Made by a program: the position numbers and the translations under genes | Virus record (IMG/VR): IMGVR_UViG_3300035698_008781 | Coordinates: 14,806 to 78,805 of that record | DNA from: a virus | Length of the DNA stretch: 64,000 nucleotides | Reading direction: 5' to 3' (one strand) | Notes under the pieces: model-generated | The model's input: only the letters and a program-made list of their open reading frames with translations | What the model was told of the DNA's origin: nothing | The model's database searches: none | Shown here: piece after piece, positions 1 through 64,000 of the stretch | How positions within the stretch are numbered: the first letter of the stretch is position 1 | Layout of the letters: the number at the start of each line of letters is the position of its first letter

Positions 1-181
1 TCATCATAACCCAATCGCCTACTTCAATACCTTGAACATCAGGACCTATAACCATTACTTGCTGTATTTCTTTAATCTCAGGTGCTTGTTTACCTACATA
101 AATTGCACTTTTTTCTTTCTTTACTAAATTACTTGTTACTAAAATATAACTTCCTCTTGGTATAAAATTTACTTTACTCAT
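1..181 (-). CDS. GroES/Cpn10-like co-chaperonin (runs off window start)
   Basis: Not in ORF track. ATG at 181-179 reads MSKVNFIPRGSYILV...VMVIGPDVQGIEVGDWVMM, matching the GroES pattern (F.P....LV; V.VG.....VGD.V). Confidence 0.65.
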   Translation of the reverse strand, partial: MSKVNFIPRGSYILVTSNLVKKEKSAIYVGKQAPEIKEIQQVMVIGPDVQGIEVGDWVMM

Positions 182-461
182 CTTCTTTATTATTTAATCT
201 ATTTAATTTATTTTGTGTTAATCTTTTTAATTTTTGTACTTTATTCCATGTGGTAAAAAACTTACCAATATACTTGAAATAAAATGTTGTTTTTAATGCA
301 TCAAATTCTTCTTTAGTTTCTATAGTCTTTAAAGGTAGTTCGCTAACTATTTTTCTATAAAATTTAAACTGACTATTAAACATATCCTCTACTATACTTT
401 CAGGAAGATTATATTTACGTGCTACTTCTTTAATTTTATATTTAAATTTTATATTAACCAT
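174..461 (-). CDS. HU/IHF-like DNA-binding protein
   Basis: IKEVARKYNLPESIVEDMFNS...FKYIGKF resembles the HU/IHF helix-turn-helix plus beta arm. Confidence 0.55.
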   Translation of the reverse strand: MVNIKFKYKIKEVARKYNLPESIVEDMFNSQFKFYRKIVSELPLKTIETKEEFDALKTTFYFKYIGKFFTTWNKVQKLKRLTQNKLNRLNNKEDE

Positions 462-840
462 TTATTTCAAATTTATATATTAATGAAAAATTATTTGAAT
501 TTTCTAAATCAAATACTGGTACAAATGATTTATTTACTTTATTACCTATAATTACTTTTTCTTTTCTTAACTTATATAATAAGTTATTAAATATCTGATC
601 TGATTTAATATTCATTTTATCTTTGATTTTAGATTTTGTATCATAATCAAAAGTTAATTTCCAAGCTAAATTATCATCTGATATTTCTTTTTTAAATTTA
701 AAATAATTATATAATAACAATGCTACAAGTTCTAATTTTTGATTAGTTAACTTATGTAGTGGTTTAGTTAATACTAACCAATGTTTGAAAAAGTTTTTTT
801 CATTTGTTTTAATTAATGCTTGTTTTGTGTTCATAGCCAT
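454..840 (-). CDS. hypothetical protein, possible winged helix
   Basis: 128-aa ORF overlapping its neighbours in an operon. Confidence 0.6.
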   Translation of the reverse strand: MAMNTKQALIKTNEKNFFKHWLVLTKPLHKLTNQKLELVALLLYNYFKFKKEISDDNLAWKLTFDYDTKSKIKDKMNIKSDQIFNNLLYKLRKEKVIIGNKVNKSFVPVFDLENSNNFSLIYKFEING

Positions 841-1133
841 CTATTAGGATATTTGTTTAAATAATGGAATATTGTTTTATGAACTTCCACTTCATTTATA
901 CTGTTTTTACATAAAGGACATATATCATTTCCTTCTTCATCAATTACTAATGCTAAATTTTGACAATGTATGCATGATATAACAGGTTCACTATCATAAT
1001 CAGTATCATCATCTATTTTATTTTTAATAATATCTATAATTTCAGTATCAATAATTGGAAAAGGACTTAAATTATTTATTTTTTTAAAATAATTATATAA
1101 TCTTTCCATTTCATTTTTTTTTATTTTACTCAT
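831..1133 (-). CDS. zinc-ribbon protein
   Basis: CIHC...CPLC. Confidence 0.6.
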   Translation of the reverse strand: MSKIKKNEMERLYNYFKKINNLSPFPIIDTEIIDIIKNKIDDDTDYDSEPVISCIHCQNLALVIDEEGNDICPLCKNSINEVEVHKTIFHYLNKYPNRWL

Positions 1134-1308
1134 TGTATACTTTTATTTCTAAGAGCCATTCACTATCTATATACTCTTGCTTAATATATAATTTATATTT
1201 TAAACGTTTAAGTAGTTTAGATAATGATATGACAATTTCATTTCTTTTATTTCTTAATTGATCTTCAGTTGTAAACTTATTTACGTACTGTACTATTCCA
1301 TTCATCAT
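1126..1308 (-). CDS. hypothetical protein
   Basis: 60-aa ORF coupled to its neighbour. Confidence 0.5.
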   Translation of the reverse strand: MMNGIVQYVNKFTTEDQLRNKRNEIVISLSKLLKRLKYKLYIKQEYIDSEWLLEIKVYNE

Positions 1309-1328
1309 TCCAATATATAAATTCTTCG

Positions 1329-1997
1329 TTATTTTTCATTTTCTAAATAATTAATTATTTTAGTTAATACTGGATTTCTATGATTAGCTACTAATGTTTT
1401 AAAACCTACTAATCCTGAATCCTCTAATCTTAATGCTGCACTAATACAACTGTTTTTTCCAAGTAATCTTGATATTTGTTGTTTAGAACCACAAAAAATC
1501 ATTTTACTACCTTCACCTAATCTAGTTAATATAGTTCTGAAATCTTCATAATCCATATCTTGGAATTCATCTACAATAACAACTGACTTCATAAATGTAA
1601 CACCTTTAGCTACTTCAATTGGCATAATTTTAATTAAACCTTCCTTAACCATTTTATCAGTAGTTTCTTTACCTTGACATACTTCTAAGTTTTGAATAAT
1701 AGGGAATATATAAGGTGATAATTTATCTTCAATCTCACCAGGTAATGCTCCTAAGTTATTCTTTAACATAGGTCTTGTAATCCAAATGTTATTAAACTGT
1801 TTTTTTCTAAATGCAGTAACTGCTGTGTGCACTGCTGCTAATGACTTACCTGAACCAAAATCCCCTAATAAAAAGTTAACATCATATTCATAAAACATTC
1901 TAACAAAATCTTTTTGTTCTTCGTTAAGAGTAACTTGTAATTTAGGTTCACTTTTTAAACCTCTTTTGTCCATATTATCTTTCTTATATGTAGCCAT
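1329..1997 (-). CDS. phoH: PhoH-like ATPase
   Basis: Walker A GDFGSGKS, ITRP, LGALPG, IVDEFQD, LTRLGEGSK, HRNP motifs. Confidence 0.92.
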   Translation of the reverse strand: MATYKKDNMDKRGLKSEPKLQVTLNEEQKDFVRMFYEYDVNFLLGDFGSGKSLAAVHTAVTAFRKKQFNNIWITRPMLKNNLGALPGEIEDKLSPYIFPIIQNLEVCQGKETTDKMVKEGLIKIMPIEVAKGVTFMKSVVIVDEFQDMDYEDFRTILTRLGEGSKMIFCGSKQQISRLLGKNSCISAALRLEDSGLVGFKTLVANHRNPVLTKIINYLENEK

Positions 1998-2281
1998 TAA
2001 ATATTATTTTTAATTTTAAATTCCTCCCATTCTTTTCTATTCGTTATATCTGGAAACCTTTCTGGATTACAACTTGTTAAATTAAATACTTTACCAGGAA
2101 AATCACATCCACATTTTATACAACAACCTTGTTTAGCACAATCATTTTTACATAAAAATAATCTATACTTAATTTGTTCTTGTTGATGTGGTGGTAAACC
2201 TACTAATTTATCTTTAATTAATCTACCGTAACCTTCAAAAAAGTTATATATATTATTCCATGTTATCTTCTTGCTCATCAA
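1997..2281 (-). CDS. Cys-rich hypothetical protein
   Basis: CKNDC...CCIKCGC...C. Confidence 0.6.
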   Translation of the reverse strand: MMSKKITWNNIYNFFEGYGRLIKDKLVGLPPHQQEQIKYRLFLCKNDCAKQGCCIKCGCDFPGKVFNLTSCNPERFPDITNRKEWEEFKIKNNI

Positions 2282-2471
2282 CTTTTTTCTTTAAGTGTTC
2301 TATATAGTCTTTCATTGCAAAGTAAAATATTTCTCTTTCAGTCTGAAAAGAATTTTTACTTCTTTTAGAATTATTAAATGGTCTATTTAATTTATTACCA
2401 TATTCATCAATATTACCTTTCTTTAATTTTCTACTAATACTTTGTCCTTTATTATTTACCCCTTTACCCAT
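2253..2471 (-). CDS. hypothetical basic protein
   Basis: 72-aa ORF in operon. Confidence 0.55.
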   Translation of the reverse strand: MGKGVNNKGQSISRKLKKGNIDEYGNKLNRPFNNSKRSKNSFQTEREIFYFAMKDYIEHLKKKVDEQEDNME

Positions 2472-2479
2472 TGTGTTTA

Positions 2480-2647
2480 TTAAAAATTAATAATTATATT
2501 CATAAATAAGAATCCTATAATTAATCTAGCTCCTTCATAACTATCTACTACTTCATCTGTTTCAGGATCTATTTCATCATATATTCCTTGTTCATAATGT
2601 ATACCTAAAGTACACTCATCTTTGTTAAAAAATTCTATGTTTATCAT
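2480..2647 (-). CDS. small hypothetical protein (55 aa)
   Basis: Below track cut-off: MINIEFFNKDECTLGIHYEQ...IIGFLFMNIIINF; first gene after the 2668-2699 promoter. Confidence 0.5.
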   Translation of the reverse strand: MINIEFFNKDECTLGIHYEQGIYDEIDPETDEVVDSYEGARLIIGFLFMNIIINF

Positions 2648-2667
2648 ATGTTTAAATATTTATAGTA

Positions 2668-2699
2668 CAAATATATATTAAATATTTTACAATTCCAAA
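2668..2699 (-). promoter_or_regulatory. Bacteroidetes housekeeping-sigma promoter
   Basis: Minus strand TTTG-N20-TATATTTG (consensus TTTG / TAnnTTTG). Confidence 0.75.
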
Positions 2700-2721
2700 T
2701 ATTTTGTTAATTATTTTAAAT

Positions 2722-2754
2722 AAAAAAACCTGTAACTAATAAAAGCACAGGTTT
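2722..2754 (-). terminator. intrinsic terminator
   Basis: AAACCTGT/ACAGGTTT stem followed by a U run on the minus strand. Confidence 0.65.
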
Positions 2755-3078
2755 AGTCTTTATAATAACTATATAAGTTATATAAATTATATTAAAACTT
2801 TATTATCTAATAGATATAAGAACCCCTGGTCATGTGCTGGTATTGCACCGACAGGTAAATTTTATATGACTTTCCTTTTAACAGTTCTGCTTATAATAAG
2901 CTACCCAGAATTACTTTAAAAACCATTCCCTTATAGGTACATGTAATTCAATTAAAAGATTATAGTCATATCAGGACTACCTAGATTCAAACATTCTTAT
3001 ATTACCTTCATGCACCTACGCCCTTACTTGTTCAAGGTGATAGCTTTAGGTTGACATTTCATACAATAAGAATTATGT
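2722..3078 (-). ncRNA. candidate structured ncRNA (~350 nt)
   Basis: ORF-free unit between a consensus promoter and a terminator, with several nested helices. Confidence 0.5.
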
Positions 3079-3082
3079 TTTG

Positions 3083-3114
3083 CAAATATACAACATTATT
3101 TTGTAAAAAGCAAA
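3083..3114 (-). promoter_or_regulatory. Bacteroidetes housekeeping-sigma promoter
   Basis: Minus strand TTTG-N20-TATATTTG. Confidence 0.75.
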
Positions 3115-3128
3115 TTTATTTACAGATG

Positions 3129-3329
3129 TTAAATAGCTAACACGTTAATAGTTTCAGATGCTAATATAACATTATCATCATAATTAGAGAATAATAATAA
3201 TCTCAATCTCTCATATTCTTCATCATTTATTATCTCAGACTTACATAATAATATTAATTTAGTTGTAGCTTCGTTTCTAATATTAAATAGTTTAGTTGGA
3301 TATCTCATTTTATCAATATTACTTTTCAT
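3129..3329 (-). CDS. small protein with L..S.D..N..LA motif
   Basis: C-terminal LLFSNYDDNVILASETI. Confidence 0.55.
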   Translation of the reverse strand: MKSNIDKMRYPTKLFNIRNEATTKLILLCKSEIINDEEYERLRLLLFSNYDDNVILASETINVLAI

Positions 3330-3559
3330 TACATATATGTTTTAAGTATTTCTATTGCTAGTGAACAATTAAGTTCATCTTTAGATTCTATAAGAGTTCT
3401 TATTTCATCAGTCTTATATTCTTTAAAGTATTTCCTAACTCCAAACATAAACTCTGATTCTAATTCATCTAACATGTGTTTAGCTTTTGTATATTTAGAT
3501 TTCCATATAACATTATTAATATTTATAGTAGGAAATTTTTCACATTCTTCTGTTATCAT
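3329..3559 (-). CDS. small protein with L..S.D..N..LA motif
   Basis: C-terminal LIESKDELNCSLAIEIL. Confidence 0.6.
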   Translation of the reverse strand: MITEECEKFPTININNVIWKSKYTKAKHMLDELESEFMFGVRKYFKEYKTDEIRTLIESKDELNCSLAIEILKTYM

Positions 3560-3578
3560 ATATTCTTATTTAATATAG

Positions 3579-3610
3579 CTAAGATAATACTAATAAATGA
3601 GAATTCCAAA
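3579..3610 (-). promoter_or_regulatory. Bacteroidetes-type promoter (near consensus)
   Basis: Minus strand TTTG-N20-TATCTTAG. Confidence 0.55.
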
Positions 3611-3745
3611 TTTTTTTAATTTTTTTAAAATTTTCTTTCTTGAATACGTGACATAAACTAACAAACCCACCCCACTCTTTTTAAATTTTGTATAGTCCCC
3701 GCCATAGGACTACAATAGTTATAAAAACACTTAAATCATTTTATT

Positions 3746-4216
3746 ATGTCAAGATTAGACCAACAAGGAGCAATGCGTATCTTAAAAAGCAACGTAGTAG
3801 TATCAGTAGGAGTTACTGCAAGCGTAAGAGTATCTAACGTTACAACACGTAACGGAAAAACAGGTAGACCATTCTTATGGGAAGACACTAAAGAACCTTA
3901 CGCAATAGCTAACTTTCAAGCTATGAATAACTATGGTGCTTCTAAAGCATTAGAGCAATTCAAAGCAGGTAGCTTTGACGATTGTGTAAACAACAATCTA
4001 TCAGCAAGAGTTACAATGGAACAAGCTGAACAGTTACAAAAGTCTTTGTATGCTACAATTGAAGTAGCACCTGCAGAGCTTAAAGACGGTTCATTTGCTG
4101 ATTTAATTCGTAAGGTTATTCCTAACGAACCAATAGTTGCAAAGAATTTCAGCTTTGGAAAAGAAAATGTTAATGAAGAAACTTCTACACCTGCAACAGC
4201 AGACGAAAAGTTCTAA
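3746..4216 (+). CDS. hypothetical protein, first gene of the plus-strand block
   Basis: 156-aa ORF with acidic tail and its own terminator. Confidence 0.8.
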   Translation: MSRLDQQGAMRILKSNVVVSVGVTASVRVSNVTTRNGKTGRPFLWEDTKEPYAIANFQAMNNYGASKALEQFKAGSFDDCVNNNLSARVTMEQAEQLQKSLYATIEVAPAELKDGSFADLIRKVIPNEPIVAKNFSFGKENVNEETSTPATADEKF

Positions 4217-4234
4217 TTAACACACATTAAGATT

Positions 4235-4261
4235 GAGCCTTAACAGGCTCTTTCTTTTTTT
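4235..4261 (+). terminator. intrinsic terminator
   Basis: GAGCCT-TAAC-AGGCTC followed by a T run. Confidence 0.8.
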
Positions 4262-4318
4262 ATGGTAAGTATTGTCAACCACAAACCCACTGCAGAGCTA
4301 CACTGTAACACTGATAGG

Positions 4319-4377
4319 TAATCAGTATAATGTAGACTACTGAAATACACTTAATCAGAATAATGTAGACTACTGAA
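4319..4377 (+). repeat. 26-bp direct repeat, 2 copies
   Basis: TAATCAG(T/A)ATAATGTAGACTACTGAA at 4319-4344 and 4352-4377. Confidence 0.8.
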
Positions 4378-4399
4378 TTATTAATTTTAAACTAACACA

Positions 4400-4603
4400 A
4401 TGAAAATAAACTATAAACTATGGGAGTTATGGTTTGTACTATCTGCAATATTGTTTACTACAATGTTATTTATAGGTACAATTGAGAACTCAAGAGAATT
4501 CTGCCCACATTGGGTTGAAATTACATTAACAATAATTGTTAACCTATTAATATGTATAGGTGTGGGAATTTATGGTGATTATGATGATGATTTATCGTTG
4601 TAA
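4400..4603 (+). CDS. small membrane protein
   Basis: Two hydrophobic segments. Confidence 0.55.
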   Translation: MKINYKLWELWFVLSAILFTTMLFIGTIENSREFCPHWVEITLTIIVNLLICIGVGIYGDYDDDLSL

Positions 4604-4719
4604 GTTGTTGATTGTGTGGGACTAACAACAATCCCTACAATAATCACTCTATCCGCTCAATTAAAAACTAACTATGCTATTATTATAGCTAACATATTAT
4701 ATCTTAAACTTAATTTACA

Positions 4720-4923
4720 ATGAAAACATTTTATTTAATATTAACATTTATATTCTTCGTATTAACTATTTTAGCATTGGTTACATTTATACTACTTTGG
4801 ATTTCTCCAATAATTATAAATTATAGAATCACATTTATGTGGATATCTGTAGCTGAGATAATCATGTTCGCATGGGTTACTGTACTAGGTATTAAAAACA
4901 TATCTAATATACTAGATAATTAG
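4720..4923 (+). CDS. small membrane protein
   Basis: Two hydrophobic segments. Confidence 0.55.
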   Translation: MKTFYLILTFIFFVLTILALVTFILLWISPIIINYRITFMWISVAEIIMFAWVTVLGIKNISNILDN

Positions 4924-5164
4924 GTATTGAAGGAAAATAACAATCTTTTAGTTAACTAGAGATAACTTCAAAGGTTAACTATAATAAATTAAACTAACAA
5001 ACAATTGCTACACTGTTGTCCTATGAAATAATTAGGTTAACGAAGAAAGAGTAAACATAAAACAGTCAATTGTAATTATTAACTAACAAATTAAATTAAT
5101 CAAATACATAGAAGAATGGATAGTATTGCTGAAGTAGTGAATAACTATTAAACTTAAAAAAAAC

Positions 5165-5359
5165 ATGGGAAAGACTATATTACACACTGAAAAAGCGAAG
5201 TATAATCGAGGAGATAAAACGTCTCAAAGCCTAGAGAATTATTTTAACAGGTCTAATAACAACTTAGGAAGATATAGATCTTTAAAAAAGATAAAAATGG
5301 AAAAAATCATATCAAAAGACTTAGACATACAGCTAAGAGAGATATTAAAAGAAACATAA
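5165..5359 (+). CDS. hypothetical protein
   Basis: 64-aa ORF. Confidence 0.5.
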   Translation: MGKTILHTEKAKYNRGDKTSQSLENYFNRSNNNLGRYRSLKKIKMEKIISKDLDIQLREILKET

Positions 5360-5380
5360 TATGAAAAAACTTATAAAATT

Positions 5381-5566
5381 ATGAAAACAATAGTAACTTG
5401 GCTACACAGTATATTAACTTTCTTTAGTTTTTTTATACTACTATCATTTTTAAGCAATTCTAATACAACAAAAGACCAAGTTTTAATTGCCTTGAGTATT
5501 TATAATTATTGTCTTGTTATTGCAATAGTATTAATTAACTCTACAATAAAAGATGAAAACAAATAA
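5381..5566 (+). CDS. small membrane protein
   Basis: Two hydrophobic segments. Confidence 0.5.
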   Translation: MKTIVTWLHSILTFFSFFILLSFLSNSNTTKDQVLIALSIYNYCLVIAIVLINSTIKDENK

Positions 5567-5840
5567 AGATAACTACTTTGAAGTAGAATACAATGGACAA
5601 AGAGGATTTGTTCTTGTTAGTGATGAAGAAATTAAAAATGATGTAACTTGTTTATATCATAATAGGTTTGGGAGTTTAATTATTTGTACTTCTAAAAAGA
5701 CAAAAAACGGTTTTGTATACCAAGAAGAAAATGAAACTTATGGACATCCTGATGGGGGAATAACTCCTTTAAAAAATGAAATATCAAAAATCATAGGTTC
5801 TACATTTGAATTAGAAGGTGTTCCTTTAATTGTTTTGTAA
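5553..5840 (+). CDS. hypothetical protein
   Basis: 95-aa ORF. Confidence 0.6.
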   Translation: MKTNKDNYFEVEYNGQRGFVLVSDEEIKNDVTCLYHNRFGSLIICTSKKTKNGFVYQEENETYGHPDGGITPLKNEISKIIGSTFELEGVPLIVL

Positions 5841-5958
5841 AATGAATCAAAATCATTCAAACAATCATAAATTACTTACAAATATACTACTTATTGTAGC
5901 ATTAATATGTATAGTATTAACAATAATTAACTAATATTAACAATTAAATTACAAAAAG

Positions 5959-7623
5959 ATGTTTAACAGCAAACAAAAACAATTATTTAGCAAAAATAAA
6001 AAAACACAAATATCTGGTAATGTATTTATAACAGAAGCTACTAAATCTACATCAGTAACAAGAAGTGAAAACGGTGCTAAAAAATATACTACAACAGGTA
6101 GTGAATTTGTGGATCAATTTAGTAATTTAGGTAACTATAAAACACCTAGATCATTCGCAGATATATCAAGAGATATGTCGACATTATGGGCTATTAATCC
6201 TTTTATGACAGTTGCATTTACATTATTCATTAGAATAATCACTAGAACAACTATGTTATTTACAGGAAAAAAAACTGAAACTACTCAAAGAGGTGCTGGA
6301 TTAAGGTATGAAGGTATAATGAGAATGATGTGGTTACATATATATCATAAAGATATATTTTGGAATAACATTCATCTATTTATATCAGCAGGTTCTTGGA
6401 AAGATATTATTATGATGTTATCATATGATTTACAATATAATGGTTGGGATAAACGACAATTAGATTGGAATCAATTTGGTAAATTAATATTATCTGGATT
6501 AGAAAATCCAAATCATTCTGAATTGATTAAAAAGTATTTACCTCAAATTAAATCAAATAATAAATGTAATACATTAGAAGCTCAAGCTGATAATATAATT
6601 GCTAAATGGATTTGTTCATTATTATTTGGTGAAAAAGATAATGCAAATACTTATAAAAAATATAGAATGTTAAAATCTAAAGGTACAGCTCACCAATGGC
6701 AACAATTAATATCACAAAGTAAACACAACCTTGTTGATTTTAATACAGTACATGGTAGAGCATTATCATTATTAGTATCTGGTAAGTATTTAACTAATCA
6801 AGGCTTAGAATCTAAATATCAAGAATTTATTGAATCTAAACCAATTGCTAAATATACAGGATATGTACATGAATTATTTGAAAAAATAACTCATTCAATG
6901 CCTAAATATCAAATAGATACTTTAAACTCACAATTTAAAGGTTTAGTAGAAACCGCTAAAACAAATGCTACTACAACTACAGGAATGATAGTTGTAAGAG
7001 ATACTTCAGCTAGCATGAGTTCTTTAGCAATAGGTACTAAAACGTCTTGTGGTAATGTAGCAAAAGCATTAGCATTATTCTTTAATGAAATGTTACCTGA
7101 TGGTGTATTTAGTAATAATTGGATAGAATTTAATTCAACTGCTAAAATGTATCAATGGAATGGTTCAACACCTTATGAAAAATGGGTAAATGATAGATCA
7201 AGTTATATTGGGGATACAAACTTTCAATCTGTAATAGATTTATTATGTTCTATTAAGTCTAAAGATATTGATGAATCAGAATTTCCATCAGGTATTATTT
7301 GCATTAGTGATATGGAATTCAATCCATCATCATTAAATCAAACAAATGTTTCAAGTGCTTTAGATAAATTAAGAGGGGTTGGTTTTTCAGACCAATATAT
7401 TAATAATTTTAAAATAGTACTATGGGATTTAGGAAGAAAAAATAAACAAACTAAGTTTGAAACATATGATAATGTTAAAAATACATTCTATTTTAGTGGA
7501 TTTGATGGTTCAATAATGGCATTCTTAACAGGTGTTGAAGGTGCTGAAATGACTCCTCAAAATGCTCAAGAATTATTTAATGCTTCAATGGATCAAGAAT
7601 TAATGCAAATGATTCAATTATGA
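5959..7623 (+). CDS. DUF2828-type TROVE/Ro60-like protein with C-terminal VWA domain
   Basis: Helical N-terminal region (RGAGLR, GSWKD, IAKW) plus VWA MIDAS VVRDTSASM, GDTNF, IICISDMEFN, FSGFD. Confidence 0.75.
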   Translation: MFNSKQKQLFSKNKKTQISGNVFITEATKSTSVTRSENGAKKYTTTGSEFVDQFSNLGNYKTPRSFADISRDMSTLWAINPFMTVAFTLFIRIITRTTMLFTGKKTETTQRGAGLRYEGIMRMMWLHIYHKDIFWNNIHLFISAGSWKDIIMMLSYDLQYNGWDKRQLDWNQFGKLILSGLENPNHSELIKKYLPQIKSNNKCNTLEAQADNIIAKWICSLLFGEKDNANTYKKYRMLKSKGTAHQWQQLISQSKHNLVDFNTVHGRALSLLVSGKYLTNQGLESKYQEFIESKPIAKYTGYVHELFEKITHSMPKYQIDTLNSQFKGLVETAKTNATTTTGMIVVRDTSASMSSLAIGTKTSCGNVAKALALFFNEMLPDGVFSNNWIEFNSTAKMYQWNGSTPYEKWVNDRSSYIGDTNFQSVIDLLCSIKSKDIDESEFPSGIICISDMEFNPSSLNQTNVSSALDKLRGVGFSDQYINNFKIVLWDLGRKNKQTKFETYDNVKNTFYFSGFDGSIMAFLTGVEGAEMTPQNAQELFNASMDQELMQMIQL

Positions 7624-7627
7624 TATA

Positions 7628-8226
7628 AGGTGTAGAATCTGCAAATCATACACAAACAAATATGATAAGCAACAAGCACTACTAAGTATAATAAAAATAA
7701 TAATAATTTTAAACTTTAACACTACACCTGTTAAATTCAAAGTTTAATTGTAAAAGTTATAATAAAAATACAATTAGTAGTGCTTTTAATAAGAATACTA
7801 ACAGCAATTTATAAAGATCAATTTTTTAACTTGAAACCTTATATGTATTCTGATAAAATGATTAATAGCACTCTTACGGTGAAATTGGTAAACACAGGTG
7901 TCTAAAAAAATAATCATTTAATAAATAGTCTAACAGCAATTTTAATAGCTTTTCATGCCGTAAACAGTAGTTCGATTCTGCTAAGACATATAGATATGTC
8001 TTTCGTCTAGAGGCTAGGACAACGTAAAAAATAGACTATTGATAAGAAGTGTAACAGCAAATTTAAACTTTTTTAAAAATAAAAAAACAAATACACTTCT
8101 AATAAGATTAGCAACAGCAAAATAACAAACATCAAATTTTTACTTTGACCAGTTATGCTAATCTGATAAAGTCACTAACAGCAACTCAAACAATTTTTAT
8201 AGGAAAAAAGAAAAAAATAGTGACTT
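7628..8226 (+). ncRNA. tandem array of seven stem-loop RNA units with AACAGCAA motif (Y-RNA-like)
   Basis: Stems 7628-35/7722-29, 7792-98/7845-51, 7856-64/7911-19, 7924-32/8032-40, 8045-53/8092-8100, 8105-13/8156-64, 8169-77/8218-26. Each 5' strand leads into AACAGCAA (five exact copies, two variants). Confidence 0.85.
7949..8024 (+). ncRNA. circularly permuted tRNA-Glu-like domain (YrlA-like) inside an array unit
   Basis: Order: TTC anticodon-like loop, T arm AGTAG-TTCGATT-CTGCT, closed acceptor stem AAGACATA/TATGTCTT, D arm GTCTAGAGGCTAGGAC. Confidence 0.8.
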
Positions 8227-8259
8227 GAGTAAAATATTAACTAACTAATAATAATTATT

Positions 8260-8574
8260 ATGAAAACAATAAAATGTTTTAAAAAAAAAGGTTATAAAAA
8301 ACAACCTACTATTAATGAAATAATTAAATCATTAGAGGAACAAAAAATATATGATCAACTAAGATTAGTTCAACAAACTGAACTTGGTAGAATAAAGTAT
8401 ATATTATCACAAGGTCGTACATTATGTCTAGTACATGTAGCTTATTTAAGAGATTTATATTGGAGCTTTATATCTAATAATTTTAGATTTGAAGATAAGA
8501 TACAAAAAAAAGAAAAAGAAAAAAGAGATAATATTCATCCTGGAATGAAGTTATTTTTATCATTATCGCAATAG
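8260..8574 (+). CDS. hypothetical protein
   Basis: 104-aa ORF. Confidence 0.6.
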   Translation: MKTIKCFKKKGYKKQPTINEIIKSLEEQKIYDQLRLVQQTELGRIKYILSQGRTLCLVHVAYLRDLYWSFISNNFRFEDKIQKKEKEKRDNIHPGMKLFLSLSQ

Positions 8575-8763
8575 TATAATGTAGGTAAATATAAGCCAAC
8601 AAAAGCAAAAGCTTGGGAAGAAAAATAGAATAATAAGTTTTGGTTCTATTTATATTTATAACAACTTTATAGAGAGGTTAAATTATCTCTTGTAGTGATA
8701 GTAGATATGGGTGATTATATGGCGACAGTCACCCATACTATTATTAATTTTTAAAAACAAAAC

Positions 8764-9163
8764 GGGGCAGACTGGTTTTGACAGGTGATTAATAGCAATA
8801 ATAATCAGTGAGAGAGATAACTCTAAACTAAGGTGAATTTAATTAAACGGAAAAGATAATGATCAAATCGTAGCAAATATGAATGTAGTATATAACATCT
8901 TAAATGGTGGTACTGAAGTATCAAAAGATTTAAATACTATTATGGTAGAAGAAGATTTATTGATGGCAGCATAATATTGCCCAAAGCTAGTTGAGGTAAT
9001 ACTAGTAAATTTATTTAAGATTTCTTCATTAGATTAAATGAAGTGGTGGAAGTTAACCTACTGGTTGACCCTTTCTAACGTAAAGAGTTTAAAGAAACGT
9101 GAAACTGTATAAATTATTATTGTAAACATTGCATGGACGAGGGTTCGAGTCCCTCCTGCTCCA
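8764..9163 (+). ncRNA. ssrA: tmRNA
   Basis: 5' GGGGCAGACTGGTTTTGACAGG; 3' T arm GAGGG-TTCGAGT-CCCTC then CTGCTCCA, giving an acceptor stem with the G3-U70 Ala determinant. Internal tag ORF 8849-8974 ends LLMAA*. CCA not encoded. Confidence 0.95.
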
Positions 9164-9180
9164 CAACTAATTCTTAAATT

Positions 9181-9390
9181 ATGAATATTATAGAAATTAA
9201 AGTAGTAACTATTAGTGAAGATCCTGGTAATCCAGGTTTCATTAAAACACAAACTGTTGGTCGACTTGACAAAAGAGTCAATAGACAACAAGATTTTGTG
9301 AGATGGTATTTAGAAATTCATTCTCAACATGGTAATGTTAATTATGAAGTTTTAGATAAGCTAGAAATAGCTAAAGATAGGGTCTTATAG
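9181..9390 (+). CDS. hypothetical protein
   Basis: 69-aa ORF between tmRNA and tRNA; stop overlaps the tRNA 5' end. Confidence 0.55.
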   Translation: MNIIEIKVVTISEDPGNPGFIKTQTVGRLDKRVNRQQDFVRWYLEIHSQHGNVNYEVLDKLEIAKDRVL

Positions 9391-9452
9391 CTCAGGGGTA
9401 GAGCAGGGTGCTCATAACACTCAGGTCGTAGGTTCAAATCCTTCTAAGACCA
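9381..9452 (+). tRNA. tRNA with CAT anticodon (Ile2-like or Met)
   Basis: Acceptor GGTCTTA/TAAGACC, D arm GCTC/GAGC, anticodon loop CTCATAA, T loop TTCAAAT; CCA not encoded. Confidence 0.9.
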
Positions 9453-9592
9453 CTAATTATTTGATTAATAATTAGTTAGTTAGTTGTAAATGTGAGTGAA
9501 AACTGCGATCATTCCGTGGATGTAGCTCACATTTATTTTAATCATTAATAAAAAACAAAAATTATGGAAGAATTAGTAAAACAAAAACTTAA

Positions 9593-9943
9593 ATGAAAAA
9601 ATTATTCTTAATATTATTATTGTTTATTACAGTAATGATGCATTCTCAAACTTATGAGTTTAAATCAAACCAACAAACATATGTTTCTTTAAAAGATAGT
9701 AAAAATGCTTCTGAAAAAAGAAATGATATAAAATTTATATTTATTACAGATGCTTCTGTAATAAAGTTTGTATTAAATTCAGAAGTTATAGTATTTACTG
9801 TATTAAGTGTTAAAGAAACTAATATTTCTTATATATATAATATAATAAATGAAGATATATTATCACAAATTATAGTGTATAAAAATATTAAACGTATTAC
9901 TTTAAAAGGTGATATAGGTCAACTAAGTTGTCAAATTGAGTAG
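9593..9943 (+). CDS. secreted hypothetical protein
   Basis: Bacteroidetes-style signal peptide MKKLFLILLLF...SQ. Confidence 0.65.
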   Translation: MKKLFLILLLFITVMMHSQTYEFKSNQQTYVSLKDSKNASEKRNDIKFIFITDASVIKFVLNSEVIVFTVLSVKETNISYIYNIINEDILSQIIVYKNIKRITLKGDIGQLSCQIE

Positions 9944-9965
9944 TAACAATAAATAAATAAATAAC

Positions 9966-10244
9966 ATGTCAAATTTTCTTTATCATCAGAAACATGAAAA
10001 GGTTACTGGTCACACAAGACGTAGTTTCGCAGGAAACTATAATCCTGATACTAACACATTAGTGATAGGTATTTCAGGTAATCATCAATCTGATAGCTTT
10101 TGTAAATCAAAAGGTAGACAAATTGCAGTAGGTAAATCTTTAGTTCAAAGAAAGAACTTACAAGATGCTGGTAAACAACGAATTATTAACAATGTAACTA
10201 AAGAAACTGCTAGAGAAGTTTTCTTTAATGAAATTAAAGATTAA
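9966..10244 (+). CDS. hypothetical phage protein
   Basis: 92 aa, DSFCKSKGRQIA motif. Confidence 0.65.
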   Translation: MSNFLYHQKHEKVTGHTRRSFAGNYNPDTNTLVIGISGNHQSDSFCKSKGRQIAVGKSLVQRKNLQDAGKQRIINNVTKETAREVFFNEIKD

Positions 10245-10246
10245 TT

Positions 10247-10498
10247 ATGAGAAAACTATTAATTATGTTAGGTTATATAAAACCTAATGCTACTGATTTT
10301 AATCAAAGAAAGTCATCAGCTTTAAGTGTATTCACTAAAACATTAAGTGAAATCAATACTTTAGTTGCTGAACAAAGAATTTATATATCTAATTTATTAG
10401 ATGATAAAGCTAAAATTGAAAAAGAAGTAGATTTAACACATAAACCTATTACTGAATCAGAAGTTACTATTGAAAAAATTGAAAACATTTTAAATTAA
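10247..10498 (+). CDS. hypothetical coiled-coil protein
   Basis: 83-aa ORF. Confidence 0.6.
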   Translation: MRKLLIMLGYIKPNATDFNQRKSSALSVFTKTLSEINTLVAEQRIYISNLLDDKAKIEKEVDLTHKPITESEVTIEKIENILN

Positions 10499-10503
10499 AA
10501 AAC

Positions 10504-10731
10504 ATGCCACAAAAAACAACACCTATTGTAAGTCAATTACTTAAAATTAAAAATGGAGACTCTGCTGGAGTAATAACATACCATTTTGCAGATGGAACTA
10601 AACAAAATCAAAATATAAACACACAAATGTTTTATGATGAAAAAGGTAAATCTTTAGACTTATATAAAGTTGTTCAAAAAATTAATGACATTTGTCATGA
10701 TTTAAAAGCAGTTAAATACGAAATTGAATAA
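10504..10731 (+). CDS. hypothetical protein
   Basis: 75-aa ORF. Confidence 0.6.
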   Translation: MPQKTTPIVSQLLKIKNGDSAGVITYHFADGTKQNQNINTQMFYDEKGKSLDLYKVVQKINDICHDLKAVKYEIE

Positions 10732-10839
10732 TTATGTTAAGAGGAACAATTGGACTCATTATAATAGTAGCTATTATATGGGTATTTTGGATGACCAAAG
10801 AGTGGTTAACTAAAGATAAAACTAAAAAAGAAGAATAAT

Positions 10840-11166
10840 ATGTGGTTTACAACAGGACTTATTTTAGCAATTATAACATGTCTGCTATTATTAATGTTTA
10901 TGTTTAATAAGAAATTATTAGGTTTCATAAGTATGGATACAGATGTAATTTATGGTGAATGTGCAAGAGATATTATAAAAATTAGAAATGGTACGTATCA
11001 AGATGATATGCCAGCTACAGGAGTTATTGCAATATATGCTATAATTTATTTTATGATTTTAATCATACTATTTCTTATAATATGGTTATTATCTTATATA
11101 TATTTAGCAATATTACTTATAGTTCTTATAAGTTATATAATATCAAAAATTTTTAAACAACAATAA
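10840..11166 (+). CDS. membrane protein
   Basis: Several hydrophobic segments. Confidence 0.6.
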   Translation: MWFTTGLILAIITCLLLLMFMFNKKLLGFISMDTDVIYGECARDIIKIRNGTYQDDMPATGVIAIYAIIYFMILIILFLIIWLLSYIYLAILLIVLISYIISKIFKQQ

Positions 11167-11189
11167 ATTAAAATCAATAAATTAAAACA

Positions 11190-12005
11190 ATGAAAAAATT
11201 ATTAGTAGGATTATTATTAACAAGTGTATTTTTTACAGCTTGTACAACAGTTGAACCAGGTCATAAAGGTGTTAAAGTTTCATATGGTGGTGAAACAGAT
11301 ATGACAACAATTTTACCAGAAGGTATGGATTTAGGTTTATCATGGTTAGTTGATGATGTTGTTCAATATGACGTTAGAGAGCATACAATGGTTAAAAAGT
11401 TTTCATTCAATGATAAAAATGACATGAAAACAGATGTTACAGTAGCTTTAGACTATAATTTAGATGCTACAAAAGTAAATAAATTACATGTTGGTATTAA
11501 TGATTACGAAGTTAAAATTGCAACATCGTTATCATCTGCTGCAAAAGAAGTTGTACCACAATATGCTGCTGTAGATTTAAATAAACATGAAAGAGCTGCT
11601 GGTGAAGCAAAGTTAGCTGAAATATTAAGAAAAGAATTACCTGAATTTTTTGTTGAATTTAAACGAGTTAGATTTACTGATATAGATATTCCAAATGGTA
11701 TATCACAATTAGCTGAACAAACTGCTGTGCAAATTGGTAAGAATGAATTAGCTAGTAAGAAAGAAGCTGAACAAACTGCATTAGCCAAGGCTAAAGTAGC
11801 TGAAGCTCAAGGTAATTATGATTCAGGTATACTTAATGCCAAAACTAAAGATATTATGTCTCAACCTAAAATGTTAGAAATGATGAGAATTGAGAATGAA
11901 AGAGCTATGTGGGAAGGATTTAAACAACATGGTAAATCCCCTTTTGGGGAAAATAATATATTTGGTGGATCAGGAAGTCCTACATTATTACTTAATCGTA
12001 AATAG
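11190..12005 (+). CDS. SPFH/band 7 (prohibitin-like) lipoprotein
   Basis: Lipobox FTAC, VEPGHKGV, FTDIDIP and an Ala/Glu-rich coiled coil. Confidence 0.88.
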   Translation: MKKLLVGLLLTSVFFTACTTVEPGHKGVKVSYGGETDMTTILPEGMDLGLSWLVDDVVQYDVREHTMVKKFSFNDKNDMKTDVTVALDYNLDATKVNKLHVGINDYEVKIATSLSSAAKEVVPQYAAVDLNKHERAAGEAKLAEILRKELPEFFVEFKRVRFTDIDIPNGISQLAEQTAVQIGKNELASKKEAEQTALAKAKVAEAQGNYDSGILNAKTKDIMSQPKMLEMMRIENERAMWEGFKQHGKSPFGENNIFGGSGSPTLLLNRK

Positions 12006-12101
12006 ATATGTCTGAACTTAGTAAAGTAAAAAAAGAAGTTAAAATTCTTACTACTTTTATTAATTCGGAACATGAAACTGTAATTGTAGAAGAATAATTA
12101 T

Positions 12102-12135
12102 AAACCCATATAACTTAAATGTTGTATGGGTTTTT
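12102..12135 (+). terminator. intrinsic terminator
   Basis: AAACCCATA/TATGGGTTT stem followed by T residues. Confidence 0.7.
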
Positions 12136-12158
12136 GTTTAACTTTTAATAATAAATAA

Positions 12159-15100
12159 ATGAAGAAAGAAATTTATATATATGACTTAGAAACATATCCT
12201 AATATGTTTTTAGCGTCATTTAAAAATGTAAAGAATGGTGAGTGGATAGAGTTTGAAATAAGTGATAGAATAAATCAATTATTAGAATTGAAAATATTTT
12301 TATATAATGAAGTAGGGGGATTAATAGGTTTTAATAATATAAATTTTGATTATCCTGTTTTACATAATTCAGTATTAAATAGTAATAATAATTTTATAAC
12401 ATCTCGTGACATATATAAAGAAGTTGAAAAAGTTATTGCTAATAAGTATTCAAGTATTTGGGATAACCAAACTATAATACCTCAATTAGATTTATATAAA
12501 ATATGGCATTATGATAATAAAAATAAAGCAACTAGTCTTAAATGGTTAGAATTTGCTATGAGATGGTCAAATCTTCAAGAATTACCTTATGAAGTAGGAA
12601 GTATATTAACTTTTGAACAAATGGATGAAGTTAGATTATATTGTAGAAACGATATTAATGCTACTGAAGCATTTTATAATAAAAGTTTAAAACATATATC
12701 AATACGAGAATTCTATACTAAACAAGAAGGTTTAAATATGATGAATGCTTCTGAAATTAGAATGAGTAAAACCATATTTGGTAAATACTTAGCTAAAGAG
12801 ATGGATATTAATATTAAAACTTTAAATGGATTAAGAACTAATAGAAGTGTTGTAAATATTAATGATATAATTTTTAATTATATAAAGTTTAATGATGAAG
12901 AAAATTTAAAAGTTTTAGATTTTTATATAAACTCTGTTTGGAAAAATGATAAGGATGACGATTATGATGGTTTAAGTTATGAAACTAAGTATAAAAATGT
13001 AGTAAGACAATTTGCTGAAGGTGGTTTACATTCATTTGGTAAACCAGGTATATATGAATCAGATGATGAATATGTATTAGTAGATTTAGACTTTGCCAGC
13101 TACTATCCTCATATTTCATTTAGAAACAAATTACATCCAGAACATATTCCTGAAAAGATATTTAGTCAAATTTATGAAGGTTTTTACACTGATCGTAAAA
13201 AGTATGATAAAAAAGATCCTCGTAACTATGTATTGAAGATTATATTAAATGGTTCTTACGGATTAAGTAAAGATAAATTTAGTTTTTTATATGATCCTAA
13301 ATGGCAGTTAGCAATTTGTATTAATGGTCAATTAATGTTAACTATGTTAACTGAAAAAGTATTTGATTATTGTCAATTTGAACCTCAAATAATATTTGAG
13401 AATACAGATGGTGCAATGTATAGAATTAAAAGAACTGATTTAGAAAATATTAATAGAGCTTGTAAAGAAATAGAAGATATTGTTAATATACCATTAGAAA
13501 TTCAAGAATGTCAAAAGATTATTGCAAAAGACGTTAATTATTAGCGTCGTAACCTCGTGAATTGCTGGAAAGCTAAATTAAATAAAATGAATAAAAATCA
13601 AAAATATAAAAAAGGAAAGTTATGCCCTAAATGTAAAAAAGGTGAATTAAATCACTGTGGAAAATATTCTAAAGGTCATAAACATCATATTTATTGTAAA
13701 ATGTGTAGATATTCAAATTTTTAACAAGTCAATCAGCAGCCAAGTTAAATCGGGTTCAGAGACTATCGAAATCACGTATATGACATATATGGAAGAGAGT
13801 AGAGTACATTTAATATACTAGATATATTATTTGGAAGCGCGAGGCAAATTTTATCAGTTTTTATTAGGTTATGTCAAAAATTTATTGTATATCTGTATAG
13901 TTATTAACTATATGTAAAATATATAATATGAAACCTAATATAAATGACAATATATGTGGTATTTACTGCATAAAAAACAAAGTAAACAATAAAGTATACA
14001 TAGGAAAATCTATCAATATTAAAAGAAGAATTTACCAGCATTTATATGATTTAAAAAATAAAAAAATTAAGAATGAAAACTCACATTTTTTAAACGCATG
14101 GTATAAATATGGTAAAGAAAACTTTGAATATTTTATATTAGAAGAATTAGAGTTAAACGATTCTATTTGTAAAGATAGAGAGTTATATTGGATAACAAAA
14201 TATAAATCTACAAACAGAAAATTTGGTTATAATTTAAGGATGGATAGTTCCACTCAAATGATTGTGCATAAAGAAACTTCAGAAAAAATATCTAAAAGAC
14301 TTAAAAAAGAATGGTTTCAAGGTATTAGAAGTGATCATGGTGATAAATTATCATTAAATTGGTCAACTACTCCTGAAAGAAATAAAAAGCAATCTAAAAT
14401 TATGACTAATAATTTAACAATCTGGTCTTATAATATATACGATTTAAATATGAAATTTATTGAAAACTGTAAATATAAAAGGTTAAATGAACTAGGTTTA
14501 AAAGGTTCAATTACTTCATTTTATGGTTTTGAAAAAAGAAATAGTATAAAAACTATTTGTAAGTGTAAAAATTATTTTGTTGAAAGAATTAAAATTTGAA
14601 GATATAGTCCGACACCCTTTGAAAAAAGGGATAAAACAGTAAGTAACAATTATATAAATATTATATCAGATGAAAATATTAAGTTTAAAGGGTGTTTTGA
14701 AATCGACAGAGATTTCCATAAAAATCATAGTAAAAGAATTGTTCCAATTACCCTTGCTAATTATTTCATTAACGGAATATCTTGTGAGAATACTATTAAT
14801 GAACACCAGAAAAATATTAGTTATAGCTTTGCTGATAATCATGGTATTTATGATTTTTGTATAGGTGCTAAAATGAAAGGTGAAAATAAACTTTATAAAA
14901 GAAATATTATTAACTTTAAAGTAATAGATGAACCTATTGGTAAAATAAATAGATATTTTATATCTAATAATGGTAGTGAGCTTATTAAAAAATTACCACC
15001 ATTAGAAAAAAACAGTTTAACTGAGACTGATAAATATAAAAATAAGACTGGTGAACAACAATTTAATATCTTTGATTTTATTGAAGATGTGAAAATTGAT

Positions 15101-15247
15101 CCTAGTGATAGAGAAGAAAACTTGGAAGCAGGTTCTTTATGTGAATTATTTAATATTTATGAAAACAGAGAATATGATATTAATTATAATTATTATATAA
15201 ATGAATGTAATAAAATAATTAATACAGTTAATACTCAAAATAATTAA
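12159..15247 (+). CDS. polB: family B DNA polymerase, join(12159..13534,14644..15247), 659 aa
   Basis: Exo I YDLET, Exo II FNNINFD, motif A DFASYYP, motif B KIILNGSYG, motif C NTDG. Splicing restores KDV|NNY, and exon 2 is open and in frame with ORF 14873..15247. Confidence 0.92.
13587..13724 (+). CDS. 45-aa zinc-ribbon ORF inside the intron
   Basis: MNKNQKYKKGKLCPKCKKGELNHCGKYSKGHKHHIYCKMCRYSNF, located between the P and Q elements. Confidence 0.5.
   Translation: MNKNQKYKKGKLCPKCKKGELNHCGKYSKGHKHHIYCKMCRYSNF
13928..14599 (+). CDS. GIY-YIG homing endonuclease (intron-encoded)
   Basis: CGIYCIKN...VYIGKS...RR...H...RELYWI...GYN. Confidence 0.92.
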   Translation: MKPNINDNICGIYCIKNKVNNKVYIGKSINIKRRIYQHLYDLKNKKIKNENSHFLNAWYKYGKENFEYFILEELELNDSICKDRELYWITKYKSTNRKFGYNLRMDSSTQMIVHKETSEKISKRLKKEWFQGIRSDHGDKLSLNWSTTPERNKKQSKIMTNNLTIWSYNIYDLNMKFIENCKYKRLNELGLKGSITSFYGFEKRNSIKTICKCKNYFVERIKI

Positions 15248-15249
15248 TT

Positions 15250-15459
15250 ATGAGTGATAAATTAAAAAATAAGTTTTATGTAGAAGTAATTGAAGAATTC
15301 TACAAAACTTCAGATGTAAAAGAAATAATTCATAAAATGAAAAAAAGATTAAATATTGATATTTCTGAAAAAGAAGTATATAATATTTTAAATGAAGACT
15401 ATGAATTAGAATGTAGAAAAATGGAATATAATTTAGAAATGAGTTATATTTTTGAATAA
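15250..15459 (+). CDS. hypothetical protein
   Basis: 69-aa ORF. Confidence 0.55.
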   Translation: MSDKLKNKFYVEVIEEFYKTSDVKEIIHKMKKRLNIDISEKEVYNILNEDYELECRKMEYNLEMSYIFE

Positions 15460-16108
15460 AATAAAAAGTATGTGGGAGAAATTGATAAATGAAGTTGAAA
15501 ATACTGGCTTATCTTTTGATGAGTTCTTAGCTTTATATAAAATATATAGTTATGAAAAAGATATTATAAAGATAAATTATAATTCAGATATGTTTAACAC
15601 GTATTTAGAATTAGAAGGTAAGAATCTAATTAAAATCATAAGTAATGAAGATGAAATATTAACATTTCATTTACGAGAAAATGGTTCAGAATTAATTAGT
15701 TCTTTCTTAAATATAGAAACTCTAATAAAAAACCCAACAGAACAACCTAAAGTAGAAAATAAAAAAACAAATCAATATAGTTTTGATGAATTTTGGATGT
15801 CATTTCCAACTTCAGATGAACACAGTATATATAAAAAAACTAGAGTCTTAAAAGCAGCGAAAGAAGCTTGTAGAAAAAAGTATTTTAATATATTATTAGA
15901 AGGTTATGAACATAAAGATATAATTAAAGCTTTAAAATATGAAATAAAATTAAGAAAAGATGGTTCAAATAAAGGTAATAAGCTTACCTATATGAGAAAT
16001 AGTTTAACTTGGTTAAATCAAAAAGAATTTGAAGTTTTACTTGAGACAATGTCTGATGATGATAACTCTGAAAATTCTAATGGTGATTGGACCTCAAATT
16101 TAGTATAA
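15452..16108 (+). CDS. putative replication initiator / helicase loader
   Basis: FDEFWMSFP...TWLNQKEFE pattern of phage replisome-organiser C-terminal domains; just upstream of the helicase. Confidence 0.6.
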   Translation: MNKIKSMWEKLINEVENTGLSFDEFLALYKIYSYEKDIIKINYNSDMFNTYLELEGKNLIKIISNEDEILTFHLRENGSELISSFLNIETLIKNPTEQPKVENKKTNQYSFDEFWMSFPTSDEHSIYKKTRVLKAAKEACRKKYFNILLEGYEHKDIIKALKYEIKLRKDGSNKGNKLTYMRNSLTWLNQKEFEVLLETMSDDDNSENSNGDWTSNLV

Positions 16109-16269
16109 TGAAAGAATATGAAATTACAGTAAGAATTGATAATTCTTATGATGTTGTAGAAACAATTACAGCAAGTGCAGATCATTTAGCCATCACAGCT
16201 GCTAGAGGTATTATTAAAGAAAAATATCAACCTGATTCAATATGGTTTATTGATTTAAAGAAAAAGTAA
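16087..16269 (+). CDS. hypothetical protein (start probably ATG 16108)
   Basis: Short ORF between initiator and helicase. Confidence 0.5.
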   Translation: MDLKFSIMKEYEITVRIDNSYDVVETITASADHLAITAARGIIKEKYQPDSIWFIDLKKK

Positions 16270-18441
16270 ATGAATGGATTTGATAGAGTATTAGGTACTT
16301 TAAATGAAAGACGAGATCGTATATTATCTGGAAAAATTAACTGTATTCCATGGGGTTTACCAAGATTTGAAGAATTTAATCCTGGAATTGAAAAGTCTAA
16401 ATATTACTTATTCACAGCTAACTCAAAGGTAAATATTTAGTATAATATAAAAACTATTATAAAATATGCGTTAATAAAATAGGATTTTGGAAATTAATGT
16501 TGTGTATTTGTTAAAAATATATAAAATGAAACAAATTTCACAAAATTTAAAAAAATCAGGTATTTATTGTATTATAAATATAAATAATAATAAAAGATAT
16601 ATTGGAAGTTCCAAAAATATATATCAACGATTATTAAAACATCGTTCTTTGTTAAGAAATAATAAACATGAAAATTTAAAACTTCAAAATTCTTGGAATA
16701 AATATTTAGAAAATCAATTTGATTTTTATATTTTAGAATATTGTGATGAAAGTTTATTAGAAAAAAAAGAACAATTTTATATTGATACATTAAATCCTGA
16801 ATTAAATATTACATTAATTGTTGAAAGAAATATATTAAGTAAAGAATCTCGGATTAAACAATCTGAAACTAGAAAAAGAAAAATACAATCTGGTGAAATT
16901 AAACTATCTTGTGAAAAAATTATATATCAATATAATTTATCAGGTGAATTTATGAAAAAACATGAAAGTATTAAAAAAGCTTGCTTAGAACTTAATATAA
17001 GTGCTTCTACAATATGTAGATATTTAAATGGTACATATAAAAAAGGAGGTAATTATTTATGGTCTTTAGATTTTAAATCTAAATTAGAACCGTATGTTAA
17101 ACCTAAAAGAAATATGAAAAAATTATACAAAATTGTACAAATTATAGATTATTTAAATAATAATATAATAATTAAAGAATTTAATTCTTTAAAAGAATGT
17201 GCTTTATTTTATAATATTTTTTCATCTGTTGTATCAGAAACTATAAAAAATAAACGTAAATTTAAAAATAAGTATTTAATTATACTAAAACCTGCCTAAA
17301 TATAATAGTAATATTATGTTATGCACATCTGAATATCGGTGAAGACTAAGTTTTAATAATAATTAAAATATGTTAATACCGAGGCATAGGGAGTAAAGTT
17401 CCAGCCGTAGAGACTAGATGCAGATGCTCCTACTTGAAAAAGAGGATGAAGATATAGTCCAGACCACAAAACATTAAATTGGTAGTGAAAACTATAGTGG
17501 TACGAGGAAAAACACAAGGTGTAGATTTCTTATTTGTATATAATGCTTTTAGACAAATTAAAGAAAATAATTTACCTATTAAACTTGTTATTAAATATTT
17601 TTCATTAGAAATGTCTAAAGAAGAGAAAATAACACAATTTTTAAGTAATTTATTATTTGTAAAAAGTGGTATGAAAATAATAATATCACCTACTAATCTT
17701 AGAAGTACTAAAAAAGCTATTGATGAATCAATATTACAGTTTTTAGAAAATGAAAGATCTTATATTGAAGAATTCTTAGAATGTGTTGAGTTTATTGATA
17801 ATATTAGGAATCCATTTGGTATTTTTAATTATATGCGTGAATATGCATTATCTCATGGTATTCAACATAAAAAGACAGTTAATTATGGTAAGGGACCTAT
17901 TGAAGTAGACGATTGGTATGAAGAAGATGATCCAGAAGAATATGTATTACCTATCGTAGATCATGCTAAACTATTATCACCTGAAAATGGTGGTAATATA
18001 CAATCTGCGATAGGAGATTTATCAAGTAAATATTTTATACAATTACGTAATAAGTATCATCAATCTCCTGTATTAATACAACAACAAGCTGCTGCTCAAG
18101 AAAGTGTTGATAATATGAAAGCTAATAGACTTAGACCTACATTAGATGGTCTTGGTGAGAATAAAACAACTCAACAAGATGCTAATGTCATCTTTGGTTT
18201 GTTTAGTCCATTTAGACATCATATACCTGAGTATGAAGGACATGATATTAAATTTTATAAAGATAATATTAGATTTCTTGAAATATTAGGAGGTCGTGAA
18301 GGTGGTGCAGGTAGTATATGTGCATTATACTTTAATGGTGCTGTTAATTATTTTAAAGAATTACCAAGAGTAGAAGATGTTGAAGCAACTAGAATTACAA
18401 AACAAATAATTATTAATAACAGAAACAATGAGTTTAAATAA
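16270..18441 (+). CDS. dnaB: DnaB-like replicative helicase, join(16270..16430,17505..18441), 365 aa
   Basis: Exon 1 MNGFDRV...IPWG...FTANSKV joins GKTQ to form Walker A; YFSLEM, IVDH, LIQQQ, RPTL, DANV motifs. Confidence 0.88.
16431..17504 (+). mobile_element. group I intron in the helicase Walker A
   Basis: Exon 1 ends AAGGU. IGS CCUGCCU at 17291-17297 pairs with both exons. Core GAATATCGGTGAA / AATACCGAG / GTAGAGACTA / GAAGATATAGTCC, P3 CATCTG/CAGATG; terminal G at 17504. Confidence 0.9.
16526..17299 (+). CDS. GIY-YIG homing endonuclease with NUMOD-like repeats (intron-encoded)
   Basis: SGIYCI...YIGSS...R...H...EQFYI; IYQYNLSGEF..HESIKKA. ATG 16526 preferred over TTG 16487. Confidence 0.9.
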   Translation: MKQISQNLKKSGIYCIININNNKRYIGSSKNIYQRLLKHRSLLRNNKHENLKLQNSWNKYLENQFDFYILEYCDESLLEKKEQFYIDTLNPELNITLIVERNILSKESRIKQSETRKRKIQSGEIKLSCEKIIYQYNLSGEFMKKHESIKKACLELNISASTICRYLNGTYKKGGNYLWSLDFKSKLEPYVKPKRNMKKLYKIVQIIDYLNNNIIIKEFNSLKECALFYNIFSSVVSETIKNKRKFKNKYLIILKPA

Positions 18442-18691
18442 AAGTGAGAATAAAATAGGAATTGATCCTAGTCCTTATGAATATTCAAAATTATACAAAG
18501 GACAATATAATGGATTAAGATTTATTTTAATTCATAATAAATTATATGAAAATGAATTTGGTGAAACAGATTATTCAGTTGAAATAAATTGGATAGACAC
18601 ATTAGACGAAGAACGTCAAAAAACAGTTAATGAAGCTGTTACTAAAATATTTAAAAACAAGATAGAAAACGGGATTGTAATAAAAGATTAA
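18428..18691 (+). CDS. hypothetical protein
   Basis: 87-aa ORF. Confidence 0.6.
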   Translation: MSLNKSENKIGIDPSPYEYSKLYKGQYNGLRFILIHNKLYENEFGETDYSVEINWIDTLDEERQKTVNEAVTKIFKNKIENGIVIKD

Positions 18692-18693
18692 AG

Positions 18694-18987
18694 ATGGTAG
18701 TAATATATTGTAAAAAATACAAAAATGAAAAGCGTTATTTTATTTCACATAAAAAATTAATTTATATTGTTAATAAATATGATAATAAGTTTGATGATTT
18801 ATATATAATAGGTGGCGTTGTTAAAAATGAATTTGATAGTTGGGATTTTGTAAAAAATATAAATTCATATAAATGTAATAACTTTCATTTAAATATTTTA
18901 CAATTATTACAATCAAATGATAATCTCAATATAAAACTTGCTTTTGAAATAATAGATATGAAATATGCTAATAAATTTAGAGATTGA
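18694..18987 (+). CDS. small protein with L..S.D..N..LA motif
   Basis: LLQSNDNLNIKLAFEII. Confidence 0.6.
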   Translation: MVVIYCKKYKNEKRYFISHKKLIYIVNKYDNKFDDLYIIGGVVKNEFDSWDFVKNINSYKCNNFHLNILQLLQSNDNLNIKLAFEIIDMKYANKFRD

Positions 18988-19246
18988 AGAATTAATAACA
19001 TTTAGTGTGTTGTATACAAAACATTATAAATTTAATAAAGTTAGATATAACTTATTAAAAGGTAATAGTTTAATAAATGTTAATTCAATTGATTTTCAAG
19101 AAAAATATACTACTTTATTTAAAAAAGAAATATTAATTAATCATAAAGTATTAGATTTATTAAACAGTGATGATAGATATAATAATATATTAGCTTTGAA
19201 GTTAATAGAAAATAAATGTAAAATTAAGATATTAAACGATGAGTGA
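18965..19246 (+). CDS. small protein with L..S.D..N..LA motif
   Basis: LLNSDDRYNNILALKLI. Confidence 0.6.
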   Translation: MLINLEIEELITFSVLYTKHYKFNKVRYNLLKGNSLINVNSIDFQEKYTTLFKKEILINHKVLDLLNSDDRYNNILALKLIENKCKIKILNDE

Positions 19247-19673
19247 AATATTATGTAAAGTAGCTAAAGTTAAAATTAGATTTTCAACTTCTAAGATATA
19301 TAACACAGGTGATTATTATAAAATAAGAATTATTAATAATAATGAAAAATCTTTTATTTATATAAGTACTTATCTTGTAGAATATGTAATGAATGATATT
19401 AAAAATGAATTAATGTTTGAAAAATTAATACTTAATTTTCATTCTTATTTAAAAGAATTAGCACCTCGTTCATATTCACGTAGTTTATTTGTAAAAAATA
19501 AAGATCATCCTTATAATAGTATTACAAAGTATTGTTTACATTGTTTACATCATTATTATAAGAAAATAACATTACCATCTAATTTTATAGAATTATTAGA
19601 AGTAAATGATATATATACTATTAAAGTATTAATATTAATTTTAAAAAATAAATTAGATAATGAAAGTAATTAA
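19239..19673 (+). CDS. hypothetical protein with a divergent copy of the same C-terminal motif
   Basis: LLEVNDIYTIKVLILIL. Confidence 0.55.
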   Translation: MSEILCKVAKVKIRFSTSKIYNTGDYYKIRIINNNEKSFIYISTYLVEYVMNDIKNELMFEKLILNFHSYLKELAPRSYSRSLFVKNKDHPYNSITKYCLHCLHHYYKKITLPSNFIELLEVNDIYTIKVLILILKNKLDNESN

Positions 19674-19789
19674 AGCTGTATATTTAGAAGAAGAATTTTT
19701 AAATTTAATAGAATCAACAAAACAAAATCAAGATAAATTGAATCAAGTTTTAATATGGGAAATATTACAACAAAAAATTAAAAAAAAAC

Positions 19790-20734
19790 ATGAAAAATAA
19801 AATCATTCTTACAAGTAAGCATGGAAGACCTTCAACTAAAGAAGTATATTCAACAATGTCATCAGGATCATTAGTCCAAAGAAGACAAATTTTTAGTACT
19901 AAAACTCGTAAATTGTTAAAACAATATTATAGAGTATACAGAAATAATGATAGTAATACCTTACATAAAGAAAAAAATGTAGAAACAGAAGGTAATATTA
20001 TCGTTAGATGGGGTACACGTGAAGAAGTTGTAACAGATTCTTCAACAATTGTATATAATCAAAGTAAAGCAATTGCTAACGCTACGAATAAAAGACTATC
20101 AAGAGAAATTTTCATTGAAAAAAAAGTAAGTTGTCCAGTATTGGTTACACCTGAAAACTTTGATGAATCTTATTTACCTATAATTGCTAGACCATTAGTT
20201 CATTCTAAAGGTAAGAATTTTATAGTACTAAAAACACCAAATGATTTTATTATTCATTATAATAAAAATAATGAAGGTTGGTATTATTCTCAATTTATTA
20301 ATAAAGAGAGAGAATTTAGAATTCATTGTGCTCATAGTAAAGTGTTAGCTGTTATGGAAAAATCAAATCCAGATAATGGTAATATAGCTTGGAATAGAGC
20401 TCAAAATGATACAGAACCATTTGAATATATTGCTTGGTCACAAGTTGATGAACAAGATTTAAAATGCGTACTAGAAGAAGCTATTAAAGCTACTGCTGTA
20501 GTAGGTTTAGATATGGCAGGTGTAGATGTTATGTTATGTGGAGGTACAGCTTATGTACTAGAGGTTAATACTGCTCCCACCCTTAACACATCACCATATG
20601 TTGCTTCTAGATGGGGAATGTATTTTGATTGGTTATTTAGACAAGATAAAAGACGTGAACATTGGGATTATACTCAATTTAAAAAAGGTTCAAGTTTGAT
20701 TTGGAAAAATAAACAATTAAATGAAACTAAATAA
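19790..20734 (+). CDS. ATP-grasp (RimK-like) ligase
   Basis: PIIARP, EREFRIH, GLDMAGVDV, YVLEVNTAP. Confidence 0.85.
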   Translation: MKNKIILTSKHGRPSTKEVYSTMSSGSLVQRRQIFSTKTRKLLKQYYRVYRNNDSNTLHKEKNVETEGNIIVRWGTREEVVTDSSTIVYNQSKAIANATNKRLSREIFIEKKVSCPVLVTPENFDESYLPIIARPLVHSKGKNFIVLKTPNDFIIHYNKNNEGWYYSQFINKEREFRIHCAHSKVLAVMEKSNPDNGNIAWNRAQNDTEPFEYIAWSQVDEQDLKCVLEEAIKATAVVGLDMAGVDVMLCGGTAYVLEVNTAPTLNTSPYVASRWGMYFDWLFRQDKRREHWDYTQFKKGSSLIWKNKQLNETK

Positions 20735-20736
20735 TT

Positions 20737-21033
20737 ATGAAAAAAACAGCAACATCATGTTGTGCATTAGCACAACTATCAGGTTTAAGTAATAATACTA
20801 CAAAAGAAGAACTTCAATTAGAAATTGTTAAATTAACACAAGAACGTAATGAAGTGTATATACCTGGAGATTCTTCAGGTAAAGGACAAACAGCTGTTTT
20901 TGTTATAACAACACCTAAAGAAAAAGTTTTAGAAATGTTATTACTTTCACAAAATTTTAATCCTGTTACAGAATTTAAACGTAGATTAGGTTATGAAGAC
21001 GGCTTATTAACTATGTATGTAAAACATTTATAA
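20737..21033 (+). CDS. hypothetical protein
   Basis: 98-aa ORF, N-terminal SCC. Confidence 0.6.
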   Translation: MKKTATSCCALAQLSGLSNNTTKEELQLEIVKLTQERNEVYIPGDSSGKGQTAVFVITTPKEKVLEMLLLSQNFNPVTEFKRRLGYEDGLLTMYVKHL

Positions 21034-21392
21034 TGAAATTGAGTAATTATAGAAGTAAAAGTAAGTTATATAGGGTGATTGTTAAGATATCAATTAGTCC
21101 TATAACTCGTACTATTTTATATGAAGAAATTAATATTCCTAAATTACATTTTACTATTGAATTAACAAATACTTTAAATTATCGTTATGCATGGTCATTT
21201 AGAACAGAAACTGAAATAAACGAAAGTGTTAAAAATTATCATAAAAATGATTCTATAAAAAGAGAATAACCTTATTTTGAAAAAAATCATGTTTTACTTG
21301 AAGATGTTTTAATATCATTAATGGAAAGTGATGATAAATCTAATATAGCATTAGTTGCTGAAATATTAAAAATTAAAGTACAAATAAAATGA
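21033..21392 (+). pseudogene. motif-family gene interrupted by in-frame TAA at 21267-21269
   Basis: The frame continues after the stop: PYFEKNHVLLEDVLISLMESDDKSNIALVAEILKIKVQIK*. Confidence 0.6.
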
Positions 21393-21490
21393 AAGTAATA
21401 AACTTAAAATAAAAATAAAATGTCAATAGAAAACGAAAACGGCAATTTTGCCAAACCACTGTTATAAGCAGGTTTTTAACACTAAAAATT

Positions 21491-21673
21491 ATGACTAAAA
21501 AAATTAAATTAGAAATCACAGAAGCACAATTAACAGCTTTAGTAGAAGTTATAAATGAATGTTCTGCAATGATTGGAGCAAGCGGAGAAGATGCAGATAA
21601 AAATAGAACTCATTGGGTTGAATTACTCGATAGACTGCTGAAAAATAATGGTTATAAACGTGAGTTCCTTTAA
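21491..21673 (+). CDS. cassette-borne hypothetical protein
   Basis: 60-aa ORF flanked by GTTATAAGCA and TGCTTATAAC. Confidence 0.65.
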   Translation: MTKKIKLEITEAQLTALVEVINECSAMIGASGEDADKNRTHWVELLDRLLKNNGYKREFL

Positions 21674-21675
21674 AC

Positions 21676-21957
21676 TTGCTTATAACGTTTGGTGCTTTGC
21701 GTAGTGCAAACACCAAGCCAACCAATTGCGGTTATACAGTGTTAGCCACCGTTTTTGAAAAGCACATACTTCATTTTGATATTGGTGATAGTGTGTATTT
21801 AAAAACTGACCCTGAACAATGTGAAAGATTAGTTACGGGTATAAATATTAGACAAGATAGAATTAGCTATGCACTTTCTTTTTTGACAAACGAAAATTAT
21901 CATTACAATTTTGAAATTTCAAAAGAACGAGATATTGTAAAAGCAACGTCATCTTAA
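21676..21957 (+). CDS. cassette-borne hypothetical protein (true start uncertain)
   Basis: FDIGDSVYLKTDPEQ...; the frame runs through the attC-like site. Confidence 0.55.
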   Translation: MLITFGALRSANTKPTNCGYTVLATVFEKHILHFDIGDSVYLKTDPEQCERLVTGINIRQDRISYALSFLTNENYHYNFEISKERDIVKATSS

Positions 21958-22030
21958 ATGGTGAATAACACTGATGACTTTGTCTTGTTGCCGACAAAAC
22001 ACAAGATCAATTTTAAATAAATCACAAATT

Positions 22031-22246
22031 ATGGAAGGAAAATGCCCAAAAGATAGCAGAAAGAATAGACCTGTATTTATTACTTATAACAATAAAAGAA
22101 CATTGGCTATGGCTGATGGTAAAGGACATGCATATAAAATGTACGGTGATGATTATATGCAATTAGAAAGTAAATGCTTACCTGAAAATAAGTACGACCC
22201 AAGTGAATATGAATTTGATAGAGGTTTAAGTGGGTTCGACTTTTAA
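22031..22246 (+). CDS. cassette-borne hypothetical protein
   Basis: ATG 22031 follows an A-rich leader; stop just before GCCTAAC. Confidence 0.55.
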   Translation: MEGKCPKDSRKNRPVFITYNNKRTLAMADGKGHAYKMYGDDYMQLESKCLPENKYDPSEYEFDRGLSGFDF

Positions 22247-22408
22247 TTGTGCCTAACGGTACTCGTGTATAATAAGTGGCTTGTAGATAAACCAACTAAC
22301 TACTTATCAAGACAAACAAATAAATTAAACACAATCTAAGCCATTGACTATACACGATGTTGTGCAATAGTGCTTTTAAAAACAAATATTAATTATAAAA
22401 TTAAAAAA

Positions 22409-22753
22409 ATGAAAGAATTAATAAAAACAATAAGTTGGTTATTAAATGGTGTTCAATCAGGATTAACAATGGATGAATTAGCTAAATATGGTATTATATC
22501 AGAAGAATCAACAGAATCAGATGGTATTATTACAGTAACTAGAAGTTTTACATCTAATGATGATACTTTAACTAAAGTGATTACCATAAAGTATGATAAG
22601 TCTATTGAAGAAAAAGCTGTTCAAGAAGAACTTAGTAAATTAAAACAAAAAGTAGCTGAATATGATCAAAAAATTAACGAGGCAGTTAACAAAGAGGATT
22701 ATGAATCTGCTGCAATCTTCAAAAAAGAAAAAGACGCTTTTTTACGAAGTTAA
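22409..22753 (+). CDS. protein with C-terminal UvrB/UvrC coiled-coil motif
   Basis: KINEAVNKEDYESAAIFKKE. Confidence 0.65.
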   Translation: MKELIKTISWLLNGVQSGLTMDELAKYGIISEESTESDGIITVTRSFTSNDDTLTKVITIKYDKSIEEKAVQEELSKLKQKVAEYDQKINEAVNKEDYESAAIFKKEKDAFLRS

Positions 22754-22978
22754 ATATTATATAAGAAATTCTTATGTAAATAAAATTAGATTTAAGGTTT
22801 GATGCTTATCAATTTATAAGTGGTGAATACAGATTTAATAAACGGACATATAATAAAGGATTATCATTTTTAAAAATAATTAATAATTTTCAAATAGAAC
22901 CTAATTTAATTAATTTAATTGATAGTACAGATATTACTAATAAAACATTAGCATATATTATAATAAAAGAAAGATTGA

Positions 22979-24079
22979 ATGAACGTACAAGAAAAAATAC
23001 AAAAGGAAGTAGAGGGGAAATGGTATCAAAATAATTGTAAAGGTTTAGCTTTATTAGCTACAGGTTCAGGTAAATCTAAAATATTTATTAATATAGTTTC
23101 TAAAGAAAAGAAAAAATGGTTACTCGTTGTTCCTACTGAGAAACTTCGTGATAGAAATTGGAAGGATGAATTTAAAAAGTGGAAAAAAACAAGTATTTAT
23201 AATAAATATGTAGATACTTGTTGTTATGCTAGTCTTAAAAACATTAATTTATCATTATATGATGGGGTATGTTTGGATGAATGTCATAATATAACTGCTA
23301 ATAATGTGCAACCTTTTAAAAACTATGTAGATTCTATTAAAATACTATGCTTAACAGCTACTAGACCAACTGATTTACAGAAACAATATATATTAGAAAC
23401 CATGTTAAAATGTGAAATAATATATACATTATCATTAAAAGAAGCAATAAAAGTTGGGATAGTAGCTCCGTTAAGTATTATAATTCATGAATTAGAACTT
23501 AATACTATTAAAAATATATCTGTTAAATATAAAGATAAAACAGGTGTTGAAAGAACTTTCTATCAATCTGAAAAAGGTTCATATGACTATATATGTCAAA
23601 AGATAGCGAGAAAATCTAAACCAACATCTTTTGATTATATATTTAGAGCTAAGTTTATTTATGACTCTAAAACTAAAACAGATTATGCTAAAGTATTATT
23701 AGATAAATTACCAAAAGATAAAAGAATATTAATATTTTCACAATCAATTAAACAGATTGAGTCAATAATGAAAGAAACCTATCATTCTAAAACTACAGAT
23801 AAATTTTATAATTTATTTATGAAGGAAAAGATAAAACGACTAGGTGTTGTACAATCATTAAATGAAGGTGAAAATATACCAAACTTAGATATTGGTATGA
23901 TAATACAATTTAATTCTAATCCTAAGAATACGTTTCAACGTATAGGAAGGATTATAAGAAAAAGAGATAACCATGAAGCTGAAATTCATATCATTGTACT
24001 TAAAGATACAGTAGATGAACAGTGGATTAATAATATTCTTATTGAATATGAGGATATAATAACAAGAATTAAAGTATAA
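22979..24079 (+). CDS. superfamily 2 helicase
   Basis: ATGSGKS, DECH, LTAT, QRIGRIIR. Confidence 0.9.
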   Translation: MNVQEKIQKEVEGKWYQNNCKGLALLATGSGKSKIFINIVSKEKKKWLLVVPTEKLRDRNWKDEFKKWKKTSIYNKYVDTCCYASLKNINLSLYDGVCLDECHNITANNVQPFKNYVDSIKILCLTATRPTDLQKQYILETMLKCEIIYTLSLKEAIKVGIVAPLSIIIHELELNTIKNISVKYKDKTGVERTFYQSEKGSYDYICQKIARKSKPTSFDYIFRAKFIYDSKTKTDYAKVLLDKLPKDKRILIFSQSIKQIESIMKETYHSKTTDKFYNLFMKEKIKRLGVVQSLNEGENIPNLDIGMIIQFNSNPKNTFQRIGRIIRKRDNHEAEIHIIVLKDTVDEQWINNILIEYEDIITRIKV

Positions 24080-24082
24080 AAA

Positions 24083-24340
24083 ATGACAAAAGCAAAAATT
24101 ATAGCAAAAAGTACAGCAGTTAAGAAAATTGCTGAAAATGCAGGTAAATTCTTTACTGTAACTTTTAAAAAAAAGAATAATACTGAAAGAACTATTAATT
24201 GTTTAGTTAAAAAACAACACACTACTAAATTAGGATACATTAGTGTATACAGTATTCCTGATAAAGGTTATAGAAGTGTTGACCCAAGAACTATGACATC
24301 ACTTAGTATTCAAAACGAAGTATTTAAAATTAGAAAATAA
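24083..24340 (+). CDS. small SH3/WYL-like phage protein
   Basis: FFTVTFKKKNNTERT...YRSV pattern. Confidence 0.5.
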   Translation: MTKAKIIAKSTAVKKIAENAGKFFTVTFKKKNNTERTINCLVKKQHTTKLGYISVYSIPDKGYRSVDPRTMTSLSIQNEVFKIRK

Positions 24341-24741
24341 TGACAAAAATGACAAAAATGACTGAAGACCAATTTAGTGAAGTTATAAACACTACGCTAG
24401 ATAATCTAAAAGAATTGTTAATTAATAAAGGTAAGGAGTATAGACGCAATAATGATCCATTTCATAATTTTAATGAAGGTGGTAGGCGTAAAAATATACA
24501 CCCTATTGAAGCATTAGATGGGATGTTATTAAAACATGAAATTTCTATTGCAGATATAACCAATGATTTAATTAAAGATATTATTCCTAAAAAGTCAAGT
24601 ATTAATGAAAAATTTGATGATAATTTAGTTTATTTACTACTTAAAAAAGCAATGATAAATCATTATATTAATGAAAATCAGAAAGTAGAATTAACTAAAA
24701 TTGCTGAACATTTTTCACATCATGTAAATGTAGAGCAATAA
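24340..24741 (+). CDS. hypothetical alpha-helical protein, possibly nucleotide-metabolism associated
   Basis: KGKEY...DPFHNF...KH motif; adjacent to thyA. Confidence 0.5.
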   Translation: MTKMTKMTEDQFSEVINTTLDNLKELLINKGKEYRRNNDPFHNFNEGGRRKNIHPIEALDGMLLKHEISIADITNDLIKDIIPKKSSINEKFDDNLVYLLLKKAMINHYINENQKVELTKIAEHFSHHVNVEQ

Positions 24742-25829
24742 TGGCTAAAATAGATCACACATATCATAACCTCCTTGAGAAAATTCTTGAGGAGGGATAT
24801 GATTATAAAGATGAAAGTAGAGATGTTATGTGTAAACAAATAAGTTCTTATGAATTTAGACATAATATAAGATTGAATGGATTTCCAGCAATTACAACTA
24901 AAAAATTATACTGGAAAGGTATTGTGGGTGAATTAATTTGGTTTTTAAGAGGTGATACAAATATTAAATATTTAGTAGATAACAATATTCATATTTGGAA
25001 TAAAGATGCTTATAATTGGTATGTAAAAAACCATAGTGAAGTAGGTGGTTCAAAATTATTATCAATTGAAAACTGGCATGAAGATGCTAAAAAGTTTCCT
25101 GAGATTTATACTTTAGGTAGAGTATATGGTGCTCAATGGAGAAGCTGGTCTGCACCAGTTTTGTATAATGATTTACCAGGATTACCAATTGAATTAGATC
25201 AAATATCTAATTTAATTCAGAATCTTAAAGATAAACCTATGTCTCGTAGACATATTATTACAGCATGGAATCCTGCTCAATTAGATGATATGGCTTTACC
25301 ACCATGTCATTGGAGTTTTGAGATATTACCAAGACCTTTAACTGAAAATGAAAGGATTAAAATATTTAAAGAAAAATATAAAGTTTTTAACGGATTACCA
25401 CCTTTTCAAATTTTATTAGACTCTAAAAATATACCAAAATACACATTTGATTTAAAGTGGCATCAACGTAGCGTTGATACATTTCTTGGGTTACCATTTA
25501 ATATCGCATCTTATGGATTATTAATGGAAATTATTGGTAAATTAACTAATATGGTTCCTAATGAATTAATTGGTGATTTATCAAATGTTCATATCTATTA
25601 TGACCATTTAATCGCTGTTAAAACACAGTTGAAAAATAAACCTGGTAAGTATTGGGAACCTATTGAATTAGAAATTAAAGATATTCCTGAATACAGAAGA
25701 ATTAGAGAATTTGGAATAGGTTCGTGTTCTTTTGATAATCTAATGATTAATATGAATATTGAAGACTTTAAACTAAAAGATTATGAATCATATCCAGCAA
25801 TACCTGCTGAGATGTTAGCACCTAAATAA
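24741..25829 (+). CDS. thyA: thymidylate synthase
   Basis: ELIWFLRG, VYGAQWR, MALPPCH, QRSVDTFLGLPFNIASY, HIY. Confidence 0.96.
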   Translation: MAKIDHTYHNLLEKILEEGYDYKDESRDVMCKQISSYEFRHNIRLNGFPAITTKKLYWKGIVGELIWFLRGDTNIKYLVDNNIHIWNKDAYNWYVKNHSEVGGSKLLSIENWHEDAKKFPEIYTLGRVYGAQWRSWSAPVLYNDLPGLPIELDQISNLIQNLKDKPMSRRHIITAWNPAQLDDMALPPCHWSFEILPRPLTENERIKIFKEKYKVFNGLPPFQILLDSKNIPKYTFDLKWHQRSVDTFLGLPFNIASYGLLMEIIGKLTNMVPNELIGDLSNVHIYYDHLIAVKTQLKNKPGKYWEPIELEIKDIPEYRRIREFGIGSCSFDNLMINMNIEDFKLKDYESYPAIPAEMLAPK

Positions 25830-26027
25830 AAAAAATTATGAAACAAATTACACTTAAATTTAAATCTGAAGAAGAATTTAAAGAAGTTAGAAATATTATG
25901 TTAGAAGATATTAAAGAAGATCCTACTATTGGGGAAATTAAATTACTAAAAGACGGTAATATTATATTAACTTTTGGTAAAATAGACGAAGAATAAAAAT
26001 TAAAACTTAAAATAAAGAAAAGATAGA

Positions 26028-27890
26028 ATGGAGTTAGATAAAAAGATTTTAAGTGATATTACAGTACATACTAAATACTCGAAGTATTTACCTAAATTAG
26101 AAAGACGAGAAACATGGGATGAGCTTGTAACTAGAAATATGCAAATGCATATAGAAAAACATCCTGAACAAATTAAAGATATTACAGAAATATATAAAAA
26201 TTTTGTATATAACAAAAAAGTTTTACCTTCAATGCGTTCATTGCAATTTGGTGGTAAAGCTATTGAATTGAATAATGCAAGAATTTATAATTGTGCATTT
26301 TTACCAATTGATGATAATCGTAGTTTTAGTGAAACTATGTTTTTATTATTAGGAGGTACAGGTGTAGGATATAGTGTTCAAAATCATCATATTGATAAAT
26401 TACCTGAAATTAGAAAACCTGATTATAAGAAAAATAAGAAGTATGTAGTTCAGGATAGTATCATAGGATGGGCAGATGCTATTAAAATATTAATGAAGTC
26501 ATATACTGGAACAGTACGTCAACATGTAAATTTTGATTTATCAGATATTAGACCTAAAGGTGCATTATTAGTAACTGCTGGAGGTAAAGCACCAGGACCA
26601 GAACCTTTAAGAATAGCTTTAGTTAAAATTGAAGCAATACTTAGAGAAAAAGAAGATGGTTCTAAATTAACAGATATTGAGTGTCATGATATTCAATGTC
26701 ATATTGCAGATGCTGTTCTTGCAGGGGGTATCAGACGTGCTGCCATGATAAGTTTATTTGATTTAGATAGTGATGTAATGTTGAATTGTAAAGCAGGTAA
26801 TTGGTGGGAAAATAATCCACAAAGAGGTAGAGCTAATAACTCTGTTACTTTATTACGTCATAAAATTGATAAGAAAACTTTTGATAAAGTTTGGGAAAGA
26901 ATTGAAGCATCAGGAAGTGGTGAACCAGGTATCTATCTTACAAATGATAGAGATTGGGGAACTAATCCATGTTGTGAAATTGCATTAAGACCTTATCAAT
27001 TTTGTAATCTTGTTGAAATTAATATGTCTAATATTGAATCACAAGAGGATTTAGATGCTAGAGCATCAGCAGCGTCATTTATAGCTACATTACAAGCAAG
27101 TTATACAGATTTTCACTATATTAGAGATATATGGAGAAAAAATACTGAAAAAGATGCTTTATTAGGTGTGTCTATGACAGGTATAGCTGCAGATAGTAAT
27201 CTTGAATTGAATTTTGAACAAGCTTCAAATATTGTTAAATCTACTAATAAAAAATTAGCTGAACAAATAGGTATTAGAGTTGCAGCTAGAACAACAGCTG
27301 TTAAACCTGCTGGAACTACATCATTAGTTGTAGGTTCATCATCAGGTATTCATGCTTGGCATAATGATTACTATATTCGTAGAATGAGGATTAATAAAAA
27401 TGAATCATTATATCAATATTTAGCAATTCATCATCCTGAATTATTAGAAGATGAATATTTTAGTCCTGATACAACTGCTGTAATTTCAGTACCACAAAAA
27501 GCACCTGAAGGAGCTATTACAAGACATGAAACTACATTGGATTTACTTGAAAGAGTAAAACTTATTTCTAGAGATTGGGTTAAGACAGGACATATTAAAG
27601 GTGAAAATACACATAATGTATCTTGTACTGTATCTGTAAGACCTGATGAATGGAAAATTATAGGTGAATGGATGTGGGCTAATAAGGAATATTATAATGG
27701 ATTATCTGTATTACCTTATAATGGTGGTACTTATAAACAAATGCCTTTTTCTGATTGTACAAAAGAAACATATGATGAGATGGTTAAACATTTACATAAT
27801 ATAGACATTACAAAAGTTATTGAAATGCAAGATGATACTAACCTTAGTGATAATATAGCTTGCGGACCAGATGGATGTGAAATTAAATAA
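26028..27890 (+). CDS. nrdJ: class II (B12-dependent) ribonucleotide reductase
   Basis: YNCAF, GGIRRAA, TNPCCEI, FCNL, VKPAGT, C-terminal CGPDGC; no NrdB partner seen. Confidence 0.9.
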   Translation: MELDKKILSDITVHTKYSKYLPKLERRETWDELVTRNMQMHIEKHPEQIKDITEIYKNFVYNKKVLPSMRSLQFGGKAIELNNARIYNCAFLPIDDNRSFSETMFLLLGGTGVGYSVQNHHIDKLPEIRKPDYKKNKKYVVQDSIIGWADAIKILMKSYTGTVRQHVNFDLSDIRPKGALLVTAGGKAPGPEPLRIALVKIEAILREKEDGSKLTDIECHDIQCHIADAVLAGGIRRAAMISLFDLDSDVMLNCKAGNWWENNPQRGRANNSVTLLRHKIDKKTFDKVWERIEASGSGEPGIYLTNDRDWGTNPCCEIALRPYQFCNLVEINMSNIESQEDLDARASAASFIATLQASYTDFHYIRDIWRKNTEKDALLGVSMTGIAADSNLELNFEQASNIVKSTNKKLAEQIGIRVAARTTAVKPAGTTSLVVGSSSGIHAWHNDYYIRRMRINKNESLYQYLAIHHPELLEDEYFSPDTTAVISVPQKAPEGAITRHETTLDLLERVKLISRDWVKTGHIKGENTHNVSCTVSVRPDEWKIIGEWMWANKEYYNGLSVLPYNGGTYKQMPFSDCTKETYDEMVKHLHNIDITKVIEMQDDTNLSDNIACGPDGCEIK

Positions 27891-27896
27891 TTAAGT

Positions 27897-28271
27897 ATGA
27901 TAAACAGTAAATCAATAAGAAGTAATATAGGATATAAAGGTATATTCTTTGATAGAAATAATGGTAAATTTGAAGTTTAAGTTATAAATAAAAGTACTAC
28001 TCGCAAAATAACTAAAGATAAAGGAGGTCAGACATTACAGTTTATTCACAAAGAACCTAATGAAAGTAATGAATTAATTACTATTTCAGATGGTACTACA
28101 AATGAAGAAGTTTTAGAAGTCCTCATTGACAGAATGAATTATTTAAATTCTAAATTTCCTTGTCTTGAAAATGAATTAGCAATAAATCATCTTGATTTTG
28201 CGTTATTTCAATTAAATGAAAGAACCAGAAAAAGAATGGAAAGAAATGTTGAAGGAAAACATTTAAAATAA
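27897..28271 (+). pseudogene. Tad1-like anti-defence ORF behind an in-frame TAA (27978-27980)
   Basis: 27981-28271 reads ...QTLQFIHKEP...DGTTNEEVLEVLIDRMNYLNSKFPCLENELAINHLDFALFQLNERTRKRMERNVEGKHLK*. Confidence 0.65.
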
Positions 28272-28437
28272 ATTAACCAAAGTGTGAAAAAAGGTTTATA
28301 GTAACACAATTTAAGACACCTCAGAAACCTTGAGAGACCCGAAATATAAGGAAATATAACATTTTAAAGGTAGAACCTTTAGTTAAATATTCAAATATAG
28401 TGAAGCTGTAAGGTGTCTTTTTAATAAAAAAAACAAT

Positions 28438-28626
28438 ATGATATCAGATTGTAAAAACTTACAACCAAAAATTGAATCAGTTTTTGATGGTTTATTCCAG
28501 GTGAAACAAGTTGCAGCTTTAAATTACTTAATCGATTTAGCCAACAAAGTAGATACAGTATTTGGAAAAAAATATCCAGAAATAGAAATTCATAAAGATA
28601 ATCCTACTAATTTATATATACCATAA
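28438..28626 (+). CDS. hypothetical protein
   Basis: 62-aa ORF. Confidence 0.5.
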   Translation: MISDCKNLQPKIESVFDGLFQVKQVAALNYLIDLANKVDTVFGKKYPEIEIHKDNPTNLYIP

Positions 28627-28739
28627 AATGTTTAATAAAATTTTAACAAAAACTGAATTTTATTTATTTTTTAATGGTAAATTAATATATAAAAATGGTT
28701 AAATAATAATAGAAGTAAAATATTTCAAGATTATAAAAT

Positions 28740-29540
28740 ATGGAAGTAAAAAATAAAAGTAGAACATTAGTAATAGGTGATATTCACGGTAATCATAAAG
28801 GTTTACTACAAGCTTTAGAGAGAAGTAATTTTGATTATAAAAATGACACACTAATTTCATTAGGAGATGTTGTAGATGGTCATGAAGAAAGCTTTGAAGT
28901 AGTTGAAACATTATTAGGTATTCCTAATTTAATAGCAATTAAAGGTAATCACGATGATTGGTTTAATATATGGTTAGAAACAGGAGTGAATCCTAGTAAT
29001 TGGCAACAAGGTCAGAAAGCTACAGGATTGAGTTATTTAGAAAAATCTAGACCAGGTCAAACTTGGTGGGATCTAAAATCAAAAAGTCCTATATTAATGG
29101 AAGCTATTAAAACTAATGACATTCCAGACAATCATATTGAATTTTTTAAAAATCAAAAACACTATTATATAGATGAACAAAATAGATTATTTGTTCATGG
29201 AGGATTTAATAGACATTATCCATTAGAAGAACAAGGGGATATTCTATGGTGGGACAGAGATTTATGGAGTCAAGCATTAAGTTATGAAGGAATGACTAGA
29301 GGACCTTTAGATAAAAAACCTGGATTTAAAATGTTAGGTGACTACAAAGAAGTGTTTATAGGTCATACATCTACTCAATTTTGGAATGTAAATACACCAA
29401 TGAAAGCTGCTAATATCTATAATTTAGATACAGGTGGAGGATGGATTGGTTATATTACAATAATGGATGTTGATACAAAAGAATATTGGCAATCAGATGA
29501 TGCAAAAACTTTGTATCCAGAATTTAAAGGAAGAAACTAA
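28740..29540 (+). CDS. calcineurin-like metallophosphoesterase (lambda phosphatase-like)
   Basis: GDIHG, GDVVD, GNHD, VHGG, GHT, LDTG. Confidence 0.92.
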   Translation: MEVKNKSRTLVIGDIHGNHKGLLQALERSNFDYKNDTLISLGDVVDGHEESFEVVETLLGIPNLIAIKGNHDDWFNIWLETGVNPSNWQQGQKATGLSYLEKSRPGQTWWDLKSKSPILMEAIKTNDIPDNHIEFFKNQKHYYIDEQNRLFVHGGFNRHYPLEEQGDILWWDRDLWSQALSYEGMTRGPLDKKPGFKMLGDYKEVFIGHTSTQFWNVNTPMKAANIYNLDTGGGWIGYITIMDVDTKEYWQSDDAKTLYPEFKGRN

Positions 29541-29554
29541 AAAAAAGTAAGAAT

Positions 29555-30319
29555 ATGTTATTACCACAAAAGAAAGTGAGTGCAAGTAGAAAAAATCCAA
29601 AAAAATTAATTATATTTAGTAAACCTAAGTCTGGGAAGACAAGTAGTTTAGCTGAATTAGAAGATAATTTTATTGTAGATTTAGAAGGAGGTTCTGAATA
29701 TGTGGATGCATTAAAGGTTAATGTACCTAAAACAGCTGAAGAAAATGGTGAATCACCGTTAGAAGTTGTTAAACAAATTGTTAAAGAATTAAACGAAGTT
29801 AAAAACAAAACTGGTAAAAATCCATATAAAAGAATTACATTAGATACTATTACAGTATTAGAAGAATTAATTCTTCCAATGGCAGCTGACATGTATAGAG
29901 CAACTCCTATGGGTTCATCATGGGCTGGTAGCGATGTAAGAAAATTACCTAATGGAGCAGGTTATGCTTATACTAGAGATGCCTTTTTCTTTGTAGTTAA
30001 TCAATTTGAAAGAGTTTGTGATACATTAATTTTAGTAGGTCACGTTAAACGTAAAAGTATCTCAATAGGAGATGGTGAAATTGATGAAAAATCATTACAT
30101 TTAACAGGTCAAACACCTACGATGGTTTCAGCTGATGCTGATGCTATTGCATATCTTTATAGAGAAGATAACCAAACTATATTAGATTTTGAACCATCAT
30201 CAAGCGTAATTGCTGGTGCAAGATGTGAACATCTTAGAGGTAAAAAAATAGTAGTTGCTGAAAGTAATGAAGAAGGTAAAGTTGTTGTAGATTGGAGCAA
30301 AGTCTTTATTAAAGAATAA
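29555..30319 (+). CDS. AAA_24/Sak4-like ATPase (recombination)
   Basis: SKPKSGKT, VDLEGG, TLDT, LVGH. Confidence 0.8.
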   Translation: MLLPQKKVSASRKNPKKLIIFSKPKSGKTSSLAELEDNFIVDLEGGSEYVDALKVNVPKTAEENGESPLEVVKQIVKELNEVKNKTGKNPYKRITLDTITVLEELILPMAADMYRATPMGSSWAGSDVRKLPNGAGYAYTRDAFFFVVNQFERVCDTLILVGHVKRKSISIGDGEIDEKSLHLTGQTPTMVSADADAIAYLYREDNQTILDFEPSSSVIAGARCEHLRGKKIVVAESNEEGKVVVDWSKVFIKE

Positions 30320-30384
30320 TTAAATGGTTAGACTTCCATTTAAAAAGTCAATTTTAAACAATAATAAATATAAAAATCAAAAGT

Positions 30385-30984
30385 ATGTTTCAATTCGGAA
30401 AAGATCAAGTAAATGAAGGTGGAAATGGTGTTGCAATTTTTAATGATGGTAACGCAGGTAGAGTAACTAATGTAACTTTAGAAGTTAAAAAGAAAGATGT
30501 TGATTATCAAGATGAAGGTAAAAATAAACCTGATTATCAGGTAGTATATACTGATTCAAATGGTTCTTCTACAAATGAAGGATTTTATTACTTGAATGAA
30601 GCTAAACATAATTCTCAATACACAACATTTGAGAAAGCTGTTGAAAAACAATGGAATAAAATGGCAGCAATTGTTATTGCAGCTGATGGTGATCCTACAA
30701 TTAATGCTTCTACACCAGTAGAAATGTTAGATCAAATGGCAATTAAAGTGAAAACTGACGTAGTTGGTAAATCATTCAATGTTCTTACCAATTATGGTAC
30801 AACTTCTTCACCAAAGAAGTATTTACAAATTAGATCTTGGACTCCATTTATTGAGTCAGCAAGTGTATCTGCAGAAAATACTAAACTTAAACCAGGTAAT
30901 TTAGACCAATTAGATAGATTAGTACCAGATGCTAATACTGGTGGTGGTGCTTCTACAGAAGGTACAATGCCAGGATGGGTATAA
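30385..30984 (+). CDS. putative single-stranded DNA-binding protein
   Basis: Follows the Sak4-like gene; flexible tail ending in an aromatic residue; own terminator. Confidence 0.5.
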   Translation: MFQFGKDQVNEGGNGVAIFNDGNAGRVTNVTLEVKKKDVDYQDEGKNKPDYQVVYTDSNGSSTNEGFYYLNEAKHNSQYTTFEKAVEKQWNKMAAIVIAADGDPTINASTPVEMLDQMAIKVKTDVVGKSFNVLTNYGTTSSPKKYLQIRSWTPFIESASVSAENTKLKPGNLDQLDRLVPDANTGGGASTEGTMPGWV

Positions 30985-30997
30985 TATTAAATATAAG

Positions 30998-31023
30998 AAG
31001 AGGGTGTAAAAACCCTCTTTTTT
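30998..31023 (+). terminator. intrinsic terminator
   Basis: AAGAGGGT/ACCCTCTT followed by a T run. Confidence 0.8.
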
Positions 31024-31323
31024 ATTAAATTAAAAAAATATGATTATATATATAATTTTTGCAATAATTAATTATATTATTTGTAAAGTTCTTAGAAATA
31101 GAATTAATTCAAATAAAATTGAAGAAATTAATTATTTACTACTAAAACAAATATTAATATCAAAATTAAAACAGAATGTCTAAAAAAATAATAAAACAAA
31201 CTAATAAAGAAATTAAACAAATTTTAAAAACTTTAGATAATTTGGATATAAAAAATAAAAAACCTATTGATTTTTTAAAGACAATTCCTATAAATGAATT
31301 TAGGTTAAATGGTAAAGTAAGAT

Positions 31324-32358
31324 ATGTACAATTTTAAAGTAAAGACATTTATAAGTGAAGAATCTATATTACATCATGTATCAGATTATGATATTTTTAG
31401 ATATTATATAGGTGATTTCAAAATAGGTAAATCTTTCAATTCACCATTAAGAAAAGATAGTCATGCATCGTTTAACATAGGTTATAACCCTGTGACTAAT
31501 AGATTGTATTGTAATGATTATATATTAGGTGGTGGGAACTTTATAACGTTTGTTATACATAAATTCAACTTATCTTATAGAGAAGCGTGTAATAAAATAG
31601 TTATTGATTTAAATTTAGAAGATCACTTTTATCTATTTAATGTAGAAAAAATAATTGTTAAAGAAAATAAACAATTCGTAAAAAGCAATGATGGTGATAT
31701 TAAAAAGTTTAAAGAAGAAACTAAGTTATCAGCTAAATTAAGAAACTGGGAACAATATGATTATGAATTTTGGAAACAATTTAATGTTTCAAAAGAAATG
31801 TTAAAATTTTACAACGTTCATCCTGCAGAGTATTCAATGATTGGTGATAAAATTTTTAAATTAGATAAATATGCGTATGTATTTATTGAAAATAAAGATA
31901 ATGATAGAACATTAACTATTTATCAACCTTATAGTAATATTCAAAAATGGACAAAAAATCATGATGCATCTGTATGGTATGGTTGGGATCAACTTCCTGA
32001 TAGAGCTGAAAAATTAATAATAACTAAATCAAGAAAAGATATAATGTCAATTCTTGAAACAACAGGTATACCTTCAACAGGTTTACAAAATGAAAAGATT
32101 ATACCTAAAGAACATGTATTACAAGAATTAAAAAATAGATTTGGATTAATATATGTACTTTATGATAATGATTTTGATAAACCAGTAAATTGGGGAAGAG
32201 AATTTGGTGAAAAATTTTCTAATGAATGTAATATATTTCAAATAGAAATACCAGATGAATATCAATCAAAAGACTTCAGTGATTTAATAGTAAATCATGG
32301 TGTAGAAAAAGCAAAAAATGTGTTATTAAAATTAGTAGATGACGCATTACCATTTTAA
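31324..32358 (+). CDS. DNA primase (Toprim, crAss type)
   Basis: SPLRKDSHASF, IITKSRKD, LYDND, KDFSD. Confidence 0.82.
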   Translation: MYNFKVKTFISEESILHHVSDYDIFRYYIGDFKIGKSFNSPLRKDSHASFNIGYNPVTNRLYCNDYILGGGNFITFVIHKFNLSYREACNKIVIDLNLEDHFYLFNVEKIIVKENKQFVKSNDGDIKKFKEETKLSAKLRNWEQYDYEFWKQFNVSKEMLKFYNVHPAEYSMIGDKIFKLDKYAYVFIENKDNDRTLTIYQPYSNIQKWTKNHDASVWYGWDQLPDRAEKLIITKSRKDIMSILETTGIPSTGLQNEKIIPKEHVLQELKNRFGLIYVLYDNDFDKPVNWGREFGEKFSNECNIFQIEIPDEYQSKDFSDLIVNHGVEKAKNVLLKLVDDALPF

Positions 32359-32752
32359 AAAGAAAACAATGAGTAAAAACAAACAAGAGTACTATTTTGT
32401 ATATGGTACATTAAAAAGAGGACATGGTAATTGTCAAAGAGTATTTGGTAATTCTTTAACTGCAGAATTTGTAGAAGAAGCTATTACAGAACCTAAGTTT
32501 AATTTATATAATTTAGGACCTTTTCCTGGAGTAACTGAAAATGGTACAACAGCTATTCATGGTGAAATATGGTCTGTTTCAGATGATGAAACTAAACAAA
32601 GATTAGATAGTTTAGAAGGTTATAATTCTTCATCACCTAAAAGTGGATTATATAACAAAAATACAATTTTAGTAAACAATAAAAATGTAAATATCTATTT
32701 AATTAATAGAGAAATTAGTAAAAACAAATTAGAAAACGGAAAATGGAATTAA
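32339..32752 (+). CDS. gamma-glutamylcyclotransferase (AIG2-like)
   Basis: FVYGTLKRG, GEIW, LDSLEG. Confidence 0.88.
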   Translation: MTHYHFKKKTMSKNKQEYYFVYGTLKRGHGNCQRVFGNSLTAEFVEEAITEPKFNLYNLGPFPGVTENGTTAIHGEIWSVSDDETKQRLDSLEGYNSSSPKSGLYNKNTILVNNKNVNIYLINREISKNKLENGKWN

Positions 32753-33783
32753 TTAAAGTAAGAGACATAGATTTAATTCATGATAAAAAAGAATTTAAAT
32801 GGGATACAGCTGAAGCATATACTACAATTATTTATTATGGGGATCAAAGAAAATGTTCTTCAAGAAGAAATATTTATGATAATGAATACTGTGGATTAGG
32901 TTGTTGCACGTCAGCAGCTGATCAAATATATGGTTCTAATATAAATATAGGTGAATTTATGATAGTAAAATATAAGTTATCATCATTACCTTCTACGTAT
33001 CGTGAATTATCTTTCATTAAAAAATGGATTAAATTTATAAATGATACATTTAGTTTTGCTAAATTAGAAATAGTAGGTTATAATGGTAAAGAAACTAAAT
33101 CTGAAAATAGTAGATTAGCTTTACATAATTATTCTTTAGAAGTAAGTGATAATGCTGTTTATATTTTAATAAATAAAACTTTCTTACAGACTGGTAATAG
33201 AAACTATAAAAATTTATTACTTTTATCTTTAGTTAGATATTTAAGTAATTCTGAATATATAATGTTACCTTATGATATTTTAAGATTAAGAAAATTAAAA
33301 TCTTTAAGTCATTTATCAAATTGGGATGTAATGAATATTGCAAGAATGGCATGTACTTTCAATACAGGACCTCATGATTATTCTAAATCATTTCCATATT
33401 TAAGAGATTATAGATCACCAATGTATAATTCTTTAATAAATCTATATGTATATAATAATTTAAATGATGTTACTTTAAAATTGTCACAAGGTTATATGCA
33501 AAATAAATCAGTAAAAAAATATGATAAAAAAGGAAATTGTATGCTTATAAAAATTTCACCTTTATATTTAATGCATTTATTTCAAAACAAACAATATTTA
33601 AAAATTTATAATTTACTTAATGATGAAAAATATTATACTAATGATGCTGAAAATTATTATAGATATGTAGCATTAGTTCATGGGATTAATAATTATAACG
33701 ATTTATCTGATAGTTATGACTTTTTCAATAGAATAAATAAAACTTTTAATTATAAAGAATATGCGAAAAAATATATTAAATAA
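32743..33783 (+). CDS. hypothetical protein in the amidoligase cluster
   Basis: 346-aa ORF overlapping its neighbours. Confidence 0.7.
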   Translation: MELIKVRDIDLIHDKKEFKWDTAEAYTTIIYYGDQRKCSSRRNIYDNEYCGLGCCTSAADQIYGSNINIGEFMIVKYKLSSLPSTYRELSFIKKWIKFINDTFSFAKLEIVGYNGKETKSENSRLALHNYSLEVSDNAVYILINKTFLQTGNRNYKNLLLLSLVRYLSNSEYIMLPYDILRLRKLKSLSHLSNWDVMNIARMACTFNTGPHDYSKSFPYLRDYRSPMYNSLINLYVYNNLNDVTLKLSQGYMQNKSVKKYDKKGNCMLIKISPLYLMHLFQNKQYLKIYNLLNDEKYYTNDAENYYRYVALVHGINNYNDLSDSYDFFNRINKTFNYKEYAKKYIK

Positions 33784-34537
33784 TATAACAATAGGTTCTG
33801 ATTTAGAATTATTTATAAAAAGTAAAGAAACTGGTAAATTATCATCAGCTATTGGTATGTTTGGTGGTACAAAAGAAGAACCTAGATATATAGGTGAAGG
33901 ATGTTATGTTCAAGAAGATAATATTTTATTAGAAGCTAATATACCTCCTGTCACAACATTTAATGATTTTCATAAAAGTATTGAATATATCAAGAACTAT
34001 GTTACTGAAAATTATCCAGATGTTGAATTATTATATACATCAAGTGAAAAACCAAGTTTAATGTTATTATCAGATGATAAAGCTAGAGAGTTTGGTTGTG
34101 ATCCTGTATTAATAATTGACTATAACGAAGATGGAGATGTTGTACCAGATATGGATTTTGAATTGGGAATTGAAAATAAAAAAAATTCTAATTTAAGAAC
34201 AGGTGGTTTTCATATACACTTTGGTTATGAAGAACCTAACATTGAAACAAGTAGAGAAATAGTTAAACTTTTTGAAAAAAATGTAACACTACCTTTATTA
34301 AAATTTGATGTAGATAAACATAATAGAAGACAAAGTTATGGTAAAGCTGGTGAATATAGAATAAAACCATATGGTTTAGAATGTAGATCTTTAGGAAGTG
34401 CTTTACTTAAAGATGAAAATACTTTGAAAATGGTTTGGGATGGTGTTCAAAAAACAATATCTGAATTTAATCAAGGTGAAAGAGTATCAAAGCAAGAATT
34501 TGAAATAATAAAAGAATTAATTAACACACATAAATAA
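33761..34537 (+). CDS. phiEco32-like COOH-NH2 ligase type 2
   Basis: TIGSDLELF, QEDNILLEAN, FGCDP, RTGGFHIHFG, RRQSYGKAGEYRIKPYGLECR. Confidence 0.85.
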   Translation: MRKNILNNITIGSDLELFIKSKETGKLSSAIGMFGGTKEEPRYIGEGCYVQEDNILLEANIPPVTTFNDFHKSIEYIKNYVTENYPDVELLYTSSEKPSLMLLSDDKAREFGCDPVLIIDYNEDGDVVPDMDFELGIENKKNSNLRTGGFHIHFGYEEPNIETSREIVKLFEKNVTLPLLKFDVDKHNRRQSYGKAGEYRIKPYGLECRSLGSALLKDENTLKMVWDGVQKTISEFNQGERVSKQEFEIIKELINTHK

Positions 34538-34545
34538 AAACAATA

Positions 34546-36291
34546 ATGTTTATAACAATAATAATAATTTTAGCAATTTTACAAATAGGGTTTAATTTTT
34601 TATTTAAACCTAAATATAATAGGTTGAACTGCGGACTTTTTGGAGCAGCAGCTGACGATATTAACAAAATTAATATTAACAAAATAAAAATTCTTGGTAT
34701 CTTCAATGATACTAGAGGAGGTCATTCATGTGGTTTATCTATTGATGGTGACATAATGATTGGTACATATAAAGAAAAATTATTTAAAGATTTTATTGTA
34801 GATAATTTCATTGGTTCACCATTAGAGATACCAGTTGTAATAGGTCATACTAGATATGCAACAAGTGGTAGTCATAATGATGTTAATGCTCATCCTTTTG
34901 GATTTGGTAATTATGGCGATCATAATGATTATTTTAGATTTATAGGTGCACATAATGGATCTTTAGTTAATCATAAAGAATTAGCTCAAGTGTATGATGT
35001 TTCTTTAACAGAACCTGCATCTACTAAATATAATGCTAAAATGACAAGAGATAAAATTGATTCAGAAGTATTATTAGAAATAATTTATAGAAATGGATTT
35101 AAAGTTTTAGAACAGTATGATGGTGCTGCCGCATTATCTTTTTATGATACAAAAGAACCAAATGTAATATATTTATATCATGGTAAATCAAATCTTAATA
35201 AAAATGTTACTTTTGAAACAGAAGAAAGACCTTTATATTATTATCAAGATAGTGAAAATATATTTTATTATTCATCTATTAAAGATTCGTTAGAAGCAAT
35301 TAATGATACAGATGGTGAAATTAAAGAATTTGAACATAATAAAGTATATAAAATTACAAATGGTAATGTAAAAGAAGCTGTTAAATTTAAAATTAATAGA
35401 TCTAAATGTGTCCAAAAACATACTACTTATAACTCAATAACAACTATTGATTATACTAATAAAAAATGGGATCAAGATTTAAAAAAATGGGTTGAGAAAG
35501 ATTCTAAAAAAGAAGAAGTTAAGAAAATTGAAGAAGCTAAATTAGATTTAAATGATTTAGTTAACCATAAACTTGATTTTGAGAAAAATAAGTTGGTAGA
35601 ACAGGAAGTTTACTATGAAAATTTAAGATTTTTCAAAAATAAAAATTTATTAGAGGGTATTTGGGTAATAGATGAAGATGGTAAATTAAGATTTGTTTGT
35701 CATTCTGATTCAATGTTAGATAAAATTTACGAAGATGATACTACTATTAAAAAAGTAGATGGTGATCCAATATTTTTCTATTTTTATAGAGGAATAATGT
35801 TAAGAAGTCAAAAAGACTATGAACCAGTTAAATCATATGGCAACAGTCTAGGTTTACCTACAGATATTAATAAATTAAGTCATGTGAGTGTATATCCTAT
35901 TAGATCTGAAAGTTATGTTGATAGTTTATCTTTTTTCAGAGGTTCTATTGCGAATTTAAGTTTTACTAATTTATTTACTAATAATTTAATTACTTTGAAT
36001 AATGGTAAATGTACTTCAATACGTAGAAAAGAGCAATCTTTTAGTGATAATAAAAAATTCTACTTACCTGAAGATATTCAATTGATTGAAGATATAATGA
36101 ACCCTAAAGAAAAAGGTGTTGAAACTGATGAAGTTAAAGTTAATGATATATATTCAGAAAATATCTTAGCAACCGTTGATTATTGCATAGATGATGTAGA
36201 TGATTCAATTGATGAAATTGGTGTTCAATCTAAATTTAAAACAAAATTAGAGCTTATAAAAGAGTTCGTTATTAATACATTAAAATTATAA
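34546..36291 (+). CDS. class II (Ntn) glutamine amidotransferase
   Basis: CGLFG, RGGHSCG, GHTRYAT, NAHPF, HNG, DSE. Confidence 0.88.
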   Translation: MFITIIIILAILQIGFNFLFKPKYNRLNCGLFGAAADDINKININKIKILGIFNDTRGGHSCGLSIDGDIMIGTYKEKLFKDFIVDNFIGSPLEIPVVIGHTRYATSGSHNDVNAHPFGFGNYGDHNDYFRFIGAHNGSLVNHKELAQVYDVSLTEPASTKYNAKMTRDKIDSEVLLEIIYRNGFKVLEQYDGAAALSFYDTKEPNVIYLYHGKSNLNKNVTFETEERPLYYYQDSENIFYYSSIKDSLEAINDTDGEIKEFEHNKVYKITNGNVKEAVKFKINRSKCVQKHTTYNSITTIDYTNKKWDQDLKKWVEKDSKKEEVKKIEEAKLDLNDLVNHKLDFEKNKLVEQEVYYENLRFFKNKNLLEGIWVIDEDGKLRFVCHSDSMLDKIYEDDTTIKKVDGDPIFFYFYRGIMLRSQKDYEPVKSYGNSLGLPTDINKLSHVSVYPIRSESYVDSLSFFRGSIANLSFTNLFTNNLITLNNGKCTSIRRKEQSFSDNKKFYLPEDIQLIEDIMNPKEKGVETDEVKVNDIYSENILATVDYCIDDVDDSIDEIGVQSKFKTKLELIKEFVINTLKL

Positions 36292-36293
36292 AT

Positions 36294-37802
36294 ATGGCAA
36301 CAGTGAAAGTCACTACTTTAAATGGTGAAGTAATTTTAAAAAAAAATGCTAGAAAAATAAAAGGCATTAATGGGGAGTTTAATTATTACAAAATAGGTAA
36401 TTTAAGCCAACGTAATTCAGGAGACTGTTATCAAATTAACAATATTTATTATACTGTTGAAAAAGGAAGAATAGAATGGGATCATCATGAACAAATATAC
36501 CAATTGAAATCTAGATTACAAAAAGGTATAGTTGATGAAGAATATAATGTAGGTTACTTTAGTAAAGAAATAAAAGCTATAAAAATATATTCTAAAGCTG
36601 AATTACCAATACTATATATTAATGAATCAATTATTAATAAAAATATTTATATTAAAGTTGGAGAAGATTATTATGATAAATCCATAGTTGATTATAAAAA
36701 AATATTTCCTAGAAAACAAATTTCAAGAGAAGAAAAGAATGAGTTAGAATATAATTTTAAAAATTATTTACCACAAGGTATTGCAAATTATAATAAAAAT
36801 TATAGTGTTACACAAAAAGATTCTTTTATTGAAAAAGTATATTCTTTAAATTCAACATTAATTAATAAATTTACATTTGGTGTTGAATTAGAAACAACTT
36901 CTGGTATGATACCTAAAGAAGTTTATGAAAGATTAGGAGTATTACCTGTAAAAGATGGTTCAATTTCAGGTTTGGAATTTGTAAGTATTCCATTATCTGG
37001 TTTAAAAGGATTATATACATTAAAAGAAATTATTGAGGCTGTAAATATGTATACAGATCATGATTACACTTGTTCTATGCATATACATGTTGGTGGTAAA
37101 GGTGTACCAAGAACTGAAGAATTTATAGTTGCTATGTTTAAAATGGGATTCTTTATTCAAAAAGATTTCTATAGAATGTTTCCAGGCTATAAAGAAATTC
37201 ACGATGGTACTAAAAGACAATGTTATACATCACCTTTAGATTCTGATTTATTATCTAAATTAGAGTATCTTAATGATACACCTAATAAATTATCTAAATC
37301 TTTTAAACACATTGTTCATAGATTAACTAATCACCATGATGCTTTTTCTGTATCAAAGAGGTATTCTATAGCTGATATAAATAGTCATCCTAGTGATCCA
37401 TCAGAAAGAAATAAATGGTACATGAGAGAACGTTATAAATGGTTAAACTTAATACCTTTAATATTTACAAATAAACAAACTATTGAATATAGAATTTTTA
37501 CAGTACCAGATACTGTTAAAAAAGGTTTATTATTTTTATTAAGTAGTTTAGCAGTAACTGATTTTGTAAATACAAACAAAAGTGCTATTTTAGCTGATCC
37601 TGAAGGAGTATATGGATGTAATTTAGAAACAATTTTTTATAGAGCTTTTCCTGTGACAAGTATATTTAATCTATTTACAGATAGGAGAAATTCTGTAGAT
37701 TATATTAAAAAGATGAAAGGTACATTTTTTGAAGAAAAAGATGTTGAATCATATAATAGTTTATTATCTAAAATAAATAGTTTAGATGGAATTAATCTTT
37801 AA
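36294..37802 (+). CDS. putative amidoligase (glutamine-synthetase-like fold)
   Basis: TFGVELE, DGSI, EFVS, CSMHIHVG, RYKWLN, TIEYR. Confidence 0.82.
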   Translation: MATVKVTTLNGEVILKKNARKIKGINGEFNYYKIGNLSQRNSGDCYQINNIYYTVEKGRIEWDHHEQIYQLKSRLQKGIVDEEYNVGYFSKEIKAIKIYSKAELPILYINESIINKNIYIKVGEDYYDKSIVDYKKIFPRKQISREEKNELEYNFKNYLPQGIANYNKNYSVTQKDSFIEKVYSLNSTLINKFTFGVELETTSGMIPKEVYERLGVLPVKDGSISGLEFVSIPLSGLKGLYTLKEIIEAVNMYTDHDYTCSMHIHVGGKGVPRTEEFIVAMFKMGFFIQKDFYRMFPGYKEIHDGTKRQCYTSPLDSDLLSKLEYLNDTPNKLSKSFKHIVHRLTNHHDAFSVSKRYSIADINSHPSDPSERNKWYMRERYKWLNLIPLIFTNKQTIEYRIFTVPDTVKKGLLFLLSSLAVTDFVNTNKSAILADPEGVYGCNLETIFYRAFPVTSIFNLFTDRRNSVDYIKKMKGTFFEEKDVESYNSLLSKINSLDGINL

Positions 37803-38454
37803 AACATGGTTTAATCCACTTAAAGATATTCTATATAGTAATTATTTTAATACACTAATTAAACTATTAGATACACAATATGGTTTATCTAGATTTGCAT
37901 TTAATAAAATAAAGATATATCCAGAAAAAAATAAAGTATTTAATTGCTTTAATTGTGATTTTAATAGTTTAAAGTTAGTAATTATTGGAAGCAAACCTTT
38001 TGAAGAATATTCAGAAGGTTTAGCTTTTGATAGTACTGATTCTAAAATAAGATTATATCCTATTTCTGAATTATTTAGAAAAACTATAGAAGATCAATTT
38101 TATGATGGTTTTAATCTAGATCACGACTGCACTCTTGAATATTTAGTTAAGCAAGATGTATTACTCTTAAATGAAAGTTTAACAGTACAAACAAATAAGT
38201 CAAATATTGATGATTGGAGAGAGTTTATAACATTTGTTATAAATAAAATTCAAGAACGTCATACAGGTATAATATTTTATATTAATGAAAATAGTAAATT
38301 GAAGAATATTATAAATGTTAATACTCAATATTTATTAACTTATAAAGACCCTTTACAATTTGTAAATAAACCTCAAGAATGGGATTTAGATTTACATGCT
38401 GTAAATAACATTATTAGAAATAATAATGGAGAAGAATATATAATTAAATTTTAA
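37786..38454 (+). CDS. uracil-DNA glycosylase-like protein with degenerate active site
   Basis: IYPEKNKVF, KLVIIG, GLAF, QDVLLLNESLTV, W..F match family 1 UNG; GQDPY appears as GSKPF. Confidence 0.7.
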   Translation: MELIFKTWFNPLKDILYSNYFNTLIKLLDTQYGLSRFAFNKIKIYPEKNKVFNCFNCDFNSLKLVIIGSKPFEEYSEGLAFDSTDSKIRLYPISELFRKTIEDQFYDGFNLDHDCTLEYLVKQDVLLLNESLTVQTNKSNIDDWREFITFVINKIQERHTGIIFYINENSKLKNIINVNTQYLLTYKDPLQFVNKPQEWDLDLHAVNNIIRNNNGEEYIIKF

Positions 38455-38526
38455 AAATATGATAGCAATTTTATTAGGTTTATTATCAGGTATGTTTTTA
38501 TATTTATGGTCAAATGAAGAATAAAT

Positions 38527-38922
38527 ATGGCAAATAGAAATAGAAACGCAGGAAATCAATATGAAAGAGATATTGTAAATGAATTAAAAGAATTAGGGTT
38601 TGATACAGTAGTTACTTCACGATCAGAATCACGTAATATGGATAATGCAAAAGTTGATATATTTGATCCTGAAGGTAACTTTCCTTACTTTATACAAAAT
38701 AAAGTATTAAAAAGTTATCCTAATTTAAATGAATTAATACATGGTGAGGATGTTCATAAAAAACTACCTTTACTTGTATTCCATAAAAAAGTCATAAAGA
38801 AAAACACAAGATTTTTTACAGAAGGAGAGTTTGTGAGTATGGACAAGCAAACATTTTATGATTTATTAATACAAGCCTATGGAATTAACGAAGATGAACA
38901 ACTTAGCCAAGACATGCTTTAA
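38527..38922 (+). CDS. Holliday junction resolvase-like PD-(D/E)XK nuclease
   Basis: GNQYERDIVNEL, VDI, IQNK. Confidence 0.7.
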   Translation: MANRNRNAGNQYERDIVNELKELGFDTVVTSRSESRNMDNAKVDIFDPEGNFPYFIQNKVLKSYPNLNELIHGEDVHKKLPLLVFHKKVIKKNTRFFTEGEFVSMDKQTFYDLLIQAYGINEDEQLSQDML

Positions 38923-39148
38923 TCAAAAAGATTATAGCTGTTTTATGGCAAAAGTTAATAACCAACAATTAAACGGTGCAAGGTTATTTGTTGAAGAAAA
39001 ATTGGATGAAGTTATATTTAGTAATAAACTTCAATCTATTGCACATAAACAACAACAATATGTTAATTTAAAAAAATTAGATAATATTGTTACAAATGAA
39101 TATATAAATCAAATTGACACATATGGAGCAAAGACAATTAGTAAGTAA
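38879..39148 (+). CDS. hypothetical protein
   Basis: 89-aa ORF. Confidence 0.55.
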   Translation: MELTKMNNLAKTCFNQKDYSCFMAKVNNQQLNGARLFVEEKLDEVIFSNKLQSIAHKQQQYVNLKKLDNIVTNEYINQIDTYGAKTISK

Positions 39149-40121
39149 TAATATAAGTTATTCATTATTAAAGTCTTTTGATGAAAATGGACCCAAAGTA
39201 CTAGTAGAAACTAAAAAAGTATATACTAAATCACTAGACTATGGTTCTAAAGTTGATGATTTTATTACAATGACAAAAGAAGAGTTTAATAATAACTATT
39301 TAGTTGTACAAAATGTTGAATCAGGAGATTTGTTTAAATTAGCTGAATTTGTTGTAAAAGCAAATATTAATTTAAAAGAAATTAATGATAAAATATTAGA
39401 TAAAATATGTCAAATAAGTGTTGATAATGAATTATTCAAAAGAATAAAATTAAAAGAATCTAGGATAAAGAAATTTAATGTACAATCATTTTATGATGTT
39501 TGTGATTTAATTGTTGCAAATCCTGGTAAAACATTTATAGAACCACATGAATATAGTAAATTACTTCAAGCAAAATCTTCTTTATATAATCATAAGTCAA
39601 CTAGAAACTATTTTAATATTTTTGGTAATGTCGAGGAATTACATCAAGTGGTTTTAAATTATGAGTATAAAGAAAAGAATGTTAAATGTGTATTAGATAA
39701 ATTAATAATCAATCATGATGTAAAAACAATTCAAGGTATTGATTTAAAAACAGGTTCTCCAGATACAATGGAGTTTATGCATAATTTTTTCAAATATAAA
39801 TATTATTTTCAAGGTGCATTATATCAAAATGGAATATTCCAACAATTTGAACATATATACCCTGATTATGAAGTTTTACCTTTTAAATATATATATTTAC
39901 CTACTTTTAATATTAATAATCCTAAAACATTTATATTAACAAATAAATGGATTAATGCAGCTTGGGATGGTTTTACAACTAAATCAGGTTATAGATATAG
40001 AGGTATAAGTGAATTAGTTGATGAAATTAAATGGCATATTAAAAATCAAGTTTTTAATGAAACTAGAGAGTTTTACAATAATTTAGAAATTGAATTGAAT
40101 GATGATTTTATAAATTTATAA
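39114..40121 (+). CDS. PD-(D/E)XK exonuclease (RecE/ExoVIII-like)
   Basis: SYSLLK, GS, KCVLDKL, IDLKT, YYFQGALY. Confidence 0.75.
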   Translation: MTHMEQRQLVSNNISYSLLKSFDENGPKVLVETKKVYTKSLDYGSKVDDFITMTKEEFNNNYLVVQNVESGDLFKLAEFVVKANINLKEINDKILDKICQISVDNELFKRIKLKESRIKKFNVQSFYDVCDLIVANPGKTFIEPHEYSKLLQAKSSLYNHKSTRNYFNIFGNVEELHQVVLNYEYKEKNVKCVLDKLIINHDVKTIQGIDLKTGSPDTMEFMHNFFKYKYYFQGALYQNGIFQQFEHIYPDYEVLPFKYIYLPTFNINNPKTFILTNKWINAAWDGFTTKSGYRYRGISELVDEIKWHIKNQVFNETREFYNNLEIELNDDFINL

Positions 40122-40124
40122 TAG

Positions 40125-40697
40125 ATGGAGATGAAAGAAAGGATAAATGTAGATATGACTCCAAATAGATCAAAAAGATATCTTTTACCTTTATTGTCAG
40201 AATTTGTTAATTTTGATAATTCAGTAACAGATGCTTTAATAAATAGTTATATATTTGATAAAGATGATACACATAAAAATTGTATATATTTATTATTTGA
40301 ATATGACTTAAAAAATCCTAAATTTACAAAATTTGAAAGTGAATTAAGTAAAATGAAAGGTTATATAACACATTATGATTTAGAAAATAATATGGTGTTA
40401 TATGTAATAAAGTTTCCTAAAGAATACATGGCTGAATATAATCATTATAAAAATGGTAAATATTCATTATTTGATATTGACGCTCAAGAAGTAATATTTA
40501 ATTTTTTACAAATACAAGGAGTTAGTAATAAATTCATTGTAAATTTGGAAAGAATATTTGAAAAAAATAGTATATTAAAAGCTCAAATTGAAAAAGCATT
40601 AGGTGTAACTTTAGATGATAATTCAGAACTTGAAGAAATTATGGATCAATCAAATGAAACTATAAATATTAAAAAATATATTAACAATTATATATGA
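40125..40697 (+). CDS. hypothetical phage protein
   Basis: 190 aa, YLLPLL and GKYS motifs. Confidence 0.7.
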   Translation: MEMKERINVDMTPNRSKRYLLPLLSEFVNFDNSVTDALINSYIFDKDDTHKNCIYLLFEYDLKNPKFTKFESELSKMKGYITHYDLENNMVLYVIKFPKEYMAEYNHYKNGKYSLFDIDAQEVIFNFLQIQGVSNKFIVNLERIFEKNSILKAQIEKALGVTLDDNSELEEIMDQSNETINIKKYINNYI

Positions 40698-41128
40698 AAT
40701 TAAAATATAAAAAATTAGATAAAAAAGCAGTAAAACCCATGTATGCTAAAGAGGGTGATGCGGGGTTAGATCTTGTAGCAACTAAAATAGCAAAAAGCGA
40801 TATGTTTTCAGTATGGTATAATACAGATATTGCCGTAGAGATACCTAAAGGTCACTTTGGAATGTTAGTTCCTAGAAGCTCTATTTCTAATGATGGTGCA
40901 TTATCAATGGCTAATAATATTGGTATTATTGATGCAGGTTTTAGAGGTGGAATGCAAGTACGTTTTAATAGAACATTAAAAGGTATTTTTACAAGAAAAC
41001 AATATAACGTTGAAGATAGAATTGCCCAATTAATTATAGTACCTTTTAAAGTTGCTGAATTAGAAGAAGCTATCTTTTTATCTAAAACACAAAGAGGAAA
41101 ACTTGGACATGGTAGCACAGGAAAATAA
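40694..41128 (+). CDS. dut: trimeric dUTPase
   Basis: GDAGLDL, PRSS, GIIDAGFRG, RIAQL, RGKLGHGSTG. Confidence 0.95.
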   Translation: MKLKYKKLDKKAVKPMYAKEGDAGLDLVATKIAKSDMFSVWYNTDIAVEIPKGHFGMLVPRSSISNDGALSMANNIGIIDAGFRGGMQVRFNRTLKGIFTRKQYNVEDRIAQLIIVPFKVAELEEAIFLSKTQRGKLGHGSTGK

Positions 41129-41140
41129 AAATACATAATT

Positions 41141-42328
41141 ATGGATGACATTGGTAAAATAGGTAAACTATTAATGATGAAAGAACCCTTTTATGGATTT
41201 TTTCTCTTAAACTTATACAAAAAGTTTAGCAATAGTTTACCTACCGCTGGTGTTGGAAAGCAAGGTATTAATCAAATGCTTTATATTAATCCTGAATTTT
41301 GGGGGAGTTTATCAGATAATCACAAGTTAGGTTTGTTAAAACATGAATTACTACATATTTGTTTTTTTCATTTAACAACTAGAAGTCATTATGCTGATCC
41401 AAAATTATTTAATATAGCAGCAGATTTAGAAATAAATCAATATATTGATTCAACATGGTTACCTGAAGGAGGTATAACTATGGCTACATTTCCAACACTA
41501 ACATTACCAGCAAAAGCTGGTACAAAATATTATTATGATGAATTATTGAAAAATAGTAAATCTGATAATCCTGATAAAAATTTACAAAGTTTAATGCAAG
41601 GTCAAGGTGAACTTCATGAAGGTGATGGTTCAGGTCAAGGTGATATGCATGGTACTTGGAAAGAATTTGAAAACTTATCTGAAGCTGAAAAAAAACTTAT
41701 ACAAAATCAAACTGAACACATATTAAAAGAATCAGCAATTGTAACTAATAAATCAAGAGGTACTATACCTGGTGAATTAAAAGTAAAAATTGATGAATTG
41801 TTTGAAGTTAAAGAGGAAGTTTTTAATTGGAAAGCTTATTTAAGAAGACAAGTTGGTTCATCATCAGAAGTTTATACTAAAAAATCAAGACGAAAATTAT
41901 CTAAACGTTTTGAAGATAATGCAGGTATAAAAATTAAAATGAAGCATCATATTCTAGTAGCAGTAGATACATCTGGTTCAGTAAGTAATGGAGAGTTAAT
42001 GGAATTCTTTAGTGAAATACATCACATTTACAAAGCAGGTACTAAAGTTACTATTATAGAATGTGACACAAAGATAAATGATATTTACCCTTATAATGGT
42101 AAATTTAAAGGTTCAGTAAAAGGAAGAGGTGGTACAGATTTTACACCACCTATTGAATATTACAATGAACATAAATCAAAATTTACATCATTAGTATTTT
42201 TTACTGATGGTTACGCACCAATTGATTGTAAACCCATGAAAAAAATGTTATGGGTTATATCATCAAATGGTACAGAGGAAAAAGGATTTCCAGGATATAT
42301 AATAAAAATACCAAAAACAAATGAATAG
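41141..42328 (+). CDS. DUF2201-type metallopeptidase-VWA protein
   Basis: HELLH, NIAADLEIN, VDTSGS, GRGGTDF, FTDG. Confidence 0.88.
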   Translation: MDDIGKIGKLLMMKEPFYGFFLLNLYKKFSNSLPTAGVGKQGINQMLYINPEFWGSLSDNHKLGLLKHELLHICFFHLTTRSHYADPKLFNIAADLEINQYIDSTWLPEGGITMATFPTLTLPAKAGTKYYYDELLKNSKSDNPDKNLQSLMQGQGELHEGDGSGQGDMHGTWKEFENLSEAEKKLIQNQTEHILKESAIVTNKSRGTIPGELKVKIDELFEVKEEVFNWKAYLRRQVGSSSEVYTKKSRRKLSKRFEDNAGIKIKMKHHILVAVDTSGSVSNGELMEFFSEIHHIYKAGTKVTIIECDTKINDIYPYNGKFKGSVKGRGGTDFTPPIEYYNEHKSKFTSLVFFTDGYAPIDCKPMKKMLWVISSNGTEEKGFPGYIIKIPKTNE

Positions 42329-43544
42329 TTTAAATATTACAGAATTAAAAAGTATTGTTAGTTATATTATTGATAATAACAACGTCTTAGAACAAGAAGA
42401 TAAAAAAAGAACTGCTATTGAAGTAGTAGGTGAATCAGGTATTGGTAAAACAAGTGCTGTGATTCAAATAGCTCAAGAAAGAGAAATGGATATTGTTAAG
42501 TTAAACTTAGCTCAAATTGAAGAGTTAGGTGATTTAATTGGATATCCATTAAAAGAATTTCATATTTGTGCACCTGATGGTAAATGTATATGGGTTTCTG
42601 ATAATTTATTAGAACATTACTTTAAATTAGGATACACTATTATTGAAAATGCAGATGCAAGAATGTCATATGCACCACCTGCATGGTTACCTAAAACTAT
42701 TAATCCTAATGGAGGTGTTTTAATATTAGATGACTGGAATAGAGCTGATCAAAGATTTATTCAAGCTGTAATGGAATTATTAGATAGAGGTCAATATATT
42801 TCTTGGGCACTTCCTCCTAATTGGACTATCTGTTTAACAGCAAATCCTGAAAATGGAGATTATAATGTATCTTCTATTGATAATGCTCAAAGAACTAGAT
42901 TTATTAGTTTTGATTTAGAGTTTGATAGAGAGGTATGGGCTAGATGGGCTGAAACAGAAAACATTGATGGTAGATGTATTAATTTTGTGTTAATGTATCC
43001 CGAAGTGTTGAAAAAAGAAGGTTCAGTTCAAACAGTTAATGCTAGAAGTTTAGTTACATTTTTTAATACTATTTCTGGAATTAAAGATTTTAATAGTTCA
43101 GAAGGATTATATAAAATTATGTTAATTTCTAAAGGGTGCTTCTCATCAAAAGAAAACGTAGTGGGTAATTTATTTACAATGTTTATTAATAATAGACTTG
43201 ATAAATTAATTCAACCTGATGAAATGTTATTTGGTGATTGGAAAACTATATCTAAAGAAATTAATGATTATGTTTATTCAGGTGAAAATAATACTTATAG
43301 AGCTGATATTGGTTCTACTATTACAACTAGATTTATTAATTTTGTAGAACACTATTTTGATGCAGATAAAAATGCTGAAACTAAAGTAGTAGTTGATAGA
43401 ATTATTGATATTGTTGAAAATGACAAAATGTTATTAGCAGAAGATTTAATTTTTAGTATGATTAGAAATATAGTAGGTAAATATCCTACTAGAACTAATA
43501 AGTTATTAATGAATCCTAAAATTATGAAAAAAATTGTAGGATAA
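42321..43544 (+). CDS. MoxR-like AAA+ ATPase
   Basis: GESGIGKT, LILDDWNR, TANP, AQRTRF. Confidence 0.85.
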   Translation: MNSLNITELKSIVSYIIDNNNVLEQEDKKRTAIEVVGESGIGKTSAVIQIAQEREMDIVKLNLAQIEELGDLIGYPLKEFHICAPDGKCIWVSDNLLEHYFKLGYTIIENADARMSYAPPAWLPKTINPNGGVLILDDWNRADQRFIQAVMELLDRGQYISWALPPNWTICLTANPENGDYNVSSIDNAQRTRFISFDLEFDREVWARWAETENIDGRCINFVLMYPEVLKKEGSVQTVNARSLVTFFNTISGIKDFNSSEGLYKIMLISKGCFSSKENVVGNLFTMFINNRLDKLIQPDEMLFGDWKTISKEINDYVYSGENNTYRADIGSTITTRFINFVEHYFDADKNAETKVVVDRIIDIVENDKMLLAEDLIFSMIRNIVGKYPTRTNKLLMNPKIMKKIVG

Positions 43545-43556
43545 TAAAAAAAGAAA

Positions 43557-44630
43557 ATGATGATGAAGATGTGGAATAGTTTTGATACATTTAGTATCAA
43601 TAAGAATTATAATGGAGGGCAAATTAATGGTGATAGTTTTTATGTATCAGAAAATAAATATGGTTATAAAAATGGAGCCATTTTAAATGATGATGCATTA
43701 AAAGATTTTAAAACCAATTATAATAATATATTTACAACTACATCTACAGTTAAATCTGACGATGTAGTTTACTTTTTTAAAGAGAGTTCTTATCCTCGTT
43801 TTAAATTTAGTAATAATTGTGAAAATAAAAAGACAATACAAGTAGATAAAGCTACTAAAATTGTAACACCTAAATTAGATATATTTAATGATACACGTTA
43901 TTCTAAAAAATGTGATGTTATATTATGTACATTAACAAATAGAACGTTTGACCCAAGTAATGCTGTTTATTATACCGTTGACTTGGAAAAAGTTTATAAA
44001 ACGGGCGATGATATGATGAATTGTATTAAATTATTACAAGAAAAGTTTTTTATACAAGGAAATAATTATTCTATTGTAAATATTGAATATCTTAATTCTT
44101 ATATGACAGGTTGTAAAGATGTTCGTAAATTTATAAAAACTATTGAAGAAAATATTGATAAATGTATATCAGAAGAAAGTCTAGATACTTATTTAAGTAC
44201 AGATTCTCCTGAATTAACAGAAGAAATGTATCATTCAATAGATACTATGTTGAAATCTAATGATAAAGGAACTGTAGAATTAGGTATTAAAATGCTAAAT
44301 AATTTTGGTATTAATAAAAATTCTTTAAATTTAGGAATGTTAATTAGAAATAATGCTCAACAAATCACTAATAATAAAGCGAGAAATACCGTAGGATTTA
44401 AAAATATATTAGATACATTAAGTATAGGTCCTGTACATTATATTATAGGTTCTGATAGCTTAAATTATTTAAGAACGTTATATAATGCATCAACAGATGA
44501 TGTTAATAAAGAACATATTGAAAAGATATATAAAAAAGAAATATATGTTGAAATTGAAAATTTCTTTAGAAATACAAATCAAACTGATAAATGTAATATA
44601 CCTATTAAATTAGATTTAAATATATTATAA
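43557..44630 (+). CDS. hypothetical protein carrying the L..S.D motif
   Basis: 357 aa; MLKSNDKGTVELGIKML. Confidence 0.7.
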   Translation: MMMKMWNSFDTFSINKNYNGGQINGDSFYVSENKYGYKNGAILNDDALKDFKTNYNNIFTTTSTVKSDDVVYFFKESSYPRFKFSNNCENKKTIQVDKATKIVTPKLDIFNDTRYSKKCDVILCTLTNRTFDPSNAVYYTVDLEKVYKTGDDMMNCIKLLQEKFFIQGNNYSIVNIEYLNSYMTGCKDVRKFIKTIEENIDKCISEESLDTYLSTDSPELTEEMYHSIDTMLKSNDKGTVELGIKMLNNFGINKNSLNLGMLIRNNAQQITNNKARNTVGFKNILDTLSIGPVHYIIGSDSLNYLRTLYNASTDDVNKEHIEKIYKKEIYVEIENFFRNTNQTDKCNIPIKLDLNIL

Positions 44631-44631
44631 T

Positions 44632-44675
44632 AAAAACCCCACACTACTTAATTGTAATGTGGGGTTATTTTTTTT
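44632..44675. terminator. bidirectional terminator between convergent blocks
   Basis: AACCCCACA/TGTGGGGTT stem flanked by A and T runs. Confidence 0.8.
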
Positions 44676-44683
44676 AGACTTTT

Positions 44684-47600
44684 CTAGTTTTTATTAAGGT
44701 AGTTATAAGCTTTTTTAGCATCTTTAAATATTTTACTTCCTGGTATAAATTTAGACATATCTATTGTTTCTTTAGCTAAACCTTCTAATCTATCTTCTTC
44801 AAGTGGATCTACAAGGTTTATAATTGCTGAAACAATGTCACTAGTTTCTTCTAAGAAATTTAATGTACTAATTGGATTTTTAAGTACTCTCCAAGCTTCA
44901 TTAATATCAAAATATTGAGCAGCTTCAGATTGAGTTCTTCTAAATATAGCAGCAGCGTACCATAACATATCATCATCATCTCCTGCAGAAGCTGCAAATA
45001 AAGATGCTAATGTAGCCATTGTCATAATTATTGCTAATTCAGACATTGTTTTTTTAATATTACCTTGTTCCCAAGCATCCATTTCATTCCAATTTTTACG
45101 TATTAAATCAAATTGAAGTTTTTTAATATTAGGTAAAACATGATTTTTCATCCATCTAACTGTAGTAACATAATTACCTTCGTCAGGTCTTTGTAAATCA
45201 TAATTCCATTGTAAATTTACATCTTCATCATTTTTAATATTAGTAGATAAACCTCTCCATCTACTTAATGTAGGTGATATAATATGTTTCTTAAAGTGAA
45301 ATAATGATTTACCATAAAAATATCTTTGTAGTTCAGCTTGATAATCACTATTATATGTACCTTGAGATTTTTGTAATGATGATTGAATATAAGATCTTAC
45401 ACTTGCTTTACCACCTTTATCATATTCAGTAATAGTATTTAAAGTAGTATAAAAAGGTTTTTTAATAGTTACACTCAAATTACCATCTTCTATAGTTGCT
45501 ATATCTAGTAAACTTGCTGATAATTCTTTTGTAGCTACTATATTACCTTCTTTATCTAAATAATTACCATCTTTATCAAGTATTTTAACAGAATCTAATA
45601 TAGTCATTGAATGAACAGCTTGTACATAATGTTCAGCACTTTCTTGAAAGAAGAATAGTGGTTTAGTTCCTGCAAATGCTAATGTTTTATTTTTTTCAAA
45701 ATTATTTTGAAGCATTTGATGAGTGATTATACCACCATAAGATATTAATAATTGATTACCTAATGATTTGTAAACATTTCTACCCATATCATCCATAAAA
45801 CCACCTATATTCTTACTAAAGAATAATTCAGCTTTTTTAACATTAGCTAATCTTAAGTTAGGATCTCTTAATACTTCTAAGAAACTTTGAGATTTACCTG
45901 TAATTAAATTGGCAGGAGCACCTATAGTATTTAATGCCATTGATGCTTGTGATACAATACTTCTTAAAAAGCCTTCTACTTTATTAACATCTTGACCAAA
46001 GATTTGACCAGCATACTCTGTAGTTTTATCATATAGTCTATTATTCAACATTGTATCTAACATTTTAATTAAATATGCATCTTCTTTTGAATATTCAACA
46101 GGAGCATCAGTTTTACTAAACACACTTGTTATAACTCTACTACCAATACCTTTTACTTTTATAAATTTATTTTCTTGAATAACTTCTTTAAACATTAATA
46201 AATCTGTAGCAACAGTATTCTTAACTTTAAATTTTACAGCATTTTGATATTCTAAAGCATATAAAGTAGCTAAATCTATAGATTGATGTTTTTGATCTAT
46301 CTTATTTCTAAAGTGAATTGGGACATATTTAACTTCTTTACCTGATAAATCAGTATACATTTTATAAATGTTATTATTATCAGTTAAATCTCCTAAATCA
46401 GTCTGGTCACTTTGTTGAGTAAAAGTTTCTTTATAGAACTCTTTAGCTGTCTGAACTAAATTACCTAACTTTAATGTACTAAGGGTATCCTTTCTTACTT
46501 TAGGTAATTCATAAAAGTCTGCATATAATATAGTTTTTTTTAGACTTTTCGTTCTAATTTGATATTGTTTATCACTTTCTTTAGCTAAATTTTGTATATA
46601 TTTTAAATAATTACGTTCTTGCTCAGTAAGTTTATATAAATCAGTTTTCCACTTATCAATTGGTACTCTAACTGGATTTAAAGCATCTTGTATATTTAAT
46701 ATTTTAGTATTCTTATTTCTAAATTCAGTATATGCTGTTAAAGAATCTCTATATTCTATAGAGTTAACACCATGTTCTTCTTCAGCTTTACTACGAGCAT
46801 TTTTTAGTGATTTAGCAATATTATAATATTCAATTTTATATTCACCTTTTAAGAAACCTACACCATCTTCAGAAAACTCAACTAAGTTTTTATAAACATT
46901 ATCAGAAGATATTGTTCTTTTACCTTTTAAGAAGTCATTTGTTTCTGATTGTAGACCTAATAATTTAGGTTGTATAATATTCTCGTAAGTATCTTTAATA
47001 CTGTCTAATATTGAAGAAAACATCTGTATAATAGGATGTGAGAAATCTTTTTCAGAGTTCATTAAATAACTAAGTTGAGATATATCTAGAATTGGATTAT
47101 TTAACATTTCTTTAAAATCTTCTTTAGTTTCTTCTGTTATTTTATCTCTATTTTCAGACATCTTTTTATTAACATAAGATTCTATTTCATTTTTAGGAAT
47201 ATTTTTCTTATTAGCTTCAATTCTAAATTCCTGTTTATATCTTAATTCAGTTTCTTTATAACCTTTTAAGAACTTTGAGTTATTTTCTTCCAAATACTTT
47301 TTAGTAGCATCTAATATTTCACCTTTAGCTTTAGACGCTAATGCACCTAAATTTCTAGTTGTTTTTAATGTTTCATTATATTCTTCTTCAGTAATGGAAC
47401 CATTAGCTTTTAATTCATTTAAAGCTTTCTTAATAGAATCTTGAATGCTAATGAAAGCATCTACATAAGCTTTACTTGTATTAAATATTTTAGAATCAAA
47501 GTCTTTTGGGTTTTCAAGCCTCGCATTAACAGAATACAACTGATTTTGCATAAATGTATTAAAAATATCTATAGATTTAAATCTATGTTCATCAGATATA

Positions 47601-48814
47601 TCTCCTAACTCTTTTTCAGAAGATTTAATTAATTTAACAACTTCTTTTACACTTCCTTTAAATTTAGAATTTTTATCTAATCTTTCAGATTGTATTTCTA
47701 ATACTTCTAATACATTAGTTATTTTATCATTTAATTTTTCTAAATGCTTAATATCAGTTTTTTTCTTACCAATAGAATATTTAGATTCTAAAACTTCAGA
47801 ACCTTTAAATATTTCATCAGAATAATCAACTAATTGTAATAAGTCATTCATTAACTTATCATATTGTTTATTTGGTAAATTAAAAAATTCTTTAAAATAA
47901 TTAATTAATTTATCCCAGAAACCTTGTTTAGCATTTAAAAATTTATTAACTTCTTTATTAAAATCTTTATTACTCATCATACCTGCTACAAACTCTTCAA
48001 AAGAAGACATTTCATGAATAAAACTATTTGTAATAAAACCTTGTGTAGATTGATAAAATTCTTTTAAACTTTCAACTAATTTACGTTCAGCTTCATTTTT
48101 AGGTTGATTAATAATTCTAAGAGTTCTTTCATGATAAACTTCATGTATAAAGTTTCTTAAACCTTGCTCAATAGAATTAACGTCTCCTAAATTTTCTAAA
48201 GCTACTTCAATAGTATTTGTAGTACTATTAAATTGCATGTAAGTATCTTTATTCTTTAAATCATTAGCTTTAACTATTTTAACTTTAGCTTTAGTAGTAA
48301 TCATTAAAGAGTTAATTAAATCAGTCATATATTTATCTGCTGTAAATACATCTGAATTTAAAATATTTAATAATACTTCGGAAGCATTGTCATTAGATAC
48401 ATTACCTTGAAATAAAGCATACTCAATTTCTTTAGAAAAATCTTCTTTACTTTCTTCACCTTCATTATATTCATCTTCAGATTGTTTACCAAAAACTTCA
48501 TTAACTTTATCACTAACTAAATCATTAAAATCTTTTTTAGACTCGTATACACCATTGTTATATACAATACCTTTAAGTTTATCAATCTTTCTAAATAAAG
48601 CTTTATTAGGGTATGCTTTATCATTTTCTTCTAGAAATAATAATCCTTTTGTACCAAATCTTTCAGATGCATCTTTAGACCAAGCTTTATTTTTCTTTCT
48701 AAACTTATTAGTATCTAATATATTTAAATATTTATCTATAATTCCTTTAGTCCTCATGGAAGACTTTGTAGCGGCTTCCGAGGTCTTAAATTTTTTTTTG
48801 TCATCACAATTCAT
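44684..48814 (-). CDS. large virion/ejection protein with zincin-like HExxH motif
   Basis: 1376 aa; FIHEVYHE...EEFVAG; hydrophobic C-terminal segment; adjacent to the RNAP gene. Confidence 0.7.
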   Translation of the reverse strand: MNCDDKKKFKTSEAATKSSMRTKGIIDKYLNILDTNKFRKKNKAWSKDASERFGTKGLLFLEENDKAYPNKALFRKIDKLKGIVYNNGVYESKKDFNDLVSDKVNEVFGKQSEDEYNEGEESKEDFSKEIEYALFQGNVSNDNASEVLLNILNSDVFTADKYMTDLINSLMITTKAKVKIVKANDLKNKDTYMQFNSTTNTIEVALENLGDVNSIEQGLRNFIHEVYHERTLRIINQPKNEAERKLVESLKEFYQSTQGFITNSFIHEMSSFEEFVAGMMSNKDFNKEVNKFLNAKQGFWDKLINYFKEFFNLPNKQYDKLMNDLLQLVDYSDEIFKGSEVLESKYSIGKKKTDIKHLEKLNDKITNVLEVLEIQSERLDKNSKFKGSVKEVVKLIKSSEKELGDISDEHRFKSIDIFNTFMQNQLYSVNARLENPKDFDSKIFNTSKAYVDAFISIQDSIKKALNELKANGSITEEEYNETLKTTRNLGALASKAKGEILDATKKYLEENNSKFLKGYKETELRYKQEFRIEANKKNIPKNEIESYVNKKMSENRDKITEETKEDFKEMLNNPILDISQLSYLMNSEKDFSHPIIQMFSSILDSIKDTYENIIQPKLLGLQSETNDFLKGKRTISSDNVYKNLVEFSEDGVGFLKGEYKIEYYNIAKSLKNARSKAEEEHGVNSIEYRDSLTAYTEFRNKNTKILNIQDALNPVRVPIDKWKTDLYKLTEQERNYLKYIQNLAKESDKQYQIRTKSLKKTILYADFYELPKVRKDTLSTLKLGNLVQTAKEFYKETFTQQSDQTDLGDLTDNNNIYKMYTDLSGKEVKYVPIHFRNKIDQKHQSIDLATLYALEYQNAVKFKVKNTVATDLLMFKEVIQENKFIKVKGIGSRVITSVFSKTDAPVEYSKEDAYLIKMLDTMLNNRLYDKTTEYAGQIFGQDVNKVEGFLRSIVSQASMALNTIGAPANLITGKSQSFLEVLRDPNLRLANVKKAELFFSKNIGGFMDDMGRNVYKSLGNQLLISYGGIITHQMLQNNFEKNKTLAFAGTKPLFFFQESAEHYVQAVHSMTILDSVKILDKDGNYLDKEGNIVATKELSASLLDIATIEDGNLSVTIKKPFYTTLNTITEYDKGGKASVRSYIQSSLQKSQGTYNSDYQAELQRYFYGKSLFHFKKHIISPTLSRWRGLSTNIKNDEDVNLQWNYDLQRPDEGNYVTTVRWMKNHVLPNIKKLQFDLIRKNWNEMDAWEQGNIKKTMSELAIIMTMATLASLFAASAGDDDDMLWYAAAIFRRTQSEAAQYFDINEAWRVLKNPISTLNFLEETSDIVSAIINLVDPLEEDRLEGLAKETIDMSKFIPGSKIFKDAKKAYNYLNKN

Positions 48815-48828
48815 AATTCATATTTTAA

Positions 48829-51800
48829 TTAAAATGGTACACAAGTATCATCATTATCTTCTTCTTTCCAAGAATCATCTTGTTCTCCAAATAAATCCAT
48901 TTGATTTTCAATCTTAGGTTGAGATTTAGATTTTTTAACTACGTCTTCTTTAGGAGTTAAATTTTTAATTTGTAATTTTAAATCTTTAATTCTTTCAGAC
49001 TGTGTTATATCTGCTATATAATTTGTTTTACCTTTTGATAATATCTCAATTATAATATCTCTAATGCCACTTTCAGTGATTGGAGTTTCACTATAATAAT
49101 CTTGCCATAAATCTTCAGCAGCTTTTTCAACACTTACACCATCTTTACTAACTAGAGAAGATGATATGTCTTTACCAGCACCTACTTTTAAACCAGTTTC
49201 TTTCATTGCTGATTTACTATTAATTTTAGGCATTTGATTAACTATGGCATACTCAGGATATGTTTCAATTACTTCATTCATTTGTTCTAAACCTTGAAGC
49301 TCTTGTTGAAGATTAGCTAATTCATTATTTTCATCTTCAACTGTTTCTTCAAAAGTAGGAGTTTCTTTTGAGAAATCCAAATTATTATCAAAGTTTTTTC
49401 CAAAAGATACAGGTGGTAAATATAATTTATTCTCTAAAATTTCATTAGGTTTAATAAACTCTTGAAACTGAATATCAACTTCAGCTTGTTCAGCTTTGGT
49501 TAAATTATTCTTCTTAATATTAGAACGAGTAACTTTATTAAATAAATCAAACTCTTGTAATTGTCCTTTATCAGATTTATAACCTAATTTAAAAGTTTTA
49601 AAATAAACTGGTTCATATTCAATTTTACCATCAACATTTATTGGCATATATGATTCTAATTTATATAAAGAACTTTCATTAGTTAAAAATGGTGGAAATA
49701 GTTTCATTTTATTATCACCTATCATACCTTCATTAGAATACCTTTCAGAATAATAATTTACTTTAAATCCTATTGTACCTTCATCTTTCAGCGAATAAAC
49801 TTCAGAAAAGTTTTTAGCAGATATAGCAGGTACTATTTTAGTATTATTCCAATTATGTCTATAAATATTTTCTTTAATTATTTCAGGATTTATATTACCT
49901 TCATTAATTTCATTAGAAACTTTTGTAATATAATTGTTAAAATTATTTTTAACTAATACTTCATGAGGAATATATTGATAAATTTGATTAGCATTATATC
50001 TAAATCCTGATTGTAAAAACGCATACTTAACTAAATCACTAGATAAATCAGGATAAACCCTATCTAATTCTTTCCAACCATTTATAATTTGATCAGTGAA
50101 ATCATTTGGTTTTCTTTTGATACCATCAATACCTATAAATGAAAAACCTTCATCTTCTGTGATTTCAATGTTTTTTAAAAATACATTATCAGGTAGTTCT
50201 TGTTTAGCACCAATTATCATATCAGTTAAAGTAGTTTTAACAAACTCATTAGATTTAGTAAATAAATATAAGAAATCTTTTGATATTTTGTTATCACCAA
50301 CTTGTACTTGTTCAGAGTCTAATTTAAATAAATCTGAACCTGATATAATTAAACTATAAAAACTTTGTTCTAATAATTTACCTGTATCAACATTATCTAA
50401 ATATTTTTTATTTTTATGAATCTCTGAAACCATATCATTCATTATACCTCTAAAGTAATCAGAAGCTGTTAAAAATATTCTAGGGTTAGCATTTACTAAT
50501 TTAGTAAAGAACTGTTCAGTATTTTTATGATAATGTCCTAAAGAAGTATAACCTTCTGTTAATAAATCTGGATTAAAAAATTTCTTATCAAAGTTATTAA
50601 TTAAACCTTTATTAACTACTTCAGATATTCTATTACTTCCAACTATATATTCTGATAAATTTTTACCCATACCTGATTCACCATATTTAGATGATGATAC
50701 AGATTTAGTAAAATCTTTAGTTATAGGTTTTAAGTTATCATATTCAACTAATGCTAAATATTGATCTAATAAGAATTGAGCTTCATTATTTACACCTAAT
50801 ACATTAGCTTTTAATTCAGCTTCAGTTCTTTCATTAATTCTATTTGATGTCATTACACCATTTAAATTAATATCTCTAACTATAGACTTAGAAGTTATTT
50901 CTTTAATAAAAATAGATCTTTCTTCATCACTTAAATCAAGAAGTTTTATTAATCTATCTAAATATTCTCCCTTTAAATCTTTAATTATTGTAGCACTTGT
51001 ACCTTCAGACATACTTGCAACTATACTTTCTTTTTCTGAAGTTAAATTTACCATTTTAACTAATGCAGGTTGTGCTAAAAATGCTGATACTTTAAAAGGA
51101 CTAACACCTGCTCTTATTAACATAGCACCTGTATTAGTTGTTTGAGTATTCCAGTTACCACGAGTAATATATGGATCTTTTGCAATATCAACAAAACCAT
51201 TCAATAGTGCAGTTAATGTATCTGCAATTTTAAATTTACCTGTTTCATCAAATACACCTTTTTCAGTTTTTTTATCAAATACAGTAACCTTTTTAGTTTT
51301 TACTTTACCATCTTTATCTTTATATTCAACAGTATTAAAATTACCCCAACCTAAATAAAAGTTAAGTTCTTCTTGTGCAAATTGATTAGATATACTATCT
51401 ACTAATTGATTAGCAATTTGACCAATACCAAATTTACCTGCTATAAATTCATATTTCATATCAATTTGATATAAAGAAGAAACAGCTTGATAATCCTTCA
51501 TCTTATTAGATACAGGAAATAACTCTTTAGTAATGTAGTCTTTTATATGAGCATGGTCAATAGGTGTAATTAAGTTATCATAATTATCAGGATGTGTTAA
51601 TATACCATGATACATTTCAAATAACCTATTATTTAATGCACCATTTGTTTGAGATTGTAAATCTTTAGTATTATCAAACTCTTCATAAATTACTTTAAAT
51701 ATTTCAGAACCTATTTCTTTTTTAAGTTTCTTTACTTTAGGGTCTTCTGAATTTTTTATATAATCAACTAATTCATTAGTACTATCTTTTAACAATTGAT

Positions 51801-54800
51801 TAACTATTTCTTTAACTTCATCATAACTTTCAATGTTATTTAACATTTCTTTAAAAGAAGCTACATCAAATTCAACATCATTTTGTTCTAATTCATTAAT
51901 GAAATTTTTAATATTACTAATTGTTTGAGGTAAGTTAGAACCTTTTAAATAATCATTTATATAATTTCTAATATTATTATTATATGTATATAATGGTTTC
52001 ATTGCTGGTAACATTATAAACATTTTATCAATATCAAAATCTGAACCAGTTTTAGTTGTAATACCTGTATATGGTACAATTGTATCAATATATGTATCAG
52101 GTAAAATACCTACAATTTGTAATGCATCATTTGATGACATCGCTTGGTTAGGTATTCTATAACCAATCATTTGTAAGATTTCTTGAGGAAACATTCCACC
52201 TTTACCATCTTTACCAAATAACTTCTCTAAAGAATAATCTCTCCAATTAGGTATATATTGACCTAATATATTACCTGATATAAATACTTGTCCTGGTATA
52301 ACTAATGGTTTACCATTTGCTTGTAATATCTTTCTAGGTTCAGCTAATTGTTGTTTATCTATTAACCATTTAATACCTGTATCTTCTGTTAAGTTTTGAT
52401 CTAAACCAAAATTAGACATTTGAATTAATGAACCACCATTTGTTTTTAATTTAACAGTAGCTTTATTAATCATACTCATAATTGTAGATAAAATCTTATC
52501 TTTAGCTTGAGGTACAACCATTGGTGTTAATTCTTTCTCAACAGCTTTAACTATATTTTCATTAATTTTTTCTTCACGTAATTGATTTGCAATTTCTTTT
52601 GAGAATGCTGACCAATTATTAATTACATTATCAGAACCTATGCTAAATTTCTCAACAATTTTAGCTAACCCTCTAGAAGACATTTCACCTACTACATTAT
52701 GTATTGAGTTATAAACTTCTTCTGATGTATATGTTTTACCATTGAATGTATAAGTACTATTAAATTTAAAATTATCAAATATATTCTTTTGAACTTGTGA
52801 CCCTAAAAGAGTTTGTTTAAAACCTTTATTAGGTAAATCTTGTTGTAATTTCCAAAATCTATTATCTAATTGAATTGAATTTAAACTAAATGACTCATTA
52901 TTAAGTATTTGTTGTGAAACATCTACTTCAGATAATTTAGCACCTACTTTAACACCTGAATTCATTATAGCTTCACTAATGTTTTGTTTTTCCATTTGTT
53001 TAAGTAACCCTTCTAAAGGAGAACCTTTTACTAAAGATGGTAACAATACTGTTTGTGAGTATTTTAAATACGTAGGGTTATTATCTATATTAGAATAAAA
53101 AACACCTTTCAGTGCTTTAGTAGATAATTTTTTAAGTTCTTTACTTGTGAATTCTACATTTTCACCTCTTTGAGATGCTAATATTTTTTCATATATACTT
53201 TGTTCAGTTTTACCAAATTGACCTAATCTTTCCAATAAAAACTTCCATCTTGTAGGGGTAATATATGCTTGTGCATCGGCTTGATTAATTTTATTACCAC
53301 TATAAAACTTTCTACCAACTTCACCCATTTGATCTAAATAAGGAGAAGCTGTTTCAACATCTTGTAATACAGCTATATTCATTATATGGTCATGAGGTGT
53401 TATACCTAATCTTAAACCTTTACCATCAATATATGTTTTAGGTACACGTTTAAAATAATCAACTGTATTTTTATGGTTATTAATTGCACCATTATATAAT
53501 TTAGAAAATTCTATTTGAGCAATAAGAGTATTGACTGTATAATCACTTACAATGTTTCTAAATAAAGTATTAACTTCTGTAGATTTTAAAAAATCATTAG
53601 TTAAACCTGATTCTTTTTGATATAATTTATATAACTCTTTATCAAAAGTATACATTGAACCATCTTCATTAAATAACCTAGCTTCTTTAACTTTTTTACT
53701 ATGTTCGTCAGTAACTTTATTTAATAAAGTATTTATTAAAGTATTAGCTTTATCAGATTGAGTTTTAGTAAATTGAGTAGATATTAAATTAGGAGTAAAA
53801 TCAGAATTATAAAATAACCCAAATAATTCTTTATCTTTAGATTTAATTAAATTTTCAGGAGATAAAGAAGGTGTAATGTTGTTTTTGAACACACCACCTG
53901 CATATATAAATTTAAAACCTTTATTTCTATTTTCTTCAGCATATGCTCTAGTTTCATTAATATTATTTCTAATACTATTTTTATGAGAATGTTCTTTTGT
54001 TTTAAATATTGAATTACCTGAAGTATCTAATATATCAAATGTATAACCATCAGGTGTAACATGTTTATATTGTATCATTTTAGATACATTAACATTACCT
54101 TCGTTGTCCATATTATTAATTATATGATTCATTGCTTCATTAGCAGTATTTAAATCATCTAAAAAATAATTAGTAAATATTTTTAATACATCATCATTAA
54201 AAAATAATACTCCATCATTTTCAATAATGTTTGACTCAACAAATAATGGTACTTCTAACTTTAAACCTGTAGATTTATCTGCAGGAACAGCAGTATTTAG
54301 AATTGTATTACCTGTCTTTTTACCTAAAAGAACCTCATAAAAGTCTCTATTAATAGCATCACGTTTTGAAGTTGTAGAGTTATCAACAGCCTCATTAGCT
54401 TTAGCTTCATCAAAGAAACTATTATTTCTATGTATTTTAATAACTTCTTTATTAATACCTTTATCTCTATTATCTTTAATTAAATTAAGATATACAGAAT
54501 TTGCAGTAAAAGGTAAAGATAATAATCTATCTACATAAGCTGGATCATTGTTCAATAAGTTATTAGCATCATTTAAATGAGAACTTAATGAATATACCCA
54601 CATTGATTTATTACCTGAAAAAAACATGTTTTCAGACAAGTCTGTATCAAAAAAAGCTTGAACATCAACTATTTCTTCAAATATTTTTTGTGAAGTCAAT
54701 TGATTTCTTTCACCTTTAAAAGGATTTAAAAATTTATTACCTTCAAACAATAAAGCTGTACCCCAATTAGTAGTCTTTTCAACATCAGTTACATCTGCAA

Positions 54801-56292
54801 CCATTGCTTTATTAAAGAAGTTAAAACCATCATAAAATGTTTTAAGCTTATCTAATAATAATTTAGGACTTATTTCTGTAGCTTCAGAGTTATTTAATAC
54901 ATAATAATAAAAATCTTGCTCAGTCATATTGAAACCTAATGAAGTTATTAAGTCTTTAAATTCAAAAAATAAATCTCTAGTTAATTCATTAACTGCATTA
55001 TTAGTTTCAATATTAGACGGATCTAAATTTTGTTTTTTACTTAAACTAAGTAATTTAAAATATGAACCTTTATCTTCTTTTGAATTTTTAAAAATATTCA
55101 TATAAGGTTTTAACACCTTTTTATTATATGATTTAAAATCAAAAACTCTTTTTTGAGTTTCAGTATTAAAAGTTGTATATTCTTTTTTAAAGTTTAAACC
55201 TGCTTCAGTTAATAGTTTAGATTTCTTAGAAGAAGATTCAGCAGCATTAACTAATTTATAACTATTAGTATCTTTATTATAAGATACTGTGTCTTGTATA
55301 TATTTACTATTATTAAAGAAAGCTTGTACAAATTGTGTTTGTAAATTACTATTAGAAGTATCTAATGCTTTAATTAATGAATTAATATAAGGTTTATCTT
55401 TAGCTAATTCAACTAATTTTTCTTTAATTACTGTATAAGGATCACTTGGGTTATTATTTTCATCTACTGATTTAACAATATTTACTAATTGAGCTTGTAT
55501 ATCATTCCACACTTTACTGAAAGGTAATAACTTATAACCTATAAAGAAGTCTGAATCAACATTAGTATCTTCTAATAAAGACATCATTAATTTAATAGAA
55601 GATGTAGCATTATCTTTTGAATTCTTTTCAATAGAACCTTTACCTAAAATAGCACCAGTATCTTCTAATCCTTCTTGGTAAGAAGCATCATCATTATCTG
55701 CTATTTCATTATAAGATAAGTTTATATTCTTTAAAAAGTCTTGAACTTCTAAAGTAAAATCATCTTTAAATTTTAATAATATTTCAAAATGCTCTGCAGC
55801 TTCAGGAGCTTCTTTAATTTGTTCATTAAAAAAGTTTTCAACTTCTTTAGTTAAATTAAAACTAACATCAGATAAATCTGTAATATCATCTTCTGTATTT
55901 TTATATTTATCAAAAATATATTTAACAATCATTGATGAAGCTTCTTTCTTTAATTCATTAATTCTTACATACATTTCAGGATATAATTCTAATCCTTCAA
56001 AACGTTGATTGTTAATAAAGTATTTTTCATTATTTATATCATATACATAAAAATTTTCCCCATCCTTATAAAGTTTAGGTGCACCTTCTGAATCAAAACG
56101 TACGTCATCATTATATATTTGACTTGTCCAATCTCCAACAATATCTTGAAATACATCTGAGAAAAATAGAGACACTTTAGAATCTAAAAAGTCAGATGAC
56201 TCCTGAGAATCATCTAACTTATAATATTCTTTTAGTTTTTGTGCGAAAAATAATTCATTCCCTGTATGTGGGTTTGTATATTTACATGCCAT
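48829..56292 (-). CDS. crAss-like virion RNA polymerase (double-psi beta-barrel)
   Basis: 2487 aa; GYRIPNQ, catalytic GSDFDIDKM (52021-52047), NGFVDIAKDP. Confidence 0.88.
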   Translation of the reverse strand: MACKYTNPHTGNELFFAQKLKEYYKLDDSQESSDFLDSKVSLFFSDVFQDIVGDWTSQIYNDDVRFDSEGAPKLYKDGENFYVYDINNEKYFINNQRFEGLELYPEMYVRINELKKEASSMIVKYIFDKYKNTEDDITDLSDVSFNLTKEVENFFNEQIKEAPEAAEHFEILLKFKDDFTLEVQDFLKNINLSYNEIADNDDASYQEGLEDTGAILGKGSIEKNSKDNATSSIKLMMSLLEDTNVDSDFFIGYKLLPFSKVWNDIQAQLVNIVKSVDENNNPSDPYTVIKEKLVELAKDKPYINSLIKALDTSNSNLQTQFVQAFFNNSKYIQDTVSYNKDTNSYKLVNAAESSSKKSKLLTEAGLNFKKEYTTFNTETQKRVFDFKSYNKKVLKPYMNIFKNSKEDKGSYFKLLSLSKKQNLDPSNIETNNAVNELTRDLFFEFKDLITSLGFNMTEQDFYYYVLNNSEATEISPKLLLDKLKTFYDGFNFFNKAMVADVTDVEKTTNWGTALLFEGNKFLNPFKGERNQLTSQKIFEEIVDVQAFFDTDLSENMFFSGNKSMWVYSLSSHLNDANNLLNNDPAYVDRLLSLPFTANSVYLNLIKDNRDKGINKEVIKIHRNNSFFDEAKANEAVDNSTTSKRDAINRDFYEVLLGKKTGNTILNTAVPADKSTGLKLEVPLFVESNIIENDGVLFFNDDVLKIFTNYFLDDLNTANEAMNHIINNMDNEGNVNVSKMIQYKHVTPDGYTFDILDTSGNSIFKTKEHSHKNSIRNNINETRAYAEENRNKGFKFIYAGGVFKNNITPSLSPENLIKSKDKELFGLFYNSDFTPNLISTQFTKTQSDKANTLINTLLNKVTDEHSKKVKEARLFNEDGSMYTFDKELYKLYQKESGLTNDFLKSTEVNTLFRNIVSDYTVNTLIAQIEFSKLYNGAINNHKNTVDYFKRVPKTYIDGKGLRLGITPHDHIMNIAVLQDVETASPYLDQMGEVGRKFYSGNKINQADAQAYITPTRWKFLLERLGQFGKTEQSIYEKILASQRGENVEFTSKELKKLSTKALKGVFYSNIDNNPTYLKYSQTVLLPSLVKGSPLEGLLKQMEKQNISEAIMNSGVKVGAKLSEVDVSQQILNNESFSLNSIQLDNRFWKLQQDLPNKGFKQTLLGSQVQKNIFDNFKFNSTYTFNGKTYTSEEVYNSIHNVVGEMSSRGLAKIVEKFSIGSDNVINNWSAFSKEIANQLREEKINENIVKAVEKELTPMVVPQAKDKILSTIMSMINKATVKLKTNGGSLIQMSNFGLDQNLTEDTGIKWLIDKQQLAEPRKILQANGKPLVIPGQVFISGNILGQYIPNWRDYSLEKLFGKDGKGGMFPQEILQMIGYRIPNQAMSSNDALQIVGILPDTYIDTIVPYTGITTKTGSDFDIDKMFIMLPAMKPLYTYNNNIRNYINDYLKGSNLPQTISNIKNFINELEQNDVEFDVASFKEMLNNIESYDEVKEIVNQLLKDSTNELVDYIKNSEDPKVKKLKKEIGSEIFKVIYEEFDNTKDLQSQTNGALNNRLFEMYHGILTHPDNYDNLITPIDHAHIKDYITKELFPVSNKMKDYQAVSSLYQIDMKYEFIAGKFGIGQIANQLVDSISNQFAQEELNFYLGWGNFNTVEYKDKDGKVKTKKVTVFDKKTEKGVFDETGKFKIADTLTALLNGFVDIAKDPYITRGNWNTQTTNTGAMLIRAGVSPFKVSAFLAQPALVKMVNLTSEKESIVASMSEGTSATIIKDLKGEYLDRLIKLLDLSDEERSIFIKEITSKSIVRDINLNGVMTSNRINERTEAELKANVLGVNNEAQFLLDQYLALVEYDNLKPITKDFTKSVSSSKYGESGMGKNLSEYIVGSNRISEVVNKGLINNFDKKFFNPDLLTEGYTSLGHYHKNTEQFFTKLVNANPRIFLTASDYFRGIMNDMVSEIHKNKKYLDNVDTGKLLEQSFYSLIISGSDLFKLDSEQVQVGDNKISKDFLYLFTKSNEFVKTTLTDMIIGAKQELPDNVFLKNIEITEDEGFSFIGIDGIKRKPNDFTDQIINGWKELDRVYPDLSSDLVKYAFLQSGFRYNANQIYQYIPHEVLVKNNFNNYITKVSNEINEGNINPEIIKENIYRHNWNNTKIVPAISAKNFSEVYSLKDEGTIGFKVNYYSERYSNEGMIGDNKMKLFPPFLTNESSLYKLESYMPINVDGKIEYEPVYFKTFKLGYKSDKGQLQEFDLFNKVTRSNIKKNNLTKAEQAEVDIQFQEFIKPNEILENKLYLPPVSFGKNFDNNLDFSKETPTFEETVEDENNELANLQQELQGLEQMNEVIETYPEYAIVNQMPKINSKSAMKETGLKVGAGKDISSSLVSKDGVSVEKAAEDLWQDYYSETPITESGIRDIIIEILSKGKTNYIADITQSERIKDLKLQIKNLTPKEDVVKKSKSQPKIENQMDLFGEQDDSWKEEDNDDTCVPF

Positions 56293-56295
56293 AAT

Positions 56296-59200
56296 TTAAC
56301 ATTTTTTATTTGGATTATTTTGTAAACCACCTGGTTTAGGTTTGTTATTTGCTAAATTGAATTTTAAACCTGGTTTTTTAGTAGGTTGTAAAGATAATGG
56401 ATTATTTTGAGAATTCAAAGCATTATCTTGTTTATTTTCTAATACTTTTTTATTATTATTTTTCTTTTCAGTACCCATATCTTTAGTACTTAAATAAACA
56501 TTAATATCACCTTTAAAAGGTACTTTAGTATCTATATTAACACTTAATACTTTTTCATTAACTAAGTATTCTTTATAAGCTTTCTTATTAATATTTTTAT
56601 TTTCACCTGCTAAAAACTTTAATTTAACATTTTGACGTTTCTGTTGTGTTAAAAAATCAATTAATGATTGTTTATATTCAGGAACTTCTTTAGCAAAGTT
56701 AACATAAGCATCTTCACCAAATGATATACTAGCACCTCTAAATTGAGTTGTATAAGGTTTAGTTGAACCATCTAATGCTAAGTTATCATGAATTAATAAA
56801 GTCATTAAATCACCTATCATTATGTTGTTTTTATTATTAAATAATGCTAATTCTTTAGCTAAAGATTTTTCAATTTCAGCTTTTAAAGAAGGATCGTGTT
56901 TATATAATATTTCTAATGTAGCTGATTTTTGATTAATTTTAAAATCATTATTTTGATTATAATCAAATATTGACTTATATACTTTATAAATTAATTCAGC
57001 TTGTTCAACATTAAGTTTTCTAATATTAAGCTTTATAGGTGCTACAGAATTATTATATGAAGTTAGTTGAGTATAAACATAACCTTTTTGTTTGTCAGTA
57101 AGGGTGGAATTAAACTCATCTGATAATTCATTGTTTTCATTAACAACTGTTCCAGCTTCATCCATTACAAAGAATAATGGTATTTTACTTACATCTCCAT
57201 TGAACTGTTCAAATTCTGATATGTTACTTTCTAATAGTTTAATAACTTCATTACCATCTTTATCAAGTTCTTTAGTTGTAGGTGCATAATTAATTTGACC
57301 ACCTTTTTGATATTGTATAAAACTGTATACACCATCATATGAACCATTTTTAATTATTTCTTCAATTAAGTTTTCTCTTGATATATATTCAGGATGATTT
57401 TCATCTACATCAATTAATGTAGGTATGAAAGAATAAGTAAATTCATTTACATTAAATTGTAATGGTAAGTTTCTAACTAAAAAATCTTTATTAGTAAAGT
57501 TACCATTATTAAACATATCTAAAGCTTGTTTAGATTTAGCACTAACATTTTGTGGAATACTAAAAGTTATTTTAGTTTTAGATTTATTTTTAAAACTTAT
57601 TAACCAATTATAGAATGCTTCAGGAACATATGATGGTCTATTACCATCTCTATAAACACCTAATGTTCTAATAGAAGGTTTACTTTCACTTCTACCTAAT
57701 TTATCATCTTTATCACTTACAACATTGTTTGCTTCATCTTGATTAGAAATAACTTCTTCAGTAGATTCAAACTCAACAGTTGTATTAATATTTGTGTCAG
57801 GTTTTTTAACTTTTAATATATTATCCTCAACATATTTAATCATTGCATCTAAAGAATCAAAAGTCTTATTTAAAGAATTATCAGAAGTTGTTATAAAAAA
57901 CTCTCCAAAAAATTCTGCAAAATCATATATTATATCATTTAATATAAAATTTTCTAAATTTCTAACAGCTTCCATTTTTTCATTAACTTCTTCAACAGCT
58001 TCTTGAACTATTTTAGCATTTTGACTAGATATAACAGATTCTTGTTTAGTAACTATTTCAGCTTTTTTATCTTCAGCTCTTTTCTTAATAACTTCTGCAG
58101 TTTCAGCATCTATCATATCAATAGCTTTAGCAGTTTTTTCAGCTTCAGCTATTTCATGTTTATCTTTAAGATCTGAAAATAAATCTTGTATATATCTTAT
58201 TTGACCTTGGTATCTATCTAATTTATCATTTAAATCAGCTAATCTTTTCTCTTCAACAGCTCTTACTTCTTCAACAAGTTCTATATTATCTAAATTATCA
58301 TTAATGTCTTTTTCAAAAGATTCAAGTTGTTCTTTAAGTAAAGGATAAAATTCTAATTTAATTTTATCTAAACTATCTGTTGAGTTAATTAATTCTATTA
58401 ATTCATCAGGTGATAGTTTTTTAAATTCAGTTTCTTTTGAAAATTTTTCTAAAGAGTTTATTGATTTAGTTACAAGTTTTACATATTCATTAATGTAATG
58501 AAATGACTTTTTAATAGAATCTGTTAATAGTTTTATTAACCTTCTGATAGTTGACATTTTCATTTCAATCTTCATAACTTTGTAATCCAATTCTTGAATA
58601 CTAAGTGTTTTAAAATTTTTATCTTTTATTAAACTTTTATAGTAAGCTGATTGTTTCTTTAAGTCTGCTTGAATTTGTTCTAATTGTTCAACTTGTCTTT
58701 TAAGTTCTTTAATTCTATTAGTAATATCTTGTAGAATTTTAAATTCTTCTTTAATATTACTTTTTATAAAATCAATTTTTAATTGACCATTTTTAGGTTC
58801 ATTCTGAGATTCATTTTCTGAAATAGTATTATTAATTCTAGAATTAGTAGCTTCTAATAATTTATTTAAGTAATCTAATGTATCATTTATTACTTGTATA
58901 TCATTACCAACTTTAGTTCCTTCATTTTCAACACTAGTTATTTTATTTTTAATAACATCTTCATTACGAGAACGAATTATAGCATTTTCAGCATCAATTT
59001 TATTTTGTTTAATTTGCTCTTCAGATAAACCTTCTTCTGGGATTATACCTTCTTTTTTACCTTTTAAAGCAACGTCTACATCTTCTACAGTTTCTGCTTT
59101 TTCAACATTATTAATTACTTCTTCAACCTTTTCAACATTTTCTTCAGATTCTTTTTCACGTTTTTTGTTAACATCATCTATATATTGATCAAAAGCTTTT

Positions 59201-61269
59201 TGTTGTGCAACTTTATCCCAAACTAAATCTTTTTCAGATACTGTATTTTCTAATTGTGAAGTTAAAGTTTTTTGTTGTTTTAATAATTTTTGATATCTAA
59301 TATCATTATTTATTTTAGCATAAGATTTATCTATCTTATCTAAATCACCATCTTCAGGTAATGCTACTTTATTTTTAAATTTTTCAATTTGTTCATTAAC
59401 TTTATTCAATCTATCTGATAATTCTAATTCTTGTATAGTTTTAAAATTATAAGTTTGTTTAAGTAAGTCATGAAATGCAGCTATATCAGGTTTTAATGCA
59501 GTTTCATTTTTTAAATTTAAAATATCTTTACCAAAATCTAAGAATTCATTATTAGCATCTTGTACTAATTCTGCTTTTTTAATTATAGTATCTTTTTGTT
59601 CTTGAGAAATTTCTTTATTTTCATTTAAAAATTCTTTCAACATATCAACACCTAATTCATTATTAGATATAAAAGGCATTATTAAGTTATTTTCAGCTTG
59701 TAACTGTAATGCAGCTAAAGCATCTTTATCATTCATAGATTGAGCTAAATCAAATATTTTACTAAATGTTTCAGCATTATATGATTTAGAAATAACAGCA
59801 TCTCTTTTTACAGGATCTATTATTTTTTTACCATCCATACCTATTTCAAACTCAAAGTCTCCTGTTTCTGGATTAATTTCTTCAGATCTTTTATATATGT
59901 CTGGATCAATTGTTGTAGCTAAATAAATATCATTAACATGTCTTCCTACTTCTAATAATCTATTAGTTTCTACTACATTCTTAGTATCTTGACGATAACC
60001 TTGAAAAGCTTGCATACCACCACCTAAAAGACCTCCTAAAGCAATAGCTTTCTGTCCTTCAGTAGTAGTTAACATATTTAAATATTCAGTTTGAAATTCA
60101 CCAACATTAATGTTATCTAAGTAATTACTTGTAAGATTGCCTTTAGATGCGTTATCTTTAAAATAATTTTCAGTAGTCATCTGTAAACCTTCTTCAAAGA
60201 AACCTTCTCTACCTAAAGCTTTACCAAACTCTTTACCTACATTACCAACACGTTGTAAACCTGATAAGTTTACTTCATCAACTATACCACCTGTTTTATT
60301 TCTAACGTTCATTAATTTAGAAGCTTTAGCACCACCATATAATAATTTAGTATTGATAGCATTAGGTCCAGCTAATATAGCAACGTTTGTTAAAAAGATA
60401 TCTCTACCTAAAATTCCTTTTTGTTGTATTAGATCATCAAAAGCAGCTTGATCTATTTGTCCTGTATTTAATTTATTCGTTAAATCTTTTTCAAATGTAT
60501 CCATTGCATTACCTGCTTCAGCACCTGCTTCAAAGATAGTATTAGCAGCTGTAATAGCTACTTCATCTATTAATTGAGGTGTAATACCTAAAGCTTTTTG
60601 ACCCTTAGATAATTTAGTTGACATTGATGCAAATTTAGTAATATTACTTCCTATATTAAAAGATTTAATAAGTGCACCTGGTACAAACATAGATGCTATA
60701 AATCCTATACCATCAGCTCCTTCAGTTGCCCAAAAATCTATTGAACTTAAATTGTCCCATAAGTTACCTTCTTGCACAGCTTTCTTAACATATACTGGCA
60801 TAAATTCATCATTAATATGTTCGTTTAATTCAGCAACTGATTTAATCCAACTATTATTAACAAAAGTATCCCAACCTTCACCTTCTTTAGCAAATGGAGC
60901 AGCTACTGCACCACCAATTATACCAGGCATTTTAGCAACTTCCATACCAGCTTTAAGTAAAGCTCTACCAAAAAGTGCAGGTGCTTTATAACCCCAACCT
61001 TGACGTTGTGCTTTAAGCTCATTTACTCCACCATTCATTACATTAGTTTGCTCATTTTCATTACCATTAAGAAACATAGAGTCATCATAACTGACAACTC
61101 TATTTTTAGCTTCTCCTGTAAAATCATGTGCTCCTCTACGAGATCTACCTGCATTTGCAATTAAGTATCCAAATGTAGATTCTTCTTTAGGTTCTTCTTT
61201 AGGTTCTTCATCAGTATTTAATCTTTTTTTATTAATACTTTTGAATACATTTTGTCTTTGATTTAACAT
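56296..61269 (-). CDS. large virion/ejection protein
   Basis: 1657 aa; Gly/Ala-rich hydrophobic N-terminal region (EAGAEAG, EEGLQ, LGGLLGGG) and a long coiled coil. Confidence 0.7.
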   Translation of the reverse strand: MLNQRQNVFKSINKKRLNTDEEPKEEPKEESTFGYLIANAGRSRRGAHDFTGEAKNRVVSYDDSMFLNGNENEQTNVMNGGVNELKAQRQGWGYKAPALFGRALLKAGMEVAKMPGIIGGAVAAPFAKEGEGWDTFVNNSWIKSVAELNEHINDEFMPVYVKKAVQEGNLWDNLSSIDFWATEGADGIGFIASMFVPGALIKSFNIGSNITKFASMSTKLSKGQKALGITPQLIDEVAITAANTIFEAGAEAGNAMDTFEKDLTNKLNTGQIDQAAFDDLIQQKGILGRDIFLTNVAILAGPNAINTKLLYGGAKASKLMNVRNKTGGIVDEVNLSGLQRVGNVGKEFGKALGREGFFEEGLQMTTENYFKDNASKGNLTSNYLDNINVGEFQTEYLNMLTTTEGQKAIALGGLLGGGMQAFQGYRQDTKNVVETNRLLEVGRHVNDIYLATTIDPDIYKRSEEINPETGDFEFEIGMDGKKIIDPVKRDAVISKSYNAETFSKIFDLAQSMNDKDALAALQLQAENNLIMPFISNNELGVDMLKEFLNENKEISQEQKDTIIKKAELVQDANNEFLDFGKDILNLKNETALKPDIAAFHDLLKQTYNFKTIQELELSDRLNKVNEQIEKFKNKVALPEDGDLDKIDKSYAKINNDIRYQKLLKQQKTLTSQLENTVSEKDLVWDKVAQQKAFDQYIDDVNKKREKESEENVEKVEEVINNVEKAETVEDVDVALKGKKEGIIPEEGLSEEQIKQNKIDAENAIIRSRNEDVIKNKITSVENEGTKVGNDIQVINDTLDYLNKLLEATNSRINNTISENESQNEPKNGQLKIDFIKSNIKEEFKILQDITNRIKELKRQVEQLEQIQADLKKQSAYYKSLIKDKNFKTLSIQELDYKVMKIEMKMSTIRRLIKLLTDSIKKSFHYINEYVKLVTKSINSLEKFSKETEFKKLSPDELIELINSTDSLDKIKLEFYPLLKEQLESFEKDINDNLDNIELVEEVRAVEEKRLADLNDKLDRYQGQIRYIQDLFSDLKDKHEIAEAEKTAKAIDMIDAETAEVIKKRAEDKKAEIVTKQESVISSQNAKIVQEAVEEVNEKMEAVRNLENFILNDIIYDFAEFFGEFFITTSDNSLNKTFDSLDAMIKYVEDNILKVKKPDTNINTTVEFESTEEVISNQDEANNVVSDKDDKLGRSESKPSIRTLGVYRDGNRPSYVPEAFYNWLISFKNKSKTKITFSIPQNVSAKSKQALDMFNNGNFTNKDFLVRNLPLQFNVNEFTYSFIPTLIDVDENHPEYISRENLIEEIIKNGSYDGVYSFIQYQKGGQINYAPTTKELDKDGNEVIKLLESNISEFEQFNGDVSKIPLFFVMDEAGTVVNENNELSDEFNSTLTDKQKGYVYTQLTSYNNSVAPIKLNIRKLNVEQAELIYKVYKSIFDYNQNNDFKINQKSATLEILYKHDPSLKAEIEKSLAKELALFNNKNNIMIGDLMTLLIHDNLALDGSTKPYTTQFRGASISFGEDAYVNFAKEVPEYKQSLIDFLTQQKRQNVKLKFLAGENKNINKKAYKEYLVNEKVLSVNIDTKVPFKGDINVYLSTKDMGTEKKNNNKKVLENKQDNALNSQNNPLSLQPTKKPGLKFNLANNKPKPGGLQNNPNKKC

Positions 61270-61281
61270 ATATATATTTTT

Positions 61282-63552
61282 TTATTCAAAACTTCTTAAA
61301 GCATTTTCTTTAGATGAAAAGCCAATAGGATCATTTTTAATTTTTTCAAAATGCTTTATTAACAATTTATCTCTAGTTTTAGCATCAAATTCATCAAAAT
61401 TTTTATCTGTAATTTTATACTCATTCTTTAATATGAATGAATCATATATATCATCTAATAATCCAGGAGGAATTTTATTCACATCATCTAAACCATTTGG
61501 TAATAAATCTTTCCATGTTAATTTATGATTACTACCTTCAATGATTTTTTCTTTATTTTTACTTGCTACAAAGTATTGGTATTTATTAGTAGCAGTATCA
61601 TAATGTAAACTTACACCATCATATTTTTTAAAATAAGGTACTGAGTTTTTAATTTTCTCACTATGTCTATAATCATCTGAATTAACAGATGGTCTAATTT
61701 CTTTAAATCTACTTATAGCTCTCATATCATTAGCCGCTTCTTTACCTTGATAACCACCATTTTCTTCAAGAAGTTTTAAATATAGATTACCTATTGCACT
61801 AACTTTACCTTCTTGTAAATCTGTAAGAGCAACTCTCATTGTAACCATTCCTTCACCACCTGGTATATCATCAAACCATTTATTATCTAAACCTTCTTTA
61901 GGTATAAATGTAAATTCAATCATAGGTTCACTATTTTCATTTTGAATTATATGTCTACTTATTTCAGCACTATCTAAATTATTCATTAAAGATGCCATTA
62001 TATGTTGAGAAGCGTCACTATCATTACGAGTATTATACTTTTTAAAATTTATAAATACACTATCCATTATATAATCATTACCTTGTGTCATTGCTTGATT
62101 TAATAAACCTGCTAATTGTTTAGTATGTTGTTTTAAATGACCTTGCGTGTCATTAGTTTTATCTACAACATATGATTGATAAGGCATTCTATAATTTTCA
62201 GTCGCACTTGTTCTTATTTTTTCAATAGATTGTGAATGATATAAAATACTCTCTCTATTTTCTGAAAAGTATTTAAGCTGTGCAGCAGAAGCCTTACCAA
62301 AAGGTACTCCAGTAAGTGCACTAACTTCTAAAATATCATATTTATTAAGATTAAGAAAATCATCTGTAGGAGCACCTGCTTTTGATTTTAATGCATCTTT
62401 ATGTTTAGCAAATGTTTTATTTAAAGTATTATATTCATTGTTTAATAAATTACGATCTTTATCATAAGTTAGATAATCATCTATTTCAGCTAATTGTAAT
62501 TCTAAAGTCATAGCTTTAGATATATTCTTACCATAATTAGGATCAGAAGGCTCTGTACTATATAAATCATTAACTAATTTTTTATTTTCTGAATAACTTC
62601 TAGTATTTAATTCTAACACTGACTCTTCTAATTCATCTTTATATAATTTTAAACCTGATTTTTCTTCGTTACCTTTACCACCTGTGTTTGGTGATGAAAA
62701 ATTATTAATTTGCTTGGTATTTCTAGCTTCTATTTGATCGGTTCTATAAACACCAAACATAGCATCATATTGTGCCATAACTTCATCAGGTTTCATCCCT
62801 TCATACGAAAATGATTTATTTAAATTAGAATTAGGATTATAAACATCATTATTTAAAAAGTTTATTACTGATTGAATTTGATATCTATTACTTGCTAAAC
62901 CTCTTGTTTCATTTACAGTTTCAACCCATGAACCAAGTGCTGGATCAAATTTAAGGTTTGATGTTATAGTTTCATACAGTTCTTTATCTATATTAGCTTG
63001 TTTAAACCATTCTTTACCATGTTCTTGTACATTAATATAATTAGGTGGTAATTCATCTACTTTAAAATCTATAATTTTACCATTTTCATCAAATTTAGCT
63101 TGTTGAGCATAATTATTTTCAAATTTAGTTAAATGTGATTTAACAGTTTCAGGAGAATAACCTAATGCTGTAGCATTTTTTAAGTATTCAGCAGTACCTG
63201 TGTCCTTAGCTATTTTATTTTGATTAATTTGACCTGCTAAACCCATTGGTGATATTAAGTCTTTATACTCTTTTTGTAAAGCCATAAATTTAGATTTATT
63301 ACCCCCTACATCACCTGTTCTAGCTAATTCATTAGAAAGAGTAGCTAACTTATTATCCATAGTTTGTTGAAGTTCATAAGCATCCTTATAAAATTTATTA
63401 TCAGGATTAAGTTGTAATAAACTACTTGCGTCTAAACTACTTTGTAGTAGGTCATCTTTTTGTTTTTGCTTATATAAAGGTACAGCCATTATTTCATCAA
63501 GAGATAATGGATTAAATTCTGAACCTGAAAGTTGTGTATATCTATTTGCCAT
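61282..63552 (-). CDS. putative virion protein
   Basis: 756 aa, in the ejection-protein block. Confidence 0.65.
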   Translation of the reverse strand: MANRYTQLSGSEFNPLSLDEIMAVPLYKQKQKDDLLQSSLDASSLLQLNPDNKFYKDAYELQQTMDNKLATLSNELARTGDVGGNKSKFMALQKEYKDLISPMGLAGQINQNKIAKDTGTAEYLKNATALGYSPETVKSHLTKFENNYAQQAKFDENGKIIDFKVDELPPNYINVQEHGKEWFKQANIDKELYETITSNLKFDPALGSWVETVNETRGLASNRYQIQSVINFLNNDVYNPNSNLNKSFSYEGMKPDEVMAQYDAMFGVYRTDQIEARNTKQINNFSSPNTGGKGNEEKSGLKLYKDELEESVLELNTRSYSENKKLVNDLYSTEPSDPNYGKNISKAMTLELQLAEIDDYLTYDKDRNLLNNEYNTLNKTFAKHKDALKSKAGAPTDDFLNLNKYDILEVSALTGVPFGKASAAQLKYFSENRESILYHSQSIEKIRTSATENYRMPYQSYVVDKTNDTQGHLKQHTKQLAGLLNQAMTQGNDYIMDSVFINFKKYNTRNDSDASQHIMASLMNNLDSAEISRHIIQNENSEPMIEFTFIPKEGLDNKWFDDIPGGEGMVTMRVALTDLQEGKVSAIGNLYLKLLEENGGYQGKEAANDMRAISRFKEIRPSVNSDDYRHSEKIKNSVPYFKKYDGVSLHYDTATNKYQYFVASKNKEKIIEGSNHKLTWKDLLPNGLDDVNKIPPGLLDDIYDSFILKNEYKITDKNFDEFDAKTRDKLLIKHFEKIKNDPIGFSSKENALRSFE

Positions 63553-63553
63553 A

Positions 63554-64000
63554 TTATTTTCTTTTTCGTGTAACGTACATTTTATTAATATGATTTACAA
63601 CATCTTTTGATAAGTAACCACCTTTAGCTTTATTATTTTCAACAGTATTTTTTTCTAATGCATCAGCTTCAGCTTGTGTTTTAATATCACCTGTTTTATT
63701 ATTAACAAAGTATTTACCATTCCAATTATAATCCATACCCATCATTTTAGGATATTTTTTATAAACTTCTTCCTTACCTATATCACCTAATTCCGTTCCT
63801 ATTAGACCTAGTAAAGATGATTTATTATTTTGGAAAACACCTTTATTCATTGCAGTTTTATCTTCGGCAGCAACAGTTCTACCAATATTAGTTTCATCAA
63901 CTGCATTATTAAATTGATCACCCATATTATCTTGCTGTCTATTAACATCTGCTATTTTAGAATAAGCATCTGATAAACCTCTTGTTTTATTTAATTGAGA
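63554..64000 (-). CDS. putative virion protein (start lies beyond window end)
   Basis: The frame stays open upstream of ATG 63925 to position 64000. Confidence 0.7.
   Translation of the reverse strand, partial: SQLNKTRGLSDAYSKIADVNRQQDNMGDQFNNAVDETNIGRTVAAEDKTAMNKGVFQNNKSSLLGLIGTELGDIGKEEVYKKYPKMMGMDYNWNGKYFVNNKTGDIKTQAEADALEKNTVENNKAKGGYLSKDVVNHINKMYVTRKRK

What the first reader, a model, noticed from the sequence alone, without database searches (positions are those of the whole stretch)
5957..6015. An eighth copy of the array hairpin overlaps the protein's own start codon
Seen: AGATGTTT (5957-5964, containing the ATG) is followed by AACAGCAA (5965-5972). It can pair with AAATATCT (6008-6015, one G-U). 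Its loop end AAAAATAAAAAAACACAAATA is nearly identical to that of the 8045-8100 unit. Inference: a translational operator, where free protein binds its own mRNA and is titrated by the array RNAs. That would be internal evidence that the protein recognises the motif.
Basis: partly seen in the sequence, partly recalled or inferred. Interest (0 to 1): 0.78.

Follow-up and report, generated by a model that had tools for sequence, protein, structure and literature searches.

The report
Partner-RNA handle on Ro60-like gene's start
A phage gene for a Ro60-shaped RNA-binding protein carries, across its own start codon, a cargo-free copy of the stem-plus-ACAGCAA "handle" of the small RNAs encoded just downstream; about half of the related genes keep it by selection on the RNA, so it is probably a feedback switch on the protein's synthesis, though binding has not been shown.

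Summary
AGATGTTT (5957-5964, holding ATG 5959-5961) pairs with AAATATCT (6008-6015; 8 bp, one G-U), and AACAGCAA follows the 5' arm directly, as in the seven array units at 7629-8226. A covariance model built only from array units of other genomes scores 5954-6021 at 37 bits (E 1e-5). It is the only hit outside the array above noise in the 64 kb.

Among 76 distinct homologous gene starts, 41 keep the same hairpin. The evidence for selection on the RNA:
- The non-coding AG before the ATG always co-occurs with the downstream CATCT arm.
- The motif is held by rare codons: AGC in 29 of 31 cases, 1.5 expected.
- It sits in two reading frames (AAC AGC and ACA GCA).

The coded residues 1-19 are disordered in the model. 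The protein folds like Ro60 (TROVE ring plus vWA). The element looks ancestral, with at least 9 losses.

The most likely function is an autogenous translational operator that mimics the protein's RNA ligand (confidence about 0.5). Binding, repression and titration by the array are untested. This scan met the same arrangement before, in at least six other genomes. I found no published description.

The parts
5957..5964 (+). 5' arm of the hairpin, AGATGTTT. The start codon ATG is at 5959-5961. A5957 and G5958 are non-coding.
   Evidence: AG before the ATG co-occurs with the 3' arm in 41/41 relatives that have AG
5965..5972 (+). Handle motif AACAGCAA (core ACAGCAA 5966-5972), coding Asn3-Ser4-Lys5 with the rare codons AAC and AGC.
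   Evidence: elsewhere in the gene AAC is 5/38 Asn codons and AGC 1/45 Ser codons
5973..6007 (+). A-rich, cargo-free loop. Its 3' part AAAAATAAAAAAACA is identical to the loop end of unit 8045-8100. It codes part of the disordered N-terminal tail.
6008..6016 (+). 3' arm AAATATCT plus the conserved following G (unit end CTG).
   Evidence: relatives: CATCTG in 39, CGTCTG in 1, TATCTG here; all pair with AGATG
5959..7623 (+). Gene for a 554-aa Ro60-like protein (DUF7788/DUF2828, phrog_850 'RNA-binding protein'), a TROVE-like helical ring plus vWA domain.
7629..8226 (+). Array of seven handle RNAs (AAG-stem-ACAGCAA-loop or tRNA-like cargo-stem-CTG), the presumed primary ligands that the start-codon copy mimics.
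   Evidence: stem covariation in 94 units of relatives

Best explanation
The stretch 5957-6016 is a cargo-free copy of the 'handle' that closes the phage's Y-RNA-like small RNAs. The handle is AAG, a 7-9 bp stem joining the two ends, single-stranded ACAGCAA directly 3' of the 5' arm, an A-rich loop, the 3' arm, then CUG. Here it is written into the first 19 codons of the Ro60-like gene, so that the AUG lies inside the 5' arm.

Shown: the element is real, belongs to the same RNA family as the array units, and is kept by selection on the RNA in about half of the related genes.

Inferred: the Ro60-like protein recognises the handle. When free protein exceeds free array RNA, it binds this weak hairpin on its own mRNA, stabilises it and blocks 30S access to the AUG. 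These genes have no Shine-Dalgarno sequence, so initiation should depend on an open start region. Array RNAs compete for the protein and relieve the block, which would match protein output to RNA supply.
For: - Same family as the array: R1, built from array units of other genomes only, gives 37.1 bits, E 1.2e-5. It is the only non-array hit above noise in 64 kb. Weaker hits lie inside long ORFs.
- Conservation: 41/76 distinct homologous starts have AG-ATG-TT paired with [CT][AG]TCT-G 27-63 nt downstream, and 29 have exact ACAGCAA. At least 12 such copies score 35-52 bits with R1 under default filters.
- RNA-level selection, non-coding bases: the non-coding AG at -2/-1 occurs with the 3' arm in 41/41, against 4/35 without AG.
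- RNA-level selection, codon choice: Asn3 is AAC in 21/23 (4.7 expected) and Ser4 is AGC in 29/31 (1.5 expected). Hairpin-less genes have AGC in 0/5.
- RNA-level selection, reading frame: one RNA motif codes three peptides in two frames, AAC AGC (NS), GAC AGC (DS) and ACA GCA (TA; L023, L030, L045, three separate tree positions).
- RNA-level selection, pairing: the variants that change a stem base are wobble-compatible (TATCT here, CGTCT in L034).
- The coded tail is free to serve the RNA: residues 1-19 have pLDDT below 50 in a model of mean pLDDT 89.6, and loop length varies in steps of three.
- The protein is a plausible binder: full-length Foldseek hits to Ro60 with RNA (1yvp) and to phage phiLo Ro60 (9kop, 9l5y), E 2e-6 to 3e-4. 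phiLo Ro60 binds Y-like RNAs encoded beside its gene (PMC12135203).
- The handle-protein pairing holds down to 23% identity, in Felix O1, Listeria and Bacillus phages.
- Suited to a switch: the hairpin alone is weak (-1.5 kcal/mol). SD-like sequences occur upstream of 0/39 hairpin-bearing and 6/33 hairpin-less genes.
- Other registers near the start exist: L038 has the ATG in the loop of a unit, and eight loci have a full unit ending 19-36 nt upstream.
Against: - No binding or expression data of any kind exist, and no RNA run holds the stretch.
- In 12 of 41 copies the stem is kept but the motif has decayed, for example AAGCAA and AAAGTAA. This fits a role for AUG pairing alone at least as well as protein recognition.
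- The element was lost at least 9 times. It is absent from Leptolyngbya phage Lbo-JY46, which keeps a five-unit array, and from distant homologues with arrays. So the system runs without it.
- In loci whose arrays use a variant motif (TCAGCAA in L065 and L073), the start copy does not follow the variant.
- M1, F2, K5 and L9 are conserved in hairpin-less homologues too, so part of the 5' arm is fixed by the peptide.
- The eight 'leader' units may simply be the last units of upstream arrays.
Confidence: 0.5

Rival explanations
1. Decay or processing entry site. The handle on the mRNA is recognised by the machinery that releases or uses array units: a nuclease cutting at the AAG/CUG borders, or a Ro-type RNP that hands RNA to an exoribonuclease, as in the Ro60-Y RNA-PNPase complex. 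The mRNA would then be cleaved or degraded rather than blocked at initiation.
For: - The copy keeps the unit borders: AAG before the stem in all 41 copies and CTG after it. These match the inter-unit junction CTGATAAG.
- phiLo Ro60 with its Y-like RNAs forms complexes with host PNPase (PMC12135203).
Against: - The 3' junction ATAAG is replaced by coding sequence.
- No processing enzyme or cleavage site is known for these arrays.
- No 5'/3'-end data exist.
Confidence: 0.17
2. Protein-independent attenuator. The stem pairs the AUG and simply keeps translation of this gene low or condition-dependent (temperature, ions). Its likeness to array units is only a legacy of its origin from a unit.
For: - The stem outlasts the motif in 12 of 41 copies.
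- These genes have no SD, so any pairing at the AUG should lower initiation.
Against: - The hairpin is very weak by itself (-1.5 kcal/mol, z 0.07, 43-nt loop).
- Strong codon-level selection holds ACAGCAA, which is unpaired and unnecessary for a plain stem.
- The A-rich loop end and the CTG border are also kept.
Confidence: 0.15
3. Dual-use RNA. The first 60 nt of the transcript are themselves an eighth small RNA, released or prematurely terminated, that joins the RNP pool. The open reading frame merely starts inside it.
For: - It is a complete unit by the covariance model.
- It most resembles the cargo-free unit 8045-8100.
Against: - No terminator or processing signal follows the CTG.
- It would destroy the mRNA each time.
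- No expression data exist.
Confidence: 0.1
4. Chance resemblance, or conservation of the N-terminal peptide MFNSKQ...TS alone.
For: - The sequence is A/T-rich and of low complexity.
- M, F, K and L of the N-terminus are conserved in hairpin-less homologues too.
- The folding z-score is not significant.
Against: - Non-coding AG covaries with the coding CATCT arm.
- Rare codons are chosen.
- The motif is kept in two frames with three different dipeptides.
- The covariance model gives E 1.2e-5.
- The tail is disordered.
Confidence: 0.03

Closest known systems
Autogenous translational operators that mimic the protein's main RNA ligand: the E. coli thrS operator (tRNA-Thr anticodon-arm mimic), ribosomal-protein operators (L1, S8, S15, L20), the MS2/R17 coat protein-replicase start hairpin, and T4 RegA and gp32 (from established knowledge)
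   Same: A copy of the ligand's recognition element lies on the start region of the gene for the presumed binding protein. The start codon sits inside the hairpin, as in the MS2 replicase operator. The ligand RNAs would compete with the mRNA.
   Different: - Binding and repression are not shown here.
- Most of the operator lies inside the coding sequence and shapes a disordered N-terminal tail.
- The ligands are an adjacent multi-copy array.
- No such operator has been published for any Ro60-type protein in the papers I could search.
Ro60/Rsr with Y RNAs: bacterial and phage YrlA/YrlB (Chen et al. 2014, PMC4201824) and Thermus phage phiLo Ro60 with Yrl1/Yrl2 (PMC12135203; PDB 9kop, 9l5y)
   Same: - The protein has a ring-plus-vWA fold.
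- The small RNAs are encoded next to the gene.
- Their two ends form a closing stem that carries the conserved element.
- Some carry tRNA-like modules.
   Different: - No TROVE Pfam hit, only DUF7788/DUF2828.
- The handle is stem plus single-stranded ACAGCAA, not the bulged helix or CGAA motif.
- There was no Y-RNA match of any kind in Rfam at E up to 1.
- Units come in head-to-tail arrays.
Class I RNAs of dictyostelid amoebae (Rfam RF01414; Kjellin et al. 2021, PMC7919456)
   Same: - They start with AAG.
- A 6-bp stem joins the ends.
- A conserved motif ending UUACAGCAA lies directly 3' of the 5' arm.
- They are about 60 nt long and end in CUG(U).
- The window's units, including 5958-6016, are the only RF01414 matches in the region.
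   Different: - Scores are 26.8-29.9 bits against a gathering score of 41.5.
- No unit in 20 related loci reaches it.
- Class I RNAs are separate eukaryotic genes with their own promoters.
- Their known direct binder is an RRM protein (Rnp1A).
- Homology versus convergence is open.

Membership tests
Autogenous translational operator by ligand mimicry | Element overlaps the ribosome-binding region or start codon of the regulator's own gene | tested here: met
   ATG 5959-5961 lies inside the 5' arm 5957-5964. It is the only canonical start: a stop lies at 5938-5940, and no other ATG/GTG/TTG precedes the conserved core.
Autogenous translational operator by ligand mimicry | Element resembles the protein's primary RNA ligand | tested here: inconclusive
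   It resembles the adjacent array units (R1 37.1 bits; 46/59 identity to unit 8045-8100). That these units are the protein's ligands is inferred from gene neighbourhood across phages and from the Ro60-like fold. It has not been measured.
Autogenous translational operator by ligand mimicry | The protein binds the element and thereby lowers its own translation | not testable with these tools
   No RNA-protein docking tool was available, and no RNA or ribosome data exist for this genome.
Handle RNAs of DUF2828-type Ro60-like proteins (uncatalogued family seen in this scan) | AAG, closing stem, ACAGCAA directly 3' of the 5' arm, A-rich loop end, 3' arm, CUG | tested here: met
   All six features are present at 5956-6016. 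The covariance model of the family scores it E 1.2e-5.
Handle RNAs of DUF2828-type Ro60-like proteins (uncatalogued family seen in this scan) | Closing stem supported by compensatory changes | tested here: inconclusive
   Array units show strong covariation: 261 double-change cells, with 0/500 shuffles reaching that. The units were picked for having a stem, so that figure is partly circular. In the start-codon copies the arm is pinned by ATG-TT, so only presence/absence covariation (AG with CT, 41/41) and wobble variants are seen.
Ro60/TROVE proteins | HEAT-like helical ring plus C-terminal vWA domain | tested here: met
   The AlphaFold2 model has pLDDT 89.6. Foldseek gives full-length matches to 9kop, 1yvp, 2i91 and 9l5y, at probability 1.0 and E 2e-6 to 3e-4.
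Ro60/TROVE proteins | Sequence match to the TROVE family (Pfam PF05731) | tested here: not met
   Pfam gives only DUF7788, and relatives carry DUF2828 plus DUF7788. Identity to solved Ro60 chains is 10-14%.
Y RNAs / YrlA (Rfam) | Match to a curated Y-RNA model | tested here: not met
   No Y-RNA family appears at E up to 1 in 5000-10000.
Dictyostelid Class I RNA (RF01414) | Score at or above the curated gathering score (41.5 bits) | tested here: not met
   5958-6016 scores 26.8 bits and the array units 28.0 and 29.9 bits. None of 20 related loci has a hit at gathering level.
Dictyostelid Class I RNA (RF01414) | AAG start, short terminal stem, 11-nt motif next to the 5' arm, about 60 nt, CUGU end (PMC7919456) | tested here: met
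   Here: AAG 5956-5958, an 8-bp stem, TTTAACAGCAA against CCUUACAGCAA, 59 nt, and the end CTGG. This is resemblance only, not proof of common descent.

The most novel reading that the evidence does not exclude
The start-codon copy is internal genetic evidence that DUF2828-type Ro60-like proteins specifically read the 'AAG-stem-ACAGCAA...CUG' handle. That signature is the same as in the abundant, functionally unexplained Class I RNAs of Dictyostelium. It would follow that Class I RNAs are the Y-RNA equivalents of a second, unrecognised Ro-type particle shared by phages, giant viruses and amoebae, whose protein level is set by mRNA mimicry of its own RNA partners.
Probability: 0.2. Interest if true: 0.85.

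Novelty: new variant of a known kind. Interest (0 to 1): 0.62.

Why it matters
Autoregulation by ligand mimicry is a classical principle, but I found no published case for any Ro60-type protein in the papers I could search. The handle RNAs of the DUF2828 branch are in no RNA catalogue.

A handle kept on the protein's own start codon by silent-site selection, in two reading frames and over deep divergence, is the strongest sequence-only argument that protein and handle interact. It also defines a minimal 59-nt RNA, and precise synonymous mutations, for a first binding and reporter experiment.

Cultured phages carry the same protein-RNA pair: Felix O1, Listeria P100-like phages and Bacillus Tsamsa-like phages. 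The biochemistry is therefore within reach, with a possible bearing on the unexplained Class I RNAs of social amoebae.

Tried and rejected
- The default-filter covariance search of the window missed the start-codon copy. Only the unfiltered search found it.
- Folding energy gives no support. The MFE contains the stem, but z is +0.5 and 0.07.
- No RNA holder is listed for the stretch.
- The sigma-70 and terminator scan is uninformative in this 25% GC DNA: 45 promoter-like sites against 32 expected, and no terminator between the gene and the array.
- Rfam at gathering level finds no Class I match in 20 related loci.
- Test for co-variation between the array motif variant and the start copy (L065, L073): none seen.
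- The crude test of whether hairpin-bearing genes more often have arrays was too lax to mean anything, and I discard it.
- To enlarge the ACA-GCA-frame sample I scanned IMG/VR for AGATGTTYACAGCAA. There were more than 120 hits, but none begins an ORF homologous to the window protein and most begin no long ORF, so they look like array units whose stem happens to hold ATG. Two further protein-seeded scans gave no new example.
- I could not obtain Avesson et al. 2011, or the sequence of DDB_G0281243, the protein of unknown function pulled down with a Class I RNA. Whether it is DUF2828-like stays open.
- Complex prediction was not used, because it cannot take RNA.

Full report
**1. What is there**

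The window is A/T-rich (25% GC) and phage-like. An ORF at 5959-7623 (+) codes a 554-aa protein. Pfam sees only DUF7788, and PHROGs calls it phrog_850 'RNA-binding protein'. Its many relatives carry DUF2828 plus DUF7788.

An AlphaFold2 model built on 96 relatives is confident (mean pLDDT 89.6, pTM 0.89). The exception is residues 1-19, with pLDDT below 50. Foldseek matches the whole chain to Ro60 structures, at E 2e-6 to 3e-4:
- 9kop and 9l5y, the Ro60 of Thermus phage phiLo;
- 1yvp and 2i91, Xenopus Ro60 with RNA.

So the protein is a Ro60-shaped ring plus vWA domain without TROVE sequence similarity.

Directly after its stop lie seven head-to-tail RNA units (7629-8226). Each has this order: AAG, a 7-9 bp stem joining the two ends, (A)ACAGCAA directly 3' of the 5' arm, a loop or tRNA-like cargo, the 3' arm, then CTG(ATAAG). 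A tmRNA (8764-9164) and a tRNA-Met (9381-9453) follow.

**2. The observation**

It is exact. AGATGTTT (5957-5964) pairs with AAATATCT (6008-6015), giving 8 bp with one G-U. AACAGCAA follows at 5965-5972, and G 6016 completes the CTG end.

AACAGCAA occurs 8 times on the + strand and never on the - strand, against about 1 expected. Five copies are in the array, and this is the only other copy with the unit geometry.

The copy is most like the cargo-free unit 8045-8100, at 46/59 identity. The two share a 15-mer that occurs nowhere else in the window.

For an objective test I built a covariance model (R1) from 94 array units taken only from other genomes. Their closing stem shows heavy covariation, though the units were selected for having a stem.
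- Unfiltered, R1 scores 5954-6021 at 37.1 bits, E 1.2e-5.
- The best hit that is not a handle unit scores 16.2 bits.
- The weak hits I checked lie inside long ORFs.
- With default filters the copy was missed.

Rfam's Dictyostelium Class I model, below its threshold, picks out two array units and this copy and nothing else.

ATG 5959 is the only possible canonical start. A stop lies at 5938-5940, and no alternative start precedes the conserved core.

**3. Relatives**

I collected 6 loci from phage and IMG/VR collections and 80 from metagenomes through a protein alignment. This sampling took no account of the hairpin. Among 76 distinct 5' ends:
- 41 have AG directly before the ATG.
- All 41 have a matching 3' arm 27-63 nt downstream: CATCT in 39, and the wobble-compatible CGTCT and TATCT in one each. 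G follows in every case.
- 29 have exact ACAGCAA next to the 5' arm.
- Among the 35 without AG, none has the motif and 4 have CATCTG.

At least 12 of these copies score 35-52 bits with R1, even in a 384-kb default-filter search.

**4. Selection acts on the RNA, not the peptide**

- The AG at -2/-1 is non-coding, yet it goes with the coding CT of the 3' arm.
- Codon choice is extreme:
  - Asn3 is AAC in 21/23 cases (4.7 expected from the rest of each gene).
  - Ser4 is AGC in 29/31 (1.5 expected).
  - Hairpin-less genes with Ser4 never use AGC.
  - In the window gene itself AAC is 5/38 and AGC 1/45 elsewhere.
- The same RNA motif is written as AAC AGC (Asn-Ser), GAC AGC (Asp-Ser) and, shifted by one base, ACA GCA (Thr-Ala). 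The shifted form occurs in L023, L030 and L045, which sit in three different parts of the protein tree.
- The coded tail is disordered and varies in length.

A caveat: M1, F2, K5 and L9 are conserved in hairpin-less homologues too. ATG-TT is therefore fixed by the peptide, and classical compensatory changes cannot be expected in the core of the arm.

**5. History and distribution**

I built a tree of 72 proteins with the tail left out. It is a quick IQ-TREE with SH-aLRT support and a midpoint root. Hairpin-bearing genes lie on both sides of the root. At least 9-10 state changes are forced by well-supported branches. The simplest reading is an old element lost many times.

- Twelve copies keep the stem while the motif has decayed.
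- Leptolyngbya phage Lbo-JY46 (49% identity) has a five-unit array but no start-codon handle.
- Distant DUF2828 genes of Felix O1, a Listeria Pecentumvirus and a Bacillus Tsamsavirus have handle units beside them. They have ordinary Shine-Dalgarno sequences, short N-termini and no start-codon hairpin.
- SD-like sequences precede 0/39 hairpin-bearing and 6/33 hairpin-less genes.
- Several relatives show TAnnTTTG boxes upstream, the Bacteroidota promoter type (identified from established knowledge).

Other registers occur. In L038 a unit encloses the ATG in its loop. In eight 'hairpin-less' loci a complete unit ends 19-36 nt upstream of the ATG. Those eight may just be the last units of upstream arrays.

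**6. Mechanism**

Shown: a handle-family RNA element on the start codon, under RNA-level selection.

Inferred: the Ro60-like protein binds handles. The grounds are the fold, the gene neighbourhood across very different phages, and the precedent of phiLo Ro60 binding adjacent Y-like RNAs (PMC12135203).

The hairpin alone is weak, at -1.5 kcal/mol (-3.4 to -10.9 in relatives), against -5.8 to -9.9 for array units. That suits a switch that closes only when a protein clamps it. With no SD, an open AUG region should be needed for initiation.

I therefore favour an autogenous translational operator that mimics the ligand, with array RNAs as competitors (0.5). The rivals are:
- a decay or processing entry site (0.17);
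- a protein-independent attenuator (0.15), favoured by stems outliving motifs;
- a released eighth small RNA (0.10);
- chance or peptide conservation (0.03).

No computation available here can tell the first four apart.

**7. Comparison with what is known**

Functionally the closest are the classical mimicry operators: thrS, the ribosomal-protein operators, the MS2 coat-replicase hairpin and T4 RegA. Only the positional criterion is fully met here. The likeness to the array units is measured, but that they are the protein's ligands is inferred, and binding and repression are untested.

The RNP resembles Ro60 with Y RNAs, but it fails the sequence criteria for both the TROVE and the Y-RNA families.

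The handle shares five features with dictyostelid Class I RNAs: the AAG start, a short terminal stem, a motif ending UUACAGCAA next to the 5' arm, a length of about 60 nt and a CUG(U) end (PMC7919456). It stays below the Rfam threshold. That paper reports no Class I RNAs outside Dictyostelia. One pull-down partner, DDB_G0281243, has unknown function, and I could not examine it.

**8. Standing**

I found no paper on DUF2828 function, nor any on a Ro-type autoregulatory operator. This scan itself has already met the handle-RNA and DUF2828 system in many genomes. It has met a handle on or next to the gene's start in at least six other genomes. The present case agrees with those notes.

What this case adds:
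- the unbiased count (41/76);
- the non-coding/coding covariation;
- the codon statistics;
- the two-frame evidence;
- the loss history;
- the link to SD-less initiation.

**Verdict.** It is a new variant of a known kind of regulation, in an uncatalogued RNP family.

Noticed in passing
window 7629-8226; L001 5658-6018; L002-L086: Head-to-tail arrays of handle RNAs lie beside almost every homologous gene. Their loops often hold anticodon-arm-like hairpins or split or permuted tRNA-like bodies (for example 7924-8040). The unit junction CTGATAAG is strongly conserved and looks like a processing site.
   Followed up: partly
L087 4368-5060 (Salmonella phage FO1a/Felix O1), L088 2333-2600 (Listeria Pecentumvirus), L089 2478-2938 (Bacillus Tsamsavirus): The covariance model of the handle finds units (E 2e-6 to 4e-3) next to DUF2828 genes that are only 23-26% identical, in cultured, well-studied phages. 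These offer laboratory systems for the RNP.
   Followed up: partly
window 5958-6016, 7793-7852, 8170-8227: These are sub-threshold matches to Rfam RF01414, the Dictyostelium Class I RNAs. The shared features are the AAG start, terminal stem, UUACAGCAA motif, ~60 nt length and CUG(U) end. The published view is that Class I RNAs exist only in Dictyostelia.
   Followed up: partly
window 8764-9164; L008 5422-5781; L051 4665-5004: A phage tmRNA follows the handle array here and in at least two related loci. ARAGORN reads a 22-residue tag ending in AA in the window.
   Followed up: no
L051 714-854: A Hatchet ribozyme match above the gathering score (56.4 bits) lies upstream of a related Ro60-like gene.
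   Followed up: no
window 5843-5935: A 30-codon ORF with a hydrophobic core (MNQNHSNNHK LLTNILLIVALICIVLTIIN) ends about 20 nt before the hairpin. The motif TTAACAATTAAA between it and the hairpin recurs upstream of many hairpin-bearing relatives.
   Followed up: partly
L046, L071, L031, L034, L068, L050 (about 40-50 nt upstream of the ATG): TAnnTTTG boxes, the Bacteroidota -7 promoter type, precede several related genes. Hairpin-bearing genes lack Shine-Dalgarno sequences. This suggests Bacteroidota-like hosts for much of the clade.
   Followed up: no
L050 2501-2570; protein P0013: In-frame tandem duplications occur inside the loop of the start-codon hairpin (a repeated GGCAAAAGAAA... stretch, and KQTQLLGS twice). 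The loop-coded tail tolerates expansion while the arms stay paired.
   Followed up: no

What the first reader, a model, noticed from the sequence alone, without database searches (positions are those of the whole stretch)
7924..8040. Circularly permuted tRNA-Glu embedded as cargo in one array unit
Seen: the loop holds the 3' half first: CTTTTCAT, GCCGT, AAAC, T arm AGTAG-TTCGATT-CTGCT (7966-7982), then AAGACATA. A TAGA loop closes the acceptor stem. The 5' half follows: TATGTCTT, TC, D arm GTCTAGAGGCTAGGAC (8005-8020), then ACG pairing with CGT at 7959-7961. The D arm and TTC loop closely resemble bacterial tRNA-Glu(UUC). Established: YrlA Y RNAs have this topology (closed acceptor stem, T arm before D arm, protein-binding stem in place of the anticodon arm). 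This independently supports the Y-RNA reading. Inference: it looks recently derived from a real tRNA-Glu.
Basis: partly seen in the sequence, partly recalled or inferred. Interest (0 to 1): 0.85.

Follow-up and report, generated by a model that had tools for sequence, protein, structure and literature searches.

The report
Sealed inside-out tRNA-Glu mimic RNA
One unit of a small-RNA array behind a phage gene for a Ro60-shaped protein holds a complete tRNA-Glu look-alike, turned inside out with its amino-acid end sealed and its anticodon loop intact. It is most likely a Y-RNA-type tRNA mimic and not a working tRNA.

Summary

- **Permutation:** Bases 7948-8024 are an exact circular permutation of a 72-nt tRNA-Glu(UUC). 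Joining 8024 to 7948 and opening the 7991-7994 loop gives a cloverleaf that ARAGORN calls. It of 2000 shuffles. The chain break lies in the anticodon stem, between positions 29 and 30.
- **Setting:** The unit is closed by a 9-bp stem plus ACAGCAA. It is one of six such units directly after a DUF7788/DUF2828 gene whose model folds like Ro60.
- **Relatives:** Among 87 related loci, 33 carry such permuted modules, always on the gene's strand, and all five helices covary. About half have a plain 5-bp helix and no loop (YrlA topology). The rest, like this one, keep a 7-nt loop, always with U33 and a purine at 37; Glu, Asp, Gln and Lys anticodons account for most.
- **Age:** Related modules occur in phages whose proteins are only 48-69% identical. 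This argues against a recent capture of a real tRNA-Glu.
- **Reading:** It is a Y-RNA-like tRNA mimic. The Rfam YrlA model hits sibling modules below threshold but not this unit.
- **Earlier work:** This scan has already reported the same protein-plus-handle system in at least 29 other genomes. I found no paper describing it.

The parts
5959..7623 (+). Gene for a 554-aa Ro60-shaped protein (DUF7788/DUF2828 family), the presumed protein partner of the array RNAs
   Evidence: Pfam PF25043 at 1.4e-10, above its cut-off. PHROG 850 'RNA-binding protein' at 7.5e-29. The AlphaFold model (pLDDT 64) matches Thermus phage phiLo Ro60 (9kop, 9l5y), Xenopus Ro60 (1yvp) and Deinococcus Rsr (2nvo) over its full length at E 7e-6 to 1e-3. 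The ESM Atlas places it in viral DUF2828/DUF7788 clusters.
7792..8226 (+). Array of six handle-closed units. Each has a 7-9 nt 5' arm, (U/A)ACAGCAA, cargo and a complementary 3' arm, with GAUAAG-type linkers between units
   Evidence: The same array lies directly after the homologous gene in Leptolyngbya phage Lbo-JY46 and in IMG/VR and metagenome loci.
7924..7932 (+). 5' arm of this unit's closing stem (handle)
   Evidence: Perfect 9-bp complement of 8032-8040. Present in both the MFE and the centroid fold.
7933..7939 (+). ACAGCAA handle motif, the presumed docking site for the Ro60-like protein
   Evidence: AACAGCAA occurs five times in the array and once over the gene's start codon. The motif is invariant in related arrays.
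7948..7961 (+). Most of the anticodon arm: G30 C31 (7948-7949), loop UUUUCAU (7950-7956) with anticodon UUC at 7952-7954, and the 3' strand G39-U43 (7957-7961)
   Evidence: ARAGORN cloverleaf of the re-permuted sequence. Covariation of all five stem pairs across modules with a split stem. U33 and R37 in every loop examined.
7962..7965 (+). 4-nt variable loop AAAC (residue 47 absent, C48 present)
7966..7982 (+). T arm: 5-bp stem with one G-U pair, loop TTCGATT
   Evidence: T-stem pairs are 99% paired across 57 related modules.
7983..8002 (+). Sealed acceptor stem: 3' strand plus A73 (7983-7990), loop UAGA (7991-7994), 5' strand (7995-8002); 8 bp in all
   Evidence: The acceptor-like helix covaries across relatives, 96% paired.
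8003..8021 (+). U8, C9, a Glu-type D arm (8005-8020) and A26
   Evidence: The same D arm (TCGTCTAGNGGNTAGGACA) occurs in the related modules of L002, L007, L057 and L082.
8022..8024 (+). A27 C28 G29, the first three bases of the anticodon stem's 5' strand, pairing with 7959-7961. The chain break lies after G29
   Evidence: This helix is 90% paired, with changes on both sides in all three pairs.
8025..8040 (+). A-rich linker (8025-8031) and the 3' arm of the handle stem (8032-8040)

Best explanation
Bases 7924-8040 encode one module of a Y-RNA-like small-RNA array.

**Handle.** A 9-bp closing stem followed by ACAGCAA most likely docks the Ro60-fold DUF2828/DUF7788 protein encoded just upstream.

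**Cargo.** The cargo is a complete L-shaped tRNA-Glu(UUC) look-alike written in circularly permuted order. The acceptor end is sealed by a 4-nt loop, so it cannot be charged as transcribed. The RNA chain enters and leaves through a nick in the 5' strand of the anticodon stem, between positions 29 and 30. The elbow and a canonical anticodon loop are therefore both displayed.

**Role.** It acts as a tRNA mimic and not as a decoding tRNA. It presents a Glu-type anticodon loop and elbow to a factor that reads tRNAs. That factor is most likely a host nuclease that cuts tRNA anticodon loops, or otherwise a tRNA-modifying enzyme or a synthetase. The mimic either diverts this factor or tethers it to the Ro60-like ring, as Y RNA tethers PNPase to Ro60.

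**Shown:** the permuted fold, its conservation and covariation, its linkage to the gene, and the protein's Ro60-like predicted fold.

**Inferred:** transcription and processing, protein binding to the handle, and the identity of the factor that reads the mimic.
For: 1. The re-permuted sequence is called as a complete tRNA-Glu(ttc) cloverleaf. None of 2000 shuffles is called, and only rotations that open at the acceptor hairpin are called.
2. A structural scan found 37 permuted T-acceptor-D modules in 33 of 87 related loci. All lie on the gene's strand and none on the opposite strand.
3. A covariance model built from six modules finds 58 hits at E<=0.01, all on the + strand. In their alignment 94.9% of cells pair, against 57% after shuffling and 41-51% after sliding the partner. 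Seventeen of 18 pairs show changes on both sides.
4. Modules with a split anticodon stem always carry a 7-nt loop with U33 and a purine at 37. This holds for 11 of 11 in the first set, against a background of 0.176 per 7-mer. It also holds for three more modules from the wider scan and five more from IMG/VR. Each of the five stem pairs shows three or four different Watson-Crick types.
5. Acceptor hairpins range from 4 to 10 bp, several are closed by GNRA or UUCG loops, and one module has none. This fits a sealed mimic and not an amino-acid acceptor.
6. The neighbouring protein's model matches Ro60 structures over its full length.
7. Rfam YrlA matches sibling modules: L032 at 49.4 bits, E 5e-8, and L066 at 46.4 bits. 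L066 itself has a split stem and a UUC loop.
8. YrlA has the same T, acceptor-stem, D order, lies next to Ro60, and is handled by tRNA enzymes (Chen et al. 2014, PMC4201824).
Against: - No expression or processing data exist for this uncultured virus. Protein binding to the handle is inferred only from co-occurrence.
- The protein does not hit Pfam TROVE at E<=0.01. Its model has modest confidence (pLDDT 64), although the ESM Atlas holds its own model of this protein with higher confidence (pTM 0.82).
- The unit itself gets no Rfam YrlA hit at E<=10, and its motif is ACAGCAA, not YrlA's GNCGAA.
- The thermodynamic fold alone is unremarkable (z = -1.37), and the minimum-energy fold replaces the D arm with another pairing.
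- The decoy or adaptor target is pure inference. The excess of Glu, Asp, Gln and Lys anticodons comes from related modules that are not independent. Glu-type bodies also carry Gly, Arg and other loops.
Confidence: 0.62

Rival explanations
1. Two-piece tRNA-like RNA. Host RNase P cuts at the 5' side of A7996. The 3' side is trimmed to A7990 and receives CCA, as in Mycobacterium smegmatis YrlA. The two halves stay together through the handle stem, the acceptor stem and the ACG/CGT helix. The open end might even be charged by GluRS.
For: The window's acceptor stem has the seven pairs plus a discriminator A that Chen et al. name as the main determinant of RNase P cleavage. M. smegmatis YrlA, the only YrlA with a 7-bp stem, is cleaved and gains CCA in vivo. 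The elements I recall as GluRS identity elements are present: U11-A24, U13-G22, A46, no residue 47, and U34 U35 (sequence inspection; the identity set is from my own knowledge).
Against: Related modules have acceptor hairpins of 4-6 bp, stable GNRA or UUCG caps, or no acceptor at all. An open end is therefore not a family feature. Position 1-72 is A-U where E. coli GluRS prefers G-C (my own knowledge). The stem is 8 bp, which may shift or block RNase P.
Confidence: 0.15
2. Structural ballast only. The compact tRNA fold protects the small RNA from nucleases, and nothing reads the anticodon loop or the elbow.
For: Chen et al. 2014 propose this for the tRNA-like domain of YrlA. About half the related modules lack an anticodon loop altogether.
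Against: Ballast does not explain why every split-stem module keeps a 7-nt loop with U33 and R37 on a covarying 5-bp stem. It also does not explain why short units in the same arrays show only anticodon-like hairpins.
Confidence: 0.12
3. A genuine circularly permuted tRNA gene, as in the red alga Cyanidioschyzon merolae. The transcript would be circularised or ligated at 8024/7948 and opened at the acceptor end to give a decoding tRNA-Glu.
For: The permutation is exact, and the product would be a canonical 72-nt tRNA-Glu(UUC). The viral record has no ordinary tRNA-Glu gene.
Against: The break lies inside a helix strand and is flanked by 15 and 7 nt plus the handle, not by a splicing motif. No RtcB or Rnl-type RNA ligase was found in the record, which is 78% complete (the Rnl1 search had no working control). 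Related modules have unusable acceptor stems and unnatural anticodons such as AUU. No known bacterial pathway does this.
Confidence: 0.04
4. A decaying relic: two neighbouring tRNA genes, or a tandem duplicate, trapped between handle arms, with no function of its own.
For: The covariance model also hits the boundary between adjacent genuine tRNA genes (L009, L088). This shows how such an order can arise. These genes usually sit in phage tRNA clusters.
Against: All five helices covary and are over 88% paired across dozens of modules. Tertiary-contact bases are intact. The acceptor ends are joined by short stable loops, not by intergenic spacers.
Confidence: 0.04

Closest known systems
YrlA, the tRNA-like Y RNA bound by bacterial and phage Ro60 (Rsr); Rfam RF02553; Chen et al. 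2014, PMC4201824
   Same: It is encoded next to a Ro60-fold gene on the same strand. A terminal stem is followed by a conserved single-stranded motif on the 5' strand. The order is T arm, closed acceptor-like stem, D arm. Sibling modules in related arrays match the YrlA model at E down to 5e-8.
   Different: The partner protein belongs to DUF2828/DUF7788 and does not hit Pfam TROVE. The motif is ACAGCAA, not GNCGAA. The units come as tandem arrays. This unit has a Glu-type body and a full anticodon arm with a UUC loop. It gets no RF02553 hit at E<=10. In print, the hairpin upstream of the YrlA T arm is called a variable (V) arm.
Mycobacterium smegmatis YrlA (Chen et al. 2014)
   Same: A 7-bp acceptor-like stem in a permuted tRNA-like domain.
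   Different: That RNA is shown to be cut by RNase P and to gain CCA. Nothing is known here, and most related modules could not be cut that way.
Thermus phage phiLo Ro60 with Yrl1 and Yrl2 (PMC12135203; PDB 9KOP, 9L5Y)
   Same: A phage-encoded Ro60-fold protein with phage-encoded partner RNAs beside its gene. It is the best structural match to the window's protein.
   Different: The phiLo RNAs carry the CGAA motif, lie upstream of the gene, and are not described as tRNA mimics.
Circularly permuted tRNA genes of Cyanidioschyzon merolae and some other algae and archaea (Soma et al. 2007, from my own knowledge; reviewed in PMC4090602 and PMC3400036, which one search listed but I did not read)
   Same: The 3' half is encoded upstream of the 5' half, with the acceptor ends joined by a short linker.
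   Different: Those genes yield working tRNAs through a circular intermediate and the splicing endonuclease, with breaks mostly in loops. Here the break is in a stem strand, a handle is attached, the setting is a phage, and relatives have defective acceptor stems.
Class I RNAs of dictyostelid amoebae (Rfam RF01414; Kjellin et al. 2021, PMC7919456)
   Same: The handle: a start at AAG, a short 5'/3' stem, (C)UUACAGCAA next to the 5' arm, a variable middle and an end at CUG. Neighbouring units score 28-30 bits on RF01414.
   Different: Those RNAs are eukaryotic, 42-65 nt long, and have no tRNA-like cargo described or known Ro60-like partner. This unit scores only 12.5 bits because of its 92-nt cargo. 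All scores are below the gathering score of 41.5.
Two-piece tmRNA from circularly permuted ssrA genes (alpha-proteobacteria, some cyanobacteria; from my own knowledge)
   Same: A bacterial precedent for a tRNA-like domain encoded in permuted order.
   Different: That precursor is cut into two pieces with a chargeable acceptor end and works in trans-translation. The window's own tmRNA (8764-9166) is a standard one-piece gene.

Membership tests
tRNA (Rfam RF00005; ARAGORN) | Contiguous cloverleaf detected in native gene order | tested here: not met
   No ARAGORN or RF00005 hit at 7924-8040, even at E<=10.
tRNA (Rfam RF00005; ARAGORN) | Cloverleaf with acceptor, D, anticodon and T arms after circular re-permutation | tested here: met
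   7996-8024 joined to 7948-7990 is called tRNA-Glu(ttc), 72 nt. No call in 2000 shuffles.
tRNA (functional decoding tRNA) | Free 5' end and 3' CCA end that can be aminoacylated | not testable with these tools
   In the DNA the two acceptor strands are joined by UAGA (7991-7994) and no CCA is encoded. Processing is unknown.
YrlA (Rfam RF02553) | Match to the family covariance model at or above the gathering score of 69 bits | tested here: not met
   No hit at E<=10 for the window unit. Sibling modules in relatives reach 24-49 bits, also below 69.
YrlA (Rfam RF02553) | GNCGAAN0-1G motif near the 5' end (Chen et al. 2014) | tested here: not met
   The motif at that position is ACAGCAA (7933-7939). 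There is no CGAA outside the T loop.
YrlA (Rfam RF02553) | T arm, closed acceptor-like stem and D arm in that order, with tRNA tertiary-contact bases | tested here: met
   Covariation across relatives.
YrlA (Rfam RF02553) | Encoded within 4 kb of a Ro60 ortholog, on the same strand | tested here: inconclusive
   It lies 301 nt downstream of, and on the same strand as, a protein with a Ro60-like predicted fold. That protein hits PF25043 and not Pfam TROVE, so orthology to Ro60 is not shown.
YrlA (Rfam RF02553) | Bound by Ro60/Rsr and carrying tRNA modifications (pseudouridine 55, dihydrouridine) | not testable with these tools
   This needs immunoprecipitation and modification mapping.
Circularly permuted tRNA genes (C. 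merolae type) | 3' half upstream of the 5' half, with the acceptor ends joined by a short linker | tested here: met
Circularly permuted tRNA genes (C. merolae type) | Maturation through a circular intermediate to a working tRNA | not testable with these tools
   No RNA data were available. No RNA ligase was found in the record. Relatives have 4-6 bp acceptor stems, which argues against this.
Handle-tagged RNAs of DUF2828/DUF7788 proteins (undescribed family seen repeatedly in this scan) | Closing stem of 7-9 bp followed at once by ACAGCAA, next to a DUF2828/DUF7788 gene | tested here: met
   Stem 7924-7932 with 8032-8040; motif at 7933-7939; the gene ends at 7623. The same arrangement occurs in Lbo-JY46, in IMG/VR and metagenome loci, in Staphylococcus phage S-CoN_Ph10 and in Bacillus phage Tsamsa.
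Dictyostelium Class I RNA (Rfam RF01414) | Match at or above the gathering score of 41.5 bits | tested here: not met
   12.5 bits for this unit. Neighbouring units reach 18.8-29.9 bits.

The most novel reading that the evidence does not exclude
The handle-tagged, sealed, full-length tRNA mimics are anticodon-loop baits. A phage Ro60-like ring holds an array of look-alikes of the tRNAs that host anticodon nucleases cut (Glu, Asp, Gln, Lys). It uses them to soak up those nucleases or to capture them for destruction. That would be an RNA-based counter-defence of a kind not yet described. By extension, the hairpin called the 'V arm' of YrlA would be an anticodon arm with the same job, and the Dictyostelium Class I RNAs would be the eukaryotic branch of the same handle family.
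Probability: 0.25. Interest if true: 0.85.

Novelty: new variant of a known kind. Interest (0 to 1): 0.65.

Why it matters
Y RNAs with a tRNA-like head have been known since 2014, but what the head does is still open. This unit and its relatives add three things.

- A second, much larger Ro60-shaped protein family (DUF2828/DUF7788, annotated in hundreds of cultured phages) appears to have its own partner RNAs. They carry a different handle.
- The tRNA-like head can be a complete tRNA, including a canonical anticodon loop. The loop is kept by selection while the stems covary.
- Heads and loops are mixed and matched among phages. That pattern is what one expects of a molecule involved in a conflict over specific tRNAs.

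The same handle RNAs sit beside the gene in culturable phages: Leptolyngbya Lbo-JY46, Staphylococcus S-CoN_Ph10 and Bacillus Tsamsa. The question of what the tRNA head is read by can therefore be tested directly.

Tried and rejected
- **RNA evidence:** no RNA holder was listed for 5959-8260.
- **Closer relatives:** I could not fetch the DNA around the closest protein relatives (81% and 71% identity), which would have shown short-range constraint on the loop.
- **Donor search:** two exact-pattern scans of 185,579 species genomes for a tRNA-Glu with this D arm and anticodon arm found nothing. This is weak evidence, because natural tRNA-Glu loops usually start with C32 and the patterns were strict.
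- **DNA similarity:** a blastn search of the array against 50,697 phage records found no match.
- **RNA repair genes:** RtcB and Rnl2 families are absent from the 78%-complete record. The Rnl1 search had no working control.
- **Thermodynamics:** the MFE z-score of -1.37 is uninformative.
- **Free-junction scan:** re-permutation with free junctions made ARAGORN call many spurious anticodons. I replaced it with a fixed-geometry parse.
- **Literature:** searching DUF2828 gave only incidental mentions. Burroughs and Aravind 2016 on RNA repair systems is not held, so I could not check whether it covers DUF2828. No paper on permuted tRNAs in phages was found.
- **Dictyostelium partner:** DDB_G0281243, a protein of unknown function pulled down with a Class I RNA, could not be retrieved to test for DUF2828.
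- **Unit 2:** I considered that unit 2 (7856-7919) is a deletion derivative of the full module in L004. Its arms match, but its D arm differs, so this is not shown.
Full report
**What is there**

The window is 64 kb of a 78.8-kb IMG/VR virus record. It has about 25% G+C and is estimated 78% complete. The record carries a tmRNA gene and one tRNA-Met gene, and no ordinary tRNA-Glu.

GC at 7948-7949 pairs with GC at 7957-7958 around the 7-nt loop UUUUCAU (7950-7956). This 2-bp helix stacks on the ACG/CGT helix (8022-8024 with 7959-7961). The result is a full 5-bp anticodon stem with a canonical loop: U33, anticodon UUC, A37.

The 77 nt at 7948-8024 are therefore an exact circular permutation of a tRNA.
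- Joining 7996-8024 to 7948-7990 gives a 72-nt cloverleaf that ARAGORN calls tRNA-Glu(ttc).
- None of 2000 dinucleotide-preserving shuffles is called. Rotations of the circularised 77-mer are called only when they open in or near the acceptor hairpin.
- In native order neither ARAGORN nor Rfam's tRNA model detects it.
- The chain break lies between positions 29 and 30, inside the 5' strand of the anticodon stem.
- From the break, 15 nt on one side (including ACAGCAA) and 7 A-rich nt on the other lead to a perfect 9-bp closing stem (7924-7932 with 8032-8040).
- The acceptor stem is 8 bp and sealed by UAGA. No CCA is encoded.

**Context**

The unit is the third of six handle-closed units at 7792-8226. 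They begin 169 nt after the stop codon of a 554-aa gene (5959-7623).
- The protein hits Pfam DUF7788, the C-terminal domain of DUF2828 proteins, and PHROG 850 'RNA-binding protein'.
- Its AlphaFold model (pLDDT 64) matches Ro60/TROVE+vWA structures over its full length: Thermus phage phiLo Ro60, Xenopus Ro60 and Deinococcus Rsr.
- The ESM Atlas places it in viral DUF2828/DUF7788 clusters.
- Homologues at 46-69% identity occur in Leptolyngbya phage Lbo-JY46, five IMG/VR contigs and 80 metagenome contigs.
- In every locus where I read the DNA after the gene (L001-L005), except L006, it holds the same kind of array: a 7-9 nt arm, (U/A)ACAGCAA, cargo, the complementary arm and a GAUAAG-type linker. 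Across all 87 loci the parser found 250 such units, though some lie inside coding sequence.
- The gene usually sits among phage tRNA genes, sometimes with a tmRNA gene.
- Distant DUF2828 genes (22-26% identity) in cultured phages have the same handle units beside them: three right after the gene in Staphylococcus phage S-CoN_Ph10 and three near the gene in Bacillus phage Tsamsa.

**Is the permuted tRNA a family feature?**

Yes. A structural scan required:
- a T loop TTCRA on a 5-bp stem;
- a closed hairpin of at least 4 bp immediately after it;
- U8;
- a D arm with A14 and GG;
- pairing of position 27 onward with position 43 backward.

It found 37 modules in 33 of 87 loci. All were on the gene's strand and none on the opposite strand.

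A covariance model built from six such modules found 58 hits at E<=0.01 in 552 kb, all on the + strand. A few of these fall on the boundary between adjacent genuine tRNA genes (L009, L088). This shows how the permuted order could have arisen.

On the resulting alignment 94.9% of cells pair, against 57% after shuffling and 41-51% after sliding the partner. Seventeen of 18 pairs show changes on both sides, and each of the five helices is 88-99% paired. That alignment is fitted to the model, which favours the structure, but the margin is large.

**Two classes of module**
- **Plain helix.** In about half the modules, positions 27-31 pair directly with 39-43 and there is no loop. This is the YrlA topology.
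- **Split stem.** In the rest, as in the window, the chain breaks after position 27, 28 or 29. The remainder of the 5' strand and a 7-nt loop lie upstream.

The split-stem loops are as follows.

| Loop (DNA letters) | Locus | Anticodon reading |
|---|---|---|
| TTTTCAT | window | Glu |
| TTTTCAC | L082 | Glu |
| ATTTCAA | L066 | Glu |
| ATGTCAC | L007 | Asp |
| CTGTCAA | L008 | Asp |
| CTGTCAC | L016 | Asp |
| ATTTGGT | L002 | Gln |
| TTTTGGT | L008 (second module) | Gln |
| TTCTGGT | L004 | Gln |
| ATTTTAA | L015 | Lys |
| CTCTTAC | L030 | Lys |
| CTTGAAA | L050 | UGA |
| ATCATAA | L045 | CAU |
| ATATTAA | L057 | AUU |

Every one has U33 and a purine at 37. In the first set this is 11 of 11, against a background of 0.176 per 7-mer, or about 5e-9. 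Each of the five stem pairs shows three or four Watson-Crick types.

A pattern scan of IMG/VR for the Glu-type D arm plus the A-rich exit added five more modules with loops reading GUC, CUU, UCC, AUC and UCU. All five again have U33 and R37, and some carry a different handle.

Body and loop are therefore combined freely. The window and L082 happen to pair a Glu body with a Glu loop. L066 pairs a YrlA-type body with a Glu loop.

**Not a recent capture**

The Glu-type modules of the window, L082, L002, L007 and L057 share the D arm TCGTCTAGNGGNTAGGACA. They resemble each other more than they resemble the genuine tRNA-Glu genes of related phages (L009, L047, L050). Their host phages' proteins are only 48-69% identical to the window's.

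L007 is the closest relative whose DNA I could read (69%). Between it and the window, the anticodon (UUC to GUC), both parts of the anticodon stem, the T stem and the acceptor length (8 to 5 bp) have all changed, while the fold is kept. No donor tRNA was found in 185,579 species genomes (weak evidence).

**Not a working tRNA**

Acceptor hairpins in relatives range from 4 to 10 bp. Several are capped by GNRA or UUCG loops, and one module (L004, 5118) has none. Some anticodons, such as AUU, are not natural bacterial ones. No RNA ligase gene was found in the record.

The window's own stem does have seven pairs plus a discriminator A. [quoted passage not shown] A two-piece, open-ended form therefore remains a live rival for this particular unit.

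**Relation to known families**

YrlA (Chen et al. 2014) has the same T, acceptor-stem, D order. [quoted passage not shown]

Rfam's YrlA model matches sibling modules in related arrays: L032 at 49.4 bits (E 5e-8), L066 at 46.4, L023 at 42, and others. All are below the gathering score of 69, and the model does not match the window unit at E<=10. The motif (ACAGCAA against GNCGAA), the protein family and the tandem-array layout also differ.

I therefore file the unit as working like a YrlA-type tRNA mimic but not as a member of RF02553.

Chen et al. describe a less conserved hairpin upstream of the T arm as a variable arm. In the modules here, the hairpin in that position is clearly the distal anticodon arm.

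**Mechanism**

*Shown:* the fold, its conservation, its linkage to the gene and the protein's Ro60-like predicted fold.

*Inferred:*
- The array is transcribed with or just after the gene. No terminator-like site is predicted between 5600 and 9222.
- Units are released at the GAUAAG linkers.
- The handle docks on the Ro60-like protein.
- The sealed tRNA look-alike presents its elbow and anticodon loop to a tRNA-reading factor.

The factor I favour is a host anticodon nuclease. The RNP would act as a bait or a trap. My reasons are these:
- The loops kept are mostly those of Glu, Asp, Gln and Lys, the tRNAs I know to be classic nuclease targets.
- The short units in the same arrays show only anticodon-like hairpins.
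- Heads and loops are swapped among phages.

This step is untested, and the anticodon bias rests on related, non-independent modules.

**Earlier work in this scan**

The scan has already reported the same pairing of DUF2828 protein with ACAGCAA-handle RNAs in at least 29 other genomes, including permuted complete tRNA look-alikes and the resemblance to Dictyostelium Class I RNAs. My results agree with those readings.

New in this report:
- the division into plain-helix and split-stem modules within this clade;
- the U33/R37 and covariation statistics;
- the evidence against recent capture;
- the sub-threshold YrlA hits on sibling modules.

I found no paper describing the system.

Noticed in passing
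window 7792-8226; L001 5661-6012; L089 3310-3540: The handle resembles Dictyostelium Class I RNAs point for point: a start at AAG, a short 5'/3' stem, (C)UUACAGCAA beside the 5' arm, a variable middle and an end at CUG. Units at 8170-8227 and 7793-7852 score 29.9 and 28 bits on Rfam RF01414 (gathering score 41.5). Kjellin et al. 2021 call Class I RNAs unique to Dictyostelia. One of four proteins pulled down with a Class I RNA (DDB_G0281243) has no known function. I could not test whether it is a DUF2828 protein.
   Followed up: partly
window 5957-6015: A handle-like element spans the start codon of the Ro60-like gene. The arm AGAUGUUU (which contains the AUG) is followed after one A by ACAGCAA, and a partner AAAUAUCU lies about 40 nt downstream (8 bp, one G-U). 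The matching place in L004 scores 27.3 bits on RF01414. This could allow the protein to repress its own translation, but the conserved N-terminal peptide MFNSKQKQ would also keep these bases.
   Followed up: partly
window 7785-7851 against L004 4830-4896: Unit 1 is about 96% identical between the window and L004, although the Ro60-like proteins are only 58% identical and the later units differ. The arrays look mosaic, with whole units exchanged between phages.
   Followed up: partly
window 7856-7919: Unit 2 has a degenerate motif (AUAGCAC) and only a class II-like D arm with an A-rich tail, with no T arm. Its arms match those of L004 unit 2, which holds a full permuted module with a different D arm. 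It looks like a decayed or rebuilt unit.
   Followed up: partly
window 8105-8164; L003 5562-5624: Short units carry only a hairpin that looks like a tRNA-Lys(UUU) anticodon arm (loop UUUUUAC in the window, CUUUUAA in L003) on the handle.
   Followed up: no
L001 5795-5888; L022, L024, L032, L039 and others: A third unit type is not permuted. The handle stem takes the place of the acceptor stem, and ACAGCAA stands where the D arm would be. An anticodon-like hairpin, a long variable-arm-like hairpin and a T arm follow, with the T arm directly abutting the 3' arm.
   Followed up: no
L089 3297-3550 (Staphylococcus phage S-CoN_Ph10); L088 272, 1492, 1881 (Bacillus phage Tsamsa): Handle units lie beside distant DUF2828 genes in cultured phages. 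In S-CoN_Ph10 they are annotated as two tiny hypothetical-protein genes, which are probably mis-calls over RNA genes.
   Followed up: partly
L090 (- strand, T-D module around 3610-3740); L098; L105: In IMG/VR phages, two of them 435-480 kb, Glu-type permuted modules with canonical anticodon loops hang on a different conserved lead-in (GAUGAGGGUUAUC) and not on ACAGCAA. This may be a second handle type.
   Followed up: no
window 8764-9166: A one-piece tmRNA gene lies 540 nt after the array (Rfam 52.8 bits, just above the gathering score of 47). ARAGORN reads a 22-residue tag ending in LMAA, not the 41 residues suggested by other first readers. No smpB search was done.
   Followed up: no
L009 1039-1114; L088 783-858: The permuted-module covariance model also hits the junction between adjacent genuine tRNA genes (3' half of one plus 5' half of the next). 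This is a plausible evolutionary route to permuted modules in tRNA clusters.
   Followed up: no

Follow-up and report, generated by a model that had tools for sequence, protein, structure and literature searches.

Integron-like cassette sites in a Bacteroidota phage belong to a family shared with recombinase-associated arrays of Flavobacterium and Cytophaga

Our analysis of a 64-kb window of phage DNA (the whole stretch under study, 64,000 nt, positions 14,806 to 78,805 of IMG/VR virus record IMGVR_UViG_3300035698_008781) identified a block of approximately 0.95 kb, at positions 21430–22374, that holds three small cassettes. We consider it likely that this block is a CALIN-type cluster of three cassettes, with sites homologous to those of Flavobacterium and Cytophaga arrays and with a host enzyme most likely acting on them. 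The window's example is small and decayed, yet it is part of a large and coherent family of sites that is common to host and phage. More generally, our data suggest that Flavobacterium phages swap accessory genes as cassettes by means of a host enzyme.

The virus record (78.8–78.9 kb, 78 % complete, GC content 25 %) belongs to a Bacteroidota phage, and the block is set in its replication and nucleotide-metabolism region, close to a RimK-like ATP-grasp gene and a helicase gene and surrounded by genes for thymidylate synthase, ribonucleotide reductase, DNA polymerase and primase. As originally predicted, the block is less AT-biased than its surroundings, with a GC content of 0.323 against 0.264 and 0.239 in the flanks. 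A blastn search of the region against the phage collection gave no match, and searching IMG/VR with the helicase yielded no relative. The phage closest to that of the window, with 67–84 % amino acid identity in the flanking genes, lacks the block; it has unrelated AT-rich ORFs at the same position, and no site was recognized there by the covariance model described below.

The sites were recognized with R1, a covariance model made from 16 bacterial sites only, all of which adjoin an IntI-like recombinase; the CALIN call made here rests on R1, which was built in this analysis, and not on the attC model of IntegronFinder. The features of the block and its two neighbouring phage genes are as follows (window coordinates).

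19790–20734: ATP-grasp gene, RimK-like, phage gene near the block
21430–21460, + strand: truncated site remnant, the L′ half alone without R″/L″, left edge of the inserted block
21461–21475, + strand: R′ box of cassette 1 (GTTA-N6-G-N4), GTTATAAGCAGGTTT, complementary at 14/15 positions to 21672–21686, with G·T at position 11
21491–21673, + strand: cassette 1 ORF, 60 aa, phrog_21778 (PHROGs match)
21672–21686, + strand: R″ box of cassette 1, AAACTTGCTTATAAC, partner of 21461–21475
21672–21755, + strand: short attC-type site, from R″ of cassette 1 through an inner hairpin to R′ of cassette 2; R1 score 25.1 bits, E 4.5e-4; hairpin fold
21741–21755, + strand: R′ box of cassette 2, end of the short site
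21793–21957, + strand: cassette 2 ORF, 54 aa, likely GTG start at 21793, frame open from 21676
21955–21969, + strand: R″ box of cassette 2, ending in ...AATAAC, core and outer positions complementary to 21741–21755
21970–22031, + strand: degenerate site-derived leader before the cassette 3 ORF, no R′ core, recognized by identity to leaders in phage contigs L078 and L027
22032–22246, + strand: cassette 3 ORF, 71 aa (90 aa from a start at 21974)
22243–22374, + strand: complete attC-type site, right edge of the block; R1 score 40.0 bits, E 1.3e-7, full model length
22979–24079: helicase gene, phage gene near the block

The repeats on which the original prediction was founded are all present. The bracket of the first gene is the sole pair in the 64-kb window with at least 13 Watson–Crick pairs under the cassette rule (GTT...AAC, with G at position 11 and T opposite), and its 14 pairs were reached in 0/100 dinucleotide shuffles. 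The bracket of the second gene extends to 18 nt (21737–21754/21956–21973, 83 %); the G·T position is kept in the R boxes of this cassette, with a mismatch at two of the N6 positions. Its ORF probably starts with the GTG at 21793, because the frame contains no ATG. The third gene was correctly described as being followed by a complete site between GCCTAAC and GTTGTGC, the arms of which (22263–22282/22338–22357) match at 85 %, but the gene has no recognizable 5′ core of its own and is preceded by a degenerate leader (21971–22036). Complementarity of the cassette ends is thus 14/15 in cassette 1, partial in cassette 2 and lacking in cassette 3.

In the complete site at the right edge, the cassette 3 R″ box (22243–22257, ...GCCTAAC) is followed by a spacer of 5 nt, then by a long and imperfect L stem and finally by an R′ box (from 22358, GTTGTGC...); the fold of this site contains a 5-nt by 1-nt internal loop. 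When folded singly as DNA, the window's sites are little better than shuffled sequences (z of −1 to −2); for the left remnant and the leader in the middle, the folds do not surpass those of shuffles. R1 found no match at the left remnant (21430–21460); together with the adjoining R′ box, the remnant (21430–21476) is identical at 42 of 47 positions to the L′–R′ end that belongs to a full site of phage contig L027 (5096–5141). The original prediction needs correcting here, in that the left edge of the block is only the right half of a site. In the middle, 21971–22036 shares 53 of 66 positions with the leader that a recurrent type of cassette has in L078, and 35 of 44 positions with L027. The truncated left site and the degenerate middle site indicate that the window's array is either old or second-hand, and for the same reason its borders are not clean crossover products. 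The truncated edge, the degenerate leader, the complete last site and the blockless relative point to either a lineage-specific acquisition that has since eroded, or recombination with another phage.

The leader that precedes the third ORF of the window is a degenerate copy of that of a recurrent ORF of about 108 aa (L027:4226–4573, L078:6934–7260), which starts within the site and has a conserved N-terminal GNKSKPLL. This peptide is encoded by the L′–R′ DNA itself, so that either the site doubles as coding sequence or the ORF call is an artefact. Tandem GTTA cores occur at window positions 21731–21745 and at approximately 2490–2510 of L027 (GTTATACAGT|GTTAGCC), the first of them being complementary to the R″ box of the preceding cassette; the arrangement looks like the scar of an earlier crossover.

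Apart from phrog_21778 for the first ORF, searches of Pfam and PHROGs did not assign a function to any of the three; the second and third matched no Pfam or PHROGs family, and tblastn against phages found nothing for them. A homologue of the first ORF in the Flavobacterium phage lillamy (37 % amino acid identity) is framed by the same two 15-mers, and homologues in Cellulophaga phages lack these flanks. No relative was found in the 401 Flavobacterium genomes searched, which is weak evidence as the query is short. Rfam, which has no attC family, matched nothing inside the block and only a tRNA and a tmRNA in the window.

The family to which these sites belong has the architecture of attC. The consensus fold of the R1 alignment comprises 23 base pairs, of which 17 show compensatory changes, and is made up of the core TAACG/TGTTA, a 4-nt unpaired spacer, an 18-bp L stem and a bulge. 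Both the family alignment and the complete site at 22243–22374 have the order R″(..AAC)–spacer–L″...L′–R′(GTT..), folded into an imperfect hairpin with unpaired bases. In the whole virus record, R1 recognizes 22243–22374 and 21672–21755, the window's two complete sites, and nothing else; they lie on the + strand approximately 490 bp apart with no integrase, which is the composition of a CALIN (at least two attC sites close together, integrase absent). The suggestion that the repeats are attC-like, which could have failed at this point, was thus upheld. The model found approximately 75 matches in Flavobacterium phage loci and zero in Cellulophaga phage loci, and its discrimination between strands amounted to about 58 bits in one locus.

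As well as the window, the site family is present in the cultured Flavobacterium phages lillamy, mumin and 11b and in IMG/VR contigs, in arrays of up to approximately 20 small ORFs. An exact scan of IMG/VR with the left 15-mer returned 98 matches, about the number expected by chance, and became informative after filtering for a partner repeat: eight phage loci carry the identical R′ 15-mer with its R″ partner 207–344 nt downstream, and enclose different ORFs. The array of L027 contains about 20 small ORFs in 8 kb, each framed by its own 14–15-nt inverted repeat and separated from the next by elements of 65–190 nt of the form ...YAAC|GT...hairpin...CT|GTTA... A blastn search with this array against 50,697 phage records matched only Flavobacterium phages (11b, Baltic vB_FspS phages and F. 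psychrophilum phages). Genes for DNA methyltransferases lie within the arrays of lillamy, mumin and the Polaribacter phage P12002L. The last of these (locus L171) has at least seven weak R1 matches, all on the gene-sense strand; the matches at 29997–32292 and 38023–39721 are situated between minus-strand genes, several of which are DNA methyltransferase genes.

The ends of individual cassettes are complementary throughout the family. We anchored the R boxes on R1 matches, which frees the sample from the bias of a repeat search. Out of 10 variable positions, 8.88 were complementary between the R′ box of one site and the R″ box of the next, which bound a single cassette (n=65); between the two R boxes of one and the same site, 3.67 matched (n=76). 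In 59 of the 65 cassettes, a G at position 11 of the R box faces a T. Complementarity of cassette ends is the classical argument for movement by a crossover inside the site; Hall, Brookes and Stokes are said to have used it in 1991 as evidence for crossover at G|TT. The 15-bp R box with its fixed mismatch is particular to this family of phage and host sites.

Natural variation among related phages reveals gain, loss and replacement of cassettes at precise points. Phages mumin6-1 and mumin6-3 are identical over 6.9 kb apart from a 506-bp indel, which comprises a single site with a single ORF and has the direct repeat TAACGTT at its borders. Similarly, lillamy9-1 and lillamy9-6 are identical over 7.3 kb apart from one replaced block, both ends of which fall at TAAC|GT. 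In the blocks common to lillamy and mumin, six of seven internal ends lie at −19 to +26 nt of a TAAC|GTT junction, the remaining one being at an L′|GTTA junction and not at the core. A contig from a salt-lake metagenome carries cassette 2 of the window (21702–21969, eight differences) in another context and diverges immediately after 21969 (...AATAAC). Only small shares of the salt-lake runs were available as contigs; the uncovered parts are uninformative, and two reported 'joints' with sides of 21–22 letters were left uncounted.

Precise gain and loss have therefore been observed in related Flavobacterium phages and, for cassette 2 of the window, in one metagenome contig, so that this check came out in favour of the original prediction. 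For the window's own lineage, the nearest relative shows absence of the block only. The indels at the core indicate that the mobile unit is a site plus its downstream ORF, with crossover in TAAC|GTT. Read on the opposite strand, this unit has the canonical integron layout (GTT core, ORF, site, crossover at G|TT), in agreement with the attI junctions of the host arrays.

A search for the same sites near an integrase in Bacteroidota had been suggested, and we found them so placed in Flavobacterium and Cytophaga genomes. A 17-mer scan of species-representative genomes gave mostly chance matches and six real loci, with the same structures in Cytophaga aurantiaca DSM 3654, in two Flavobacterium MAGs and in Bacteroidia MAGs; one of the Flavobacterium MAGs has nine cassettes in 7.3 kb. 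Host sites are homogeneous and approximately 148 nt long. The Cytophaga array adjoins a gene for a 473-aa tyrosine recombinase across a region of 95 nt, and its first cassette ends ...CAGCTAAC followed by non-site sequence, which points to an attI-type junction. Two Flavobacterium contigs share this layout, so that in three loci (L162, L163 and L164) the recombinase lies directly beside the array with an attI-like junction, ...AAC|TAG or ...AAC|TTG. R1 matches were present in 129 of 151 sampled Flavobacterium species genomes (85 %), and in all five further genomes checked the recombinase orthologue was single-copy, at the head of the array and co-oriented with the cassette ORFs.

In the attI-like regions (L163:2320–2457, L164:733–900 and L162:1075–1169), repeated CGTATATAC-like motifs were seen in two Flavobacterium contigs and may be recombinase-binding sites. 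The last cassette of phage lillamy9-6 (L004:2171–2200) ends ...TTATAAC|TACAATATTAC, which resembles the host attI junctions ...AAC|TAGTATATATG and may therefore represent an attI-like array end in a phage. One genome has R1 matches across approximately 130 kb (G140:C1:3088077–3219487) downstream of the recombinase gene (3074332–3075378). The Flavobacterium genomes without an R1 match are mostly chromosomes of 4–6 Mb.

The host recombinase resembles an integron integrase without fully qualifying as one. It scored 197.5–201.6 bits against TIGR02249 (integron integrase), below the curated cut-off of 265, and its best family was NF040815 (XerA/integron integrase) at 209–216 bits, against a cut-off of 220. 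Model positions 180–238, where the IntI-specific insertion would lie, have no match in the protein, which is only about 20 residues long in this stretch.

Phage and host arrays differ in the orientation of their ORFs. On the strand that reads TAAC|G...GTTA, 50 of 51 host ORFs are antisense and all 84 phage ORFs are sense, so that phage cassettes mirror host cassettes with respect to the site. The canonical polarity, in which an ORF precedes a co-oriented attC, is absent from the phage arrays, and the array of the window obeys the phage rule. As the polarity of phage ORFs is the reverse of that in the host, phage cassettes are not simply borrowed host cassettes.

The original prediction noted no tyrosine recombinase in the window, and none was found in the whole record of approximately 78.8 kb. 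Neither tyrosine nor serine recombinases nor Y1 transposases were found in the record, in array-bearing contigs that are 97 % and 100 % complete, in lillamy9-6 or in mumin6-1; two other array-bearing contigs (G001 and G002) do have a tyrosine recombinase. As no recombinase was found in these array-bearing phages, a host enzyme is the simplest source, and it is the enzyme that most likely acts on them. An HUH/IS200-type mechanism was dropped, as no Y1 transposase was found and the right end of a cassette lacks its own hairpin.

In the explanation that we favour, a cassette is an ORF with an R′ box of 15 nt (GTTR-N6-G-N4) on one side and a complementary R″ box (N4-T-N6-YAAC) on the other, and imperfect hairpin sites (R″–spacer–L″...L′–R′) separate the cassettes. 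Cassettes move as a site plus the following ORF through crossover in the 7-nt core TAAC|GTT, a point that corresponds to the integron G|TT crossover when the sense strand of the host cassettes is read. The substrate would presumably be single-stranded, folded sites, and the host enzyme would most likely act on phage DNA during infection. Homologous recombination of the phage at conserved sites may add to cassette movement. Capture of cassettes through a host or distant integrase, as originally proposed, is supported by R1 and the indels as far as the cassettes are concerned; the part played by the host integrase is what we infer.

A different explanation is that the sites are stem-loops with a regulatory or RNA-level role (terminators, processing sites or pairing of mRNA ends), kept for gene expression, with the ORFs shuffled by homologous or short-homology recombination of the phage and no integrase involved, a scheme proposed for the promoter/stem-loop cassettes of T4-type phages discussed below. 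Several observations would fit: the phages lack a recombinase, T runs follow the R′ boxes, one block end lies at the other junction (L′|GTTA), and the 7-nt direct repeat could permit slippage deletions. The phage sites lie on the sense strand and so are transcribed, and on that strand the fixed mismatch is a wobble compatible with G·U. However, in all of the host genomes that were examined, sites of the same family adjoin a dedicated tyrosine recombinase and attI-type junctions, and the antisense position of the host sites relative to the ORFs makes a shared mRNA function unlikely. Moreover, crossovers cluster at one core, and a scan of the window's block for sigma-70 promoters (a model that does not cover Bacteroidota promoters) and terminators showed no enrichment. 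We regard this explanation as unlikely.

It is very improbable that the ORFs, together with their terminal inverted repeats of 15 nt, are miniature transposons (MITE- or MPME-like) inserting into hairpin targets. Single small ORFs framed by terminal inverted repeats, and the same repeats around different ORFs, are what such an element would display, but neither a transposase nor a target-site duplication was found, the natural indel unit includes the whole upstream site with TAAC|GTT on both sides and does not stop at the repeat ends, and a tyrosine recombinase stands at the head of host arrays. Chance matches in AT-rich DNA, which the near-chance count of the exact 15-mer scan might recall, are refuted by the shuffles, by the eight loci with a partner repeat at cassette distance and by the E values of the R1 matches (1e-7 and 4.5e-4), and their likelihood is negligible.

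The original prediction considered this route of gene capture to be little described for phages. It is not new in kind, because phage genomes with clusters of attC sites have been reported before (Qi et al. 2023, Front Microbiol, PMC9892861). That study described CALINs in 17 phages, including the virulent Polaribacter phage P12002L, and found that IntI1 recombines five of six tested phage sites, which differ from the ones described here. Its clusters are like ours in that attC-type hairpins lie between ORFs in phages without an integrase, and the published site P12002L_attC1 falls within a weak R1 match; two sites were published for P12002L, against the at least seven R1 matches in our analysis. 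The 17 CALINs of that study are small, and its text and supplement, as consulted, name no Flavobacterium phage. The study does not report host arrays of the same family, reversed polarity, a fixed G·T in an R box of 15 bp, or indels of cassettes in nature. In the literature searched, coverage of which is incomplete, no description was found of the polarity rule, the G·T mark, the Flavobacterium arrays or the host recombinase without the insertion.

On the host side, the arrays are like sedentary chromosomal integrons such as that of Vibrio cholerae in having one integrase, an attI-type junction, long arrays of single ORFs and homogeneous sites, and like Treponema-type integrons (PMC4889954) in that the integrase is co-oriented with the cassettes. 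Unlike sedentary integrons, they have a recombinase that scores below the curated IntI cut-offs and lacks the stretch holding the IntI-specific insertion, and their R box measures 15 bp instead of 7. The large IntegronFinder 2 survey names Salinibacter ruber as the sole Bacteroidetes genome with a complete integron, and a 2026 paper on F. bizetiae detected no integron with IntegronFinder 2.

On the phage side, there is also a likeness to the promoter/stem-loop (PeSL) cassettes that, as reported by Arbiol et al. 2010, shuffle small early genes in T4-type phages. Both involve small accessory ORFs in a plastic phage region, with a conserved stem-loop module upstream and a content that varies among close relatives. 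PeSL shuffling is ascribed to homologous recombination at the promoter motif, whereas the sites described here are homologous to sites associated with a host recombinase, carry cores of the AAC/GTT type, have complementary ends that are specific to each cassette, and undergo indels at a single core.

A broader proposal, which we raise tentatively and hold to be somewhat doubtful in its entirety, is that Flavobacteriia and their phages share a distinct integron-like system that standard surveys for integrons largely miss. It would combine an Xer/IntI-like recombinase without the IntI insertion, sites of approximately 148 nt and a 15-bp R box with an invariant G·T; on the phage side, it would comprise recombinase-free arrays of up to about 20 cassettes in virulent phages, with ORFs in mirror orientation to those of the host. 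Phage and host would then use the same enzyme, with two pools of cassettes that are silent when captured across.

If a host recombinase does move the cassettes, this would explain the precise turnover of single accessory genes, including those for DNA methyltransferases, in virulent phages lacking any integrase. A hypervariable phage region would in addition be linked to a specific host system, providing a signal for host prediction. The strict mirror polarity of phage and host cassettes represents a testable rule, and a host recombinase without the insertion that is thought essential for attC recognition represents a testable point; both matter for the way in which integron-type sites are read, and for the question of whether phage and host trade cassettes or keep them separate. 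The system is experimentally accessible because phages lillamy, mumin and 11b and their hosts are in culture.

Lastly, the phage record encodes a tmRNA (window positions 8764–9166; ARAGORN; Rfam 52.8 bits) and a tRNA-Met (9381–9453). The RimK-like ATP-grasp gene (19790–20734) and a cluster of glutamine amidotransferase/amidoligase genes (34546–37802) are putative auxiliary metabolic or modification genes of this phage.
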